From Terriglobia bacterium (GTDB lineage Bacteria; Acidobacteriota; Terriglobia; Bryobacterales; Bryobacteraceae), in NCBI GenBank assembly GCA_963783505.1, contig CAWAOP010000025.1:76-64075 (forward strand): a stretch of 64,000 nt of DNA. The letters run 5' to 3'. Shown in pieces: positions 1-64,000 of the stretch. The translations under genes and the position numbers were made by a program. How positions within the stretch are numbered: position 1 is the stretch's first letter; each line of letters opens with the position of its first letter. Below the pieces are notes generated by a model. That model was not told where the DNA came from and did no database searches. It saw only the letters and a program-made list of their open reading frames with translations.

Positions 1-222
1 ACGGGTGTGAATTGGTTGAACCTGATGTAATACGAAAACCGGAAAAAAATATTAGCCTTATGGATGCGGAAGTTGCGTCTGAGACTCAGGCAAGACATGA
101 GGAACCATTGGCTTCGGGAGCGCAAGGCGAAAAAGAGGCATCTAAGCGCAAGGAAAACGAAGAAGGCATTGCTGGAACAAGCCAGAAACTCAAAGAGGAA
201 GTTCGCAGGCAACAGCCCACAC

Positions 223-753
223 TCATTCATCTTGCTGCAGGAATGGCAGTGGATGTTGATGGAACCTTGGATTTGCGCGGGCATAGCCATGTGGACGCAC
301 TTGAAAGATTACGGGAGCGCCGAGGCTTTCCAGGGCGGCGAAGACTTCTTTGACTAGCGGGAGCCACTCAATAGAAAGCGCGACTATGGAATTGGGCCGG
401 CAACCGTTTTGGTCCGACTGAACCACGCCGTTTTGAAGGCCAAAATAGACCTCGAAATACTGTTTCCAGTCGAATCGGCCGCGGCCAAACACGCCGTCGC
501 AAACCGTCCGCTTAATCGTTGCCACGGTTCCCGGAAAGACCGTCTCCAGTTCGGTTGCGAGTCGCAACCACAGAGCCGCACGCACGGAGAAAAGCCGAGC
601 GCGCCCCCGGCCCCGACCTTCCCCACCCGAGTCAGGGAAAAAGTGCCTGTCCGCGTAGTTCGCCACTTGCTTTGCCGTCGCTCCAGCGATTTTCCCCAGC
701 TCCGCCGGCTTTAGAAAGGGCTGGTCGAGGTCAATTTGATCGTAATTACTCAT
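223..753 (-). CDS. hypothetical protein with N-terminal HTH-like segment (possible mobile-element regulator)
   Basis: 176-aa ORF. The segment LKPAELGKIAGATAKQVANYADRH resembles a short helix-turn-helix. It lies in the AT-richer left edge beside a tRNA 3'-end-like fragment. No family recognised. Confidence 0.45.
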   Translation of the reverse strand: MSNYDQIDLDQPFLKPAELGKIAGATAKQVANYADRHFFPDSGGEGRGRGRARLFSVRAALWLRLATELETVFPGTVATIKRTVCDGVFGRGRFDWKQYFEVYFGLQNGVVQSDQNGCRPNSIVALSIEWLPLVKEVFAALESLGAPVIFQVRPHGYARANPRFHQHPLPFLQQDE

Positions 754-966
754 TGCTAGTTGCTCGCTATGATAAATTTGTAGAGCAACACGGCCGCAAT
801 GTCAAACTATTTTCTTGAGGGAGGCCGGACGAACCGGCAAGGGCCATGTTCTGCTTAGTAATTAGTAGGTCCGTGTACCGTCCATGTACCAGGAGGTGTG
901 AATCTAGGCAATCTAGTAACAGTGGTAAATTGAAAACGCGGAAGTTACAGATTCCCGGTTGGCCCT

Positions 967-994
967 CGGGGTTCAAGTCCCCCCCCCCGCACCA
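967..994 (+). other. tRNA 3'-end-like fragment (T-arm + acceptor 3' strand + CCA); possible att scar
   Basis: GGGG-TTCAAGT-CCCC T-arm followed by CCCCCGC-A-CCA. The upstream 70 nt cannot be folded into D or anticodon arms and no complementary 5' acceptor strand is present. Confidence 0.35.
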
Positions 995-1110
995 CACCCG
1001 TCCTCTGGGTTCGTGGGCTCTACCGGCATTCATCTCAGCCCTGCCAAGCCCATCGGCGGCGGCTAAATCGAGATACATTCGGAGTTCGGCCTTTCAGGCT
1101 TGAACCCATC

Positions 1111-2097
1111 ATGTTTAACGTCTTCATCATCGACTCCGCCGCGTCGCGGCACATCACCGATATCGACATTGAGAGCGAAGTACTGCGCGGTTGCGCCAGA
1201 ATCCAATCGGTGGCGTTGGACCGCGAATCCGATTTCTTCCCTTACGTGGAACAGGCGGACGCCATCATCGCCTGGCATCACCTGACCTTCGGCGCGGAGG
1301 TCATCGGCCGGCTTGCCAAGACGCGCATCATCGTGCGGTATGGCGTCGGGTTCGACAACATAGACGTTGCCGCCGCCGCGGAGCGAGGCATTCCCGTTGC
1401 GAATGTGCCCGATTACGGTACGGAAGAAGTGGCCGATCACGCCATCACGCTCGCTCTCGCGCTGGTCCGCCAGCTCAAGCCGCTCATGGTGGATACGGCC
1501 CGCGGCAACTGGGACTACTATACGGGCGCGGCTTGCCGCCGGGTGCGGGAACTGGCGTTCGGGATCGTGGGCTGTGGCCGGATCGGCACGGCCACCGCAC
1601 TACGCGCCCAAGCGCTCGGATTTCAGACCCGGTTCTTCGACCCGTACCTTCCATCGGGTTACGAGAAGGCCATCGGCGTGCCGCGCGTGGACAGTCTCTA
1701 CGAGTTGTTGGAGGCGTCCGACGTTCTCTCGCTTCACGTGCCGCTGACGGATGAGACCCATCTCATGATCGGCCGCGAGCAGTTCGCCCGCATGAAGCCC
1801 ACCGCTTACCTCCTCAACACCGCCCGAGGCGCGGTGGTTAGCCACCAGGCGCTCATGGAGGCCCTGGCCGCGGGAAAGATCGCCGGCGCCGGCCTCGACG
1901 TGTTGGAGCGCGAGCCGGAAGGAATCGAAGCGATTAGCGGATTCCCCAATTGCATTGTGACTCCGCACAGCGCCTTCTACTCGCGGGAATCGATGATTGA
2001 ATTGCGGCGGAAAGCGGCGCAAACCGTTCGCGACGCGCTGATGGAAGGCAAGCTGAGAAACATCGTCAACCAACCAGTCCAGGGAATCGCAAAGTAA
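1111..2097 (+). CDS. D-isomer-specific 2-hydroxyacid dehydrogenase (CtBP/PGDH-like)
   Basis: 328 aa. NAD fold GIVGCGRIG, VANVPDYGTEEVADHA, LLNTARGAVV and GAGLDVLEREP motifs are typical of the family. Confidence 0.9.
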   Translation: MFNVFIIDSAASRHITDIDIESEVLRGCARIQSVALDRESDFFPYVEQADAIIAWHHLTFGAEVIGRLAKTRIIVRYGVGFDNIDVAAAAERGIPVANVPDYGTEEVADHAITLALALVRQLKPLMVDTARGNWDYYTGAACRRVRELAFGIVGCGRIGTATALRAQALGFQTRFFDPYLPSGYEKAIGVPRVDSLYELLEASDVLSLHVPLTDETHLMIGREQFARMKPTAYLLNTARGAVVSHQALMEALAAGKIAGAGLDVLEREPEGIEAISGFPNCIVTPHSAFYSRESMIELRRKAAQTVRDALMEGKLRNIVNQPVQGIAK

Positions 2098-2203
2098 GAG
2101 AAGCGCTCCGGGAAAGAGTGGGGCAGGCGCTGCGGATTTCGAAGACGGATCGCGGGAAGCCCTGGTGGCTGCGTATCCGTCGTTCGGCGAGTTGATTACC
2201 GCG

Positions 2204-2233
2204 CTGACGCGCGTTTGAAGCCTTCGCTATAAT
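2204..2233 (+). promoter_or_regulatory. possible sigma70-type promoter (CTGACG-N18-TATAAT)
   Basis: -35-like CTGACG at 2204-2209 and perfect TATAAT at 2228-2233, about 130 nt upstream of the monooxygenase start. Confidence 0.3.
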
Positions 2234-2363
2234 GCGACATTGGTCCACCGGAGGGGTGGGCACATTCCAAGTCTCCAGGTAGCGTTGCCATCGTGATCTC
2301 ACTCCATCGCCATCTGCGACCGGCGCGTTTCAAAGCGCCGATCCATCGGACTGCGGAGAGCCG

Positions 2364-3614
2364 TTGAAAGTTCTGATTGCCGGAGCGGGACCGGGCGGGC
2401 TGACGGCGGCTCTGTATCTGGCGCGCATGGGAGTCGAATGCGAGGTTTACGAGAGCGTAGGCCAGATCCGCCAGCTTGGTGTGGGCCTCAATCTGCTGCC
2501 TCATGCCGTTCGTGAGCTGACGATACTCGGGATGGCCAACCAACTGGGCTCCGCAGGCGTTGCCACCGCGGAACTCGCGTACTTCGACAAATTCGGTTCC
2601 GAGATTTGGCGCGAGCCTCGCGGAATCGCAGCCGGTTACCGCTGGCCGCAGTACTCCATCCATCGCGGCTCATTTCAGAACATATTGGTGGCCGAGTTTT
2701 GCTCCCGCATTGGAGCCGATCGCCTGCACACCGGTCATCACCTGGCCTCGTTTGAGCAGAACGAACGCGGAGTCGTCGCGCGGTTCGTCGATAAAGCGAG
2801 TGGAGCGCTTCTCGCCGAGGCTCGCGGAGACGTTCTCATCGCCGCCGAAGGGGTCCATTCGGTTGCGCGCATGTTCTATTACCCGAACGAGACCGAGCCG
2901 GTTTACTCCGGCCGCGTCCTTTGGCGCGCCATCGCCGAAGCGCCGCCGTTCCTCACAGGAAGGTCGATGATCATGGCGGGTCACGCCAACCGGAAGTTCG
3001 TGGCTTATCCTCTGTCCGAGCCGTCTCCGCGAACGGGCCGCGCGCTCATCAATTGGGTGGCCGACGTTTTCGTCGGCGGAGACAAGCCACCCATGGCGCG
3101 GGATTGGAACCGCCGCACGGACGCCGCGACCGTGCTCCGCCGCTTTCCGGACTGGCGCTTCGACTGGCTCGATATTCCGGCGCTGATCGAGGGCGCCGAA
3201 ATGGTCTACGAGTACCCTCTGGTGGATCGCGATCCCCTTCCCCGCTGGAGTTTCGGCAGGGTGACGCTGCTGGGAGACGCCGCCCATCCCATGTATCCCG
3301 TCGGGTCGAACGGCGCTTCGCAAGCCATCCTCGACGCTGCCGCGCTGGCTGCCGCTCTCGCGAGCGAGACCGATCCCGGCGATGCGCTGCGCGCTTACGA
3401 AGCGGAACGGCTGGAGAAGACCGCGAGGATCGTCCTGTCCAACCGCCAACAAGGGCCGGAGGCCGTCATGCAAATGGTGGAAGACCGCGCGCCAAACGGA
3501 TTCCGGAATCTCTTCGACGTGATCTCCAGGGAAGAGTTGGAAGAAGTAGCGAGTCGCTACAAGGCGGTCGCAGGTTTTGACCGCGACCGGCTGAACTCGA
3601 TGCCGATGCGGTAG
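2364..3614 (+). CDS. FAD-dependent aromatic-ring monooxygenase (salicylate hydroxylase-like)
   Basis: 416 aa, TTG start. N-terminal KVLIAGAGPGGLTAALYL dinucleotide fold. LLGDAAHPMYPVGSNGASQAILDA flavoprotein monooxygenase motif. Confidence 0.9.
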   Translation: MKVLIAGAGPGGLTAALYLARMGVECEVYESVGQIRQLGVGLNLLPHAVRELTILGMANQLGSAGVATAELAYFDKFGSEIWREPRGIAAGYRWPQYSIHRGSFQNILVAEFCSRIGADRLHTGHHLASFEQNERGVVARFVDKASGALLAEARGDVLIAAEGVHSVARMFYYPNETEPVYSGRVLWRAIAEAPPFLTGRSMIMAGHANRKFVAYPLSEPSPRTGRALINWVADVFVGGDKPPMARDWNRRTDAATVLRRFPDWRFDWLDIPALIEGAEMVYEYPLVDRDPLPRWSFGRVTLLGDAAHPMYPVGSNGASQAILDAAALAAALASETDPGDALRAYEAERLEKTARIVLSNRQQGPEAVMQMVEDRAPNGFRNLFDVISREELEEVASRYKAVAGFDRDRLNSMPMR

Positions 3615-3684
3615 CGGGATCGAGAGTCACATCTGAGATCGATCCCTGAGTGCTACACTATTCGTACTTTAAGGAGGGCGGAAC

Positions 3685-5751
3685 GTGCGTCACGCGCTTT
3701 CTCTCATCCCGCCGCGGTGTCTCGGAGCGGTATTCCCTCTTCTCTTCGCGGCCCTTTTCCCCACGCTAGCCCAGTCGCAGACCGACACAATCGCCGGGGA
3801 ATTTCGGCCTGACCCGCCCACTCTCACCGCTCTCGGCTTCGAGTGGCGGATTACGGGGGACGATAACCGGAATGCGCGCGTCGAGGCGACGTACCGGAAA
3901 AAAGGCGAGCAGGCATGGCGCCAGGCGCTGCCGTTGTTACGCCTCCAGCATGAGGCCGTGACGAACGGAGGACCGGGCCGCGGGCGCAACTGGTATTACA
4001 CCTACGAGGCGCCGAACATGTTCGCCGGCAGCATCCTGAATCTGGAGCCGGGAACGGAGTATGAATGCCATTTCGTTCTTTCCGATCCCGATGGCGTACA
4101 AGGCGAAGCCGAGAAAACGGTGACCGTGCGCACGCGCGAAGAGCCGCAGCCGGCCCAGGGCGGCCATATGTATCACGTCTATCCGTTCGGATACCAGGGC
4201 GAGCGGCAGCAGCCCGCCTTCACGGGCCTGATGGCCGCGTATTATATGGGGGCCGACGAATCCGACCATTCCAACGTATCGCCGCCCCGCGTCCAACCGG
4301 GCGATATCATCCTGCTGCACGCCGGATTGTACAAGGACAGCCGGTTTGTGTACGGCGGCTTCGACCGGACCATTCCGGCGTTAGGAACTCCCTTTGACGG
4401 CACGTACTATCTGACCCAGAGCGGCACGGCCGCGAAACCCATCGTCATCAAATCGGCCGGCGATGGAGAGGTGATCTTCGATGGGGACGGCTGCCAATAC
4501 CTGTTCAACATGATGGCCGCCAATTACAACTACTTCGAAGGCATCACCGTTCGAAACACCAACGTGGCGTTTCTCGCCGGGCTGAAGAACATCGCCGGAT
4601 CGAGCGGGTTCACACTGAAGCATTCCAGGCTGGAGAATATCGGCCGCGGCGTGCAGGCCGAATGGTCGGGGTCGAAGGATTTCTACATCGCCGACAACGT
4701 CTTCATCGGCCGGCACGACCCGCTCAAGCTGCAAAGCTGGAACCCCGCGAACGTGTGGTCGAAGTTCCCCGGCTTTCCGTCATCCATCGCCTCCGAGTAC
4801 GCGGTCAAGGTGTATGGCCAGGGCCACGTGATCGCATACAATTACGTGGCGAACTGGCACGATGGAACCGATATCGCCACCTATGGAGATCCCGACGGCA
4901 CGCCCAACGAGCTTCCGGACCGCACGCCCGTCTCCATCGATATCTACAACAACGATTACTACAACATGGCGGATAACTGCATCGAAGCCGATGGTGGCGC
5001 GCACAACATCCGCGTCTTCCGGAATCGCTGTTTCAACTCGGCGGGAGGCGCGCTGAGCGCGCAGCCCTCCTTCGGCGGTCCGACGTACTTCTACCAGAAC
5101 CTGGTCTATGCGGCCACCAGCGGCGGCCCTTTGAAGTTCCTGGACACGCCGGCGGGAGTCCTGACCTATCAAAACACGTTCGTGGGCCAGGGCACGATGA
5201 TCGGCCCGGCGGCGAACATCCACTTCCTGAACAACCTATTCGTGGGCGACAACTGGAACGTGCCGGTGTTCAGCGTGCGCACGTTTACGAATTACTCGAC
5301 GTCCGATTACAACGGCTTCAGGCCGAACGCCAACGTCGAGTATCCGTTCGCATGGAACTCCCCGGCCTTCGAGACAGCCACCGATTACAGAGGGCAGCAG
5401 GTCACGCGGCGATTCAAGACGCTCAAGGAACTGAGCGAAGCCACCGGGCAGGAAAAACACAGCGCGCTGGTCGATTACGACATCTTCGTCAAGGTAACGA
5501 TGCCGGACCCGGCCGATCCGCAGCATCTGTACAATCCCGAAGATTTCGATTTCCGTCTGAAGCCGGGCTCCGCGGCCATCGACGCCGGCGTAGCGTTACC
5601 GACGATCAACGACGATTTCTCTGGCAAAGCGCCGGACCTCGGCGCCTACGAATTGGATCGGCCAGTCCCGCACTACGGTCCGCGAACAGCGCCAGTGGGC
5701 GCCGCACCAGCGGGAGCCCCGAGGTCAGTGACAGGCCCGCCAGGACGCTAA
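3685..5751 (+). CDS. secreted right-handed beta-helix repeat protein (polysaccharide lyase/hydrolase-like)
   Basis: 688 aa. Signal peptide ...LFAALFPTLAQSQ. Repeated short N/G-rich turns (NNDYYNMADNCIEADGGAHNIRVFRNRCFNS) typical of parallel beta-helix proteins. Confidence 0.7.
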   Translation: MRHALSLIPPRCLGAVFPLLFAALFPTLAQSQTDTIAGEFRPDPPTLTALGFEWRITGDDNRNARVEATYRKKGEQAWRQALPLLRLQHEAVTNGGPGRGRNWYYTYEAPNMFAGSILNLEPGTEYECHFVLSDPDGVQGEAEKTVTVRTREEPQPAQGGHMYHVYPFGYQGERQQPAFTGLMAAYYMGADESDHSNVSPPRVQPGDIILLHAGLYKDSRFVYGGFDRTIPALGTPFDGTYYLTQSGTAAKPIVIKSAGDGEVIFDGDGCQYLFNMMAANYNYFEGITVRNTNVAFLAGLKNIAGSSGFTLKHSRLENIGRGVQAEWSGSKDFYIADNVFIGRHDPLKLQSWNPANVWSKFPGFPSSIASEYAVKVYGQGHVIAYNYVANWHDGTDIATYGDPDGTPNELPDRTPVSIDIYNNDYYNMADNCIEADGGAHNIRVFRNRCFNSAGGALSAQPSFGGPTYFYQNLVYAATSGGPLKFLDTPAGVLTYQNTFVGQGTMIGPAANIHFLNNLFVGDNWNVPVFSVRTFTNYSTSDYNGFRPNANVEYPFAWNSPAFETATDYRGQQVTRRFKTLKELSEATGQEKHSALVDYDIFVKVTMPDPADPQHLYNPEDFDFRLKPGSAAIDAGVALPTINDDFSGKAPDLGAYELDRPVPHYGPRTAPVGAAPAGAPRSVTGPPGR

Positions 5752-6122
5752 TGCAGCTTTAGCCGCTTTGCCCGCCGGCTTGACGGTCCGTGACGTTCTT
5801 CTCATTCTTGCCGTGTTCGCGGTCCTACCGTTCGATCGACTTAGCCCCTCCGGAGGCATTGACGTATTCCCCCGCCGTTTCCGTGCCGGGCCCAGGGGGC
5901 ACCCCGAAATGAGCGGTCAGCCGGGCGGTGATCATTCTGCAGACTATCCGCGCAGCGCTACGCGACCGATCCGGTGTTTGCCCCCGGCGAAGAGGTCCGC
6001 GGTATCTTCGGGTTCCGGCCAACCGCTCCCTTTGGTCGCGGCACGGAAAGAAGCGTATCCCGATTCGCCCGCGGGCAAAGCCAGAGGTTTCTGGAGAGGC
6101 TTACGCTTCCGCGCGGCGGACT

Positions 6123-8402
6123 TCACTTCACTTCGAAGTGAATGATCTCGCCGAACAGCCGGCCGGTAGATTGTTCTCGGACGAGCAATTTGCAATCGTA
6201 CGAGCCGGCTTGCAGCATGAAGGCAGTTTGGTCCGGACCGGCCGAGGCCTCCATCATGTCCCGCATGGTTGCGGCGACCGTTGGGCTCTCGCCTGTGCTT
6301 GCCGAGGTCGTGATTTGCGCGATGATATCGACGCGACCGGAAAGCGTATCGAGCGGAACGGTGAGAACTTGACGCGCTTCAGGCGGATACGTCCCCATGG
6401 TCGCTCGCCGGCCGGGGAGCCCCGCGAGCAGGTTCGCCGCGGTTGATCCCTCCTGCCCTGCCTTTTCGCGTGACAGTGCTTCCGCCAAACTGCGGTTAAG
6501 CTCTGGCGTGCCTGTGTAAGTCTGAAGCGGCGGCGGCCAATTCACTCGCGGGCTGACGCTCCCCGGCCGAAACTCGACTTCCACGTTGCTGCGGAAACTC
6601 TCCAGATAGTTGTAGCGCCAGATTTGGCGCGGGTTCTGCGCGTCGGAGCTTTGGTCGTCGATCCGGTCCGGCGGACCGTAGTTGATGTAGAACCGAGCCG
6701 GCGCGCTAGCGCTGGCAAAATGCTCCCGCGCGTACGCCACACGGCGGTTGTATTCCTCTTGCGATACGCCCGCTGGCGGGGTTGGCGATACGGTCCAGCC
6801 TGCACCTCGGCCGCCGGGTTGCGGCGGCGTTGGTACTGCGGATGCGCCATTTACCTGTGACGCGCCAAATCGCAGCGCTCCATCGCTCCTATCCAGGTCG
6901 ATCGGGAAGAGAGCAACGCCCGCGCGAACGGCGGCGTTCATTGCGCTTGTCATCTGGGCTTGGTCGCCTAGAGCCAGCCCCGCGGATCCGCCCGATAAAT
7001 AGACGAGCGCTTTGTTTCCCGGCAGAGATCCCAACATCTGCACCGCCACTTGCAGAACTGCGAGCCTGCGGTCGGTACCGTTCGCGGCGCCGCCTGGGTC
7101 TCCTGGGCTGAGTTTCTGGATCGCAGATTCCAGCGCGGCCTTGTCGGCCGTAAAGTCCTGTGCAACCGTTACCTTGCCGCCAGAAACACTCATGACCGCG
7201 ACGGAATCGTCCGGATGCACGCTGTTTTGGACGAAAGAAATCGCCCTCTCCCGCGACCTGGCCTGGTCGTCGGGATTCATCGCATCCAAATCCAACAGGA
7301 GCGCCATCAAGCGGTGGTCGGTGTAACGGAACTCTGGCGACGGGGCAGTGGCCGGCTGTGCTTGGGGGTTCACCGGCGCGGCGAAGGCCGCCTGTGCAGT
7401 CTCACCGGGGGCCACCGCCGCCAGGAACGGATGCGCGCGGATCGCGGGCGCGTTCCCCGCGGCGATCAGCACGCCGATTGCGACCGGTCCCGCCAGCGCC
7501 GCAACTCCGGTGGCCGCAAGCAGTATTCTTTTTGCGCGAGTCAAACCTTGCCCGATTCGGTTCGTCATAATGGCCTCGATTCTTTTCTTCAGATCCGCCC
7601 CCGTCACGCCCGCCACGCACACCAGCGGAGATTCCACGTACGACTTACAAACGTTAAGAATCGCGTCCGCATAGGTTCGCGGCTCGTTGCCCAGCGTGAG
7701 CACTCCTTCGTCGCACGCGCGTTCGCGTTCCTCAATCAGCCTCGCTCCGATCCACCACACAAACGGATGGAACCAGAACACGGCTTCCACTACCATGTGA
7801 ATCGCCGCGAACAGATTGTCGCGCCGCCGCACGTGGCACAGTTCATGAGCCAGCACGGCTTCGAGTTGCGGCGAGCGTCAGCCGCTCCACAATGTCCGCG
7901 GGCAGCAACAGCGCCGGCCGCAGCCATCCCACTACGCCGGGTTCCAGCAAGCCTGGCGCGGCGCGGATCTCGACTTCGGCGGGAATTGCCATCGGCTCGC
8001 TGGCGCGGAGTGCAGCCCGGACGCCGGCGCCATTGCCGCAGACGCATGGCGGCGATGGCGAAAAATCCACATGCCCACACCGCTGCGATTGCCATAGGCA
8101 TCCAATTCACGGGCACGAGGCGCTACGGATCGAGAGCGGCGAACCGGCGTAAACGGTTGCGCCATGGTCTCCACCGCGAAGGTCAGCTCCGGCGTGACGA
8201 TCCTCTGCGCCGCCGGAGCAAAGTGCAGATGGCCGCCCATGCTCATCAACAGCGAGAACGGCAGCAGAAATTTCAGCGACGCGCTCAGCCACAACCAGAA
8301 GCGGACTCCGGCGTGGTTCTTGCGAAACGCTAGGGTCAGCAACCCGCCGCCAGAGCGAACACCGTGGATTGCCAAAGATGAGACGACCAGATCGCCGAAC
8401 AT
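6123..8402 (-). pseudogene. BlaR1-type M56 peptidase/signal transducer with VWA + GWxTD-like C-terminal region, interrupted by three frameshifts
   Basis: N-terminal TM part reads in the frame of ORF 7932-8402. PVNWMPMAIAAVWACGFFAIAAMRLRQWRR reads in the frame of 7790-8116. PAEVEIRAAPGLLEPGVVGWLRPALLLPADIVERLT reads in the frame of 7843-8070. LEAVLAHELCHVRRRDNL (HExxH) and the remaining 577 aa read in 6123-7856. Confidence 0.8.
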
Positions 8403-8408
8403 GGGGAA

Positions 8409-8798
8409 TCACGCCTCCTTTCTTTTGTTCCGCTGGTCAAGCCGCTTGATGGTCTTCTCCAGCTCCCGGACGTCGTCGAGCGTCAGCTTGCCCGCTTCGG
8501 CGAGCTGCGCCATCATGGGCTGCGCGCGGCCGCCAAAGAAACTCAAGATTTCGTCGAGCAGCCGGTGGCGCGCAACGTCGCGCGCAATGGCGGGCTCGAA
8601 AATGTGGGCGTTCCCGATTTTCCGCAGGCGGCGCACGGCGTTCTTCCCTTCCATCCGGTAGACCGTGGTCTGGATGGTGGTGTAGGCCGGGCGCGGTTCC
8701 GGAAACGCTTCCTGGATTTCGCGGATGGACGCTTTGCCCTGGGTCCAGAGCGCTTCGAGAATCCGAAGTTCCAGCCGCGTCAGTTTCGGTCGTTTCAT
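8409..8798 (-). CDS. BlaI/MecI/CopY-family transcriptional repressor
   Basis: 129 aa. LTRLELRILEALWTQGKASIREIQEAF...YTTIQTTVYRMEGKNAV winged-helix signature. Immediately upstream of the M56 gene on the same strand. Confidence 0.9.
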   Translation of the reverse strand: MKRPKLTRLELRILEALWTQGKASIREIQEAFPEPRPAYTTIQTTVYRMEGKNAVRRLRKIGNAHIFEPAIARDVARHRLLDEILSFFGGRAQPMMAQLAEAGKLTLDDVRELEKTIKRLDQRNKRKEA

Positions 8799-8802
8799 GG
8801 CA

Positions 8803-8843
8803 ATCTACTATGTCCAGTTCGAATCTACTACTAAATAGTAGAT
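8803..8843. promoter_or_regulatory. candidate BlaI operator (inverted repeat ATCTACTA-N5-TAGTAGAT plus extra half-site)
   Basis: Perfect 8-bp inverted repeat at 8823-8830/8836-8843 and a third ATCTACTA copy at 8803-8810, starting 5 nt upstream of the blaI-like start codon. Confidence 0.5.
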
Positions 8844-8969
8844 GTGTCAAGAGAATTCTCCGAGCCCGCTCATTCACGGTTTTGGGGGCAGGTCAGGCTG
8901 GCGCTTCTGGCCGGCGTCCCGCCGGAGCGCGCAAATTCTCGCCCCGCCGTCCGAAAAAGTCGGCTGAGA

Positions 8970-9347
8970 TTAGACGGCGAGCAGTTTCACTCCGGGAATA
9001 TCCGCGAAGTCCGCCGCGTTCAGCGTCCACACTTCGGCGGCCAGATTGATGGCGCAGGCGGCGATTGCGATATCGATCTCGCGGCCCTTCGGGCGCCGAA
9101 GTTCGCGATAGAGCTTCGCGCTCAACCGAGCGTCCGCGGCGGAGAACGCAAGAGCGGCCTCCCCAGGGAACAACGACTCCTGAACGGCGAGTTCGGCGGC
9201 TGTTCGCGGGCCGCGAAGCCACTCGAACAACACGAGTGACGTCAGCGCCATCCTCGCCCCGCGCTCCACCAGCGAATAGAGCTTCGGGCCCGACCTCCTG
9301 GGGCCGGTGAGACTATCGATCAGCGCCGACGTGTCGATGAGAATCAC
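8970..9347 (-). CDS. vapC: PIN-domain toxin VapC
   Basis: 125 aa. MILIDTSALID start and the acidic residue pattern of PIN domains. 4-nt overlap with the upstream RHH gene. Confidence 0.85.
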   Translation of the reverse strand: MILIDTSALIDSLTGPRRSGPKLYSLVERGARMALTSLVLFEWLRGPRTAAELAVQESLFPGEAALAFSAADARLSAKLYRELRRPKGREIDIAIAACAINLAAEVWTLNAADFADIPGVKLLAV

Positions 9348-9637
9348 TCGGTCTGTCCTTCGGGGGTTCTTCTGCCTCCCGCGCGACGCGCCGCTCGCAG
9401 AGCGCGAAGTTCGCGGTCGACCGCTCTCGAATCCCGAGCTCCAGGCCGGGCGAAGTAATCGTCCAAGACCCGCAGCATGGCCAGCCGTTCCCGCTCGCTC
9501 AAGCGGCCGATTCGTTCGGAGTATTCCAGGATCGCCTCGCGTACAACCCGGCTCTTGGAGAAAGCCAGGGTGGAGGAGGCTCGCTGAAGACGGCCGACGG
9601 TGTCGTCATCCAAGACGAAGGTCATCTTGGTTCCCAT
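9344..9637 (-). CDS. vapB: ribbon-helix-helix antitoxin (VapB-like)
   Basis: MGTKMTFVLDDDTVGRLQRASSTLAFSKSRVVREAILEY is a CopG/RHH-like N-terminus. Start chosen at the first Met after the stop (9670) of the upstream gene. Confidence 0.7.
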   Translation of the reverse strand: MGTKMTFVLDDDTVGRLQRASSTLAFSKSRVVREAILEYSERIGRLSERERLAMLRVLDDYFARPGARDSRAVDRELRALRAARRAGGRRTPEGQTE

Positions 9638-9669
9638 ATCTGTACCATACCACCATACTGCAATCCCGA

Positions 9670-10569
9670 TCACTTCAGCCACTTCAGGAACGTCGCCAGG
9701 CTGTGGAACTGGTCCACGTGATCCGGCGCGGAATTGCCCGCGTATCCGACCATCAGAAACTTGCCTGCTCGCGTTTCGCCGATTTGCTGCATTCCCATCG
9801 GTCCCCACTTCAATACCGGATGGGCTTTCAGACCAAGCTGCGCCAGCAGCCAGTCCGCCGTCTCCGTCGTGCTGGCGAATGCGCCGGGAAAGATCTCGGA
9901 ATGCGTGACGATAAACGTCTTTCGCCCGGCCACGGCGTCGCGCGCAAACTTGAGGAATACTTCAAGGTGGTCCGGCTCGAGATTCGATTCGAGCGGCCCC
10001 GGCTTTCCGCCCACATAACCGGTGTGCATCCCGTCGATGAGCAGAACCTTCGCGATCATCGGGTAATACTCGGGCGTCTCGAGAATCGCGCGGACAGCGC
10101 CATGTCCCGCGCTCCACGCCGTCAGCGTGATGGGCCCGAATGCGATGCCCGTCAACTCGCTGGCTTCGCGCAGCATCTTGCCGAACAGCGCGCGGTCCTC
10201 GAATACCCGCGCGTAAGCTCCCGAGCCCGTTCCGGCCTCGACTGAAATTACGGCCGAGCGACCGTACTGCGCCGCGGCCAATTCCGGCGCCCATGACGCT
10301 CCGTGGAAATGGATAAACAGCGGCAGGCGTTTCTTCTTCTCGATCGCGGCGGGGATGAATAGCTCGCCCGTCGAGAGCTTCTCGCGCCGTCCAGTCGCGG
10401 TCCGCTGCGTAAGCCGCGGGTGCGCCCGCGTATGTTCCACCATCGGCGAGGGATTCTGGTCCTGCGCCGGCGCGGGCGGAACTGCCGACATTATCACCAG
10501 CCAAATCGCCGTTCCCAATATCCATTGACGCCGGGGCCGGTCGGGCCCGCGCTTCGTAGTAGCCGTCAT
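9670..10569 (-). CDS. secreted alpha/beta-hydrolase-like protein
   Basis: Start at MTATTKRG. Hydrophobic signal region WLVIMSAVPPAPAQ. LPLFIHFHGAS and TAWSAGHG (GxSxG-like) motifs. Confidence 0.6.
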   Translation of the reverse strand: MTATTKRGPDRPRRQWILGTAIWLVIMSAVPPAPAQDQNPSPMVEHTRAHPRLTQRTATGRREKLSTGELFIPAAIEKKKRLPLFIHFHGASWAPELAAAQYGRSAVISVEAGTGSGAYARVFEDRALFGKMLREASELTGIAFGPITLTAWSAGHGAVRAILETPEYYPMIAKVLLIDGMHTGYVGGKPGPLESNLEPDHLEVFLKFARDAVAGRKTFIVTHSEIFPGAFASTTETADWLLAQLGLKAHPVLKWGPMGMQQIGETRAGKFLMVGYAGNSAPDHVDQFHSLATFLKWLK

Positions 10570-10748
10570 CCTGTTAGCGTACTGCGGCGCGGCCCAAAGC
10601 GGCGCGCGGGAAATTGCGGCGCATCGCAGTTCAAATCGCGGGCAGCAGAGGTTAACAGTACGGTTATGAGAAGCGCAGTACTTGGCACGTAACCTAACCA
10701 GCGCTAACACTGTCCGTAAGAGGGAACGAGTCCCTTTCTGGAGTAAGC

Positions 10749-10949
10749 ATGATTCGTTCGATTGGCGTGCTGGTCTTGGCCGGCGGTTACGTAGCCCTGT
10801 CGCCCAGCCTCAGGGAGCTGCTGGGGCAGTACGGACTCCGCGCCGAAGGGTTTCTGGCGGATCACTCGCCGTATTCGTGGGCTGCGCTGGGTTGCGCGGC
10901 TTTGCTGGCGATGGCGCTAATGGCCCGATCGGCTGTCGCTTCGCGTTGA
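10749..10949 (+). CDS. small membrane protein (hypothetical)
   Basis: 66 aa with two hydrophobic segments. GGAG-like RBS 8 nt upstream of the ATG. Confidence 0.4.
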   Translation: MIRSIGVLVLAGGYVALSPSLRELLGQYGLRAEGFLADHSPYSWAALGCAALLAMALMARSAVASR

Positions 10950-10968
10950 AGCCTGAAAACTGAGCCCG

Positions 10969-11469
10969 TTAGCCGGCTTTCAACTTGCGCGCCGGAAGAA
11001 CGGACTCCGAGCGAGCCTGTTTGCGCTCCGCCTGCGGTCCCAATCGTTTCGCCTGGTCCGTCACGCAGACCAGGAACATGGGCTGGCGCGCGTTCTTCAG
11101 CAGATCGATGATCCGGCCAGGCGCATCTTCCAGGTAGATCGATTTCCCGTCCGTCACCAGATGCATGTCCGAGGACGCTGCCATGGCCTCGTTCAACCGC
11201 TTCCCCATGTCTTTTTGCAGGAAACGCAGAACGCGCCGGATCTTCTGAAGCGAGAACCCCTTGCGCCGAAGCTCCGCGATCACGGAAATCTCGACTACTT
11301 CCTCGGGCATGTAGACGCGCCGATGGCCGTCCTGCTGCGGTGAAACGACGTTGCGCTCGTCCCACCACTGCAACTGGCGAAGACTCACGCCGCAGATACG
11401 CGCCACCTCGCTGCTGTTGAATCCGCGCGCATCGCCGGGCGCCGTCTCCGCCTTCCTGATCTTGGACAT
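10969..11469 (-). CDS. MerR-family transcriptional regulator
   Basis: 166 aa from MSKIRK. FNSSEVARICGVSLRQLQWWDERNVV is a MerR HTH. The longer ORF in the track overlaps the upstream membrane gene. Confidence 0.8.
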   Translation of the reverse strand: MSKIRKAETAPGDARGFNSSEVARICGVSLRQLQWWDERNVVSPQQDGHRRVYMPEEVVEISVIAELRRKGFSLQKIRRVLRFLQKDMGKRLNEAMAASSDMHLVTDGKSIYLEDAPGRIIDLLKNARQPMFLVCVTDQAKRLGPQAERKQARSESVLPARKLKAG

Positions 11470-11528
11470 GGTTCGCTTCCGCTGTGAATTTGGGCCTATC
11501 TTGGATTGTAACCGGGCTACGCCCCGTG

Positions 11529-12248
11529 TCAAGCGCCCCTCGCTTCGATCCGTGATGCGCTTCGCAATGCGCGCCACCAGATGTAGAGGCACGCGACGTT
11601 GGCAAGCATCGTAATGACGTTCCCGGCGAACGCCACCGCGTGCGCTCGCGGGCTGGCGGCGGCGCCATACATCTCCACGGCCAGGTTGCGCAGCGAGCCG
11701 CCAATGGTTTCGCCGGTGAACTCGAGACCCAGCGCGCCGCTCATCAGCAGCAACAAGTGGTCCTCGCCGCGCCCGGCCAAAAGCAGCATCCACAGCGCCA
11801 GGTCGAGAGCCGCCGCGCCGAGATACAGATCGCGCGTCCACGGCGTCATCCATTGACCGGTGGATGAGGCCCGTGGATCGTATCGCAACCACCAGGAAAT
11901 CGCAATGCCGGCGGCGCTGCCCGCGATCAGCCACAACCGGATCGCACGGCGCGCTTCCATCCTCGCCGACGCGCGCCAAACTAGGTTCAAAACCACCAGA
12001 AGGATGAGCGCCAGGAGCACGACTTCATCGAGCCAGTAGGTCCAGGCTCGCGATCGAAAAGCCTGGTGGTTCCCGGTGTAGTAGGCTGCGTAGACTGGAA
12101 TCTCCACCGCGGTCGCCAGGAACAGCGCGATGACATAGACGAACAGGAAGGTCAGCCGGGACCACAACCCGCCGAGCAGCGCGGCGATGATCAGAATCTC
12201 GAGCGGGAGCCCGATGCACCAGCCGACGATCTGAATCGCGAACTCCAC
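11529..12248 (-). CDS. integral membrane protein (hypothetical)
   Basis: 239 aa with about 6 hydrophobic helices. Same strand as the MerR gene and directly upstream of it. Confidence 0.65.
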   Translation of the reverse strand: MEFAIQIVGWCIGLPLEILIIAALLGGLWSRLTFLFVYVIALFLATAVEIPVYAAYYTGNHQAFRSRAWTYWLDEVVLLALILLVVLNLVWRASARMEARRAIRLWLIAGSAAGIAISWWLRYDPRASSTGQWMTPWTRDLYLGAAALDLALWMLLLAGRGEDHLLLLMSGALGLEFTGETIGGSLRNLAVEMYGAAASPRAHAVAFAGNVITMLANVACLYIWWRALRSASRIEARGA

Positions 12249-12502
12249 GCCAGTCCGCTTATTCTAATACCGATATCGCAGCCGAAGTTTCGCCCTGCCA
12301 GACCGCCCCACGAAGCTGAGATCAAGACGCCATCGCGTTGGGCCGCGCGCGGAAACACGCGCCCTACTGCGGAACGGATCGGAGTAGCCAACAGAGATGC
12401 GCGGATGGCGTATCGAGCCCCCGCGACACACGTGGATCGACACCGAAGCCTGGGCCACGAGCCGGTGTTACGAAGCGGCGTCAGGACGCGCCGTTCCTCG
12501 CG

Positions 12503-12733
12503 TTAACCCTCCCACGGATACGGAGGCATCGTCGGACCGTGCGTCCCCTGCACGCCTTCCCAGGGATACGGGGGCATCGTCGGACCGTGCGTCACGTTGG
12601 TTCCCGTAATTGGGGCCAGATTCGAATTCGCGGCAGTGCCGTCGGCACACTGCGCCGCGTTGCACATAAACGCGAGCGCGAAAGCCAGCACGGCCGCGAA
12701 CACCAAGGATTTGTCTCCGAAACGTCGTTGCAT
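12503..12733 (-). CDS. small secreted peptide with tandem THGPTMPPYPWEG repeat
   Basis: 76 aa. AAGGAG RBS upstream of the ATG. Signal peptide LVFAAVLAFALAF. CNAAQC pair. Two 13-aa repeats encoded by near-identical DNA copies 48 nt apart. Confidence 0.55.
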   Translation of the reverse strand: MQRRFGDKSLVFAAVLAFALAFMCNAAQCADGTAANSNLAPITGTNVTHGPTMPPYPWEGVQGTHGPTMPPYPWEG

Positions 12734-13061
12734 GAAAAATCTCCTTATGGGGCTCGCTGGCGCGCGAGCTCCTTTTCTTTCAGCTTCTTTTCGAAGTGTA
12801 TCGCCCTGTCTTCTCGGAATGTAGTACGGCGGTAGTCATTGTGGAAGTTAGAAAGGGTTAGTTTTCTGGCAGGAAAACACCTGATTACGGGTCTAGGAAT
12901 CCGACAGGCGGGAGTTTGCGCGATCGGCGGGAAATGGCGAGGTCAGCAGCGCTTGGCTGGGTACTCGGAGAAGGTAGTCGATCGGCGCCATTCGGTTTCC
13001 CTGAAGCGCCCGAGAAGATTGGTGAAACGAGACTCGGAGAAGATTTCTAGCGGACCCGCAC

Positions 13062-13664
13062 CTATGACGACGGCGGCTGCGGCGGAGCCGACGGTAGCTG
13101 CGGTTTGGCGGGGCTTTTCGCGCCTGTCTTGACCGGCGTAATCAGAACGTGCGCGTTGCGCCCTTCCAGTCTCGGCATGCCTTCGGCAGTGCCGTGCGCC
13201 GCAAGGTCTTCCGCGAACCGCGAGAGCAATTTCTTGCCCAGGTCGGTATGCGCGATTTCCCGCCCGCGAAACTGAACGACGGCCTTCACGCGGTTGCCTT
13301 CCTGGAGGAAGCGAATGGCGTGGTTCTTCTTGAAGTCGTAGTCGTGGTCGTCGGTGTTCGGCCTGAACTTCAGTTCCTTGACTTGCACCACGTGCTGCTT
13401 TTTCTTGGCGTCGTGCTGGCGCTTCTTCTGATCGTACTGGTAGTGCCCGTAATCGACGGCCTTCGCCACCGGCGGAACGGCCGTTGGGGCCACGAGTACG
13501 AGGTCCAGCCCTAGCTCCTGGGCCTTGCGTAAGGCCAGGGAAGTGGGCATGACCTCGGCGGTCCCGTCCGGAAACACCGCCCGGACTTCGCGCGCGCGGA
13601 TCGTCTCATTGACATTCTCTCGGCGATTCTGCCTTCGAGGAGGAAAGTTTCTTCCAGGGAACAT
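13062..13664 (-). CDS. infC: translation initiation factor IF-3
   Basis: INETIRAREVR...LALRKAQELGLDLVLVAP...VAKAVDYGHYQY...KELKFRPNTDDHDYDFK...GREIAH are typical IF-3 N and C domains. Confidence 0.9.
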   Translation of the reverse strand: MFPGRNFPPRRQNRRENVNETIRAREVRAVFPDGTAEVMPTSLALRKAQELGLDLVLVAPTAVPPVAKAVDYGHYQYDQKKRQHDAKKKQHVVQVKELKFRPNTDDHDYDFKKNHAIRFLQEGNRVKAVVQFRGREIAHTDLGKKLLSRFAEDLAAHGTAEGMPRLEGRNAHVLITPVKTGAKSPAKPQLPSAPPQPPSS

Positions 13665-13943
13665 TGGTTATTTAATGATGGCGGATTCGTACAGGCAGGC
13701 GCGCGCCGCTGCTATAACTATCAAGGATCCCGTGACGGGAGCCAGCGACGTGGTAGTAAAAGATGAACTCAAGTTGCGGTCAACTCAAGTGTACACCAAA
13801 ATCCGGCTGTAAAGTCAACCGGTTACTGGCACGGGCATCTAGGTCCGCCTGCGCGACTGGCGCCCACGGTAACCACGCCGCGCGCGTATCGGCGTAAGGC
13901 CGGGAATCTAGCCGGCGGGGCTTTACCCCGGCCCCCGGAAGTT

Positions 13944-14555
13944 CTACCGGCCCGGTCCGCGGCCGGCGCCCATGCCGCCGCCCATCGCGCCCCGATCGCT
14001 CGAAGGAGGCACAACGCCCTTCAACCGAAGGTACACGGAGCCGTAACCGTATTCTTCGTTGTCGTGAATGGTGTTGCCGATCAGCATGCCCAGGCGCGAT
14101 CGCTGCATGCGCCCTCCTCCAACCATCACTCCGGCGTTCGCGTCGTTGGTTCCGTCCCAGGCGGCGTCGCATTCGGCGAACGATGCCGTTAAGGCGGCAA
14201 CGATGTCGGCCTTGCTCTTCTTGGATGCGGCATCGCCCCGCTTCTGCTGACCGGCCGCCGACGAGCAGTACATCGTCTGAGTATCGGCTATGTGAGCCAT
14301 CAATTCGCCGAACGTGCGAATGTCGGCAACCGGTTTGAAGTCGTAGTTTTCGGGCGGCATCTTGGCCGCCATGCCGGTGAGGTTGGTCTTCACCGAGTTG
14401 TACGCCTGCCGGGCTTCTGCCACCAGCGGATTGCCGGCGGGAGCGGCCGCGGTCTGGCCGCTCGGCGGCGCGGGTGGGGGCTGGTTCACGACTACCTGCG
14501 CCAAAAGCGCGGAAGCGCACAGCGCCAAAACGATCATAAAGACTGTCTTCTTCAC
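13944..14555 (-). CDS. DinB-family protein (secreted)
   Basis: GTG start 8 nt after AGGAGG gives VKKTVFMIVLALCASALLAQ as signal peptide. FGELMAHIADTQ and IHDNEEYG resemble DinB_2 His motifs. Confidence 0.7.
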   Translation of the reverse strand: MKKTVFMIVLALCASALLAQVVVNQPPPAPPSGQTAAAPAGNPLVAEARQAYNSVKTNLTGMAAKMPPENYDFKPVADIRTFGELMAHIADTQTMYCSSAAGQQKRGDAASKKSKADIVAALTASFAECDAAWDGTNDANAGVMVGGGRMQRSRLGMLIGNTIHDNEEYGYGSVYLRLKGVVPPSSDRGAMGGGMGAGRGPGR

Positions 14556-14665
14556 TGCGATTTCCTCCTGCATCGAGCTCAGGTTGGGCTCTCAGCCATT
14601 CTATCCCGAAAGCGCTCCCGCTACCCCACGCCGCGCTCCTGCTGCTATGCTGACCATGGAAGCCG

Positions 14666-15232
14666 ATGAGCAAGAAAGTCCTCATCGTTACTGGCGATGG
14701 CGGAGACAGCTTCGAAGCGCTCTACGCCTACCATCGATTTCAGGAAGCCCGCTGGGACCCGGTCATCGCCGGTCCGGCCCGCCGCCGGCTGCACTTGCTG
14801 GTTCATGACCGCGAACCCGGCTGGGACACCTACATCGAACGCCCCGGCTACACGCTCGAGGCCCAGGTGGCCATCGCCGCAGTCTCCGCCAAAGAGTTCG
14901 CGGCGATCGTCATCCTCGGCGGACGCGCGCCCGAGTACATGCGAAACGACCCCAGTGTCCTTTCGCTCGTGCATGAGTTCGCCGCACAGAACAAGTGCAT
15001 CTGTGCGCTCGGCCACGGGATCCAGGTGCTCACCGCGGCCGGCCTGACCAAGGGCCGCCGGGTGACCTGCCATGAGCATGTGCAAGTGGAGGTCGAGAAG
15101 GATGGTGGCCAATACGTTGACGAGCCGGCCGTCCGGGACGGCTCCTTGATCACCGGCCGAAGCTGGCGGGCTCATCCCTACTTCTACCGCGAGATCTTCG
15201 CCTATCTCAATAACCTCCCCGATCACCCATAA
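14666..15232 (+). CDS. DJ-1/PfpI-family protein
   Basis: 188 aa. KKVLIVTGDGGDSFE, AIVILGGRAPEY and nucleophile-elbow ICALGHG. Confidence 0.9.
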   Translation: MSKKVLIVTGDGGDSFEALYAYHRFQEARWDPVIAGPARRRLHLLVHDREPGWDTYIERPGYTLEAQVAIAAVSAKEFAAIVILGGRAPEYMRNDPSVLSLVHEFAAQNKCICALGHGIQVLTAAGLTKGRRVTCHEHVQVEVEKDGGQYVDEPAVRDGSLITGRSWRAHPYFYREIFAYLNNLPDHP

Positions 15233-15613
15233 TTCATATCCCTTCAAACGCGCCGCGTCCTGCAACCAAGGTATGACGGGTTTGCCCCTCTGCCCTCGAC
15301 CTCAATTCCGTAAAGGCCTTCCGCCAACCCGCCGATAAGTACACTGTGGCGCGGTAGCCCCAATGAACGGGCTGCCGTTGCCGGGGATCTTATATGCTGA
15401 TTGCTCTTCTAATGTTGCCGTTCCTGGCGGTGATCGAGTCCGTGGTCCGGCTCATGATAGAACCGCGACCGCCGAGCCTCGTTCATTCCGGAAAACCCCG
15501 CCGCGTGTGACCGTTCACGGCCTCGGACGTAGCGTGCCGGAAAACGGCGCTCGCGGCTCGGCCCTGCGCGCGTCCGCTTTCGCATCCCCCACGTGCGATA
15601 ATCGGGTTTCCCC

Positions 15614-15859
15614 ATGAAAGTTCGCGTTTTCGTCTCTTATAAAACCACGGTACTGGACCCGCAGGGTCAGACCATCAGTTCCGCGCTCCGCGGACTTGGC
15701 TATTCCAGCGTTCTGGATGTCCGCCAGGGGAAGTTTTTCGATATCGCCCTCGCGGATGGGGTCTCGCGCGAGCAGGCCGCGAAGGACATCGAGACAATCT
15801 CTCACGAGGTCCTGGCCAACCCGGTGATTGAAGAATACCGCGTGGAGTTCCTGGAGTAA
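15614..15859 (+). CDS. purS: phosphoribosylformylglycinamidine synthase subunit PurS
   Basis: 81 aa. VRVFVSYKTTVLDPQGQTISSALRGLGY...NPVIEEY is the classic PurS sequence. Confidence 0.9.
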   Translation: MKVRVFVSYKTTVLDPQGQTISSALRGLGYSSVLDVRQGKFFDIALADGVSREQAAKDIETISHEVLANPVIEEYRVEFLE

Positions 15860-15874
15860 CGGGAGTCAGATGGC

Positions 15875-15992
15875 GGAAGGCGGAAGACTGAATACAGAAG
15901 CCTGAATACCCCTGCAATTCCTAGAAGGGCTGACCGCAACTTTCAGTGACAGGTATTGTTCAGGCTCTTCAGCCTTCAGCCTTCTGCCTTCC
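15875..15992. repeat. long imperfect palindrome of purine-rich words between convergent genes (possible bidirectional terminator/REP)
   Basis: Left arm GGAAGGCGGAAGACTGAATACAGAAGCCTGAATA (15875-15908) is imperfectly complementary to right arm TATTGTTCAGGCTCTTCAGCCTTCAGCCTTCTGCCTTCC (15954-15992). Confidence 0.5.
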
Positions 15993-15998
15993 TGCTCC

Positions 15999-17276
15999 CT
16001 ACCGCCTGCCGTCCCTGAACGCCATCCCCGCAAAACTGACTACGCTGGCATCGTCGATGTTCCACTGCTCGTAGCGCAGCAGATCGCCCCGAGCGTCCGG
16101 AGCCGCCTTCAGAAACGTGTAGAACGGTGACGACCCGCACCACTTGAGATCGTCCCGATTTTCCTGCACCAGGTCCCAGAAACTTCGTGAATCGCCGGCG
16201 GAGATGCGTTCCATGCGTGCGTGATCGCGCCCCGCGACCTCGTTCATGAACCCCTCGTCCGCGAAGGCCTCAAACCCGTCCCCGTATCGCGCTCCCATAT
16301 GCGCCATATCCACGCCCAGAATCCAGAACAGGCGGTCGCCTTCGCGATCCCGCAGTTCGGCGAGCGCGTCGAGGAAACGCCGCACGCTGTCGTCATGCTC
16401 GGGCAATCCGCCGCCGAACAGGCTTCGCGCGAACGGCCCGCACAGAATCGGGAGAATCCGCACGGCGGGGCCGAGCGCGTGTTGAAGAAAGACCACCTGG
16501 AACTCGACGGTGTGTTCGAACGAGTGGCAGTAATCCTCCATCAGTACCGCGCCGCCTCCGCGCTCCGCCATCCAGTCCACCAGCCGCAAATCGGTCGGCG
16601 CATCGCCGAGCGGCGTCCGGTAACTTTTCCGCGTCAGACCAAATTTCTCCGGCTCGCCCCGATGCGAGGTGGCCAGAATGACGAACGTGCGGTCCCGATG
16701 CTCTTCCCGCAGCGCCGCGTAAGCCGCGCGGTAGGATCGCCAGCCGCCCTGCGGACTTACATGTGGCGCGGCTATGGCGAAAATTCCGCCATCCGGCGAG
16801 GCCGCATCGCCGGGTTCCGGGTCCATGTATTCCGTCATGGCCGCCCGCAAAGCGCCGGCGTCGGAGGGATACGCCGAGCCGGCGTGCGCCGCCTCGCGCA
16901 CGGGGGCTTCCGCGAAACTGCGCGTGCGCTCCTCGCGCATGCCTTCAAACGTCGCGTCCTCCAGGAACCCGGCCGCACTCAGGGTCTCTGCCATCCTCCG
17001 AACAACCTCTCCCACCTCGAAATTCCCGGTGAGACGCACCAGTGTGGCGCGCAGGTCCAACTCCGTCTGTACGCCGTCGAAACAGGTCATGCATTGCGCG
17101 AGAAGTGGAGGAACCACCAGCATGGCGTCCGTGAATTTGAGAGGATCGCGAATCAGCAGCCCGGGATGCTCCGGCGAAGGCGATGGAATAATCTCGAGCG
17201 TGTTTCGAAGGCGCGCCAGGGTTTGGGACAAGACCCATGGTAACGCCCTGCCGCAATTTTGAGCAGTTCGATACAA
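15999..17276 (-). CDS. Memo-like protein (AmmeMemoRadiSam system protein B family) with ~150-aa N-terminal extension
   Basis: AAPHVSPQGGWRSY, ILATSHRG, DYCHSFEHTVEFQVVFLQ and LGVDMAHMG motifs are typical of MEMO1/protein B. Confidence 0.75.
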   Translation of the reverse strand: MYRTAQNCGRALPWVLSQTLARLRNTLEIIPSPSPEHPGLLIRDPLKFTDAMLVVPPLLAQCMTCFDGVQTELDLRATLVRLTGNFEVGEVVRRMAETLSAAGFLEDATFEGMREERTRSFAEAPVREAAHAGSAYPSDAGALRAAMTEYMDPEPGDAASPDGGIFAIAAPHVSPQGGWRSYRAAYAALREEHRDRTFVILATSHRGEPEKFGLTRKSYRTPLGDAPTDLRLVDWMAERGGGAVLMEDYCHSFEHTVEFQVVFLQHALGPAVRILPILCGPFARSLFGGGLPEHDDSVRRFLDALAELRDREGDRLFWILGVDMAHMGARYGDGFEAFADEGFMNEVAGRDHARMERISAGDSRSFWDLVQENRDDLKWCGSSPFYTFLKAAPDARGDLLRYEQWNIDDASVVSFAGMAFRDGRR

Positions 17277-17294
17277 ACAGTCTTAAACTGAAGG

Positions 17295-18270
17295 TTGATG
17301 CTTTCCATCGTCATACCGGTCCACAACGAGGAGCCCTCGATCCTGCCGCTGTACGACCGCCTGACCGTCGTCGCTCAACGCCCTCGGCCGGCCGTACGAA
17401 ATCATCTTTGTGGACGACGCCTCCACGGACCGCAGCTTCGATCTGCTGGCCAATCTCGTGGAGACCGATGGTGCGCTCAAGGTGGTCCGCCTGCGCCGCA
17501 ATTTCGGACAGGCCCCAGCTCTATCGGCGGGGTTTCATGAGGCCGCCGGCGACGTGGTCATCGCCATGGACGGCGACCTGCAACACTCCCCGGAAGACAT
17601 ACCGGCGCTGCTGGCGAAGATCGACGAAGGGTACGATATCGCCAGCGGCTGGCGCAAGGAGCGTGTGGATAACGCCGTCAGCCGCCGCCTTCCCTCCCGC
17701 ATCGCCAACTGGCTTATGGCCAAAGCGTCGGGAGTGGATCTTCACGACTTCGGGACCACGTTCAAGGCCTACCGCTCCGAGGTCTTGAAGGACGTCCACC
17801 TCTACGGCGAACTGCACCGTTTTATCCCGGCTCTGGCCAGCTACTACGGCGCGCGGATCGCCGAAGTACCCATCAAGAACATCGTCCGTCCTGCGGGCGA
17901 TTCCCACTACGGATTGAGCCGCACTTTCCGAGTGATGTTCGATATCTTCACCATTGGCTTCCTGTTGAGGTACATGACGCGGCCCATGCATTTCTTCGGC
18001 AAGCTCGGCTTGACCGGCGCGGCTTCGGGCGGCGGAATTCTGGCCTACCTGCTTGTCAGGAAGATTCTGGGCCACGATATCTTGACGGAAAGCGGCCCCG
18101 CCCTGGCCGCGGGCGGAGTCCTTCTAGTGACCGGCGTTCTGCTGCTCAGCACAGGCTTGCTGGGCGAGCTGATCATGCGGACGTACTTCGAAAGCCAGGA
18201 CCGCCGCATTTACGCCGTCCGCGAAATCGTCGGCCGCAAGCAAAAGGACGTCGCCGGCGGAGCGCGGTGA
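17295..18270 (+). CDS. family 2 glycosyltransferase (polyprenol-phosphate glycosyltransferase-like), one frameshift near 17368-17376
   Basis: LSIVIPVHNEEPSILPLYDRLTVV in frame 0. LNALGRPYEIIFVDDASTDRS...DGDLQHSPEDIP...two C-terminal TM helices in frame +1. Confidence 0.85.
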
Positions 18271-18362
18271 AGCCGCCGTTCGCTCTCCGCCGACCGCCGT
18301 CCGAATACGGAATCCGCCCGGCCGCCGAAAGCGGATAGCGAAAACCGGATAGCGGATAGCGG

Positions 18363-19181
18363 TTACAGCCCCGTTCCCGCCTCCCAGTGCGCTTCGAATA
18401 GCCGCTTCATCGCCTCGCCCATGCCGTCGTGATGGAACACGATGGATGTCCAGGTCCGGCGAGTCACCACGGGATCCAGAAGCGCAACCATTCCGTCGCG
18501 GTCGTCAAAAACGGCCAGCTTCATGGGTAGAGAAGCGGCTATGCGCACCTCCACCCCGGCCGCCGCGTACTCGGCGAGCCGATGGCGGTGTTCCGCATCG
18601 AGCGAGCCCGCTTCGAGCAACAGACGGCATAGGACGCCGGCCGCGCGAGCCTGCTTTACAAGCTTTTCGTCAAGCGGGTCCACGGCATAAGGGGGCCTGG
18701 AGAACTCCGCGTATTCCGATTTGACCTCCGAGAGCATTCGCCGGTATTCCGCCGCAATCTGGGCCGGCTCGCTGACAATCCGCAGAAAATCCAGCGTGCC
18801 TCGCCCACCCTGGCCCTCGGAGTAAAGGGCTGTCAGATCGTCGATGAGGGCGGCGCCCGCTCGCACGCTATCGGTTAGTTCCTGCTCCATAAAGTGGCGC
18901 CGGCGCGTCATGTAAGCGGGAATCGCAAGACTCGGCTCGACCGCGGAAAACAGCTTGGTCTTTTCCTGTACAACTTGGGCAAAACCCCGCTCGACCAGGC
19001 TGTCGAGCACCTCATAGATCTTTTGGCGCGGCACATGGGCCCGTGCCGCAAGCTCCAGCGCCTTAAACCTTGAATGGCCTAACAGCACCAGGTAGGAACG
19101 GGATTCGTAGGCGTTCAGCCCGAGTTGCTGCAGCCGCCGCCAGAACTGTTGAAAATCGACCTCCGCCAGTTCTTCGCTCAT
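18363..19181 (-). CDS. TrmB-family transcriptional regulator
   Basis: 272 aa. LGLNAYESRSYLVLLGHSRFKALELAARAHVPRQKIYEVLDSLVERGF is a TrmB wHTH. Confidence 0.8.
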   Translation of the reverse strand: MSEELAEVDFQQFWRRLQQLGLNAYESRSYLVLLGHSRFKALELAARAHVPRQKIYEVLDSLVERGFAQVVQEKTKLFSAVEPSLAIPAYMTRRRHFMEQELTDSVRAGAALIDDLTALYSEGQGGRGTLDFLRIVSEPAQIAAEYRRMLSEVKSEYAEFSRPPYAVDPLDEKLVKQARAAGVLCRLLLEAGSLDAEHRHRLAEYAAAGVEVRIAASLPMKLAVFDDRDGMVALLDPVVTRRTWTSIVFHHDGMGEAMKRLFEAHWEAGTGL

Positions 19182-19337
19182 CTTGTCTTTAACGTTAACA
19201 GAAGATCGGGAGCTGTGACAGCACTATCTAAAGCTGAACGGCCGTATGTCATTGAGAATCAGCTATGTGGACCGTTTCGCTCTTTAGAGCCACCACCGGC
19301 ATCAGGGAAAAACCGTAGACGACCGTCCCTTCGCAGG

Positions 19338-19366
19338 TTGACTTAGTACTAGAGGGACCTTACAAT
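19338..19366 (+). promoter_or_regulatory. sigma70-type promoter TTGACT-N17-TACAAT
   Basis: TTGACT at 19338-19343, 17-nt spacer, TACAAT at 19361-19366, 22 nt upstream of the response-regulator ATG (AAGG RBS between). Confidence 0.45.
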
Positions 19367-19387
19367 TAAGCCGATAAGGTTGATAGT

Positions 19388-20128
19388 ATGCCCAATACTA
19401 GTTCCAGCGCGGACGGGCCCACATCCTCGCCCCCGGGTGGGACTCCCAAGATCCGAATCGTGGTGGCGGACGATCATCCTATTTTTCGCGACGGGTTGTG
19501 CAAACTCCTTGCGCTCGAAGAAGATTTTGAGGTAGTGGCGCAGGCGGAGGATGGACGGCAAGTGCTGGAAGTGTTGCAGCAGTACGAACCCGATATCCTT
19601 CTGCTCGACCTCCGTATGCCTCATCTGGATGGCCTGGCGACCCTTCAGCGGCTGCAGGGCGGGAAATCCAAGACCCGAGTCATTGTCCTCACGGCTTCCG
19701 ACGACAAAAACGAATTCGTCCAGGCCATGAAGTTGGGCACATCCGGTATTGTCCTGAAACAGACGGCCACGGACTTGCTGATCAAAAGCATCCGCAGAGT
19801 CCATGCCGGAGAGATGTGGCTGGATTCCACGACAACCGAAGCTGTCATTCGCCAGTTCGTGGCTGGCTCCGCTCCCGCTACCGCCCCCGCCGCGCCGCCT
19901 CCGATGCAGACGCGCGATCGCGACAGGTCCCCGCTCAGCCAGCGCGAACGCGAAATCGTCGCTCTGGTGGCGCAAGGCTTTAAGAACAAGGAAATGGCGG
20001 AGAAGATGTTCATCAGCGAGCAGACTGTGAAAAACCACCTGCACAACATCTTCGACAAGCTTGGGGTCTCCGACCGTCTGGAATTGGCGCTCTACGCCAT
20101 CCATAACAACCTGCACATGGGCCGGTAG
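19388..20128 (+). CDS. NarL/FixJ-type response regulator (REC + LuxR HTH), no adjacent kinase
   Basis: IVVADDHPIFRDGL...DILLLDLRMPHLDG...LTASDD receiver. LSQREREIVALVAQGFKNKEMAEKMFISEQTVKNHLHNIFDKLGV HTH. Confidence 0.9.
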   Translation: MPNTSSSADGPTSSPPGGTPKIRIVVADDHPIFRDGLCKLLALEEDFEVVAQAEDGRQVLEVLQQYEPDILLLDLRMPHLDGLATLQRLQGGKSKTRVIVLTASDDKNEFVQAMKLGTSGIVLKQTATDLLIKSIRRVHAGEMWLDSTTTEAVIRQFVAGSAPATAPAAPPPMQTRDRDRSPLSQREREIVALVAQGFKNKEMAEKMFISEQTVKNHLHNIFDKLGVSDRLELALYAIHNNLHMGR

Positions 20129-20137
20129 CCGGTCCGT

Positions 20138-20569
20138 TTATTCCCACGCGCGCTTGGGCACGCCGGCGTCGCGGTCCTCAAGCCGGTCGTAAACGTAGGC
20201 CGTTGACACCGTTCCGAGCGATTCGTTATACAGGCTCTCTTCGTGCAGCGCTTGTTTGAGATCTTCCTCGAACGTGTGCAGCGCGGCTAACTGCGGGGCG
20301 GTGGCGGGCCTGCGCGCGCCATCCGTCGAGCGGAAGAACTTTTGAAAACCGCCGTCCACCAGGCAGGCGATCCGAGAACCGGCCAAGACGCCCGCACAAC
20401 CCTGGACCCTCGCGCGCCCGCCTTCCTCTTTCAAATCCACCGCGCAGCCTTCCCGCGAGACGCGCACGCCTCCGCCCGCAAGCGCCGAAACGGTAAAACC
20501 CGCCTGCTTCAACGCCTCGATCTGGCTCGAATAAGTGACGGCTTCCGGCCGATGCCTGCGGAAGAACAT
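20138..20569 (-). CDS. hypothetical protein
   Basis: 143-aa ORF with ordinary composition. TATAAT (complement of 20576-20581) lies 6 nt upstream of the ATG, suggesting a leaderless transcript. Confidence 0.5.
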   Translation of the reverse strand: MFFRRHRPEAVTYSSQIEALKQAGFTVSALAGGGVRVSREGCAVDLKEEGGRARVQGCAGVLAGSRIACLVDGGFQKFFRSTDGARRPATAPQLAALHTFEEDLKQALHEESLYNESLGTVSTAYVYDRLEDRDAGVPKRAWE

Positions 20570-20575
20570 ACGAAT

Positions 20576-20581
20576 ATTATA
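20576..20581 (-). promoter_or_regulatory. possible -10 box (TATAAT) for leaderless 20138-20569
   Basis: Perfect hexamer 6 nt from the ATG. No recognisable -35, because that position is occupied by the G/C tract. Confidence 0.3.
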
Positions 20582-20650
20582 GGGGCTGGGGGCTGGGGAC
20601 TGGGGGCTGGGGATTAGGGGGATTTGGGGGATTGGGACTGGGGGTTGGGG
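20582..20650 (+). repeat. G-tract array (about 10 runs of G3-G5 with 1-4 nt spacers)
   Basis: GGGGCTGGGGGCTGGGGACTGGGGGCTGGGGATTAGGGGGATTTGGGGGATTGGGACTGGGGGTTGGGG read directly from the sequence. Confidence 0.85.
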
Positions 20651-20827
20651 ATGCGGACCGAGCCACTCACCATCGGCAAACAGGGGTCAGCGGGACCACA
20701 AACGCATCTGGTCCCTCCGCAGCCGCATCGGTCGCCCACGTGGAGCGAGCTTTCAGCTTGCCACGCCGGCTTTCATGCCGGCGTGCGGCGCCCGCAAGAA
20801 GATCGCGGATGGCTGAACGCTCTCGCG

Positions 20828-21193
20828 TTACTTCGCCCGCTTCGCGGTCAGCTCTTCCGTAACCATATCCGCCACGTTGCGCGTGAACTTGATTTCGTCG
20901 CCCGCGACCTTCCCGGTGTACGCGATCCGCAAGGTGTTGCCCTGGTAGTTCATGTTCTCGACGAACGTGATGGTATCGCCGGTCACCTTGCCTTCCGTAA
21001 TCGGTGTCGCGCCGTTCGGCGACGTGGCGGTCCCCGTCAGTTTGTCGCCGTCCACCTTGAATTTGTACGTATAATTCTGCTGCCCGATCTGCGTGTCGAA
21101 CGTGGCCGTCCATTTTCCGGACGGGTCGGCGCCAAATGCGGCCATAGCGAGGCCCATCGCCGCCACGACGACAACCGTAATTCGCTTGAACAT
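20828..21193 (-). CDS. small secreted beta-rich protein (hypothetical)
   Basis: 121 aa. Signal peptide VVVVAAMGLAMAAFGA. Alternating beta-strand-like pattern KWTATFDTQIGQQNYTYKFKVDGDKLTG. Confidence 0.7.
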   Translation of the reverse strand: MFKRITVVVVAAMGLAMAAFGADPSGKWTATFDTQIGQQNYTYKFKVDGDKLTGTATSPNGATPITEGKVTGDTITFVENMNYQGNTLRIAYTGKVAGDEIKFTRNVADMVTEELTAKRAK

Positions 21194-21239
21194 AAAGCCT
21201 CCTAGTAAGACTACCAGCCCCCGGCGAGCGAAGCGAGCC

Positions 21240-22514
21240 TCACCGCCGCCAGACGATTTCGCCGTTCACCACCGTCGCAACCGGACCGCCATGGAACGTC
21301 CGCCCGTGGAACGGCGAATTGCGGCTGCGGGACGGAGACTGGTTCACGTCGTACGTCCACTCCAGGTCCGTGCAGAAGACCGTTACATCTCCCGGCGCTC
21401 CCGTTGCGAGCGTGCCCCGGCCGAGCCGCAGGATCGATTCCGGTCCCGTAGTGAACAGTTCGATCATGCGATCGAGCGTAATCTTGCCCGGCCGCACCAA
21501 CTCATCGAGCGCCAGCGCCAGCGCCGTCTCCAGCCCGATAATTCCGAACGGGCAGCGCTCGAACTCCTGCATCTTCTCGCTGCCCGGGTGCGGAGCGTGA
21601 TCGGTGGCGATGGCCGTGACCGTACCCGCGGCGAGCGCCTCCACCACGGCCGCACGGTCCGCGGGCGAGCGCAGGGGCGGCTTCATCTTGTAATTGCTGT
21701 CGTAGGCCGCCATCTCCGCATCGCTCAGCGAGAAGTGGTGAGGCGTTGCTTCGCACGTGGCGGCGAGACCCTGGCTCCGCGCATACGCCACCATGGCCAC
21801 CGCGTTGCGCGTGGAAACGTGCGCGATGTGGCATCGCGCGCCGGTCAACTGCGCCAGAACCAGATCGCGCGCCACCATCGCGTCCTCGGCCGCCGAGGGA
21901 ATTCCGCGCAATCCCCAGCGCACCGATTGCGCCCCTTCGTGCATATCCCCGCCCGCGCTGAGCGCCAGGTCCTCGCAGTGATCGATCAACGGCAGGCCGT
22001 AGGACCGTGCGAATTCCATGGCCCGCCGCATCACGCGCGAATTCATGACCGGCTTTCCGTCGTCGGAAATGGCCACCGCGCCAGCCTCTTTCATGGCGCC
22101 GATGGCCGCCAGTTCCTCTCCCTCGGAGCCTTTCGTGATCGCGCCGATCGGAAACACGTTGACCGCGGCCTTGCTACGCGCCTGCTCCCGGATGTAGCCG
22201 GTCACCGTCGCGTTGTCGTTCACCGGCTTCGTGTTCGGCATGGCGCAGATGGAAGTGAATCCTCCGGCCGCGGCCGCTCGCGATCCGCTCTCGATGGTTT
22301 CGGCGTGCTCGAAGCCGGGCTCGCGCAAATGCACGTGCATGTCGATAAAGCCCGGCGCGACGATCATCCCGCTCGCGTCGATCACTTGCGCCTTCGGCGA
22401 CGAGAGCCCCGGCGCGACGCCCGCGACGCGGCCTTTCACGATCAAAACATCGGCCACGCGATCCGTTCCCGACGCCGGGTCGATTACCCGCCCGTTCTTG
22501 ATGACGATAGCCAT
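21240..22514 (-). CDS. pyrC: dihydroorotase
   Basis: Start MAIVIKNGRVID. PGFIDMHVHLREPG, AMPNT and DHAPH motifs. The start lies 2 nt after the pyrB stop. Confidence 0.9.
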   Translation of the reverse strand: MAIVIKNGRVIDPASGTDRVADVLIVKGRVAGVAPGLSSPKAQVIDASGMIVAPGFIDMHVHLREPGFEHAETIESGSRAAAAGGFTSICAMPNTKPVNDNATVTGYIREQARSKAAVNVFPIGAITKGSEGEELAAIGAMKEAGAVAISDDGKPVMNSRVMRRAMEFARSYGLPLIDHCEDLALSAGGDMHEGAQSVRWGLRGIPSAAEDAMVARDLVLAQLTGARCHIAHVSTRNAVAMVAYARSQGLAATCEATPHHFSLSDAEMAAYDSNYKMKPPLRSPADRAAVVEALAAGTVTAIATDHAPHPGSEKMQEFERCPFGIIGLETALALALDELVRPGKITLDRMIELFTTGPESILRLGRGTLATGAPGDVTVFCTDLEWTYDVNQSPSRSRNSPFHGRTFHGGPVATVVNGEIVWRR

Positions 22515-22516
22515 GG

Positions 22517-23425
22517 CTACCCGATCACCCTTTCCAGCACCGCCATCCTCACGGCGATTCCGTTCTCCACCTGGTTGAGAATCACCGACCGGTTGAAGTC
22601 CGCCACCTCGCTCGCCAGCTCGCGTCCCCGATTGATCGGCCCCGGGTGCATGACGATCGCATCCGGCTTCGCCAGGTCCATGTGCTCGAGCCTCAGCCCG
22701 TAAAACCGGAAGTACTCGCTCGCCGGAAACGAAGCTTCGTGCTGCCGCTCGAGCTGCACGCGCAGCATCATGATCACGTCGGCGTCGCGAATCGCGCCGC
22801 GAATATCGTTGGTGAGCCGCACGCCCGGGGCGAGGTCCGCCAATTCGCGAGGCAGCAGCGAGGGCGGCCCGCACAGGACAATATCCACGCCGAACTTCGC
22901 CAGCAGGTGCACGTTGGAGCGCGCCACGCGGCTGTGCGCGATATCGCCGATAATCGCCACCCGCAGGCCTTCCAGCGATTCGCGCCGGTCCAGGATCGTC
23001 CGCGCGTCCAGCAGGGCCTGCGTGGGGTGCTCGTGCGCTCCATCGCCCGCGTTGATGATCGGCGTCGGAAGGTGCCGCGCCAGGAAGTGAGGCGCTCCCG
23101 AGGCCGCGTGCCGCATCACGATGGCGTCCGGCCGCATGGCCGCCAGCGTGTTCAGCGTATCCACCAGCGACTCGCCCTTGGAAACGCTCGAGCCCGCGGC
23201 GGTGATGGAAATTGCGTCCGCCCCCAGCCGCTTGGCGGCGATCTCAAAACTGGTGCGCGTGCGCGTGGACGCCTCGTAGAAGAGATTGACGATCATCTTC
23301 CCGCGTAGCGTATCCAGCTTCTTCAGCGACTGGCTCTGAATGGGTTGAAAGTCCTTGGCCCGCGCCAGAATAGCTTCGATTTCGGCGCGGTCCAGCTCTT
23401 CGATTCCGAGCAGTCCTGCGGGCAT
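22517..23425 (-). CDS. pyrB: aspartate carbamoyltransferase catalytic subunit
   Basis: 302 aa. [19 protein letters not shown] and HPGPINRG signatures. Confidence 0.95.
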
Positions 23426-23430
23426 AGTCG

Positions 23431-23988
23431 TCAGGCTTCCGCCGTTCGCTCGACCAGGAGGACCTTTTCCATCCCGTCGATTTCCTGGAATTTAACCTCG
23501 ACGATCTCCTCGTCCGTAGTCTGCACCACCCGGCCGATGAACCTGGCCTCGATGGGCAGCTCGCGGTGGCCGCGGTCGATCAGCGCCAGCAAGCTGACGC
23601 GCGCCGGACGGCCATGATCGAACAGCGCGTCCAGCGCCGCCCGCGTGGTGCGCCCCGTGTATAGAACGTCGTCGGTCAGGATAATATCTTTGCCCTGGAT
23701 CGAAAATGGAATCTCCGTGGCGCTGACCACCGGCTTGATATCGACGGTCGATAGATCGTCCCGGTACAGATTGATGTCCAGGATTCCGACCGGAACCGTG
23801 CGCTTCTCGAGAGCCTCGATCTTCGCCGCCAGCCTCTGCGCCAGCGGAACGCCGCGCCGCCGGATGCCGATGAAGGCGAGCAGATCCAGGTCTTTAGTTC
23901 TTTCCAGAATTTCGTGAGCCAGACGAACGAGCGTGCGGTCGATTTCGGACGCGCTCATGAGTTGGGCTTTTTCGCGCGTGACGGGCAT
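23431..23988 (-). CDS. pyrR: bifunctional pyrimidine operon regulator / uracil phosphoribosyltransferase PyrR
   Basis: Start [32 protein letters not shown]-binding motif. Heads the pyrB-pyrC genes. Confidence 0.9.
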
Positions 23989-24085
23989 AGGCTTCTGTAG
24001 GATCAGAGTAGCATGGGGATCGAGAGAATCCGAGGGGCGGTTTCCTGGCGCCGCCAGGTCCGGACTCGCCCGCAATCGCGATTCT

Positions 24086-24745
24086 TCAGTCTCCGATGCA
24101 CCCTGGAGGAATCGCAAAATCGGAGCTTAGAGAACTCCTTATGAGTTCCGAAACCGCCCGTCGATCCGAACGCCGGATCGCTTCCGCTATTCCCGATTGG
24201 TAGAGCCTTTGAACCGCTTGCCGAATCTCGACTCCCGTCCACCCGCGCGCCATCATTTCGCGCCGCAGTCCGCTCATCAAGTTCACAAGCTCGGCGCACT
24301 CCGGCCCGAAACTCCGCTCCAGGTCCTCCCGCATCACGCTCGCCAGCGCCGGGCACCGCCCTTCCGTGGAAACGCCGATCGTCAGGTCCCCGCGACGCAC
24401 CACCGCCGGCAGCGTAAACGTGCACAACGCCGGCCGGTCCACCACGTTCACCGGAATCCCCAGCGATTGCGCGTCATGCGAGATCCGCGCGTTCAATTCC
24501 TCGTCGTCCGTCGCCGCGATCGCCACAAACGCGCCCGCGAGTTCGTCCGCCGTGTACGACACGCGGCGCAAAGCGACGCGCCCGGCCGACGCGCGTTCCT
24601 CAATCTCCGCACACGCCTCGGGCGCAACAACGCGCACCTCGGCCCCCGCTTGAAGCAAATCCGAGACCTTGCGGCTGGCGATATTCCCCGCCCCGACTAC
24701 CACCGCCAACCGCCCGTCCACAACGAGGTTGATTAAGTAACTCAT
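24086..24745 (-). CDS. precorrin-2 dehydrogenase / sirohydrochlorin ferrochelatase (SirC / CysG N-terminal-like)
   Basis: Start MSYLINL. VVVGAGNIASRKV NAD fold. VNVVDRPALCTFTLPAVV is typical of siroheme synthase N-domains. Confidence 0.8.
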   Translation of the reverse strand: MSYLINLVVDGRLAVVVGAGNIASRKVSDLLQAGAEVRVVAPEACAEIEERASAGRVALRRVSYTADELAGAFVAIAATDDEELNARISHDAQSLGIPVNVVDRPALCTFTLPAVVRRGDLTIGVSTEGRCPALASVMREDLERSFGPECAELVNLMSGLRREMMARGWTGVEIRQAVQRLYQSGIAEAIRRSDRRAVSELIRSSLSSDFAIPPGCIGD

Positions 24746-24881
24746 TTCCGGCGCGCCGCGCTGTACATCCAGCATAGCGACGCGCCGCGGCCGCGCGGGG
24801 ACCGTAGGCCCACGCTGCCCCGCGATTTCTGATTAAATCTAGGTTGCGGGCCAGTTGAGACTGGCTCCGCGGGAGCGAATC

Positions 24882-26083
24882 ATGTCATCCACGTCCGCAT
24901 CCGAGTATCCCAATCGCCGTCGTTTCATTGGCGGCGCCATCGCCACAGCCGCATCCTACCAGCGCATCTTCGGCGCCAACGACCGGATCCAAATCGGAGC
25001 CATCGGCACGGGCGGCCGTTGGGGAGCCCACTATTCCGGCCTGCAAAAAGCCGGCGGAAACGATATCGTGGCCGTCTGCGACGTTTACGAACCGCGCCGT
25101 TTGCAGGCCAAGGCCCGAGCCGCCGCCGGAGCCACGGATTACGTGGATTACCGGCAAGTCCTCGATCGCAAGGATGTGGACGCGGTATGCATCGCCACGC
25201 CGGATCACTGGCACGTCCCAATCCTGACCGACGCCGTCAAAGCCGGCAAGGACGCCTACTGCGAAAAGCCCATCACCCACACCATCGCCGAGAGCCAGCC
25301 CATCATCACCGCCGTGCGCGACTCCAAGCGCATCGTGCAAATCGGCCTGCAGCAGCGGAGCTGGGAGCATTACATCACCGGGAAGAAAGACGTGATCGAC
25401 GCGGGAGTTCTGGGGCAGATCACTTTCATCCGCACCTACTGGTATCAGAATCACAACACCGGCCGGAGGCCGCCCGCCGCAATTCGACACCACCAAGCTC
25501 GACTGGAAGCGCTTCCTCGGCTCCGCCTCCGACCGGCCATATCGACGCCGACATGTTCGCCAACTGGCGCTGGTATTGGGATTTCGGCGGCGGCGCCATG
25601 ACGGATCTGTTCGTTCATTGGGTGGACGTGGCCCACTGGTACATGGGGCACGATATGCCCACGCGCGCCACGGCCACGGGCGTGAAGGCCCTCCTCCAGC
25701 AGCGCCAGACGCCGGACACGATGAGCGCCGCGCTCTCCTACCCGAAATCCGTGGTGGAGTTCGATAGCGCCCTGCTCGGCTACATCGAAGGCGGCGGCCT
25801 TATGATTCGCGGTACCAAAGGGGCCATGCGCCTGCATCGCGAAGGCTACGAAGTTTACAAAGAGATCCCCAATTACTCCGAGGCGTTCGCGCCGCCGCCG
25901 GCGGTAATGAAAGTCAGGTCCACGCACGACGGAACCGACGATCACATCAAGAACTTCCTCGATTGCGTCCGCTCGCGCCAGGAACCGAACGCGCCGATCG
26001 AAGTGGGCGTCTCCGCCGCCCGCGCCGGCCACGTAGCCAATTTTGCAATGCGGGGAAACGGCGTCTGGACGCCGGGGGCGTAG
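24882..26083 (+). CDS. TAT-signal Gfo/Idh/MocA-family oxidoreductase, two frameshifts (about 25458-25485 and 25535-25539)
   Basis: NRRRFIGGAIATAAS twin-arginine signal. IQIGAIGTGGRW...CIATPDHWH...YCEKP in frame 0. QFDTTKLDWKRFLGSASDRP in frame +1. IDADMFANWRWYWDFGGGAMTDLFVHW... in frame +2. Confidence 0.85.
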
Positions 26084-26116
26084 GGTCCGTCGGGAAATAA
26101 CATTCCCAACGGCGAT

Positions 26117-26223
26117 GGTGGCGCACGCTTTAGCGTGCCGTGGCGAGCTTCAGCTCGCCATCTTCCTAGCGCCGCGAAACCGTGGGCTGAAGCCCACGGC
26201 GGCACGCTGAAGCGTGCGCCACC
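26117..26223. repeat. composite REP/BIME-like palindromic element (four tandem hairpins inside a larger inverted repeat)
   Basis: Inner hairpins are TGGCGAGC-TTCA-GCTCGCCA and CCGTGGGC-TGAA-GCCCACGG. The outer 24-nt arms each contain a GCACGCT / AGCGTGC hairpin. The outer arms (26117-26140 and 26200-26223) are reverse complements of each other. Confidence 0.75.
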
Positions 26224-26233
26224 CGGCCGGCCG

Positions 26234-27205
26234 TCAGTCCTCCACCGGCGTCATTTCCGCGTGGTCGATCACGATAATATCGACCGGAACGGCTTTCACT
26301 TTGACGAGTCGCAGCCCGAGTTGCTGTTCAAGAGCCTTGAAGAGCTTGGGCGCGCCACTCGGGTCGTTGGCCAACCCCTGGGAGGAAGCTTCCGCAGTTG
26401 CGAGGCTGGCCGCCACGGCGGGGCTCATGACGATCTGCGAGGCATCGAGACGGCTATCGAACTTGAGCGTGAAGTCGTATTTAGCAGTCAAGCCAGTCTT
26501 ATCCACCACACGAAATTCCTGATCTCCCGTGGACATTCGAATGAAGGAACTGAAGGTGGAACGGTTGACCAATTCATCCATCGTAAAGTTTTGGAATTTC
26601 ACATAAAAAGCGTTGCCCGCCATCACGATGCCCGATCCATGCCCAGGCGGCAGAACCAGGAAACCGTTGGCGTCATGGTCCCCTTTGGCTCCGGTCGTCG
26701 GGTCGGGAGCGGCGGGATTCGCCGATTCCTTGAGCTTGGGCCCGCCCGGCGCCACGACCAACTCATAGCCTGGAATGACCTTGCTTTCGTGGTGGAGGCG
26801 AATTTTGAATCGCTCGATCAGCAGGTTTTGGAGCATGAGCCGAAACTGTTCTTCCGTGGTGTCCGGCGCCATTGTCGCGTTCAGGGTGTACTGATGTTCA
26901 AAGCCCCCGAGCCAAGCCGGGCCGGCGATCCGGTAAGCATCCGACGCGTGGAGCCCCCACGCCCTGCGCAACAACTCCAGCAGCGTCGTTTGCGTGTAAG
27001 AAAAACGCCCAGGGTCGCTGGTTCCGGGGCCGCCCCTGATTCGGTGGCTGACGCCGAGAATAAAGGCATTGGAGTTATCAATTTTGAGCGATGCCGCTTC
27101 AAAAGTAGGCTGACTTCCCGCAACTTGGCTTGGGGAAGTCCGCGCAAAGGCAAACACCGCTCCCACAAGGACGCTTACAGCTAGCACGCACCCGAGTTTC
27201 GTCAT
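26234..27205 (-). CDS. TIGR03435-type periplasmic protein (Acidobacteria-expanded family)
   Basis: 323 aa. Signal peptide, then FEAASLKIDNSN...TLLELLRRAWG...LLIERFKIRLHHESKVIPGYELVV pattern as I recall for this family. Confidence 0.7.
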   Translation of the reverse strand: MTKLGCVLAVSVLVGAVFAFARTSPSQVAGSQPTFEAASLKIDNSNAFILGVSHRIRGGPGTSDPGRFSYTQTTLLELLRRAWGLHASDAYRIAGPAWLGGFEHQYTLNATMAPDTTEEQFRLMLQNLLIERFKIRLHHESKVIPGYELVVAPGGPKLKESANPAAPDPTTGAKGDHDANGFLVLPPGHGSGIVMAGNAFYVKFQNFTMDELVNRSTFSSFIRMSTGDQEFRVVDKTGLTAKYDFTLKFDSRLDASQIVMSPAVAASLATAEASSQGLANDPSGAPKLFKALEQQLGLRLVKVKAVPVDIIVIDHAEMTPVED

Positions 27206-27301
27206 ACGATATATATAGTACTAACCGATCGCAATGTCAAGCCCGCCTTCGGCGCCGAACCTCCAGCCCGTCGCCAGGATGTATAATTCACGGCAAACGC
27301 C

Positions 27302-29092
27302 ATGAGACGCTACTTGATCCTCGTTGCCTGGGCATTGCCGGCATTGGCCGCTTCCGCGCCGGTCCGGCCCGCCGTCGCCGATAAGGTTGCCGACCGCTTC
27401 ACGGCCGCTCCGTTTGAGACGCAGCGCATCGAAGGCATCCTGGGCGACCGCATGAAGATCAACTTCGAACGCCGCCTGCTCCAGGTGGACGAAGCCGGCA
27501 TCCTGGATTGTTTCCGCCACCGTCCCGGGCCGCAGGAATGGCAGGGCGAGCACGCCGGCAAGTTCCTCGACGCCGCCGCCAACACCTGGCTGTTTACATC
27601 GGACGACCGCCTGAAGTCGCTCATGGATCGGGTCACTCGCGTGCTGGTCGAGAATCAACTGCCCGACGGCTACTTGGGTACCTACACCGATGACAAACGC
27701 TGGACTGCCTGGGATGTCTGGGTCCACAAGTACGACCTGATCGGCCTGCTCAGTTACTACCAAGTCAGTGGCTACACGCCGGCGCTGGAAGCATCGAAAC
27801 AGATCGGCGACCTATTGATCCGGACCTTCGGTCAAGACCCCGGCCGGCTTGACATCATCAAGTCGGGGACGCACGTAGGCATGGCCGCCACCAGCGTGCT
27901 GGAGCCGATGGTCAGTCTCTACCGCTTCACCGGCGAGCGCAAGTACCTCGACTTCTGCGAATACCTGGTTCGCTCATGGGACCAGCCCAATGGCCCCAGG
28001 ATTATTGCCTCGCTCAATTCCAGCGGCAGCGTGTTCAAAACCGCCAACGCCAAAGCCTATGAGATGATGTCCAACCTGGTCGGTCTGACCGAGCTACACC
28101 GAGCAACGGGCAATGCGCTGTATCTGAAGACCGCGCAGATCGCCTGGAAGGACATTGTCGATCATCGATTGTACGTGGACGGAACCACCAGCTCCGCCGA
28201 GCATTTCACCGACGATTTCGTTCTGCCCGGAGAAGAAAGCTCCAATACCGGAGAAGGCTGCGCCACGGTTACTTTCCTGCAACTCACCTGGCAACTGTTG
28301 CGCCTCACCGGCGAGCCGCAATACGCCGAGGAACTGGAGCGCACCGTATACAACGCGCTGCTCGGCGCGCAGGATCCCCGCACTGGCAACATCTGCTATT
28401 TCACGCCTCTCAATGGAAAGAAGAATCCGACCCCCGGCATCAACTGCTGCGTCTCGAGCGAGCCCAGAGGCATTTCAATGATCCCGCAGCTAGCCTGGGG
28501 AACCATCGGCGAGGCCCCGGTCATTCTGTTTTACGCGCCCGGGTCCGTGAAAGTGCAAACAGTAGCGGGCGAAGTGACCATCGACTCAAAGACGGCTTAT
28601 CCGCTCGATGGCGCTGTCGAACTGACCGTTCGCCCGGTTCGCGCCGCCCGCTTTCCGCTGCTCCTCAGGGTTCCCGCGTGGACGGCAAGCTATCGGGCGA
28701 CAGCCGGGGGAGCGACCCTTAAAGGAACGCCCGGTCAGTTTTTGAGAATCGAGCGCCAATGGAATCCCGGTGACTCCGTGCAAATCGAGATGGATATGAC
28801 AGTCCGCGTTCTGCCCGGCGGAGCGAGTTATCCGTACGGCGTCGCAATTCAGCGTGGGCCGCAGGTGCTGGCTCTGGAAGAGGCGCTCAATCGCGACGTG
28901 CTTGACTTCCAGGCCGCGGGCCCGCGCGCAATTCAGGTCAAGCTGGCGCCGGCTTACGATCGCATTCCGCGCAACTGGACCGGCGCGCAAGCGTACTCTC
29001 TGGAATCCACCGTGGCCGGCAAGCCCCGCGAATTGTTGCTCGTCCCCTTCGCCGACGCCCGCGCCTACCGTGTCTGGCTCCTCGAACCCTAG
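27302..29092 (+). CDS. glycoside hydrolase family 127 (beta-L-arabinofuranosidase-like, DUF1680)
   Basis: 596 aa. Signal peptide. GEHAGKFLDAA, WDVWVHKYDLIGLL, TGEGCATVTF and INCCVSSEPRG (Glu/Cys Zn-site and nucleophile motifs). Confidence 0.9.
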   Translation: MRRYLILVAWALPALAASAPVRPAVADKVADRFTAAPFETQRIEGILGDRMKINFERRLLQVDEAGILDCFRHRPGPQEWQGEHAGKFLDAAANTWLFTSDDRLKSLMDRVTRVLVENQLPDGYLGTYTDDKRWTAWDVWVHKYDLIGLLSYYQVSGYTPALEASKQIGDLLIRTFGQDPGRLDIIKSGTHVGMAATSVLEPMVSLYRFTGERKYLDFCEYLVRSWDQPNGPRIIASLNSSGSVFKTANAKAYEMMSNLVGLTELHRATGNALYLKTAQIAWKDIVDHRLYVDGTTSSAEHFTDDFVLPGEESSNTGEGCATVTFLQLTWQLLRLTGEPQYAEELERTVYNALLGAQDPRTGNICYFTPLNGKKNPTPGINCCVSSEPRGISMIPQLAWGTIGEAPVILFYAPGSVKVQTVAGEVTIDSKTAYPLDGAVELTVRPVRAARFPLLLRVPAWTASYRATAGGATLKGTPGQFLRIERQWNPGDSVQIEMDMTVRVLPGGASYPYGVAIQRGPQVLALEEALNRDVLDFQAAGPRAIQVKLAPAYDRIPRNWTGAQAYSLESTVAGKPRELLLVPFADARAYRVWLLEP

Positions 29093-29116
29093 GAGCATGT
29101 TGATGAACGGTTATGG

Positions 29117-29188
29117 CCGCGGATAAACGCAGATGAACGCAGATAAGGCATCTATTTTCAATCGGCGTTAATCTGCGTTTATCTGCGG
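29117..29188. repeat. long imperfect hairpin (possible terminator/REP) after the GH127 gene
   Basis: CCGCGGATAAACGCAGAT (29117-29134) pairs with ATCTGCGTTTATCTGCGG (29171-29188), one mismatch. The AACGCAGAT word is duplicated inside. Confidence 0.5.
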
Positions 29189-29702
29189 CTAACTGCTTTC
29201 TTCGCATTTTTCAACTAGCTCCTGGTGCGAGCGACGCGGGAAAAGTGGGGCAGGCGCTTTCGCCTGCCACGGCTCTTCGGCAGCCTGTCAGACCGAGCAC
29301 GACAGCTTACCGCAACCTGGTCCGCAACTCTCTCCCGCGCAGCCAGTTCGCGAGCTTTAACATCCACTGTTTGCGACGCACGACGGCGGCGCCGATGGTG
29401 GACCGCCCCACCCGAATCCGACTCCGAGATTCAGGGGCTCGCTGCGCTCGCGGGGCCGCGAGAAGTGCGGCAAGGGGGAATCTGGCAGCGGCGCTCCATG
29501 CGGACCGCGTGTGGGGGTGGATCAATGTCCGGGTAGCGCGTTTTCCGACCGGAACCGCACTTCTCCGAAATGGGGACGGTACGCTCAAGTGGAAGGCTGA
29601 AGGTGTCCACTTTCCGCACGGCGGGGTCAAAGGAAAGGAACTTCGGCCAGCCTGCACCTCATTTCGCCGATTGGCCCCGTCAGCCTCGTTTTCTCGCGTA
29701 TT

Positions 29703-31235
29703 ATGATGAGGTGCATAGACATGCGCATTCACCGCCTCGGTTGGATGTGGCTTTTGGGTGGCTCTCTGCTGCCCGCGATTGCCGGGCAAGAGCGGCCCGC
29801 GCAGACTCAGCCGGGTTCCACGGTGCCCACCGCCCAGACCCACAGGCCAGCCCGGGCCCATCAGGCCGTTCTGGACCGCGTCATTCGGGCTTATGCTGCA
29901 GCAGAGTGCTACGAAATCGTGGCCACCGTCAGCAACCAAGTGAAACGGCAGCCCAAGGGGGGCGCCGTGATTGCAGCTTCGGTACTTGGGCCGGAGAAGG
30001 ATACCGTCTCGGTCGCCTATAGCGCGCCGAACCACCTCCGCGTGGAGCAAATGGCCGGTCACAAAATCGACGTCTTTCACGATGCGGAGCATTCATTTAG
30101 CATGCGCAGCGGCGCGGGATTCACGCCCGGTAACAGCGCGGCGAATCGGGCCAAGGGGCTAACTCAGGCGGGCATGGTGGATTACACAACCATCGGAAAC
30201 GACATTAGCCGCACAACTACCTTGGCCCGCGAGGACGTTGCCGCGGATGGCGGCAGTGTGTCGTGCTCCGTGATCCAGGCGACTTATATCCCCCGGCCGA
30301 ACGGGGCTTGGCACGACCTCAACAAGCCTGCTTTCTGGGTTGAGAAGCGCACCTTCTGGGTGGATGTCTCGCGGTACGTGGTGCTCCGCGAAGTGGACCT
30401 GGTACACGGCGTGGGATCCATCGAGGGCGCCGAGTTCGAGCATACCATCGCGGTCCGGAAAATGGCCTGGAATCAACGCCCGCCCGACTCCGCCTTCGAC
30501 GTCCCGCCGGTTTCCGGAACGCTCCGCCCCGATGGCACGGTGACACCGGGGCCGAACGGAGTCGTGCCCGCGGTGCCGATCGTCGATGGGTGCCGGGACG
30601 CGACCGACCCGCTGGCGCAGTTAGCCTGCAAGAACGCGGCTCATACTTGCAGGGATCTGCCCGTCACGCCGGAGGCCCAAATCGCTCAGTTGGGTGGCGA
30701 TGTGCAATTGACCTTCACGATTAATAGCGAGGGAAGACCGGAGGATATCCGTGTGACGCATTCTGTCGGGCTGGGGCTGGATGAGGAACTGGTCGCGTGC
30801 GTCTCGCGATGGCGGTGGCGACCGGCCGAGCTCGACGGCAAACCATTCATCGTACACAGCGGTCTTTCAGCCCCTGTGGGCGCCAGGACGAGGTCGGACT
30901 GGCAGCTTACCCACGTGGAGTTCCATCCCGGCAGCGGGGCCAGCCGCCCCGTGTTTCGGAGGGCCGATTTCCCCGAACGTGGACAGGTCGTGGGTTTCGC
31001 CCTCTTCCATATTCACTTGACCATCGGCAGGGACGGCGTTCCCCGTGACATCCAGGTAGTTCCGGGCATAGACAAGAAACTCGACAAGGAAGCTATCGGG
31101 CTAGTCAGTCACTTTCGCTTCAGGCCGGGTAAGGACGACGGCGTGCCGGTCGATGTCCCCGCGAGCTTCGATCTCGCTTTAGGACGCGATACGCGTCCAC
31201 ACCGGTTTAATCCTGGCGTAGCGTCTCAGAAATAG
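29703..31235 (+). CDS. secreted protein with two TonB C-terminal-like domains
   Basis: Signal peptide MRIHRLGWMWLLGGSLLPAIAGQ. DVQLTFTINSEGRPEDIRVTHSVGLGLDEELVACVSRWRWRPAELDGKP and HLTIGRDGVPRDIQVV...FRFRPGKDDGVPV. Confidence 0.65.
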   Translation: MMRCIDMRIHRLGWMWLLGGSLLPAIAGQERPAQTQPGSTVPTAQTHRPARAHQAVLDRVIRAYAAAECYEIVATVSNQVKRQPKGGAVIAASVLGPEKDTVSVAYSAPNHLRVEQMAGHKIDVFHDAEHSFSMRSGAGFTPGNSAANRAKGLTQAGMVDYTTIGNDISRTTTLAREDVAADGGSVSCSVIQATYIPRPNGAWHDLNKPAFWVEKRTFWVDVSRYVVLREVDLVHGVGSIEGAEFEHTIAVRKMAWNQRPPDSAFDVPPVSGTLRPDGTVTPGPNGVVPAVPIVDGCRDATDPLAQLACKNAAHTCRDLPVTPEAQIAQLGGDVQLTFTINSEGRPEDIRVTHSVGLGLDEELVACVSRWRWRPAELDGKPFIVHSGLSAPVGARTRSDWQLTHVEFHPGSGASRPVFRRADFPERGQVVGFALFHIHLTIGRDGVPRDIQVVPGIDKKLDKEAIGLVSHFRFRPGKDDGVPVDVPASFDLALGRDTRPHRFNPGVASQK

Positions 31236-31346
31236 CTGTACCTTAATCGCGATCTGCGCCCGAAGCCGCCTTATAAAAGGCTGTTGAATCTGGTCGGCCA
31301 GTGGCGGAAGTGAGGCAGCGAGCCGGCCGTGCGCACCGCGGCGAAG

Positions 31347-32027
31347 CTAAAGGATCTGTATTTGCACGGTGTAGGCCGGCAAGTCGCGCACGTCTTCCGG
31401 CGTGCAACAGAGCGCCGAACCGGGCGGCCTGCTATTCGGCAACCACGTTCCTGGGGGAAGGAATGCAGGGAGACCTCCAGCTTCCAACAACGAAGCCACG
31501 CATCCCGAGCACACAATCCCGCGGTCCTGTTCGGCGGCGTAATCGACAGCGCCGGACCACGGCAGCGCGTCCAGGATGGCGTCGCGGTAGTTGGCGTCCT
31601 CAAGAAGTTGGAGTATGCCATAGTGGAGCTTGCCGGCTTTCACGGCGGCAAACATCTCCTGCGCCTGAGTCCAGATTCTGTCCCAGAGAGGCATGCATTC
31701 CGGCTTGATGGGCAAAAACCAGGCCTGGCCGCCCTCATTGGCGTAGTCGATTTGCAATCGCGGTTCCAGCGCATTGAATTGCGGCCCACTGACGCCTTGC
31801 CACTCCGTCGATTCGATCATCCACGGATCGGAGGACTGCCAGTAGCTCGAAGGAGGGACTAGAGCGACGTGGGAGAGGTTGGACCCGGAAAACAAATCGA
31901 TCAACTTGCTGACAATGGCTCCAGCTCCGGCTTTGGCAATGCTCGTTCCCCCCGCGAACGCCGCCACTCCACCCTGTTGCATCTGCGGGATAGCCGCATG
32001 GTAGGCTTCAAGCGTGTCATCTGGCAT
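31347..32027 (-). CDS. permuted papain-fold (YiiX/NlpC-P60-like) hydrolase
   Basis: 226 aa. His-containing GSNLSHVALV...MIESTEWQGV precedes Cys-containing IVCSGCVASLL, the order seen in permuted C92-type amidases. Confidence 0.5.
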   Translation of the reverse strand: MPDDTLEAYHAAIPQMQQGGVAAFAGGTSIAKAGAGAIVSKLIDLFSGSNLSHVALVPPSSYWQSSDPWMIESTEWQGVSGPQFNALEPRLQIDYANEGGQAWFLPIKPECMPLWDRIWTQAQEMFAAVKAGKLHYGILQLLEDANYRDAILDALPWSGAVDYAAEQDRGIVCSGCVASLLEAGGLPAFLPPGTWLPNSRPPGSALCCTPEDVRDLPAYTVQIQIL

Positions 32028-32211
32028 GGGTGGATGGTACCGTTAGGCCGCGCCGAATTGCAACAAGAATCTGAGCAAAAAGCTGAGTGGGAATCGGTGT
32101 GGCTGCTCGGCGTTGCCCGGCGCCGGACCCAGTCGTAGAAGTCCCGCCAAAAGTCCGCTGTGCATCTGCCCGCCGCAATGAGATACAAAAGAGCTTCGGG
32201 GTAAGAGTACC

Positions 32212-32520
32212 TTGGTGGAGACTATGGAAAACACACTCATCGTGGTTGCGGAAGTGAAGGCTAAGGCCGGCTGTGAGGCCGAGTTGAAGAAGAGGGTAAT
32301 GGCGCTGGTCGCGCCGACGCGGAGCGAAGCGGGCTGCGTTCAGTACGACCTGCACGAATGCGATACCGAGCCGGGCCGGTTCTTGTTTTACGAAATCTGG
32401 GCCTCGCGCGCGGCTTGGGACTCCCACATGAAGGAGCCCCATTTGGTGGACTACGTCGCCCACGTCGACGAATTCCTCGGCGAACCGGGCCGCGTGAAAA
32501 CCTACGCGAAGATAGCCTGA
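32212..32520 (+). CDS. antibiotic-biosynthesis-monooxygenase (ABM/YgiN-like) domain protein
   Basis: 102 aa. LIVVAEVKAKAGCEAELKK...EAGCVQYDLHE...FLFYEIWASRAAWDSHM. Confidence 0.85.
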   Translation: MVETMENTLIVVAEVKAKAGCEAELKKRVMALVAPTRSEAGCVQYDLHECDTEPGRFLFYEIWASRAAWDSHMKEPHLVDYVAHVDEFLGEPGRVKTYAKIA

Positions 32521-32580
32521 ACGGCGCCCCGGCGGGTGATAGCATGATCGGAGTCGGCAGACCAGGAGGTATTCGCTCCG

Positions 32581-33669
32581 ATGAATCGCAGACAGTTCGT
32601 ATCCGCGGCCGGTCTTGCGACGCTCGCTTCCAGGCCGGGGTCACCCGCTCCCGCGGCCACACCGGGCCGCGCGCTGATGAAACTGGGGTGCCAGTCCGCC
32701 CCCACCAATGAACAGCACTTGAAGTACCTGGCGCGTTACGGGGTCCGCAATATCTGCGGATATCCCGAGGTCGCCGGGGGCGGTCTGTGGGCCGGCGCGG
32801 ACGATTTATCCCGCATGAAGGACCTGGCGGCCAAGTTCGGTATTTCAGTGGATTGCGTCGCGCCGCCGATTCTGGAATCGAGCCCCATCGACCGCGAGCG
32901 TCACCCGGCCATCATGCTGGCGCAAAGCCCCGAGCGGGATCGCGATATCGAGGCCCTGCAAAACCTGATTCGCGATTGCGCGAAGACCGGCATTCCGTCC
33001 ATCAAATACAACATGAGTCTGCTGGGCGTGCTCCGCACGGGCCGGACTCCGGGCCGCGGCGACGCCACGTACAGCGCGTGGAGCCTGAAGGACGCTCACC
33101 CGGCCACGCCGCTGACGCGCGCCGGGCGCGTGAACGCGGACATGTTCTGGGAGCGCATCGCCTATTTTCTGGAGCGCGTCATCCCGGTGGCGAATGAGAA
33201 CAAGGTTCGTATGGCGTGCCACCCGCACGACCCGGGCGTGCCGCCCGAGGGCTATCAGGGGGTGACGCGCGTGCTGGGAACCGTGGACGGACTGAAGAAG
33301 TTCATCTCGATTCATGAGAGCCCGTATCACGGCCTGAACTTCTGCCAGGGGACGGTCTCGGAAATGCTCGCCAACCCAGGCAAGGAGATCTTCGATGTAA
33401 TCCGGTACTTCGGATCGCGCGGGAAGATCTTCAACGTTCACTTCCGCAACATCCGCGGGCATAGGGACGATTTCCAGGAGGTCTTTCCGGATGAAGGCGA
33501 CGTGGATTTCGTCAAGGCTATTCAGGCGTACAAGGAAGTCGGCTACCCCTATCTGCTGATGCCGGACCACGTTCCCGAGGCGCAGGGCGACCCCGGAGGC
33601 TTGCAGTCCTTCGCGTTCTGTTACGGTTATATCCGCGCGCTCATTCAAGCGGCGGATCGCTTAGGCTAA
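32581..33669 (+). CDS. mannonate dehydratase (UxuA) family protein with twin-arginine signal
   Basis: MNRRQFVSAAGLATLA TAT motif. FLERVIPVANENKVRMACHPHDPGVP, IFNVHFRNIRG...GDVDFVKAIQAYKE and LLMPDH align by eye with E. coli UxuA blocks. Confidence 0.7.
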   Translation: MNRRQFVSAAGLATLASRPGSPAPAATPGRALMKLGCQSAPTNEQHLKYLARYGVRNICGYPEVAGGGLWAGADDLSRMKDLAAKFGISVDCVAPPILESSPIDRERHPAIMLAQSPERDRDIEALQNLIRDCAKTGIPSIKYNMSLLGVLRTGRTPGRGDATYSAWSLKDAHPATPLTRAGRVNADMFWERIAYFLERVIPVANENKVRMACHPHDPGVPPEGYQGVTRVLGTVDGLKKFISIHESPYHGLNFCQGTVSEMLANPGKEIFDVIRYFGSRGKIFNVHFRNIRGHRDDFQEVFPDEGDVDFVKAIQAYKEVGYPYLLMPDHVPEAQGDPGGLQSFAFCYGYIRALIQAADRLG

Positions 33670-33677
33670 ACCGGCGC

Positions 33678-34466
33678 TTACCACACCGTCAATTCCACCG
33701 CCGCGCCCGTCTCACAGCCGATTTGTTTGGCGGCGGAGCGCTGGCCTACGGAAACCTCCAGGTAGCCGGAACTGCCCTCGATCGCGAAAAGCTCCCCCTG
33801 GCCGCATTCCGCGTAGTTGCGCGCCATAACGGTCACTTCGCACGGGCCGAATGCCAGTCGAAAACCCTGGCGGATCAGGTCCGGGTAATCGCCGGCGCGG
33901 AAGTTGGTGACGATGTTTCCAAAATGGTCGATGTGGAGAATCGTTCCCATCCATGAGCGCTTGCCCGTGTGGTACGGCTTCATGAATGCTGGCCGCAGAT
34001 AATCTTCGACGATCTTTCCCATCCGCGCCGGGGCCACGCCCGCGGCCAGGTGCGCGGCCACGGGCGCGAAGATATCGCGCCCGTGAAAGGTGCGGCTCAC
34101 GGGCTTGCGGAAGAACCGTTCGTTGGAGACGAGCCTGATCTTGTGCTTCTCCCGCGAGTAGATCGTCGCCAGCGCGCCGTTGTCCGGCGCCACGAAGCGC
34201 TGGCCTGCCGCTTCCATAAGGATTGGCCTTCGCGCCGTTCCCACGCCGGGGTCCACCACCACGACATGCACCGTCTTCCTGGGGAATGCGGCGTAGGCTT
34301 GCGCGATCAGGTAGGCGCCATCGGAGACTTCGAAGGGCCGGGCTTCATGGCTGATATCCACGATCTGCGCGTTCGGACAAATGCCCAGGATCGCGCCTTT
34401 CATCGCGGCCACGTAATGGTCGGAGAGGCCGAAATCGGTGGTGAGAGTCAGGATTGGCCTGGTCAT
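33678..34466 (-). CDS. SAM hydroxide adenosyltransferase (DUF62 / SAM hydrolase) family
   Basis: 262 aa. ILTLTTDFGLSDHYVAAMKGAI...VVVVDPGVGTARRPI...VAPDNG. Confidence 0.85.
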   Translation of the reverse strand: MTRPILTLTTDFGLSDHYVAAMKGAILGICPNAQIVDISHEARPFEVSDGAYLIAQAYAAFPRKTVHVVVVDPGVGTARRPILMEAAGQRFVAPDNGALATIYSREKHKIRLVSNERFFRKPVSRTFHGRDIFAPVAAHLAAGVAPARMGKIVEDYLRPAFMKPYHTGKRSWMGTILHIDHFGNIVTNFRAGDYPDLIRQGFRLAFGPCEVTVMARNYAECGQGELFAIEGSSGYLEVSVGQRSAAKQIGCETGAAVELTVW

Positions 34467-34483
34467 TGATAGAATACTTGCAA

Positions 34484-35650
34484 GTGCAGCGTTTTTACTT
34501 CGACCATAACGCCACCACGCCTCTGGGTCCCGAAGCGCTCGATGCCATGACGTCGTGCCTCGGTCAAGTGTATGGTAACGCGTCCAGCATTCACTATTTC
34601 GGGCAGGCGGCCAAGCAGCGATTGGAAGCCTCGCGCCGGCAGTTGGCGGCCGCTCTCCACTGCCAGCCCGCGGACGTAGTCTTTACCGGCTGCGGGACGG
34701 AGGCGGATAACATGGCCGTGCTGGGCGTGGTCCGCGCCGCGCGCCCTGAGGGCGCCGGACCGGCGAAGCACGTCATCACAAGCGCGATCGAACATCCCGC
34801 GGTTCTCGGGCCCTGCCAGCAACTCGAGCGTGAAGGCGCGGCCGTGACGCGGCTCCCCGTGGGTCCGGACGGCGCGCTCGGCCCGGACGACGTGCGGCGC
34901 GCGCTGCGGCCGGAGACCGTGCTCGTCTCCGTGATGCACGCCAACAACGAACTCGGCTCGCTCCAGCCGATCGCCGAAATTGCGCGAGTGACGCGCGCGG
35001 CCGGGGTTCCGCTGCACGTGGACGGAGTGCAGGCATTCGGCAAGATCCCCGTGGATGTCGAAACGCTCGGCGTGGACCTCTACAGCGTTAGCGCGCACAA
35101 GCTTTACGGGCCCAAAGGCGTGGGCGCGCTTTACGTGCGCAAGGGCGTGTCGATGGCGCCGATTGCGACCGGCGGACACCATGAGCGCGACCGCCGCCCG
35201 GGTACCGAAAACGTCCCCGGCATCGCGGGCTTCGGCGCGGCGGCGGAAGCGGCCGGGCGAGGCATGGCATCCGAATCGGCCCGCCTGGCCGGATTGCGGG
35301 ACCGCCTGGAGTCGCTGGTTCTCGAACGCATCTCCGGGACGTTCGTGAATGGCTCGCGCCGCGAGAGGACGCCCAACACCAGCAACGTGTGCTTCGAGGG
35401 CATCGATGGCGAAGCCCTGGTGATCGCGCTCGATCTGCGCGGCTTCGCGGTTTCCACCGGGGCCGCCTGTTCGAGCGGAGCGCTTTCCCCATCGCACGTG
35501 TTGCTCGCGCTCGGTCTTTCCGCCGAAAAGGCGCGGGCCAGCATGCGCTTTTCGCTGGGGCGATCCAACACGGCCGAACAAGTGGATGCGCTCCTGGACG
35601 CGCTGGCTGCTTCCGTCGGCCACCTGCGCAGAATCTCCGTTCATGCCTGA
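34484..35650 (+). CDS. cysteine desulfurase (NifS/IscS class V aminotransferase)
   Basis: FDHNATTP..., TSAIEHPAV, SAHKLYGPKGVGALYV (PLP Lys), STGAACSS (active Cys). GTG start chosen to avoid overlapping the divergent gene's start. Confidence 0.9.
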   Translation: MQRFYFDHNATTPLGPEALDAMTSCLGQVYGNASSIHYFGQAAKQRLEASRRQLAAALHCQPADVVFTGCGTEADNMAVLGVVRAARPEGAGPAKHVITSAIEHPAVLGPCQQLEREGAAVTRLPVGPDGALGPDDVRRALRPETVLVSVMHANNELGSLQPIAEIARVTRAAGVPLHVDGVQAFGKIPVDVETLGVDLYSVSAHKLYGPKGVGALYVRKGVSMAPIATGGHHERDRRPGTENVPGIAGFGAAAEAAGRGMASESARLAGLRDRLESLVLERISGTFVNGSRRERTPNTSNVCFEGIDGEALVIALDLRGFAVSTGAACSSGALSPSHVLLALGLSAEKARASMRFSLGRSNTAEQVDALLDALAASVGHLRRISVHA

Positions 35651-36749
35651 GGCGCCCATTGCCGTCGCGATGAGCGGCGGCGTCGATAGCTCCACCGTCG
35701 CGGCCATGCTGGCGCGCGAGGGGAAGTCCGTCGTCGGATTGACGATGCAGCTTTGGAACCAGCGCCGCCTGCCGGAGCTGGCCGGCGAGACCGCCACGGG
35801 CCGTTGCTGCTCGCTGGACGACGTCTACGACGCGCGCCGCGTCGCCGAGCAGATCGGCATCCCGTATTACGTGGTTAACTTCGAGCGTGAATTCGAAGAG
35901 GCCGTGGTGCGGCCGTTCGTCGAGGATTACCTGGCGGGGCGTACGCCGATTCCCTGCACGCTGTGCAACAACCACATCAAATTCGCACGGTTTCTGGAGA
36001 TGGCCGATTCCGTCGGCGCGCGCCAGATCGCAACCGGCCATTACGCGCGCATCCGCTTCGACCAAGCCTCCATGCGCTGGCAGCTTCTGCGCGGCGTGGA
36101 CCGGACCAAGGATCAGACTTACTTCCTTTTCGGCCTCACGCAGGAACAATTGGCGCGCACGCTGTTTCCGTTGGGAGCGCTCCAAAAACCCGAAGTGCGA
36201 GATCTTGCCCGCTCGCTCGGTCTGGCCGTAGCCTCCAAGGGCGACAGCCAGGAAATCTGCTTCGTTCCCAACGGCGATTACGCGGCGTTTCTGCGCGCGT
36301 ACTTGAAGGAAACGGCCCGGCCCGCTCCCGCTTCTCACGGCGAAATCGTGACGTCCGACGGCCGCCGCCTGGGCGAGCACGAAGGCGCGCATCGCTTCAC
36401 CATCGGCCAGCGCCGCGGCCTCGGCGTGGCCACCGGCGAGCCGCTCTACGTGATTGCAACGGACCCCAAGACGCAACGCGTCACCGTGGGCGCGGACGCC
36501 GAACTCCTGCGCACAAGCCTGATCGCGCGGGACGTGAACTGGGTTTCGATCGCTGGCATTGAAGCGCCGGTGCGCGCGCAGGTCAAGATTCGCAACAAGC
36601 ACGCCGGCGCCGAGGCGACTCTTCGCCCCACCGAAGATCCGAGCCGGGTGGAAGTCCAATTCGACGCGCCGCAGCGCGCCGTCACCCCCGGCCAGGCGGC
36701 TGTGTTCTACGACGGCGACCTGGTGCTCGGCGGCGGATGGATCGAGTAA
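35643..36749 (+). CDS. mnmA: tRNA 2-thiouridine(34) synthase MnmA
   Basis: IAVAMSGGVDSS P-loop, CCSLDD, IPCTLCN, KDQTYFL. The start overlaps the desulfurase stop (ATGCCTGA). Confidence 0.95.
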   Translation: MPEAPIAVAMSGGVDSSTVAAMLAREGKSVVGLTMQLWNQRRLPELAGETATGRCCSLDDVYDARRVAEQIGIPYYVVNFEREFEEAVVRPFVEDYLAGRTPIPCTLCNNHIKFARFLEMADSVGARQIATGHYARIRFDQASMRWQLLRGVDRTKDQTYFLFGLTQEQLARTLFPLGALQKPEVRDLARSLGLAVASKGDSQEICFVPNGDYAAFLRAYLKETARPAPASHGEIVTSDGRRLGEHEGAHRFTIGQRRGLGVATGEPLYVIATDPKTQRVTVGADAELLRTSLIARDVNWVSIAGIEAPVRAQVKIRNKHAGAEATLRPTEDPSRVEVQFDAPQRAVTPGQAAVFYDGDLVLGGGWIE

Positions 36750-36812
36750 GAACGCCCGATTCCCATCGCGCCGCGAATCGGCCTACAATCAGTACTCTCA
36801 GAGGCCGCTATT

Positions 36813-37076
36813 ATGCACACTTATCTTCCCGTGGTCGTTTTCCTTGTCGCCATTTGCCTTCCGCTTTTCCTGCTGAAGCGATTTCATCCGGCCGCCTGGC
36901 CGCTGCACCTTCTGGCGATAGCCGCCGGCGCGGGGATCGGCTTCATCCCCGGGACGCCGTTCCTCAATTCTGACGCGGGCACCTACCTGGTCGGCTTCTC
37001 CATCGGATTTCTCGTAATTTGGGGAGTCTTCGGGCTGTTCGGGTTCGGCCGTCCGCGGGCAGAACGTTTGGCGTAG
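36813..37076 (+). CDS. small membrane protein (hypothetical)
   Basis: 87 aa with three hydrophobic helices. Confidence 0.5.
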   Translation: MHTYLPVVVFLVAICLPLFLLKRFHPAAWPLHLLAIAAGAGIGFIPGTPFLNSDAGTYLVGFSIGFLVIWGVFGLFGFGRPRAERLA

Positions 37077-37122
37077 CCCCGCGGGCCGCACAACGCCGCT
37101 GCCTGCGCATGAACGGCGAGCG

Positions 37123-38505
37123 CTAGATCTTGACTTCGAAGTACAAGCTCTTCTCGGGGTCTTGTGTCATGCGATTTGCAAGCGCGGCGGGCGGCTCCCG
37201 ATCGGCGCGCAAAACGCAGCCGCCCGTGATCTCCTTCAGCCGGCGTTCTACATTGCTGGAGGGCAGGGCTTGCCAGCTCCTCTTCAAAGCGGCGGCGCGA
37301 TCCACCGGGATCATAGCCAGCTCGAGATGGCGCATCAGCTCCAACCCGCCTTCACGCAGCGTGGCGTTGTGGCTGCCGTGATGCCCGACCTTGTAAAACA
37401 CCGTGCGCCGCAGGAGATCGGGACCGGTCTTTTCCTTACCGCCGACGGTCCATTTTAGCTTGTGCCAGGAAAGCCAACTGCCCACTTGGGCGTCGGCGGC
37501 GAACAGCAGTACACGGCTATCCGCGAGTTCAATGGCTAGCGCAAGACTGCAATTGTTGGTGATATTGTCGAGCGCAAGAGCCAGGGCGTCCGCCGATCTA
37601 AGCCAGGCGTCATCGATTCTCCGCCAGGATTGATCCGTATACGCTCCGGCTTCCCGCGCCTCGCCCCAATAACGGCGCTGGAAAAATGGCATCTGGCCAG
37701 CGGCTTCAAGCGGGATCTGGAGAATAGGGTCGAACGGCGCGTTACGGTCGGATTCGGCAAGCGATGTGGCGCCCGCAGCAAGGTCGGCGATTCCGTACGA
37801 TTGCGGAGAGCGCGCGGAGGGATGGCAGCGCCGGAGCAACTTCTCGTCTCGCGGCGGTCCCAGTACATACAGGCGCGCGCCGGCGCCGGGCAGTTCGACG
37901 GGCGCGCCGGCGGGATCGCAGTAGCGCAACCGCTTTCCCAGGTTTCGGATCTTTTCGAGAGCCGAGGAGGCGCTATCCCTTCCGGCGGCCCCAAAGAATG
38001 CCAGGACTCCGTTTACCAGGTCGCAGTCCCCTCCGGCGAACCGCATCTGCGCGGAGGCCGCGGCGAGCGAGGCGCGCATCGCCTGGCGGCCGCTTTGAAG
38101 TTCCCGGGCCCGATTGTCCGCGGGATTCTCGGTCCAAGCCATCCAGACTTCCTGGACGATCATCCGCTCGAAGATCTCTTTGGCTTGAATGAACCCCGAA
38201 AGGTGGTCCCAGTGTTCATGCGTCGCCACCAGAAGATCGATGCGGCCACCCGTCACGTGGGCAATGTCGTTAGCCACGGATCGCATCACGGCGCCCGCGC
38301 TGTGCGTGCCGAGCATCACGCCGCAATCGATCAGTATGAAGTACGGTCTTCCGGAAGCGTCCGGCTCCGTTCGAGGCAAGGCCACCAGGAAACAGTCGCC
38401 CAGTCCTTGACGGTACATGCGGACGCGAGCTCCCGGCGGCTGCGGCTTCGAATTCAGGTCCAGAGTATCCGCGTAGGATTGTACCTGCGACGCATCGGCG
38501 CTCAT
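37123..38505 (-). CDS. MBL-fold metallo-hydrolase (ComEC nuclease-domain-like), no signal peptide
   Basis: 460 aa. LGDCFLVAL...FILIDCG, then T-H-E-H-W-D-H (codons 38203-38220), later KVGHHGSHN. Confidence 0.85.
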   Translation of the reverse strand: MSADASQVQSYADTLDLNSKPQPPGARVRMYRQGLGDCFLVALPRTEPDASGRPYFILIDCGVMLGTHSAGAVMRSVANDIAHVTGGRIDLLVATHEHWDHLSGFIQAKEIFERMIVQEVWMAWTENPADNRARELQSGRQAMRASLAAASAQMRFAGGDCDLVNGVLAFFGAAGRDSASSALEKIRNLGKRLRYCDPAGAPVELPGAGARLYVLGPPRDEKLLRRCHPSARSPQSYGIADLAAGATSLAESDRNAPFDPILQIPLEAAGQMPFFQRRYWGEAREAGAYTDQSWRRIDDAWLRSADALALALDNITNNCSLALAIELADSRVLLFAADAQVGSWLSWHKLKWTVGGKEKTGPDLLRRTVFYKVGHHGSHNATLREGGLELMRHLELAMIPVDRAAALKRSWQALPSSNVERRLKEITGGCVLRADREPPAALANRMTQDPEKSLYFEVKI

Positions 38506-38564
38506 GTGATTTCCTCCTGGTGATTGCCGGCGCGCTACAACCGAGACGAGTAGTACTCGTCGGC

Positions 38565-38652
38565 CCTCCGCTCCCTCACGGTCGCGGCTCGGCTCGGGTG
38601 CATGGCCGCTAGCCGAGCCGGGCCCAGAGGGCGCCCCGTGAGGGAGCGGAGG
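38565..38652. repeat. REP-like imperfect palindrome (CCTCCGCTCCCTCACGG...CCGTGAGGGAGCGGAGG family)
   Basis: Left arm 38565-38593 and right arm 38612-38652. The same arm sequence recurs at 62838-62907. Confidence 0.7.
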
Positions 38653-38711
38653 CCGGAGCTTCCAACGATTTCCCCTGCGTTCGACGCACTACACTCGGGC
38701 TGAGTCCGCGG

Positions 38712-48295: not shown

Positions 48296-48500
48296 ACCCG
48301 GAATCGCGGGCGCGAGGCTCTTTGACGCGCAACTGTCAGCCTGGTGGCAAGGGGGGTTCGCGACCCAGTTGCCGCGCTTCTAGCTCGAGTAAACCAGCAA
48401 GCCCGTGCTGGGTGCTTCTGAGACTCACTTGCACGTGTACATCAAACGGTGCCGGTAGGCCCCTAATCGCTGAACCTCAGCGCTTATAACTCATAACTAA

Positions 48501-49869
48501 TACCTGCGCCTCGCTTCATGCAAACCGACCTCCCATGACCAAGAATCCATAGTTCTGGAAGATCTCTTCGATCCCCGCTCCTTCCTCGCGGCCATCAAGC
48601 AGGCGAATACTGCCGTCGAGGGATGGGAAAAGGGCACCGTCGGCGCCGGCGACCGGGGCACTTACCCCTTTGGGCACCCCGAAGTCGCTCGAGCGCATGG
48701 GCGACATGCTGCTCAAGATCAACGACCGCTCCCGTTCGTCCATGGAACGGCTCACTCAGTCCATCGAGAAGCAGGCTGCCGCTTACGGGAAGACCGGCGT
48801 TGACCGCCTCGTCGCCGATCGCGACCGGTTCATTAAGAAGCTCGGCGACGAGCAGGGGACCACCGCCCGCGTCACCGCCGCCTACGCCAAGATGATCGAC
48901 GTCGAGAGCGGCAAGTCCGACGCCCAGGGGGCACCCGGCTTCCAGGCCCTCGGCCGCAATATCGAAAGCTTCGTCCGCGATCCGCTGAACGCTTCGAAGA
49001 CCGCGGCCACGGGGCTTCTGGAGTCGCTCGGTCCCATCGGGACTACGGTGGCCGCCGGAGGCGCCGCACTCACGCATTCGCCGCCGCCGGATGGGAGGCC
49101 GCCAAGAGCCTTGGCGAGTACGGCTTGATGGTGAAAGACGCCGAACTGCGTACCGGACTCACGGCCAAGGAGGTCGGGCAGTTCGGCTTCGCGGCCAAGG
49201 CGGCCGGCCAGGACATCAGGCATCTTCGAGCGCATGATGCGCGGGCTGACCCAAGCCGTGGAGGAAGACTCCGCAGCGGCTCAGAAGGCCTGTGGCTGGC
49301 TCCAGCGGTTCGGCGTCGATCTGGCCGGCGTGCGCGACGGCTCCGTGCCCACGGCGGAAGTGCTCCAGCAAATCGCCACGGGTCTGGCGGCTCTCCCCAC
49401 CACCTGGGACCGCAACAAAGCCGCGCTCGATCTCTTCAAACGCACCGGCGTGGAAGCCATCCCGGTGATCATGGAGCTCAACGACAACCTCTGGATCGCC
49501 CAGCAGCAGGGCTTCGGGCCGACCGAGGGCGACATTGCCCGCTACACGGCGCTCCAGACCAAGGTCGCGGAACTGGAAACGAAGTGGGGCGAGATCAAGC
49601 GCCAGTTCCAGGAAGGCCTGGTCATCGAGGTCAGCTTCGTGGGAGCGGCGGCCAAGTGGCTCCTGGGCCACATGCCGGGCGAGACCGTCCAAGGCGACGA
49701 CGCTTCCATCGACCGCATGAACGCCAACGAGGCGCTGGCGCAGGAGATTCGAAACGCCAACGCCGCGCGGTTCGGAAACTACCCTCCGGCGAGTCCCATC
49801 GACGCCCTCGCGCGCAAGCGTATGGAGGCCCTGCGCGGCCTGCGCCCGGCTTCAGATTATCTGCATTAG
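48501..49869 (+). pseudogene. phage tail tape-measure-like protein, N-terminal portion only, 3 frame changes
   Basis: ...LTAKEVGQFGFAAKAAGQDI / FERMMRGLTQAVEEDSAAAQKA...LDLFKRTGVEAIPVIMEL... is the conserved TMP N-domain pattern. Frames switch near 48660-48672, 49066-49074 and 49216-49222. No start codon in the first frame. Confidence 0.6.
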
Positions 49870-50048
49870 CCGCCCCATATGGCCGGAAACGACCCCCGTG
49901 CCTGCCGCGAGAAAGAGCAAAGCGTCTCGCCACAATCGCGTCGCTTTGAGGCGCATCGAGCGGGCGCTTGCGTGACCTGCATTGACGTTTCTTGAGAATA
50001 ACTGTCGCTTGACATTTGCCTATACAATTGCATACCATTAGCGCTGTC

Positions 50049-50354
50049 GTGGCTTTACATGCAAGTGGTTTCGACTGGGACAAGGGCAATCGGACCAAGT
50101 GCGAGAAGCACGGTCTTTCCGTTTCGGCCATCGAGAATCTGTTTACTCGCCCGCTTGCCGTTCTCCCCGATGCAGCCCATTCGCAGGGTGAACGCCGTCT
50201 TCGAGCGATAGGCCGAGCGGAAAAAGGGCGCGGTGTGTTCATCGTCTTCACGTTCCGCCGCAAGGGCGACGAAGCGCTAATCCGGCCCATCAGTGCCCGC
50301 TACATGCACGAGAAGGAGATCGAGGCGTATGAAAAAGAAAATCCCGACCTTTAA
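50049..50354 (+). CDS. brnT: BrnT-family (DUF497) ribonuclease toxin
   Basis: GFDWDKGNRTKCEKHGLSVSAIENLF...RPISARYMHEKEIEAYEK. Confidence 0.85.
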   Translation: MALHASGFDWDKGNRTKCEKHGLSVSAIENLFTRPLAVLPDAAHSQGERRLRAIGRAEKGRGVFIVFTFRRKGDEALIRPISARYMHEKEIEAYEKENPDL

Positions 50355-50583
50355 GACCGACCGCGCAGCGGTGGCCTTCGTCGATAAAGCCGACCTGACT
50401 CGGTACGACCTTTCAGGCGCACAGTTGACGCGTTTCGAGATCAAGCCTAAAAACAAATCCATCAACCTGCGTTTGTCTGAGGAGCTTTACAACGCCGTCC
50501 GCAAACGCGCCGCCCGCGCAGGCGTACCCTATCAGCGCTTCATTCGCTTGAAGCTCGAACAAGTTGTAGGCAGCCCGAGATGA
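50329..50583 (+). CDS. brnA: BrnA-family antitoxin
   Basis: MKKKIPTFKTDRAAVAFVDKADLTRYDLS...SINLRLSEELYNAVRKRAARAGVPYQRFIRLKLE. Overlaps the brnT 3' end by 26 nt. Confidence 0.85.
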   Translation: MKKKIPTFKTDRAAVAFVDKADLTRYDLSGAQLTRFEIKPKNKSINLRLSEELYNAVRKRAARAGVPYQRFIRLKLEQVVGSPR

Positions 50584-50913
50584 ACCTGTGCGGAAAAGGG
50601 GTTGGCAATAAATAGCCAGACATAACCTCGCTTATGTCCAACGAACGGGAACGAACGGGGACAAACGAACGGGAACAGACGGGACGTATCCTGTCAACCC
50701 GCCGTGAATGAAAGCGTGGTTTGTCGGACTTCCGGCTTTGGCTTTCGGCTTCCGGTAAGACCGGTGACCTAAGACGCAAGAACGCCAACCGAATCGTGGC
50801 AGGAGCGATACGGCTCCGGACAAGATGCAGGCCGGCAGGGACGGCCTGCATTCCAGGTTTGGCGCGCCTCGCGCTTCCAGCGTGTTACGCTTCGAGATAC
50901 AGGGCTGGGCGGA

Positions 50914-52663
50914 ATGGACTTCAAGGATCAACTGAAATCCACTCTCGACATTGTTCACGTGGTCGGGGAGTACGTGCGCCTGAAAAAATCGGGCGCGCAG
51001 CGCTACCTCGGCTTGTGTCCATTCCACACCGAGAAGACGCCTTCGTTCACCGTTCACGCCGCAAAGCAATTCTACAAGTGCTTCGGGTGCGGAGAGGGCG
51101 GGGACGTCTTCAATTTCGTTCAGAAGGTGGAGGGCATCAGCTTCTACGAAGCGCTCAAGCTGCTGGCCGAACGGAACGGGATGGCGCTCCCGAAGCGCAC
51201 CGTGATTGCGGACGATGAATCCCGCACCCGCGAGATTGTGTTCCAGATGCATGAGATCGCGCTGGAGAGTTTCCGCGCCAATCTGCGAGGCGCCGCTGGC
51301 GATGCGGCCCGCGCCTATCTGGCGCGCCGCGGAGTCGCTCCGGCTACGTCCGACCGGTTTGCGCTGGGCTACTCCGAAGCTTCGTGGCAGTCGCTGACGC
51401 GCCTGTTCGAGCAGCGTGGGTTTCCCCCCGAGCGTCTGGAGCAGTCCGGCTTGGTACGGAAGCGCAAGGATGGCGGGTTCTACGACTACTTCCGCAACCG
51501 CCTCATGTTTCCGATCCACAACGAGAGCGGAAAAGTCATCGGATTCGGCGGGCGTGCGCTTGCGCCGGACGACAACCCGAAGTACCTGAAATTCTCCGGA
51601 AACGCCGATATACACCAAGAGCCGCGTGCTGTACAATCTCCATCGCGCCAAAGAGGCCATCCGAAAGGAGGAGCGCTCCATTCTGGTGGAAGGCTACATG
51701 GATGTCGTGGGCGTCTCGGCCGCGGGCTTCGCGCCGGTGGTGGCTAGTTGCGGAACGTCGCTCACCGAGCTTCAGGTTCGCGCGCTGAAACGGCACTCGG
51801 ATAAGATCGTGGTCAACTTCGATCCCGACGCCCCGGGGGCCGCGGCGGCCGAACGCTCCGTGGGCCTGCTGCTCGAAGAGGGCATGAGCGTTCGCGTGGT
51901 CACGCTGGATGGCGGCCTCGATCCGGATGAGTACTGCAAAGAACGCGGCGCCGAAGCCTATCGTGCGCAGATCGACGGAGCCAAGGGATATTTCTACTGG
52001 CTCGCGGACCGCGCCCGGGCCCGCCACGACGTGCACACCACGGAAGGTCTGATCGCCGTGCTTCGTTTTCTCATGCCCGCCGTGGAGCGCATCCCGGACC
52101 GCCTGGAGCGCATGGCCGTGGCGAACGACGTGGCCGGGTATATCGGCGTAGAGCGCGGCATGGTGCTCGACAGTTTTCGCAAGGCCGCCGCGTCGCGCCG
52201 CGAGGACCGTATCACCATAGCGACGGAACCCGTGCGCGCGGACGAAAAAGGACTGTTGAGTGTCTTGCTGTCGGATGTGGCGGAGCGCGAGCGGCTCATC
52301 GCGCCGTTGGCCGGCGTCGGCGTCGTGGAACGCCTCGCGACGCGGCGCATTTTTCAGACCATCATGGCCGCGCACGCGGCCGGGTCGGCCATCACGTTCG
52401 ATGCGATTATTGCGCGGCTGGAGCAACCCGATCAGAATCTTCTGGCCGGGCTGGCGCTCTCCGAAGACGCCGAAGCGAGCGAAGTTTCGCTCGAATTCGG
52501 AGAGCAATGCCTGGCGAGCCTGCTGCGCTCGGAAGAACGCGAGCGGCTCGGCCGGTTGAAGGCGCGCATCAGGGACGCCGAGCGATCGGGGAACATCGAG
52601 GAGGCGTTGCGCCTCGCGGGCGATCTCCACGATCTGGAGAAAACCGCCGGTGCGTCGATATGA
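50914..52663 (+). CDS. dnaG: DNA primase DnaG, one frameshift at an AAA run (51589-51591)
   Basis: CPFHTEKTPSFTVHAAKQFYKCFGCGEGGDVFNF zinc finger. RLMFPIHNESGKVIGFGGR. After the shift, PETPIYTKSRVLYNLHRAK...LVEGYMDV (TOPRIM). Confidence 0.9.
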
Positions 52664-52738
52664 CATTCGGGCCGCTCTTTGCGCATAGCGCCGTGATGTA
52701 CAATGTTTTCGATTATCTACGGGCGTAACGGGGATTAG

Positions 52739-54425
<1,687 letters not shown>

Positions 54426-54665
54426 CGTCGCGCGCCCATAGAAGCGCCCTGCGTCGCGCCGCTGCCCATCCAAGGTGGCGAAGACGCCGGCTCCGTGTGG
54501 GGCGGCGCTCCTGCGCTGCCTTCTTCCTGCTTGGATGCGCGGCCGAAAACCAAGGCAGATGCCCCACAAACACCGTGGGCGCCCCAGGTCCGCCCCACTT
54601 TCATGCAGCGCACCCCTTCCGCCGGCCGGCGGCCGAGGACTCGCGCGCCACGTTAAGCTTGTAGC

Positions 54666-55499
54666 TTGATTCCGCGAATCTCTCTCGAAAAAGTGCGGCC
54701 CTGGTGGACCCGCATCAAGCCCACGGCCCACTACCTGATGGAAACCGAGGCGCACGTGTATGCGCTGGCCACGGCGGCGAGCACGCTACTGGCGTTCTAT
54801 CCCTTTATCGTGGTAATGATCGCAGTCTGTCGCAGCGTCTTTGGCTATCGCGTCGCCGTGCACGTCGTATCGCTGGCGCTCCGTAATTTGTTCCCCGGCG
54901 ACCTGGGCCGGTTTCTAGTCGGAAACCTTCCAGGCTGGGATGCGACCAAGCTCAGCCTGACGGCGGTTTTCCTGCTGCTTTTCACCTCGAACGGAGTTTT
55001 CGAACCGATGGAAGTGGCGCTCAATCGGGCGTGGGGCGTGACCCAGAATCGAAGTTATCTCAAAAACCAGATTGTGAGTCTGGGCCTGATATTCGGGTGC
55101 GGAGGACTAGTCGCGCTCTCGCTGCTCGTGACGGCGCTGCCGTCGGAGTGGCTGTCGGGCGACGGATTGTTCACCCGGCTCATGTTTCGTTTGGTGTTCG
55201 AGTTAATCTCGATTCCCGTAGCGATCCTGGCGCTGTTTCTCATGTATTGGATTCTCCCGAACCGAAAGATCGAGGCTCGTCGAGTCTTTCGAGTGTCCGT
55301 GGTTGTCGGCCTGATTCTGGAAGGACTCAAGTACATCAACTACGCCGTCGCGGACATGTTCCATCGCAAGTTCCAGGCGGACTACAATATCTTCGAGCAT
55401 TCGGTATACATACTGGTGTTGAGCTTCGTAGCATCGCTGATCATTCTGGCCGGAGCGCACTGGACCGCCAAGCACGAACAGTCCGATCCGCTGTCGTGA
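54666..55499 (+). CDS. YihY/BrkB-family membrane protein
   Basis: 277 aa with 6 TM helices. Typical ...FYPFIVVMIAV...LFTSNGVFEPMEVALNRAWGV... block. Confidence 0.8.
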   Translation: MIPRISLEKVRPWWTRIKPTAHYLMETEAHVYALATAASTLLAFYPFIVVMIAVCRSVFGYRVAVHVVSLALRNLFPGDLGRFLVGNLPGWDATKLSLTAVFLLLFTSNGVFEPMEVALNRAWGVTQNRSYLKNQIVSLGLIFGCGGLVALSLLVTALPSEWLSGDGLFTRLMFRLVFELISIPVAILALFLMYWILPNRKIEARRVFRVSVVVGLILEGLKYINYAVADMFHRKFQADYNIFEHSVYILVLSFVASLIILAGAHWTAKHEQSDPLS

Positions 55500-55670
55500 A
55501 GCGGGAGTCAGGAGCCAGGAGTCAGAAGTCAGGCGTGGAAGTATGAAGCTAGGGGCCAGAAATCAGGAGTCAGAAGCCGCGCCCTAGGACCGAGCCGGGA
55601 CGTAAGGAAGCTGGAGGCCGATGTCAAGCGCGGCATGGCTTGTTGGAATCATCCGCAGGGCGCCAATGCA

Positions 55671-55845
55671 ATGACCGATTGGAACAAGATCGCGGAAGGC
55701 GTGGGCTTGGTGTATGCTGCCGGCTGAAGCCGAGAAGATCTTGGCTCCGCTCCGCGCACTGGAAGCTACGCTCGCTCCGCGCGCGAACGGCCTGCCGATG
55801 GAGCTTGAGCCCGTGACTGAGTTCCGCGCGGAGGAAGACGAGTGA
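55671..55845 (+). CDS. small GatC/AtzG-like (DUF4089-type) partner ORF of the amidase, one frameshift near 55705-55716; absent from the ORF track
   Basis: MTDWNKIAEGVGL in frame 0 and LPAEAEKILAPLRALEATLAPRANGLPMELEPVTEFRAEEDE in frame +1. Its stop overlaps the amidase GTG (GTGA). Confidence 0.45.
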
Positions 55846-57246
55846 CGCTTCTCGACGCCGCCGGAGTATTGCGCCGGCGCGAAGCGTCTTCCGAGGAACT
55901 TGCCGTCGCCGCGCTGTCGCGCATTGAGCGGCTGAACCCGTCGCTGAATGCGTTCATCACCGTTACAGCGGAAGAGGCGTTGCGCCGCGCGAGGGAAGCT
56001 GACGCCGAGCTTGCCGCCGGGCGCGACCGGGGCCCGCTGCACGGAATCCCAATCGCCTTCAAGGATGTGTTCGCTACACGCGGCGTCCGCACCACCTCGG
56101 GTTCGAAGCTCTTCGAATATCATTTTCCGCAAACGGACGCCGCCGCGGTTGAGCTGTTGAACGCAGCCGGCGCCGTGTCGCTGGGCAAGCTCAACATGCA
56201 CGAGCTGGCTTACGGGATTACCTCGGATAATCCGCATTTCGGGGCCGTTCGCAATCCCTGGGACCTGGCTCGTTCTCCGGGCGGTTCGAGCGGCGGCGCG
56301 GGCGCCGCCATCGCGGCCGGTATGATTTTTGCGGCGCTCGGAACCGATACGGGCGGCTCCATCCGCATTCCCGCTTCCTTTTGCGGCGTGGTGGGTTTGA
56401 AGCCCACGTACGGCCGAGTGAGCCGCTACGGTGTGACGCCGCTTTCGTGGAGCATGGATCACGTGGGGCCGATGGCTGCGTCGATCCGCGATGCCGCGGT
56501 GGTCCTGAACGCGCTGGCTGGCCGCGACGATCGCGACCCATCCTCATCGCGCCACCGGGCTAGTGGATTATGTTCCGGAGGAAGGCTGCTCGATTCGCGG
56601 CGTTCGAATCGGCTTGGCGGAGAACTTCTACTTCGAGCGGCTGGACGCGGCGGTGGAATCCTCCGTGCGAGCCGCTATTCGGCGGGCTTCCTCGCTCGGC
56701 GCCGAAGTGAAGCCGGTGCGCGTTCCCGATATGGAAGCGTTGAACGCGGCCGCGCGCGTAATCCTGCTTGCGGAAGCGGCCGCGGCGCTGACGCCGCATC
56801 TGGGCCGGCGCGACGCATTTGGAGCCGATGTTCTGGCGCTGCTCGACCAGGGCCGGCTTGTTCCAGCCACCCTGTATTTGAACGCGCAACGCGTGCGGCG
56901 GGCAATCCAGCGCGAGTTCGCCAAGCTGTGGGCCGATGTCGATTGCCTGATCGCGCCGGCTACGCCTATCGTCGCGCCGCGCGTGGGCGAGGCTAACGTC
57001 GGCATCGGCGGAACCGCGGAGGATGTGCGCCTGGCCTCGACGCGCCTCACGCGGGGTATGAACGCGCTCGGTTTACCGGCGCTCTCGATGCCCTGCGGAC
57101 TTTCGCCGGACGGCTTGCCCATCGGCCTGCAAATCATCGGCCCGCCCTTCGAGGAAGCGCGCATCCTGCGAATCGGGGCGGCGCTGGAAGACAGCGGAGT
57201 GGGGATTCCGCCCTGCCCGGCGCAGGGCTATCGTGACCGGAGGTGA
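55842..57246 (+). CDS. amidase-signature enzyme (GatA-like), one frameshift near 56540-56560
   Basis: LHGIPIAFKDVF..., GGSSGGAGAAIAAG, GTDTGGSIRIPASFCG (Ser-cisSer-Lys signature). The C-terminal 227 aa continue in frame +1. Confidence 0.85.
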
Positions 57247-57454
57247 CAGGAGACATCCCTTCGCGCTCCATGGTTTGTCCAACTGCGTCAGCCGGGATGG
57301 ACCTCCGAGGTCGGATGGCGTGCCAGATGTCAGCAATGGGCGTTACACGGCGGATTGACGGCGAACAAGCCAACCTCGGGATGGCGCGTGATCCGGGCGG
57401 AATCCATTTTGAGCAGCAGTCGAGACGATTGGCGCGTGGGCTCCGTTCGATTCA

Positions 57455-57985
57455 TTAGGCCGCGCCCCGACTAGTCACCCGGCTATTTGCGACGCTGGGG
57501 GGCAAGCCCATCGCCCCTGCGCGCTCAATGTCCGTCAAGAAGTGTGACGATGCCACGGCTGTGTCGAGTGTGGCCCGAAGAATCTGGCCTTGCGCGGCAA
57601 CGATAACACCGCAGATCCAGAACAAGGCGCCCACTATAGCGGCGAGGAAAATGCCAACGATCACCGCCCCGCCACCCAACAGATCCTTTCCAGAGCTCAA
57701 CGACCCAAGGAAGATGATGACGGCCAGAACTGCGCCGACGATCTTGATGGCATTGCCGAATCCGACCAATGCCGCCCCAACCCGATACGCGTCCCGGTAT
57801 CTGCCGACAACGGGTGAATTCGACTCGATTGGGCGTTGCGTCGGAGACGGGTCAGGCATGCCCCGGCGCCGGAGTTCGGCGCGAATGATCCGCTCCCCGT
57901 CCTCCGTATAGTCACTCAGATGCATCGCAGCATCCCTGACTTGATCGTCAGTCTTCCCACTCCACATGGCCTCAGCGTCGCTCAT
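57455..57985 (-). CDS. membrane protein (hypothetical)
   Basis: 176 aa. Soluble N-terminus followed by three hydrophobic helices. Confidence 0.55.
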   Translation of the reverse strand: MSDAEAMWSGKTDDQVRDAAMHLSDYTEDGERIIRAELRRRGMPDPSPTQRPIESNSPVVGRYRDAYRVGAALVGFGNAIKIVGAVLAVIIFLGSLSSGKDLLGGGAVIVGIFLAAIVGALFWICGVIVAAQGQILRATLDTAVASSHFLTDIERAGAMGLPPSVANSRVTSRGAA

Positions 57986-58417
57986 ACGACAAAACTCCTT
58001 TAGCCCAACCGTCGAACTTCGCGATCAATAATACCGCTTTCGAGCCCGTTTTACTAGTCCAGGATGCTTAACTCCCGTATAGTCGCTAGCCTTGATCGGA
58101 AATGCCTCGGCGCACAAGATTGGGGCGAAGCCACGGAGCCCGAGCCGAGGCATTTTCGATAAGGAGACAAGAAGGAAGCCGCTGGCGTTTGCGGCGGACG
58201 CGGCAGCTATGGCGATTGGTGGCTGGTTTGGTACCCGCTCGCGACGCCGGATTGTTGGCGGGCTGCTGGAGCGGTCGGGTGGGGGCGCGGTTTCGGGTGA
58301 GGTGGTGATGGCGAAGGCCCTAAAGATGGCGCTTCTGCGTGGATATCACGGCAGCCGAACAGACTGGCGCGCCGGCGTGCAAGTGGCACGTCCATCGTCC
58401 GGCTATTGTCCGCCCCA

Positions 58418-59593
58418 TCAGGAAGAATCAAAGAAAGCCCTCCGGATGGACAACTCCGCGGCGCTGAATCGCTGGACCACAGTCATGGGAGCGCCGCACG
58501 TTGGACATTGCCAGGATGTGGGCCCCCGTGTTGGCGTCGTTCCGACCGCAGAGGTGCTTGGAGCGCAGCCCAGAACCTCACGACAAATCGCAAGGCGAGC
58601 GGTTCGCCAACGGTTGGCGAGAAAACCGAAGTGGCGGATACGCACGAACCCTTTCGGCAGGACATGCAAGAAGAAGCGGCGAAGGAACTCGACGGCAGTC
58701 AGGTTCATAACGCGATGCTTGCCGCCGTGGGCGTAATCCTTGTATCGAAAGGCGACGTGCTCTCCATCGAAGGCCACAATCCTGTGATTGGAGATGGCGA
58801 CCCGATGGGTGTAGCGGCCAAGATATCGCAGCACCTGCGTGGGACCGCCGAAGGCGGGCTTGGCATAGACGACCCAATCTTGCCGGTGCACGTTTCGCAA
58901 TAGCTTGGCGAACTGTTTAGGCTCCGCCAGCGAAGCGGCGGGGCCGGAGCAGTTCAGTTTCCGACGTCGGTACAGGCGTTTGAGGCCGGCGACGAACTTG
59001 CCGCGGAAAACACGGCTCAGCGCCTTCACCGGCAGGAAGAATGGATAGCGGGGATGAACCCAGGCCTTGTGATCGGCAGAAAGACCGCCTGCAGGAATCA
59101 CGCAATGGACATGCGGGTGTAACAGCAGATTCTGTCCCCACGTGTGCAGGATGCCGATCATGCCGATCTCGGCGCCGAGATGCTTCCGATCCGCGGCGAG
59201 TTCCAATGCCGCCGCGGCGCTGGCGCGGAACAACAGCTCATAGAATTCTCGCGGGTTGTTCAGCGCCAGCACGTTCAGTTCGTGGGGCACGGTGAAGACC
59301 ACGTGAAAATAGCTGGTCGAAAGCAGCTCTTGCTCTCGTTTGGCGATCCAACATTCCCGTGCCTGTGTTTGGCACTTGGGGCAGTGCCGGTTCCGGCAGG
59401 AGTTATAGGAGATGGCCTGATGCCCGCATTGTGGACACGAATCGAGGTGTCCGCCCAAAGCCGCGGTGCGGCAGTTCTGGATGGCGCGGAAGGCCTTGAG
59501 TTGCTGATAATCAAAACTCGATTCGTATTGGTCCAGAAAGCGGCTGCCCTGTGCGCGGAGGATGTCGGCCACCTCCACGGCAGGCCGGCTCAT
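58418..59593 (-). CDS. IS91-family (Y2 rolling-circle) transposase
   Basis: N-terminal zinc motif CPQCGH...CRNRHCPKC. HVVFTVPHEL, ILHTWGQNLLLHPHVHCVIPAGG and YLGRYTHRVAISNHRI blocks. Confidence 0.9.
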   Translation of the reverse strand: MSRPAVEVADILRAQGSRFLDQYESSFDYQQLKAFRAIQNCRTAALGGHLDSCPQCGHQAISYNSCRNRHCPKCQTQARECWIAKREQELLSTSYFHVVFTVPHELNVLALNNPREFYELLFRASAAAALELAADRKHLGAEIGMIGILHTWGQNLLLHPHVHCVIPAGGLSADHKAWVHPRYPFFLPVKALSRVFRGKFVAGLKRLYRRRKLNCSGPAASLAEPKQFAKLLRNVHRQDWVVYAKPAFGGPTQVLRYLGRYTHRVAISNHRIVAFDGEHVAFRYKDYAHGGKHRVMNLTAVEFLRRFFLHVLPKGFVRIRHFGFLANRWRTARLAICREVLGCAPSTSAVGTTPTRGPTSWQCPTCGAPMTVVQRFSAAELSIRRAFFDSS

Positions 59594-60510
59594 CCCTGCT
59601 CTTTAGATTTCGTCCCCGGATGGCTGGCCTGCACATCGGAAAGTTGGAGTTTCGCCAACGGATTGGCAGCGGCGTTCAGGTGTTCCTGCGAGAGATGGAT
59701 ATAGCGCGCCGTGGTCTCCAGGTCTCCATGTCCAAGCAGCATCTGGATGGTACGCAGGTCGGTGCCCGCTTCGAGCAAATGCGTCGCCCAACTGTGTCGC
59801 AAGGTATGCGGAGTGACGTGCTTAGTGATGCCGGCTTTCTTGGCGGCATCGGAGCATACGTGCCAGACCGTTTTATCGGAAAGCGGGACATCCGGTCCTT
59901 TGCGCTCGCCGCGGCTGGGGAACAAGTATACCTTTGGCTTGCGCCAGCGCCAGTACGCGCGGAGCGTTTCCAGCAGTTCCGGGTTCAGCGGCAGGTCGCG
60001 ATCCTTGCTTCCTTTGCCTTGGACGACGCGGATGATCATGCGCTCGCTGTCGATGTCGCGCACCTTGAGGTGGACCACTTCGGAGCGGCGCATGCCAGTG
60101 CCATATGTGGTCATCAGTAGCGCTCGCCGGAAAAGGTTGCCGCTGGCATTGATGAGGCGCGCCACCTCATCCAAACTCAGGATCGTCGGTAGCCGCTCCG
60201 GCTCTTTGGGATACGGGATGAAATCCCGAAACTCCGGCCGCTTGAGTGTGCGGACGAAGAAGAATCGTAGCGCCGCGACGTGGTTGACGACGCTTCCTAC
60301 CGCCAGTTTGCGCTCGTTTAGCAGGTACGCCTGATACGTGCGCAGTTCCGTCAGCCCCAGTTTATCCGGCGGCTTGCCGTAATACCTGGCGAACTCCTCC
60401 ACTGCCCGGAGGTGATGCCGAATTGTATCCTTGGAGTAATTACGACGCTGGAGTTCCTCCAGCATCATTTTGCGTAGTTGGGTCACGGGGACCTCCTTGT
60501 GCCCCAACAC
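59590..60510 (-). CDS. tyrosine recombinase (phage-integrase family) associated with the IS91 transposase
   Basis: SAM-like N-domain. TGMRRSEV..., HTLRHSWATHLLEAGTDLRTIQMLLGH...TTARYIH (R-H-R-Y catalytic set). Confidence 0.9.
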   Translation of the reverse strand: MLGHKEVPVTQLRKMMLEELQRRNYSKDTIRHHLRAVEEFARYYGKPPDKLGLTELRTYQAYLLNERKLAVGSVVNHVAALRFFFVRTLKRPEFRDFIPYPKEPERLPTILSLDEVARLINASGNLFRRALLMTTYGTGMRRSEVVHLKVRDIDSERMIIRVVQGKGSKDRDLPLNPELLETLRAYWRWRKPKVYLFPSRGERKGPDVPLSDKTVWHVCSDAAKKAGITKHVTPHTLRHSWATHLLEAGTDLRTIQMLLGHGDLETTARYIHLSQEHLNAAANPLAKLQLSDVQASHPGTKSKEQG

Positions 60511-60706
60511 TACTCTCTGACGAAGCCGACCGCCTCCCCTTTACGCGACGCGTAGCGTCCGCCGCGCCAGCGGCTTAGTTCTCGTCGGCGATACGGAATT
60601 AACCTACATTGACGGTTTGTCCCCGACCCGTTCTTGAGAATCGCCTCTTCTTTAGGGCTTTAGGCCTGGCGTGGCGGCTCACCGTGTCCGCTGGTAGAAT
60701 TGACTT

Positions 60707-60922
60707 ATGTCCACCCTGTTGGAGAAGGCGCTGGAAAAGGTCGTCGCTCTGCCCCTGGATGAGCAGGACGCGATCGCTTCCCAAATCCTCGCTTCGATAG
60801 CCGACGAGGACGCCTGGAAGGCGCGCTTCGCGGGGAAACGCGATGTGATCCGTCGAATGGCACGGGAAGCCCTCGAAGAAGACGAGCGGGGAGAGACGAT
60901 GCCCTTGGACGATCTGCTTTGA
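60707..60922 (+). CDS. type II antitoxin (addiction-module component)
   Basis: 71 aa. LEKALEKVVALPLDEQDAIASQILASI is typical of this antitoxin class. Its stop overlaps the ATG of the toxin (TGATG). Confidence 0.6.
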   Translation: MSTLLEKALEKVVALPLDEQDAIASQILASIADEDAWKARFAGKRDVIRRMAREALEEDERGETMPLDDLL

Positions 60923-61184
60923 TGCATTCCCGGACCACACGGCAGTTCTGGCGATTGTTTACAGAGTCTCCCCTTGGCGCTCAGCGGGACGCCCAGCGCG
61001 CCTATCGTCATTTTCCGGAGCAACCCGGCGCACCCCGGCCTGCATTTCAAGAAACTGGAAGGCGAGGATAGACATCTACTCGGTTCGCATCGGGCTTGAA
61101 TATCGCGCTCTGGCCGTTATGAAGAAGGATCGAATCGTGTGGTACTGGATCGGCAGTCACACCGAATACGACCGTCTGGTCTGA
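60922..61184 (+). pseudogene. RelE/ParE-superfamily toxin, two +1 frameshifts
   Basis: MHSRTTRQFWRLF...AYRHF in frame A. SNPAHPGLHFKKLEGED in frame B. IYSVRIGLEYRALAVMKKDRIVWYWIGSHTEYDRLV in frame C. Confidence 0.6.
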
Positions 61185-61205
61185 GCTTCTGCCACGTGGC
61201 CGTAC

Positions 61206-62012
61206 CTACCCCGCTTGCCATCCCCTCCACCTCCCCACCCGCACATTCTCTCCGCGCGGCGCCCACACCGCTGGATCGGTCGGACCGAACAGCGCCAGCA
61301 CCGGCGCGCCGGCAGCGGCGGCGAGATGGGTGATTCCGCTATCGTTGCCGATGTAGACGGCCGCGCCCGCGAGCCAGTTCGCCAGTTCGTACAGATTGTC
61401 GATGCGAACCACTTGAGCGCCGTGGGATTCGCGCGCGAGCAGTTCTTCGAGCGGGGGATCTTCCGGCCCCGCGCACCATCGAACGGGCATGGCGCGCTCA
61501 AGCTCGCGCGCTACGCCCTGAAACTTCTCGAGCGGCCAGTTCTTCTTCGCGCTGCCCGAGAACGGGTGGATGATGGCGCAACCGTGGCGCGGCCCATCGC
61601 AGCGAATGCGCGGAACGCCGTCGCTCGTGCAGGGCGCGACCGTTCGCGCCTGGTCCAGGTAGAAATCCGTGGCGTGGACCTCCGAGGCTGCCGCGGGAAG
61701 GGCGGGGAAGAACGTAAACGGGAGTCTCCAATTGCGAACGCAAGCGCGGAAATCTTCCCGGCCCGCGCCGTACCACGAAATAATCGAGTCGAACGTTCGT
61801 AGCTCCTCGATAAGCGCGCCTGGCGGTTCAACCAAGCCGAGAAGATTCAGTCCGGTGGAAGCAATCGAGCGCGCGCGATCGGCAATCTGCGCCAACGGTA
61901 CGTTCGGAGAGGCCGTCCAAACCTCGAAATAGTCTGTTTTCAGGCACTCCAAGGCGGGCAGGGAGACAACAAAATCGCCGATTCCGCCGGGACGGATGGC
62001 CAATCTGCGCAT
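61206..62012 (-). CDS. family 9 glycosyltransferase (heptosyltransferase-like)
   Basis: Start MRRLAIRPGGIGDFVVSLPALE. C-terminal YIGNDSGITHLAAAAGAPVLALFGPTDP. Confidence 0.8.
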   Translation of the reverse strand: MRRLAIRPGGIGDFVVSLPALECLKTDYFEVWTASPNVPLAQIADRARSIASTGLNLLGLVEPPGALIEELRTFDSIISWYGAGREDFRACVRNWRLPFTFFPALPAAASEVHATDFYLDQARTVAPCTSDGVPRIRCDGPRHGCAIIHPFSGSAKKNWPLEKFQGVARELERAMPVRWCAGPEDPPLEELLARESHGAQVVRIDNLYELANWLAGAAVYIGNDSGITHLAAAAGAPVLALFGPTDPAVWAPRGENVRVGRWRGWQAG

Positions 62013-62256
62013 TCCTGACCCAGTATCCCAGAACAGGAAGCCTGCGCGTTGTTTTATCCACAGCGGATGAACCGTAATCAAGCTGTAACGCTTTGAAAAC
62101 TCAGCGTTCAAAAACTTGTGGAAAACGCGCCGCGGCCCGCGAAATGTCCTTGACCAAAAAGCGAATCGGGAGCATTCTGGATGAGGTTCCAAGAGGTTTG
62201 AGGAACAGCCAGCCTCCGAAACGTAGCGGGCCTGGAACGATGATCTGGGACGGCGA

Positions 62257-62815
62257 CTAGAAATAGAAGTAGTCCTGGGGAGCGAAGGGAAATCGGGCGA
62301 ATCGGAAGGCGAGCCGCAAGGTTGGGCTTAACGCGGAACGCTTTGATCCGTCAGGGATGTAAGAGTCCCGAAGGGGAGTGGGAGCGGGTAGCACAGCCGG
62401 GCGCGCGAGTTGCGGAGAGCGCAACGGGCGACAGGCAAAGAAGCGGCCCTGGCCGGGGCAAACCGGCTGGAGCGGTGGAGCCTGAAGCGGACCGGGCGAA
62501 GGAAGCGGCGAGCGGAGAGGCGAAGGAGCAGGCCAGGACCGTATGACCCCGTGGCGGGACCCGCGCAAGCGGGGGTCGTTGCGGGCGAGGGAAAGGCCGT
62601 TACGAGCCGAAGGCTGACGGCAAGAGGCAGACTGCGGCGGGCTTCGAGGCATTGAAGCGGCTTTCGGGAAACCCGGAGGCTGTGGAGCTGAGAGGCGGAA
62701 CGCTCGGGACTCTTGCTGGCGGCGTTCAGAGCCGTGCATGACGGCGGTGAACGAGGCTGGGAATCAGGTCACTTGGAACCATTTCTTTTTGGGGGACCGT
62801 GCTTAGCGGTCCCCC
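62257..62815 (+). ncRNA. candidate large structured RNA (unclassified)
   Basis: About 550 nt without a credible ORF. Purine-rich and T-poor on the + strand. Many local hairpins, several with GNRA-type loops. Ends in a 9-bp GC hairpin. No match to any RNA family I can recognise. Confidence 0.3.
62791..62815 (+). terminator. GC-rich hairpin GGGGGACCG-N7-CGGTCCCCC (weak T tail)
   Basis: Perfect 9-bp stem followed by TTCCCATTTCC and preceded by TTTCTTTTT. Confidence 0.35.
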
Positions 62816-62837
62816 TTCCCATTTCCGGGGTGGCCAG

Positions 62838-62907
62838 CCTCCGCTTCCTCACGGTCGCGGCTCGGCTAGTGGCTGAATCCCGCTCGCCGAGCCGCGACCG
62901 TGAGGGA
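62838..62907. repeat. REP-like hairpin, same family as 38565-38652
   Basis: CCTCACGGTCGCGGCTCGG ... CCGAGCCGCGACCGTGAGG arms around a ~20-nt loop. Lies just downstream of the aminotransferase gene. Confidence 0.75.
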
Positions 62908-63009
62908 GCGTTGCAAGCTGCGGGGGAGATAATCCGCACTCCGCATGCCGCGCCATGAGATAGGCGTAGGCCGGACGCCGCAGAGGACGACGACTAAAGA
63001 CGTTCGGCG

Positions 63010-63891
63010 CTACCTTGCCTCGACGTAGCTCGCCGTGTAAGCAGAGAAGGCGGCCTGCAGGGCCGAGCGGGCCCGGTCATCCCTTCCGGTCGGTTTGCCT
63101 TCGATCTCCAGCACCGGCAGCAGGTCTCGGGTGGTCGAGGTGATGAACACTTCGTCCGCCGATTCAAGATCCGCCGGCATCAGCGTCTTCTCGCCAATCT
63201 CGAAGCCCTCGGCGTGAATCTCGCTCAGCAAGACCTCACGGGTGATCCCGGGAAGGCAGCCCGAACTTAGTGGCGGCGTCCACACTCGATTGCCATCCGC
63301 CACGAAAATGTTGGCCGAGGTGCACTCGGATACTTCCCCGCGCTCATTGAGCAGAATGGCCTCGTCGAATCCACGAGCCTGGACGGATTCCACCCACGTG
63401 AGATTCATAGCCCAGGAAAGGATCTTGGTCCCGGCGAACGGACAAGCCGCATGGCGGGCGTTGGCGACGTACGCCAGTTTCACGCCGGCGCCCCAGTCCT
63501 TGGAATCGGCGGTGAGGGCGATCACGTCGAAGGGCCTGCCTCCCGGAGGTCCGGACCACATGCCGCCGGAATTGCGAACCACCACCACCCGCATCGTGGA
63601 ATGGCGCGCCCCGTTCACCCGGGCCAGTTCCTTCAACTTGGCAAGCAGCGCGTCGGGGTCGTCCGGAATGGGTACGTGCAGAGCGGTAGCGTCGCGGCGC
63701 ATACGCGCCCAGTGCCGCTCAAACGCGAACGGTATGCCCTCTACGATTTTCAGCGTGCTGAAGACGCCCCACCCGGCGAGCAGCCCGGTCTGAGCCGGAG
63801 AAAGAGTCAGAGCCGTAGCTTCCTGGATGACGTCATTGTGCAGAACAAAACGGTGGACCACGAAGCTGATTTTAGCAGCCGTCAGCGCCAT
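63010..63891 (-). CDS. class IV aminotransferase (aminodeoxychorismate lyase / D-amino-acid or branched-chain type)
   Basis: 293 aa. GVFSTLKIVEG...FERHWARM, ECTSANIFV, LPGITR. Confidence 0.85.
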   Translation of the reverse strand: MALTAAKISFVVHRFVLHNDVIQEATALTLSPAQTGLLAGWGVFSTLKIVEGIPFAFERHWARMRRDATALHVPIPDDPDALLAKLKELARVNGARHSTMRVVVVRNSGGMWSGPPGGRPFDVIALTADSKDWGAGVKLAYVANARHAACPFAGTKILSWAMNLTWVESVQARGFDEAILLNERGEVSECTSANIFVADGNRVWTPPLSSGCLPGITREVLLSEIHAEGFEIGEKTLMPADLESADEVFITSTTRDLLPVLEIEGKPTGRDDRARSALQAAFSAYTASYVEAR

Positions 63892-64000
63892 CAGCCATCA
63901 GCTTTCAGCAACCAGCCAATGCGCCTTTGCTGAAAGCTGGATCGCTACTTCCAATTCGCGAACGGGTTCGTTCTCGCCCCTCGGCACGCCGCCAGCAGAT

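Follow-up and report, generated by a model that had tools for sequence, protein, structure and literature searches.

Genomic context and distribution

The window analysed here is a 64,000-nucleotide stretch of a contig from a member of the Bryobacteraceae (Acidobacteriota, Terriglobia). Near its 3' end a GT9 gene (PF01075), whose real start is most likely the ATG at 62012, is separated from a class IV aminotransferase gene (PF01063, 63010–63891) by a gap that, as originally predicted, holds no credible protein-coding gene. The gap contains a stand-alone gene for a structured non-coding RNA of approximately 600 nucleotides, which occupies 62185–62780 on the + strand and is followed by a U-run to 62790. 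An IS91-type transposase gene and a recombinase gene lie 1.7 kb from the RNA. The features of the locus are as follows.

62150–62178, + strand: predicted sigma-70-type promoter, with a −35 element TTGACC (62150–62155) and a −10-like element CATTCT (62173–62178)
62185–62780, + strand: conserved RNA body, 596 nucleotides in the window copy, from GGUUCCAAG to CUUGGAACC
62781–62790, + strand: U-run, the presumed termination tract and 3' tail, consisting of an A and then UUUCUUUUU
62791–62815, + strand: GC hairpin past the U-run, outside the conserved RNA, in the window and the genome's second copy

A second copy of the RNA is located elsewhere in the same genome. It has 96% mean column identity to the window over 767 aligned columns, unrelated flanks included, with identity beginning at the −35 element and stopping after the terminal hairpin. 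Carrier genomes can hold two or three copies, often at contig ends; among closed genomes with the RNA, one has two copies and two others have a single copy each. BLAST found 31 copies of 525–609 nucleotides, and 207 distinct full-length copies were collected from genomes and metagenomes, the later harvests being anchored on the two P1 motifs (see below). At least 120 RNA-like stretches are present in species genomes and at least 120 in metagenomes.

The conservation in relatives on which the original prediction depended was found: BLAST detected the RNA in 26 of 41 relatives and in all nine genomes of the genus. Using a model of the 5' domain, we identified representatives within the order Bryobacterales in 48 of 71 genomes of the main family (f1), 6 of 7 of family f3 and 2 of 72 of family f2, and in none of 131 genomes from other families of the class or 150 from the rest of the phylum. 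Sampled pairs of copies are 48–95% identical across the order. The RNA is common to many soil and peat Acidobacteria. The 23 main-family genomes without it, closed genomes among them, indicate that some lineages can do without the RNA; in one RNA-less genome the flanking genes are kept around a spacer of 437 nucleotides.

The + strand of the RNA is poor in T and dominated by G and A, as had been observed from the window alone (22.7% A, 23.3% C, 41.8% G and 12.2% T, compared with family means of 23%, 24%, 38% and 15%). Because T is scarce on this strand, stop-free runs on the opposite strand are long, with a median of 152 codons. The 160-residue ORF at 62257–62739 on the − strand exists but had been dismissed as not credible, and rightly so. 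It is broken by one-base indels in the genome's own second copy, and the indels between the two copies disrupt every frame. The 122 homologues compared show no codon periodicity, with a positional entropy of 1.04, 1.02 and 1.02 in the three codon phases, and 714 of their 735 indel runs (97%) are not multiples of three. The conserved frame, codon periodicity and indels in threes of a protein-coding gene or pseudogene are all absent, and these comparisons revealed no protein remnant.

Secondary structure

From MAFFT alignments of the copies we infer that the 5' and 3' ends pair as a closing helix (P1), which encloses four domains.

62185–62201, + strand: 5' strand of P1, pairing with 62764–62780
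62764–62780, + strand: 3' strand of P1; the outer nine base pairs join 62185–62193 with 62772–62780
62212–62310, + strand: domain 1, stacked helices with an apical hairpin whose tip here is CUA-GAAA-UAG
62236–62246 / 62277–62284, + strand: K-turn-like module in domain 1
62311–62616, + strand: domain 2, closed by 62311–62315 / 62612–62616
62316–62402, 62404–62514 and 62516–62611, + strand: arms 2a, 2b and 2c of domain 2
62339–62380, + strand: K-turn-pattern motif 1, with bulged strand 62339–62349 (CGC-UUU-GA-UCC)
62373–62380, + strand: opposite strand of motif 1 (GGG-GA-GUG)
62620–62716, + strand: domain 3, with a long apical hairpin 62657–62665 / 62675–62683
62648–62689, + strand: K-turn-pattern motif 2, with bulged strand 62648–62658 and opposite strand 62682–62689
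62724–62752, + strand: domain 4 hairpin, with stems 62724–62728 / 62748–62752 and 62731–62734 / 62742–62745
62735–62741, + strand: seven-nucleotide loop of domain 4, with the palindromic hexamer position at 62736–62741 (GCAUGA here)

Across the 207 copies, double (compensatory) changes are found at 131 of the 197 predicted pairs. The model has 89.7% of cells paired, a value that none of 500 shuffled alignments reaches and that falls to 34–45% in slid controls. Its covariation score is 0.45, compared with 0.20 in shuffles (0 of 500) and 0.07–0.11 when slid. A model from RNAalifold shows double changes at 98 of 147 pairs, and 53 of the 90 top pairs by APC-corrected mutual information, including all of the top 12, lie within the structure. 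The folding z-score is −6.24 for 62185–62792; for the span first proposed it is −3.69 on the + strand versus −1.86 on the − strand, and the many G-U pairs likewise assign the RNA to the + strand.

Compensatory changes in excess of controls are what is expected of a structured non-coding RNA. They bear directly on the two alternatives that accompanied the original prediction, that the region is a decayed protein-coding gene or that its hairpins arose by chance from the composition of GC-rich DNA. A 160-codon ORF and a GC-rich genome are what these alternatives would lead one to expect; however, the frames broken between the two copies, the lack of codon periodicity, the prevalence of indels that are not multiples of three, covariation far above shuffled and slid controls and conservation across an order contradict them, and we regard both as effectively eliminated.

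The proposed start at 62257 proved to be 72 nucleotides too far in, so that the 5' strand of P1 and the best-conserved block were missed. Six local hairpins had been listed. The window sequence contains all six, yet not all of them are part of the conserved fold. Those at 62449–62470 and 62560–62573 agree with it and are 66% and 77% paired in the homologues. In contrast, the hairpins at 62409–62425, 62596–62621 and 62641–62658 are paired in only 36%, 39–40% and 47% of cells, respectively; their strands sit instead in covarying long-range helices that are 79–100% paired. The sixth, at 62791–62815, was taken as part of the RNA but lies beyond it, past the U-run.

P1 consists of 16 pairs that are 98% paired, nine of them invariant and three covarying at the inner end, an invariance inflated by the use of the P1 motifs as harvest anchors. 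The helix is also recovered by single-sequence minimum free energy folding. Helices 3–6 of domain 1 are 90–98% paired and include double changes at 15 pairs. The helix closing domain 2 is 99% paired with three pair types at each position, and the helix 62404–62411 / 62507–62514 within it is 81% paired with three to six pair types. In domain 3, helices 23–26 are 87–90% paired and contain 30 pairs with double changes. Additional helices and pseudoknots (at least three consecutive pairs, at least 85% paired) were sought, and yielded only short, ambiguous G/U-rich candidates that we do not trust. Several covarying column pairs are non-canonical and are not explained by the fold; they may reflect clade signal or tertiary contacts.

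A K-turn consists of a Watson-Crick helix, a three-nucleotide bulge, tandem G-A and A-G pairs and a second helix (PMC9723947, section 4). This sequence pattern occurs at two sites in 193–205 of the 207 copies. In motif 1, 204 copies have the three-nucleotide bulge, 205 place G across from A and 202 place A across from G; the C-helix flanking this motif covaries and is 94–100% paired. In motif 2 the corresponding counts are 204, 193 and 201, and two C-helix pairs are 99–100% paired. A further GGGGAG module, the first in the RNA (62236–62246 / 62277–62284), does not, judged from the predicted pairs, fit the three-nucleotide bulge and is K-turn-like at most. No L7Ae/YbxF-family protein (PF01248) was found in the organism's own genome, which is 92.9% complete; K-turns that fold without a protein of this type exist. 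The two internal loops would fold as K-turns and thereby fix the angles at which the arms meet. The apical segments of domain 2 carry a GNRA word in 171–183 of 207 copies and that of domain 1 in 119, and such GNRA-type loops might dock elsewhere in the RNA.

Predicted promoter, U-run and transcripts

We aligned 132 upstream regions on the RNA start. The first T of the −35 element is present in all 132, and TTGAC is conserved in 116–132 of 132 at each position. The −10 profile has C, A and T at positions −12 to −10 in 114, 129 and 121 regions and T at −7 in all 132. The spacer is 17 nucleotides long and not conserved in sequence, and an A/T-rich patch lies just upstream of the −35 element. In this genome's two copies the hexamers are identical and the spacer differs. 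A consensus scan called neither a promoter nor a terminator at the locus, the former because the −10 element in the window matches at only three of six positions. The placement of these elements predicts a transcription start on the first G in the closing helix.

Of 130 copies, 104 have A and 25 have T at the first position after the RNA, and 116 have seven to nine T residues among the first ten. Neither the terminator scan nor a fold of the span revealed a local hairpin before the U-run, which leaves P1 as the sole stem adjoining it. P1 and the U-run would together form an intrinsic terminator, and release of the transcript would then be coupled to closure of the fold. We know of no precedent for a terminator whose stem closes a 580-nucleotide loop. 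The hairpin at 62791–62815 is lineage-specific and may serve as a back-up terminator. One genome of the same genus has a similar G/C-rich stretch past the U-run in each of its two copies; the sequence downstream of the RNA is otherwise unconserved across homologues.

The original prediction held that the region is transcribed, and look-alikes of the RNA are present in peat RNA libraries over exactly the RNA's span. In four peat studies, 324, 5275, 622 and 444 RNA-library contigs match at a likeness of at least 85%, all in bins within 62146–62801. None falls in 61900–62145 or 62802–63100; most derive from relatives, whose unlike flanks could not align, so the lack of contigs there does not mean that the flanks are untranscribed. 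Such contigs also carry no information on transcript ends, strand or expression level. In the sequencing runs the share of sampled words was 0.16–0.24, which likewise indicates that the runs contain relatives and not this strain.

Syntenic settings

Copies of the RNA occupy the same two syntenic settings across genera. In 16 loci a Ycf48/BNR-like gene lies upstream on the same strand, and the RNA starts approximately 157 nucleotides past its stop codon. In nine loci, including the window, the upstream neighbor is instead the divergent GT9 gene. The class IV aminotransferase gene is convergent with the RNA in 14 loci (the window and 13 others). The existence of two different settings indicates that the RNA is not bound to a single downstream gene, and in this genome's two copies the flanks are swapped with the RNA unchanged. 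Linkage to the BNR-like gene was considered and rejected: among genomes without the RNA, two retain that gene and three, all of one genus, lack it. No conserved partner gene was seen next to the RNA in the loci compared for synteny.

The constant position after the BNR-like gene in 16 loci is what a cis-acting element would predict, most obviously a long 3' UTR of that gene. However, the RNA has its own conserved −35 and −10 elements, ends in a U-run, follows a divergent gene in nine loci and is unaltered where its flanks are exchanged. A leader or riboswitch would precede a gene under its control in the same orientation, but the downstream gene is usually convergent. We consider cis-acting roles improbable.

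Several observations would suit a selfish or mobile element (for example a MITE, a group II intron that lacks its ORF, or a guide RNA associated with a transposon or phage): the two or three copies per genome, their frequent position at contig ends and the transposase and recombinase genes near the window copy. In contrast, the recurrence of the same two settings across genera speaks for a stable location, no terminal inverted repeats or target duplications were found, and neither a transposase nor a nuclease gene is a conserved neighbor among the loci compared. An exact-pattern scan of viral contigs gave no matches. The group II model RF01998 (group-II-D1D4-1) matches this genome only on contigs C17 and C56, away from the locus, and a group II intron would not be expected to carry the predicted promoter and U-run seen here. 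A mobile origin is, in our judgment, highly improbable.

Relation to known RNAs

Rfam 15 (4227 models) gave no match at E ≤ 1 in 58000–64000 of the window. A search of 18 homologous loci at E ≤ 5 returned seven matches, none within the RNA. GOLLD is among the families represented in Rfam. We found no description of the family in the open-access abstracts and main texts covered, and the available parts of 10.1101/2024.10.03.616574, PMC5737381 and PMC8632094 mention neither Acidobacteria nor this RNA. An independent structured transcript of unknown class, as first proposed, is thus supported by the Rfam searches, conservation, covariation and RNA-library contigs together. The RNA is a new member of the kind formed by the large ornate bacterial RNAs and lies outside any known family.

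RNase P RNA (RF00010), 6S RNA (RF00013) and tmRNA are housekeeping RNAs that stand alone, are abundant and have a closing helix between their 5' and 3' ends, and the new RNA would resemble them in these respects. The sole RNase P RNA match in the genome is on another contig (C19:169096–169486, 301 bits), a weak 6S-like match also lies elsewhere, and ARAGORN detected no tmRNA or tRNA genes in 61900–63100. Unlike these universal RNAs, the new RNA is not found in about one in three main-family genomes.

The closest resemblance is to OLE (ornate, large, extremophilic) RNA (RF01071), whose model has 616 positions compared with approximately 600 nucleotides here. Both fold into several domains and have internal loops that are strongly conserved, and the K-turn described for OLE in PMC9723947 has a counterpart in the K-turn pattern of this RNA. 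The host phyla differ, since OLE is reported there from Gram-positive extremophiles and anaerobes and this RNA is from Acidobacteriota. The OLE model has no match at the locus or in the genome, a result qualified by the lack of matches in control genomes as well. According to PMC12286853, ROOL (RF03087) and GOLLD are large ornate RNAs that assemble through kissing loops and A-minor contacts and occur in phages and prophages, often near tRNAs. This RNA, in contrast, is found in stable chromosomal synteny, and the ROOL model gave no match.

Palindromic loop of domain 4

The loop of domain 4 is the RNA's only covarying palindrome. Among the 207 copies the loop hexamer is a perfect palindrome of one of six kinds in 181 and a wobble palindrome in 13; the remaining 13 have one end mismatch, and none has a central mismatch. 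The window's own GCAUGA belongs to the imperfect group, with a self-complementary core of only four base pairs. In the set A2, self-pairing of the hexamer reaches 96.7%, compared with 83.8% in shuffles (0 of 500) and 2–53% when slid. The central adjacent pair is AU in 23 cases, UA in five and GC in two. About 21 label changes are placed on the tree, many among near variants, and independent changes are few because a single palindrome is common to 161 copies.

This loop remains self-complementary while changing, as do symmetric kissing loops of the OLE L9.3 and GOLLD L21a type. L9.3 is described as a symmetric loop with a covarying palindrome, and the same self-pairing reasoning was applied to L9.3 and L21a along with cryo-EM structures (PMC12286853, section 8). 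Adjacent loop bases covary in L21a according to the same source, as they do here. A comparable situation is found outside bacteria. In retroviral DIS kissing loops, a six-nucleotide self-complementary hairpin-loop word varies between lineages and stays palindromic. This RNA differs in being bacterial and chromosomal, in having a seven-nucleotide loop and in lacking a genome-packaging context.

Judging by the loop sequences, two molecules of the RNA probably pair with each other through domain 4. The palindromic loop would contact its counterpart in the partner molecule, and the RNA would then be active as a homodimer or as a larger homo-oligomer. Such an assembly may act as an abundant scaffold, made of RNA alone or of RNA and protein, comparable to OLE, ROOL and GOLLD.

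Alternatively, the RNA may be a real structured RNA that acts as a monomer, possibly as a ribozyme or a protein-sequestering regulator, in which the palindrome is a symmetric site for a dimeric protein or is merely tolerated. The structure, promoter and abundance fit such a monomer equally well, 161 of 207 copies share one hexamer, and large bacterial RNAs are often catalytic (PMC5737381, section 8). However, this one loop is found with any of six perfect palindromes, and its two adjacent central bases covary as AU, UA or GC/CG without a single mismatch among the 207 copies; drift of this kind would not occur at a site that a protein reads in a sequence-specific manner. Known ribozyme models in Rfam 15 have no match. 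A CsrB-like sponge was rejected, as the apical loops are GNRA-type or palindromic and not the GGA-type loops of a sponge. We hold a monomeric RNA to be a serious but less probable reading.

Our preferred explanation, in which we have moderate confidence, is a non-coding RNA gene of approximately 600 nucleotides, present in two copies, with a P1-closed fold, a terminator formed by P1, K-turns and homo-oligomerization mediated by the domain 4 loop. A bolder and tentative proposal is that this is a new ornate RNA class which, in peat, would rank with the most abundant Bryobacterales transcripts other than ribosomal RNA. Its molecules would form a protein-free symmetric homo-oligomer by way of the palindromic loop, and synthesis would be self-checked, since the helix that closes the completed fold would double as the terminator stem.

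Implications

To our knowledge, few bacterial non-coding RNAs longer than approximately 400 nucleotides have elaborate conserved folds, and the large ornate examples known to us are ribozymes, parts of the core machinery or, in the latest cases, complexes that assemble themselves from RNA alone. The RNA described here is prominent in peat RNA libraries and belongs to a phylum that is dominant in soil yet little studied. Annotation pipelines now leave its span blank or call a spurious ORF, and the RNA family would be a useful addition to them. With over 200 naturally occurring variants and good support for its secondary structure, the RNA is a ready target for cryo-EM, chemical probing and, in cultured Bryobacterales, genetics. 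Two mechanistic leads can be tested: self-pairing between loops, and a terminator whose stem is the closing helix. One genome (G038) has two diverged copies with the palindromes GCGCGC and GCAUGC; if self-pairing through this loop is correct, such copies would form separate, non-mixing assemblies.

Identification of a non-coding RNA gene

The RNA at 62185-62780 (plus strand), followed by a U-run to 62790, appears to be an undescribed, order-restricted, ornate RNA of about 600 nt, and we consider it nearly certain that the locus is a real RNA gene. The original prediction of a structured transcript of its own is borne out by pairing constraint, by sequence conservation and by the lack of an Rfam match. 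The surrounding features are as follows.

start most likely ATG at 62012, minus strand: GT9 glycosyltransferase gene (PF01075)
63010-63891, minus strand: class IV aminotransferase gene (PF01063)
62842-62910: inverted repeat between the RNA and the convergent aminotransferase gene, with arms of 31 nt that are 90% complementary and 7 nt apart

No credible coding frame was found between the two genes, as had been claimed, and the ORF listing confirmed that the sole long ORF, 62257-62739 (minus strand), is of low complexity. The plus strand is indeed rich in purines and poorest in T (G 41.8%, A 22.7%, C 23.3% and T 12.2% over the RNA), with a GC skew of 0.26-0.31 across 62200-62799, and its paucity of T accounts for the few stop codons on the minus strand. 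The GT9 ORF as listed (61206-62192) has a TTG start at 62192, inside the predicted promoter and 5' end of the RNA. The protein supported by homology starts at 62012 (MRRLAIRPGG...), and the extension to 62192 is probably spurious, a product of the scarcity of stop codons here. A small antitoxin-like ORF lies at 60707-60922, followed by a RelE/ParE-like reading (60707-61184 region) that continues only across frame changes.

The possibility of a gene remnant is ruled out. Variability along the RNA lacks three-base periodicity in the alignment of homologues, 714 of the 735 indel runs have a length not divisible by three, and paired positions change in compensatory fashion. The two copies in the window's own genome likewise differ by several single-base indels, which change every reading frame.

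Phylogenetic distribution

BLAST searches of 41 related genomes found the RNA in 26, including all nine of the same genus, usually in one or two copies per genome and often at contig ends. Full-length copies within the family are 68-78% identical to the window; in more distant genomes BLAST reaches significance for one 5' block and one 3' block only. All 31 full-length copies, which are 525-609 nt long, start with GGUUCCAAGAGG and end with CUUGGAACC, and later harvests of copies were anchored on the RNA's two end motifs.

Scanning one genome for each prokaryotic species with an exact pattern yielded at least 120 stretches, and the same pattern occurs in at least 120 metagenome contigs and in none of the viral contigs scanned. 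The 80 matches listed come from Bryobacteraceae, Solibacteraceae, Bryobacterales, Terriglobia or Acidobacteria MAGs, save two with other labels: CAYWJB010000004.1, titled 'uncultured Arcobacter sp.', and DATJYW010000307.1, titled 'Candidatus Acidiferrales bacterium'. These two could reflect mislabelled bins or a genuine presence of the RNA beyond the order.

For a taxonomic survey we used a covariance model built on the first 142 nt of the RNA. Within the order, it identified the RNA in the window's family (48 of 71 genomes), a second family (6 of 7) and a third (2 of 72); it identified none among 131 genomes from other families of the class or among 150 from the rest of the phylum. Because genomes are samples and the filters strict, these absences mean 'not found in those searched'. 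About one third of the genomes of the main family, some of them closed, are without the RNA; one such genome (G015) keeps both flanking genes around a 437-nt spacer unlike the RNA.

Genomic context and duplicate copies

At 16 loci the RNA begins about 157 nt after the end of a Ycf48/BNR-like gene (PF14870), and 13 of these loci have a GAF-domain gene ahead of the BNR-like gene. The RNA is convergent with a class IV aminotransferase gene in 14 loci and divergent from a GT9 gene in nine.

A whole-genome search located a second copy in the window's own genome (G000:C23:103084-103763, minus strand), which has a BNR-like gene on its upstream side and a UxuA-like gene on its downstream side. The two are alike from the -35 hexamer near 62150 to just past a GC hairpin, at 62829, and beyond these limits their flanks are unrelated. 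The window copy has the GT9 side of one syntenic setting and the aminotransferase side of the other, and recombination between the two copies has probably exchanged their flanks. Copies that share a genome are 55-100% identical: some pairs have been kept alike (100%, 98.5% and 95%), and other copies are closer to the same-setting copy in a sister genome. This mixed pattern points to an early duplication after which gene conversion has occurred occasionally. The inverted repeat at 62842-62910 belongs to a dispersed family of REP-like palindromic repeats and lies outside the RNA unit; it was hit by 77 of the 79 own-genome search matches, on many contigs and both strands.

Covariation and secondary structure

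In MAFFT alignments of relatives, compensatory changes lie far above shuffled and slid controls. RNAalifold predicted 147 pairs from 31 copies, 98 of them with compensatory double changes. A second consensus structure of 197 pairs shows standard pairing in 89.7% of cells, versus 75.2% after column shuffling and 34-45% with partners slid by 1-3 columns. Double changes occur in 131 of its pairs, versus 64-82 with slid partners, and none of 500 shuffles equals the observed values, a test that is inflated by the relatedness of the copies. In an alignment of 122 copies (mean identity 0.60), predicted helices account for all of the top 12 APC-corrected mutual-information pairs and for 53 of the top 90. 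With its true ends, the window RNA folds 6.2 standard deviations better than shuffles. Many G-U pairs are invariant, and we therefore assign the RNA to the plus strand.

Strong covariation links several column pairs that are not part of the nested structure, such as 62311/62338 and 62476/62634. Among them are some non-canonical pairs (GA/AG swaps) and one pair that is canonical in 90% of copies; either tertiary contacts or clade signal may account for them.

The consensus structure consists of a closing helix (P1) and a second helix inward (P2) that together enclose four domains, all on the plus strand.

62185-62201 with 62764-62780: P1
62206-62209 with 62756-62759: P2
62212-62310: domain 1
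62311-62616: domain 2, with arms 62316-62402, 62404-62514 and 62516-62611
62620-62716: domain 3
62724-62752: domain 4

The closing helix of domain 2 has five base pairs, is 99% paired and shows three pair types per position. A GNRA word occurs in the apical segments of its three arms in 171-183 of 207 copies, and in those of domains 1, 3 and 4 in 119, 139 and none, respectively. Two of the hairpins originally proposed (62449-62470 and 62560-62573) coincide with the conserved fold. Those at 62409-62425, 62596-62621 and 62641-62658 pair in only 36-47% of cells among the 207 copies, and their strands belong instead to long-range helices.

Candidate K-turns

The sequence GGGGAG is among the most conserved words of the RNA and occurs three times. 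Two of these sites, both on the plus strand, carry a K-turn pattern: a Watson-Crick helix, a three-base bulge, G-A and A-G oppositions, and a second helix.

62339-62349 with 62373-62380: K-turn-pattern motif 1
62648-62658 with 62682-62689: K-turn-pattern motif 2

At each site, 204 of the 207 copies have a bulge exactly three bases long; G is opposite A in 205 (motif 1) and 193 (motif 2), and A opposite G in 202 and 201. Both motifs fit the definition quoted in section 4 of the paper that reports a K-turn in OLE RNA (PMC9723947). The third GGGGAG site lacks the three-nucleotide bulge and can be called K-turn-like at most. No L7Ae/YbxF-family protein was found in the window's own genome; if the motifs are K-turns, they would fold via tertiary contacts or another protein.

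Predicted promoter and 3' end

In 132 upstream regions aligned on the first G of the RNA, TTGAC occupies -35 to -31 in 116-132 regions, followed by an unconserved 17-nt spacer, then C-A-T (-12 to -10) and, at -7, a T that never varies. The corresponding elements of the window, as predicted from this profile, are as follows.

62150-62155, plus strand: -35 hexamer
62173-62178, plus strand: -10 hexamer

Their spacing places the expected start at or beside G62185, where the closing helix begins. Because the window's -10 hexamer matches the textbook hexamer at only three positions and a simple consensus scan does not call it, the promoter at 62150-62178 is predicted from conservation.

CUUGGAACC is followed by A or U, and T, otherwise the rarest base of the RNA, fills 7-9 of the first ten bases past this point in 116 of 130 copies. 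A terminator scan and folding revealed no local hairpin just before the U-run, and P1, formed with the extreme 5' end, is the sole stem abutting it. For these reasons we tentatively propose that P1 and the U-run would together act as a terminator, a role for P1 to which we give slightly less than even weight. The GC hairpin predicted at 62791-62815 is present and shared with the second copy; it follows the U-run and is unconserved across homologues. One same-genus genome has a similar G/C-rich stretch after its U-run.

Occurrence in RNA libraries

An index search returned 20 RNA runs from 17 studies, comprising peat and bioreactor metatranscriptomes, that hold 16-24% of the sampled words; these words are from conserved parts of relatives' RNA rather than that of the window strain. 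Contigs from four peat runs (four studies) were placed on 61900-63100 at 85% likeness, giving 324, 5275, 622 and 444 placements with summed word depths of 10^5-10^6. All fall in bins between 62146 and 62801, and none in the 246 bases before or 299 after, where relatives' flanks would be too dissimilar for placement. This shows that the libraries hold close relatives of the RNA in many variants, with cover that ends where the conserved RNA ends and carries no information on RNA ends, strand or level.

Comparison with known RNAs

A cmscan with Rfam 15 matched no family to the window or to 18 homologous loci. OLE and ROOL models gave no match in the window's own genome, and neither did their controls. 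ARAGORN found nothing at the locus, and the genome's RNase P RNA and a weak 6S-like match both lie away from it. Group II intron models matched other contigs only; domain 1-4 matches (RF01998) lie at G000:C17:131587-131663 and G000:C56:116621-116697, each at 45.5 bits. Acido-Lenti-1 (RF01687) is weakly matched in one same-genus genome (L015:2148-2193, minus strand), 19 nt beyond the RNA's 3' end and on the strand opposite to it; its 29.9 bits fall short of the gathering score of 37. Searches of the main text of openly accessible articles, discovery papers included, found no description of the RNA. The RNA is closest in manner to OLE, ROOL and GOLLD and is a member of none.

A palindromic loop and possible self-pairing

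The seven-nucleotide loop of domain 4 contains a hexamer (62736-62741, plus strand) that is the RNA's sole covarying palindrome.

Loop hexamers in 207 distinct copies
GCAUGC: 161 copies, perfect palindrome
GCUAGC: 8 copies, perfect palindrome
GCGCGC or CGCGCG: 5 copies, perfect palindrome
UCAUGA: 3 copies, perfect palindrome
GUAUAC: 2 copies, perfect palindrome
UCUAGA: 2 copies, perfect palindrome
GUAUGC: 12 copies, palindrome with G-U
GCAUGU: 1 copy, palindrome with G-U
GCAUGA: 10 copies, both own-genome copies among them, outer-pair mismatch
GCUAGA: 3 copies, outer-pair mismatch

Thus 181 copies carry perfect palindromes of six kinds, 13 include G-U, and in 13 the sole mismatch is in the outer pair; none of the 207 has a central mismatch. 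In the 31-copy alignment the three 'self-pairs' of the hexamer are standard in 96.7% of cells, compared with 83.8% in shuffles (none of 500 as high) and 2-53% with slid partners, and the adjacent central bases are AU in 23, UA in five and GC in two. Adjacent bases are unable to pair inside one chain, and the palindrome is out of register with the axis of its own hairpin. The same argument is made, together with cryo-EM structures, for OLE L9.3 and GOLLD L21a (PMC12286853, section 8). On these grounds we infer a symmetric kissing contact, which the domain 4 loops of two molecules would form. Against such self-pairing, one palindrome dominates (161 of 207 copies), a FastTree tree shows few independent changes (about 21 changes of label), and the loop of the window's own genome retains only a four-base-pair core. 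On balance we moderately favour self-pairing through the palindromic loop.

One related genome (G038) has two copies of the RNA that are 55% identical and differ in their palindromes, one with GCGCGC and the other with GCAUGC. Provided that self-pairing does run through the loop, these two RNAs would not mix.
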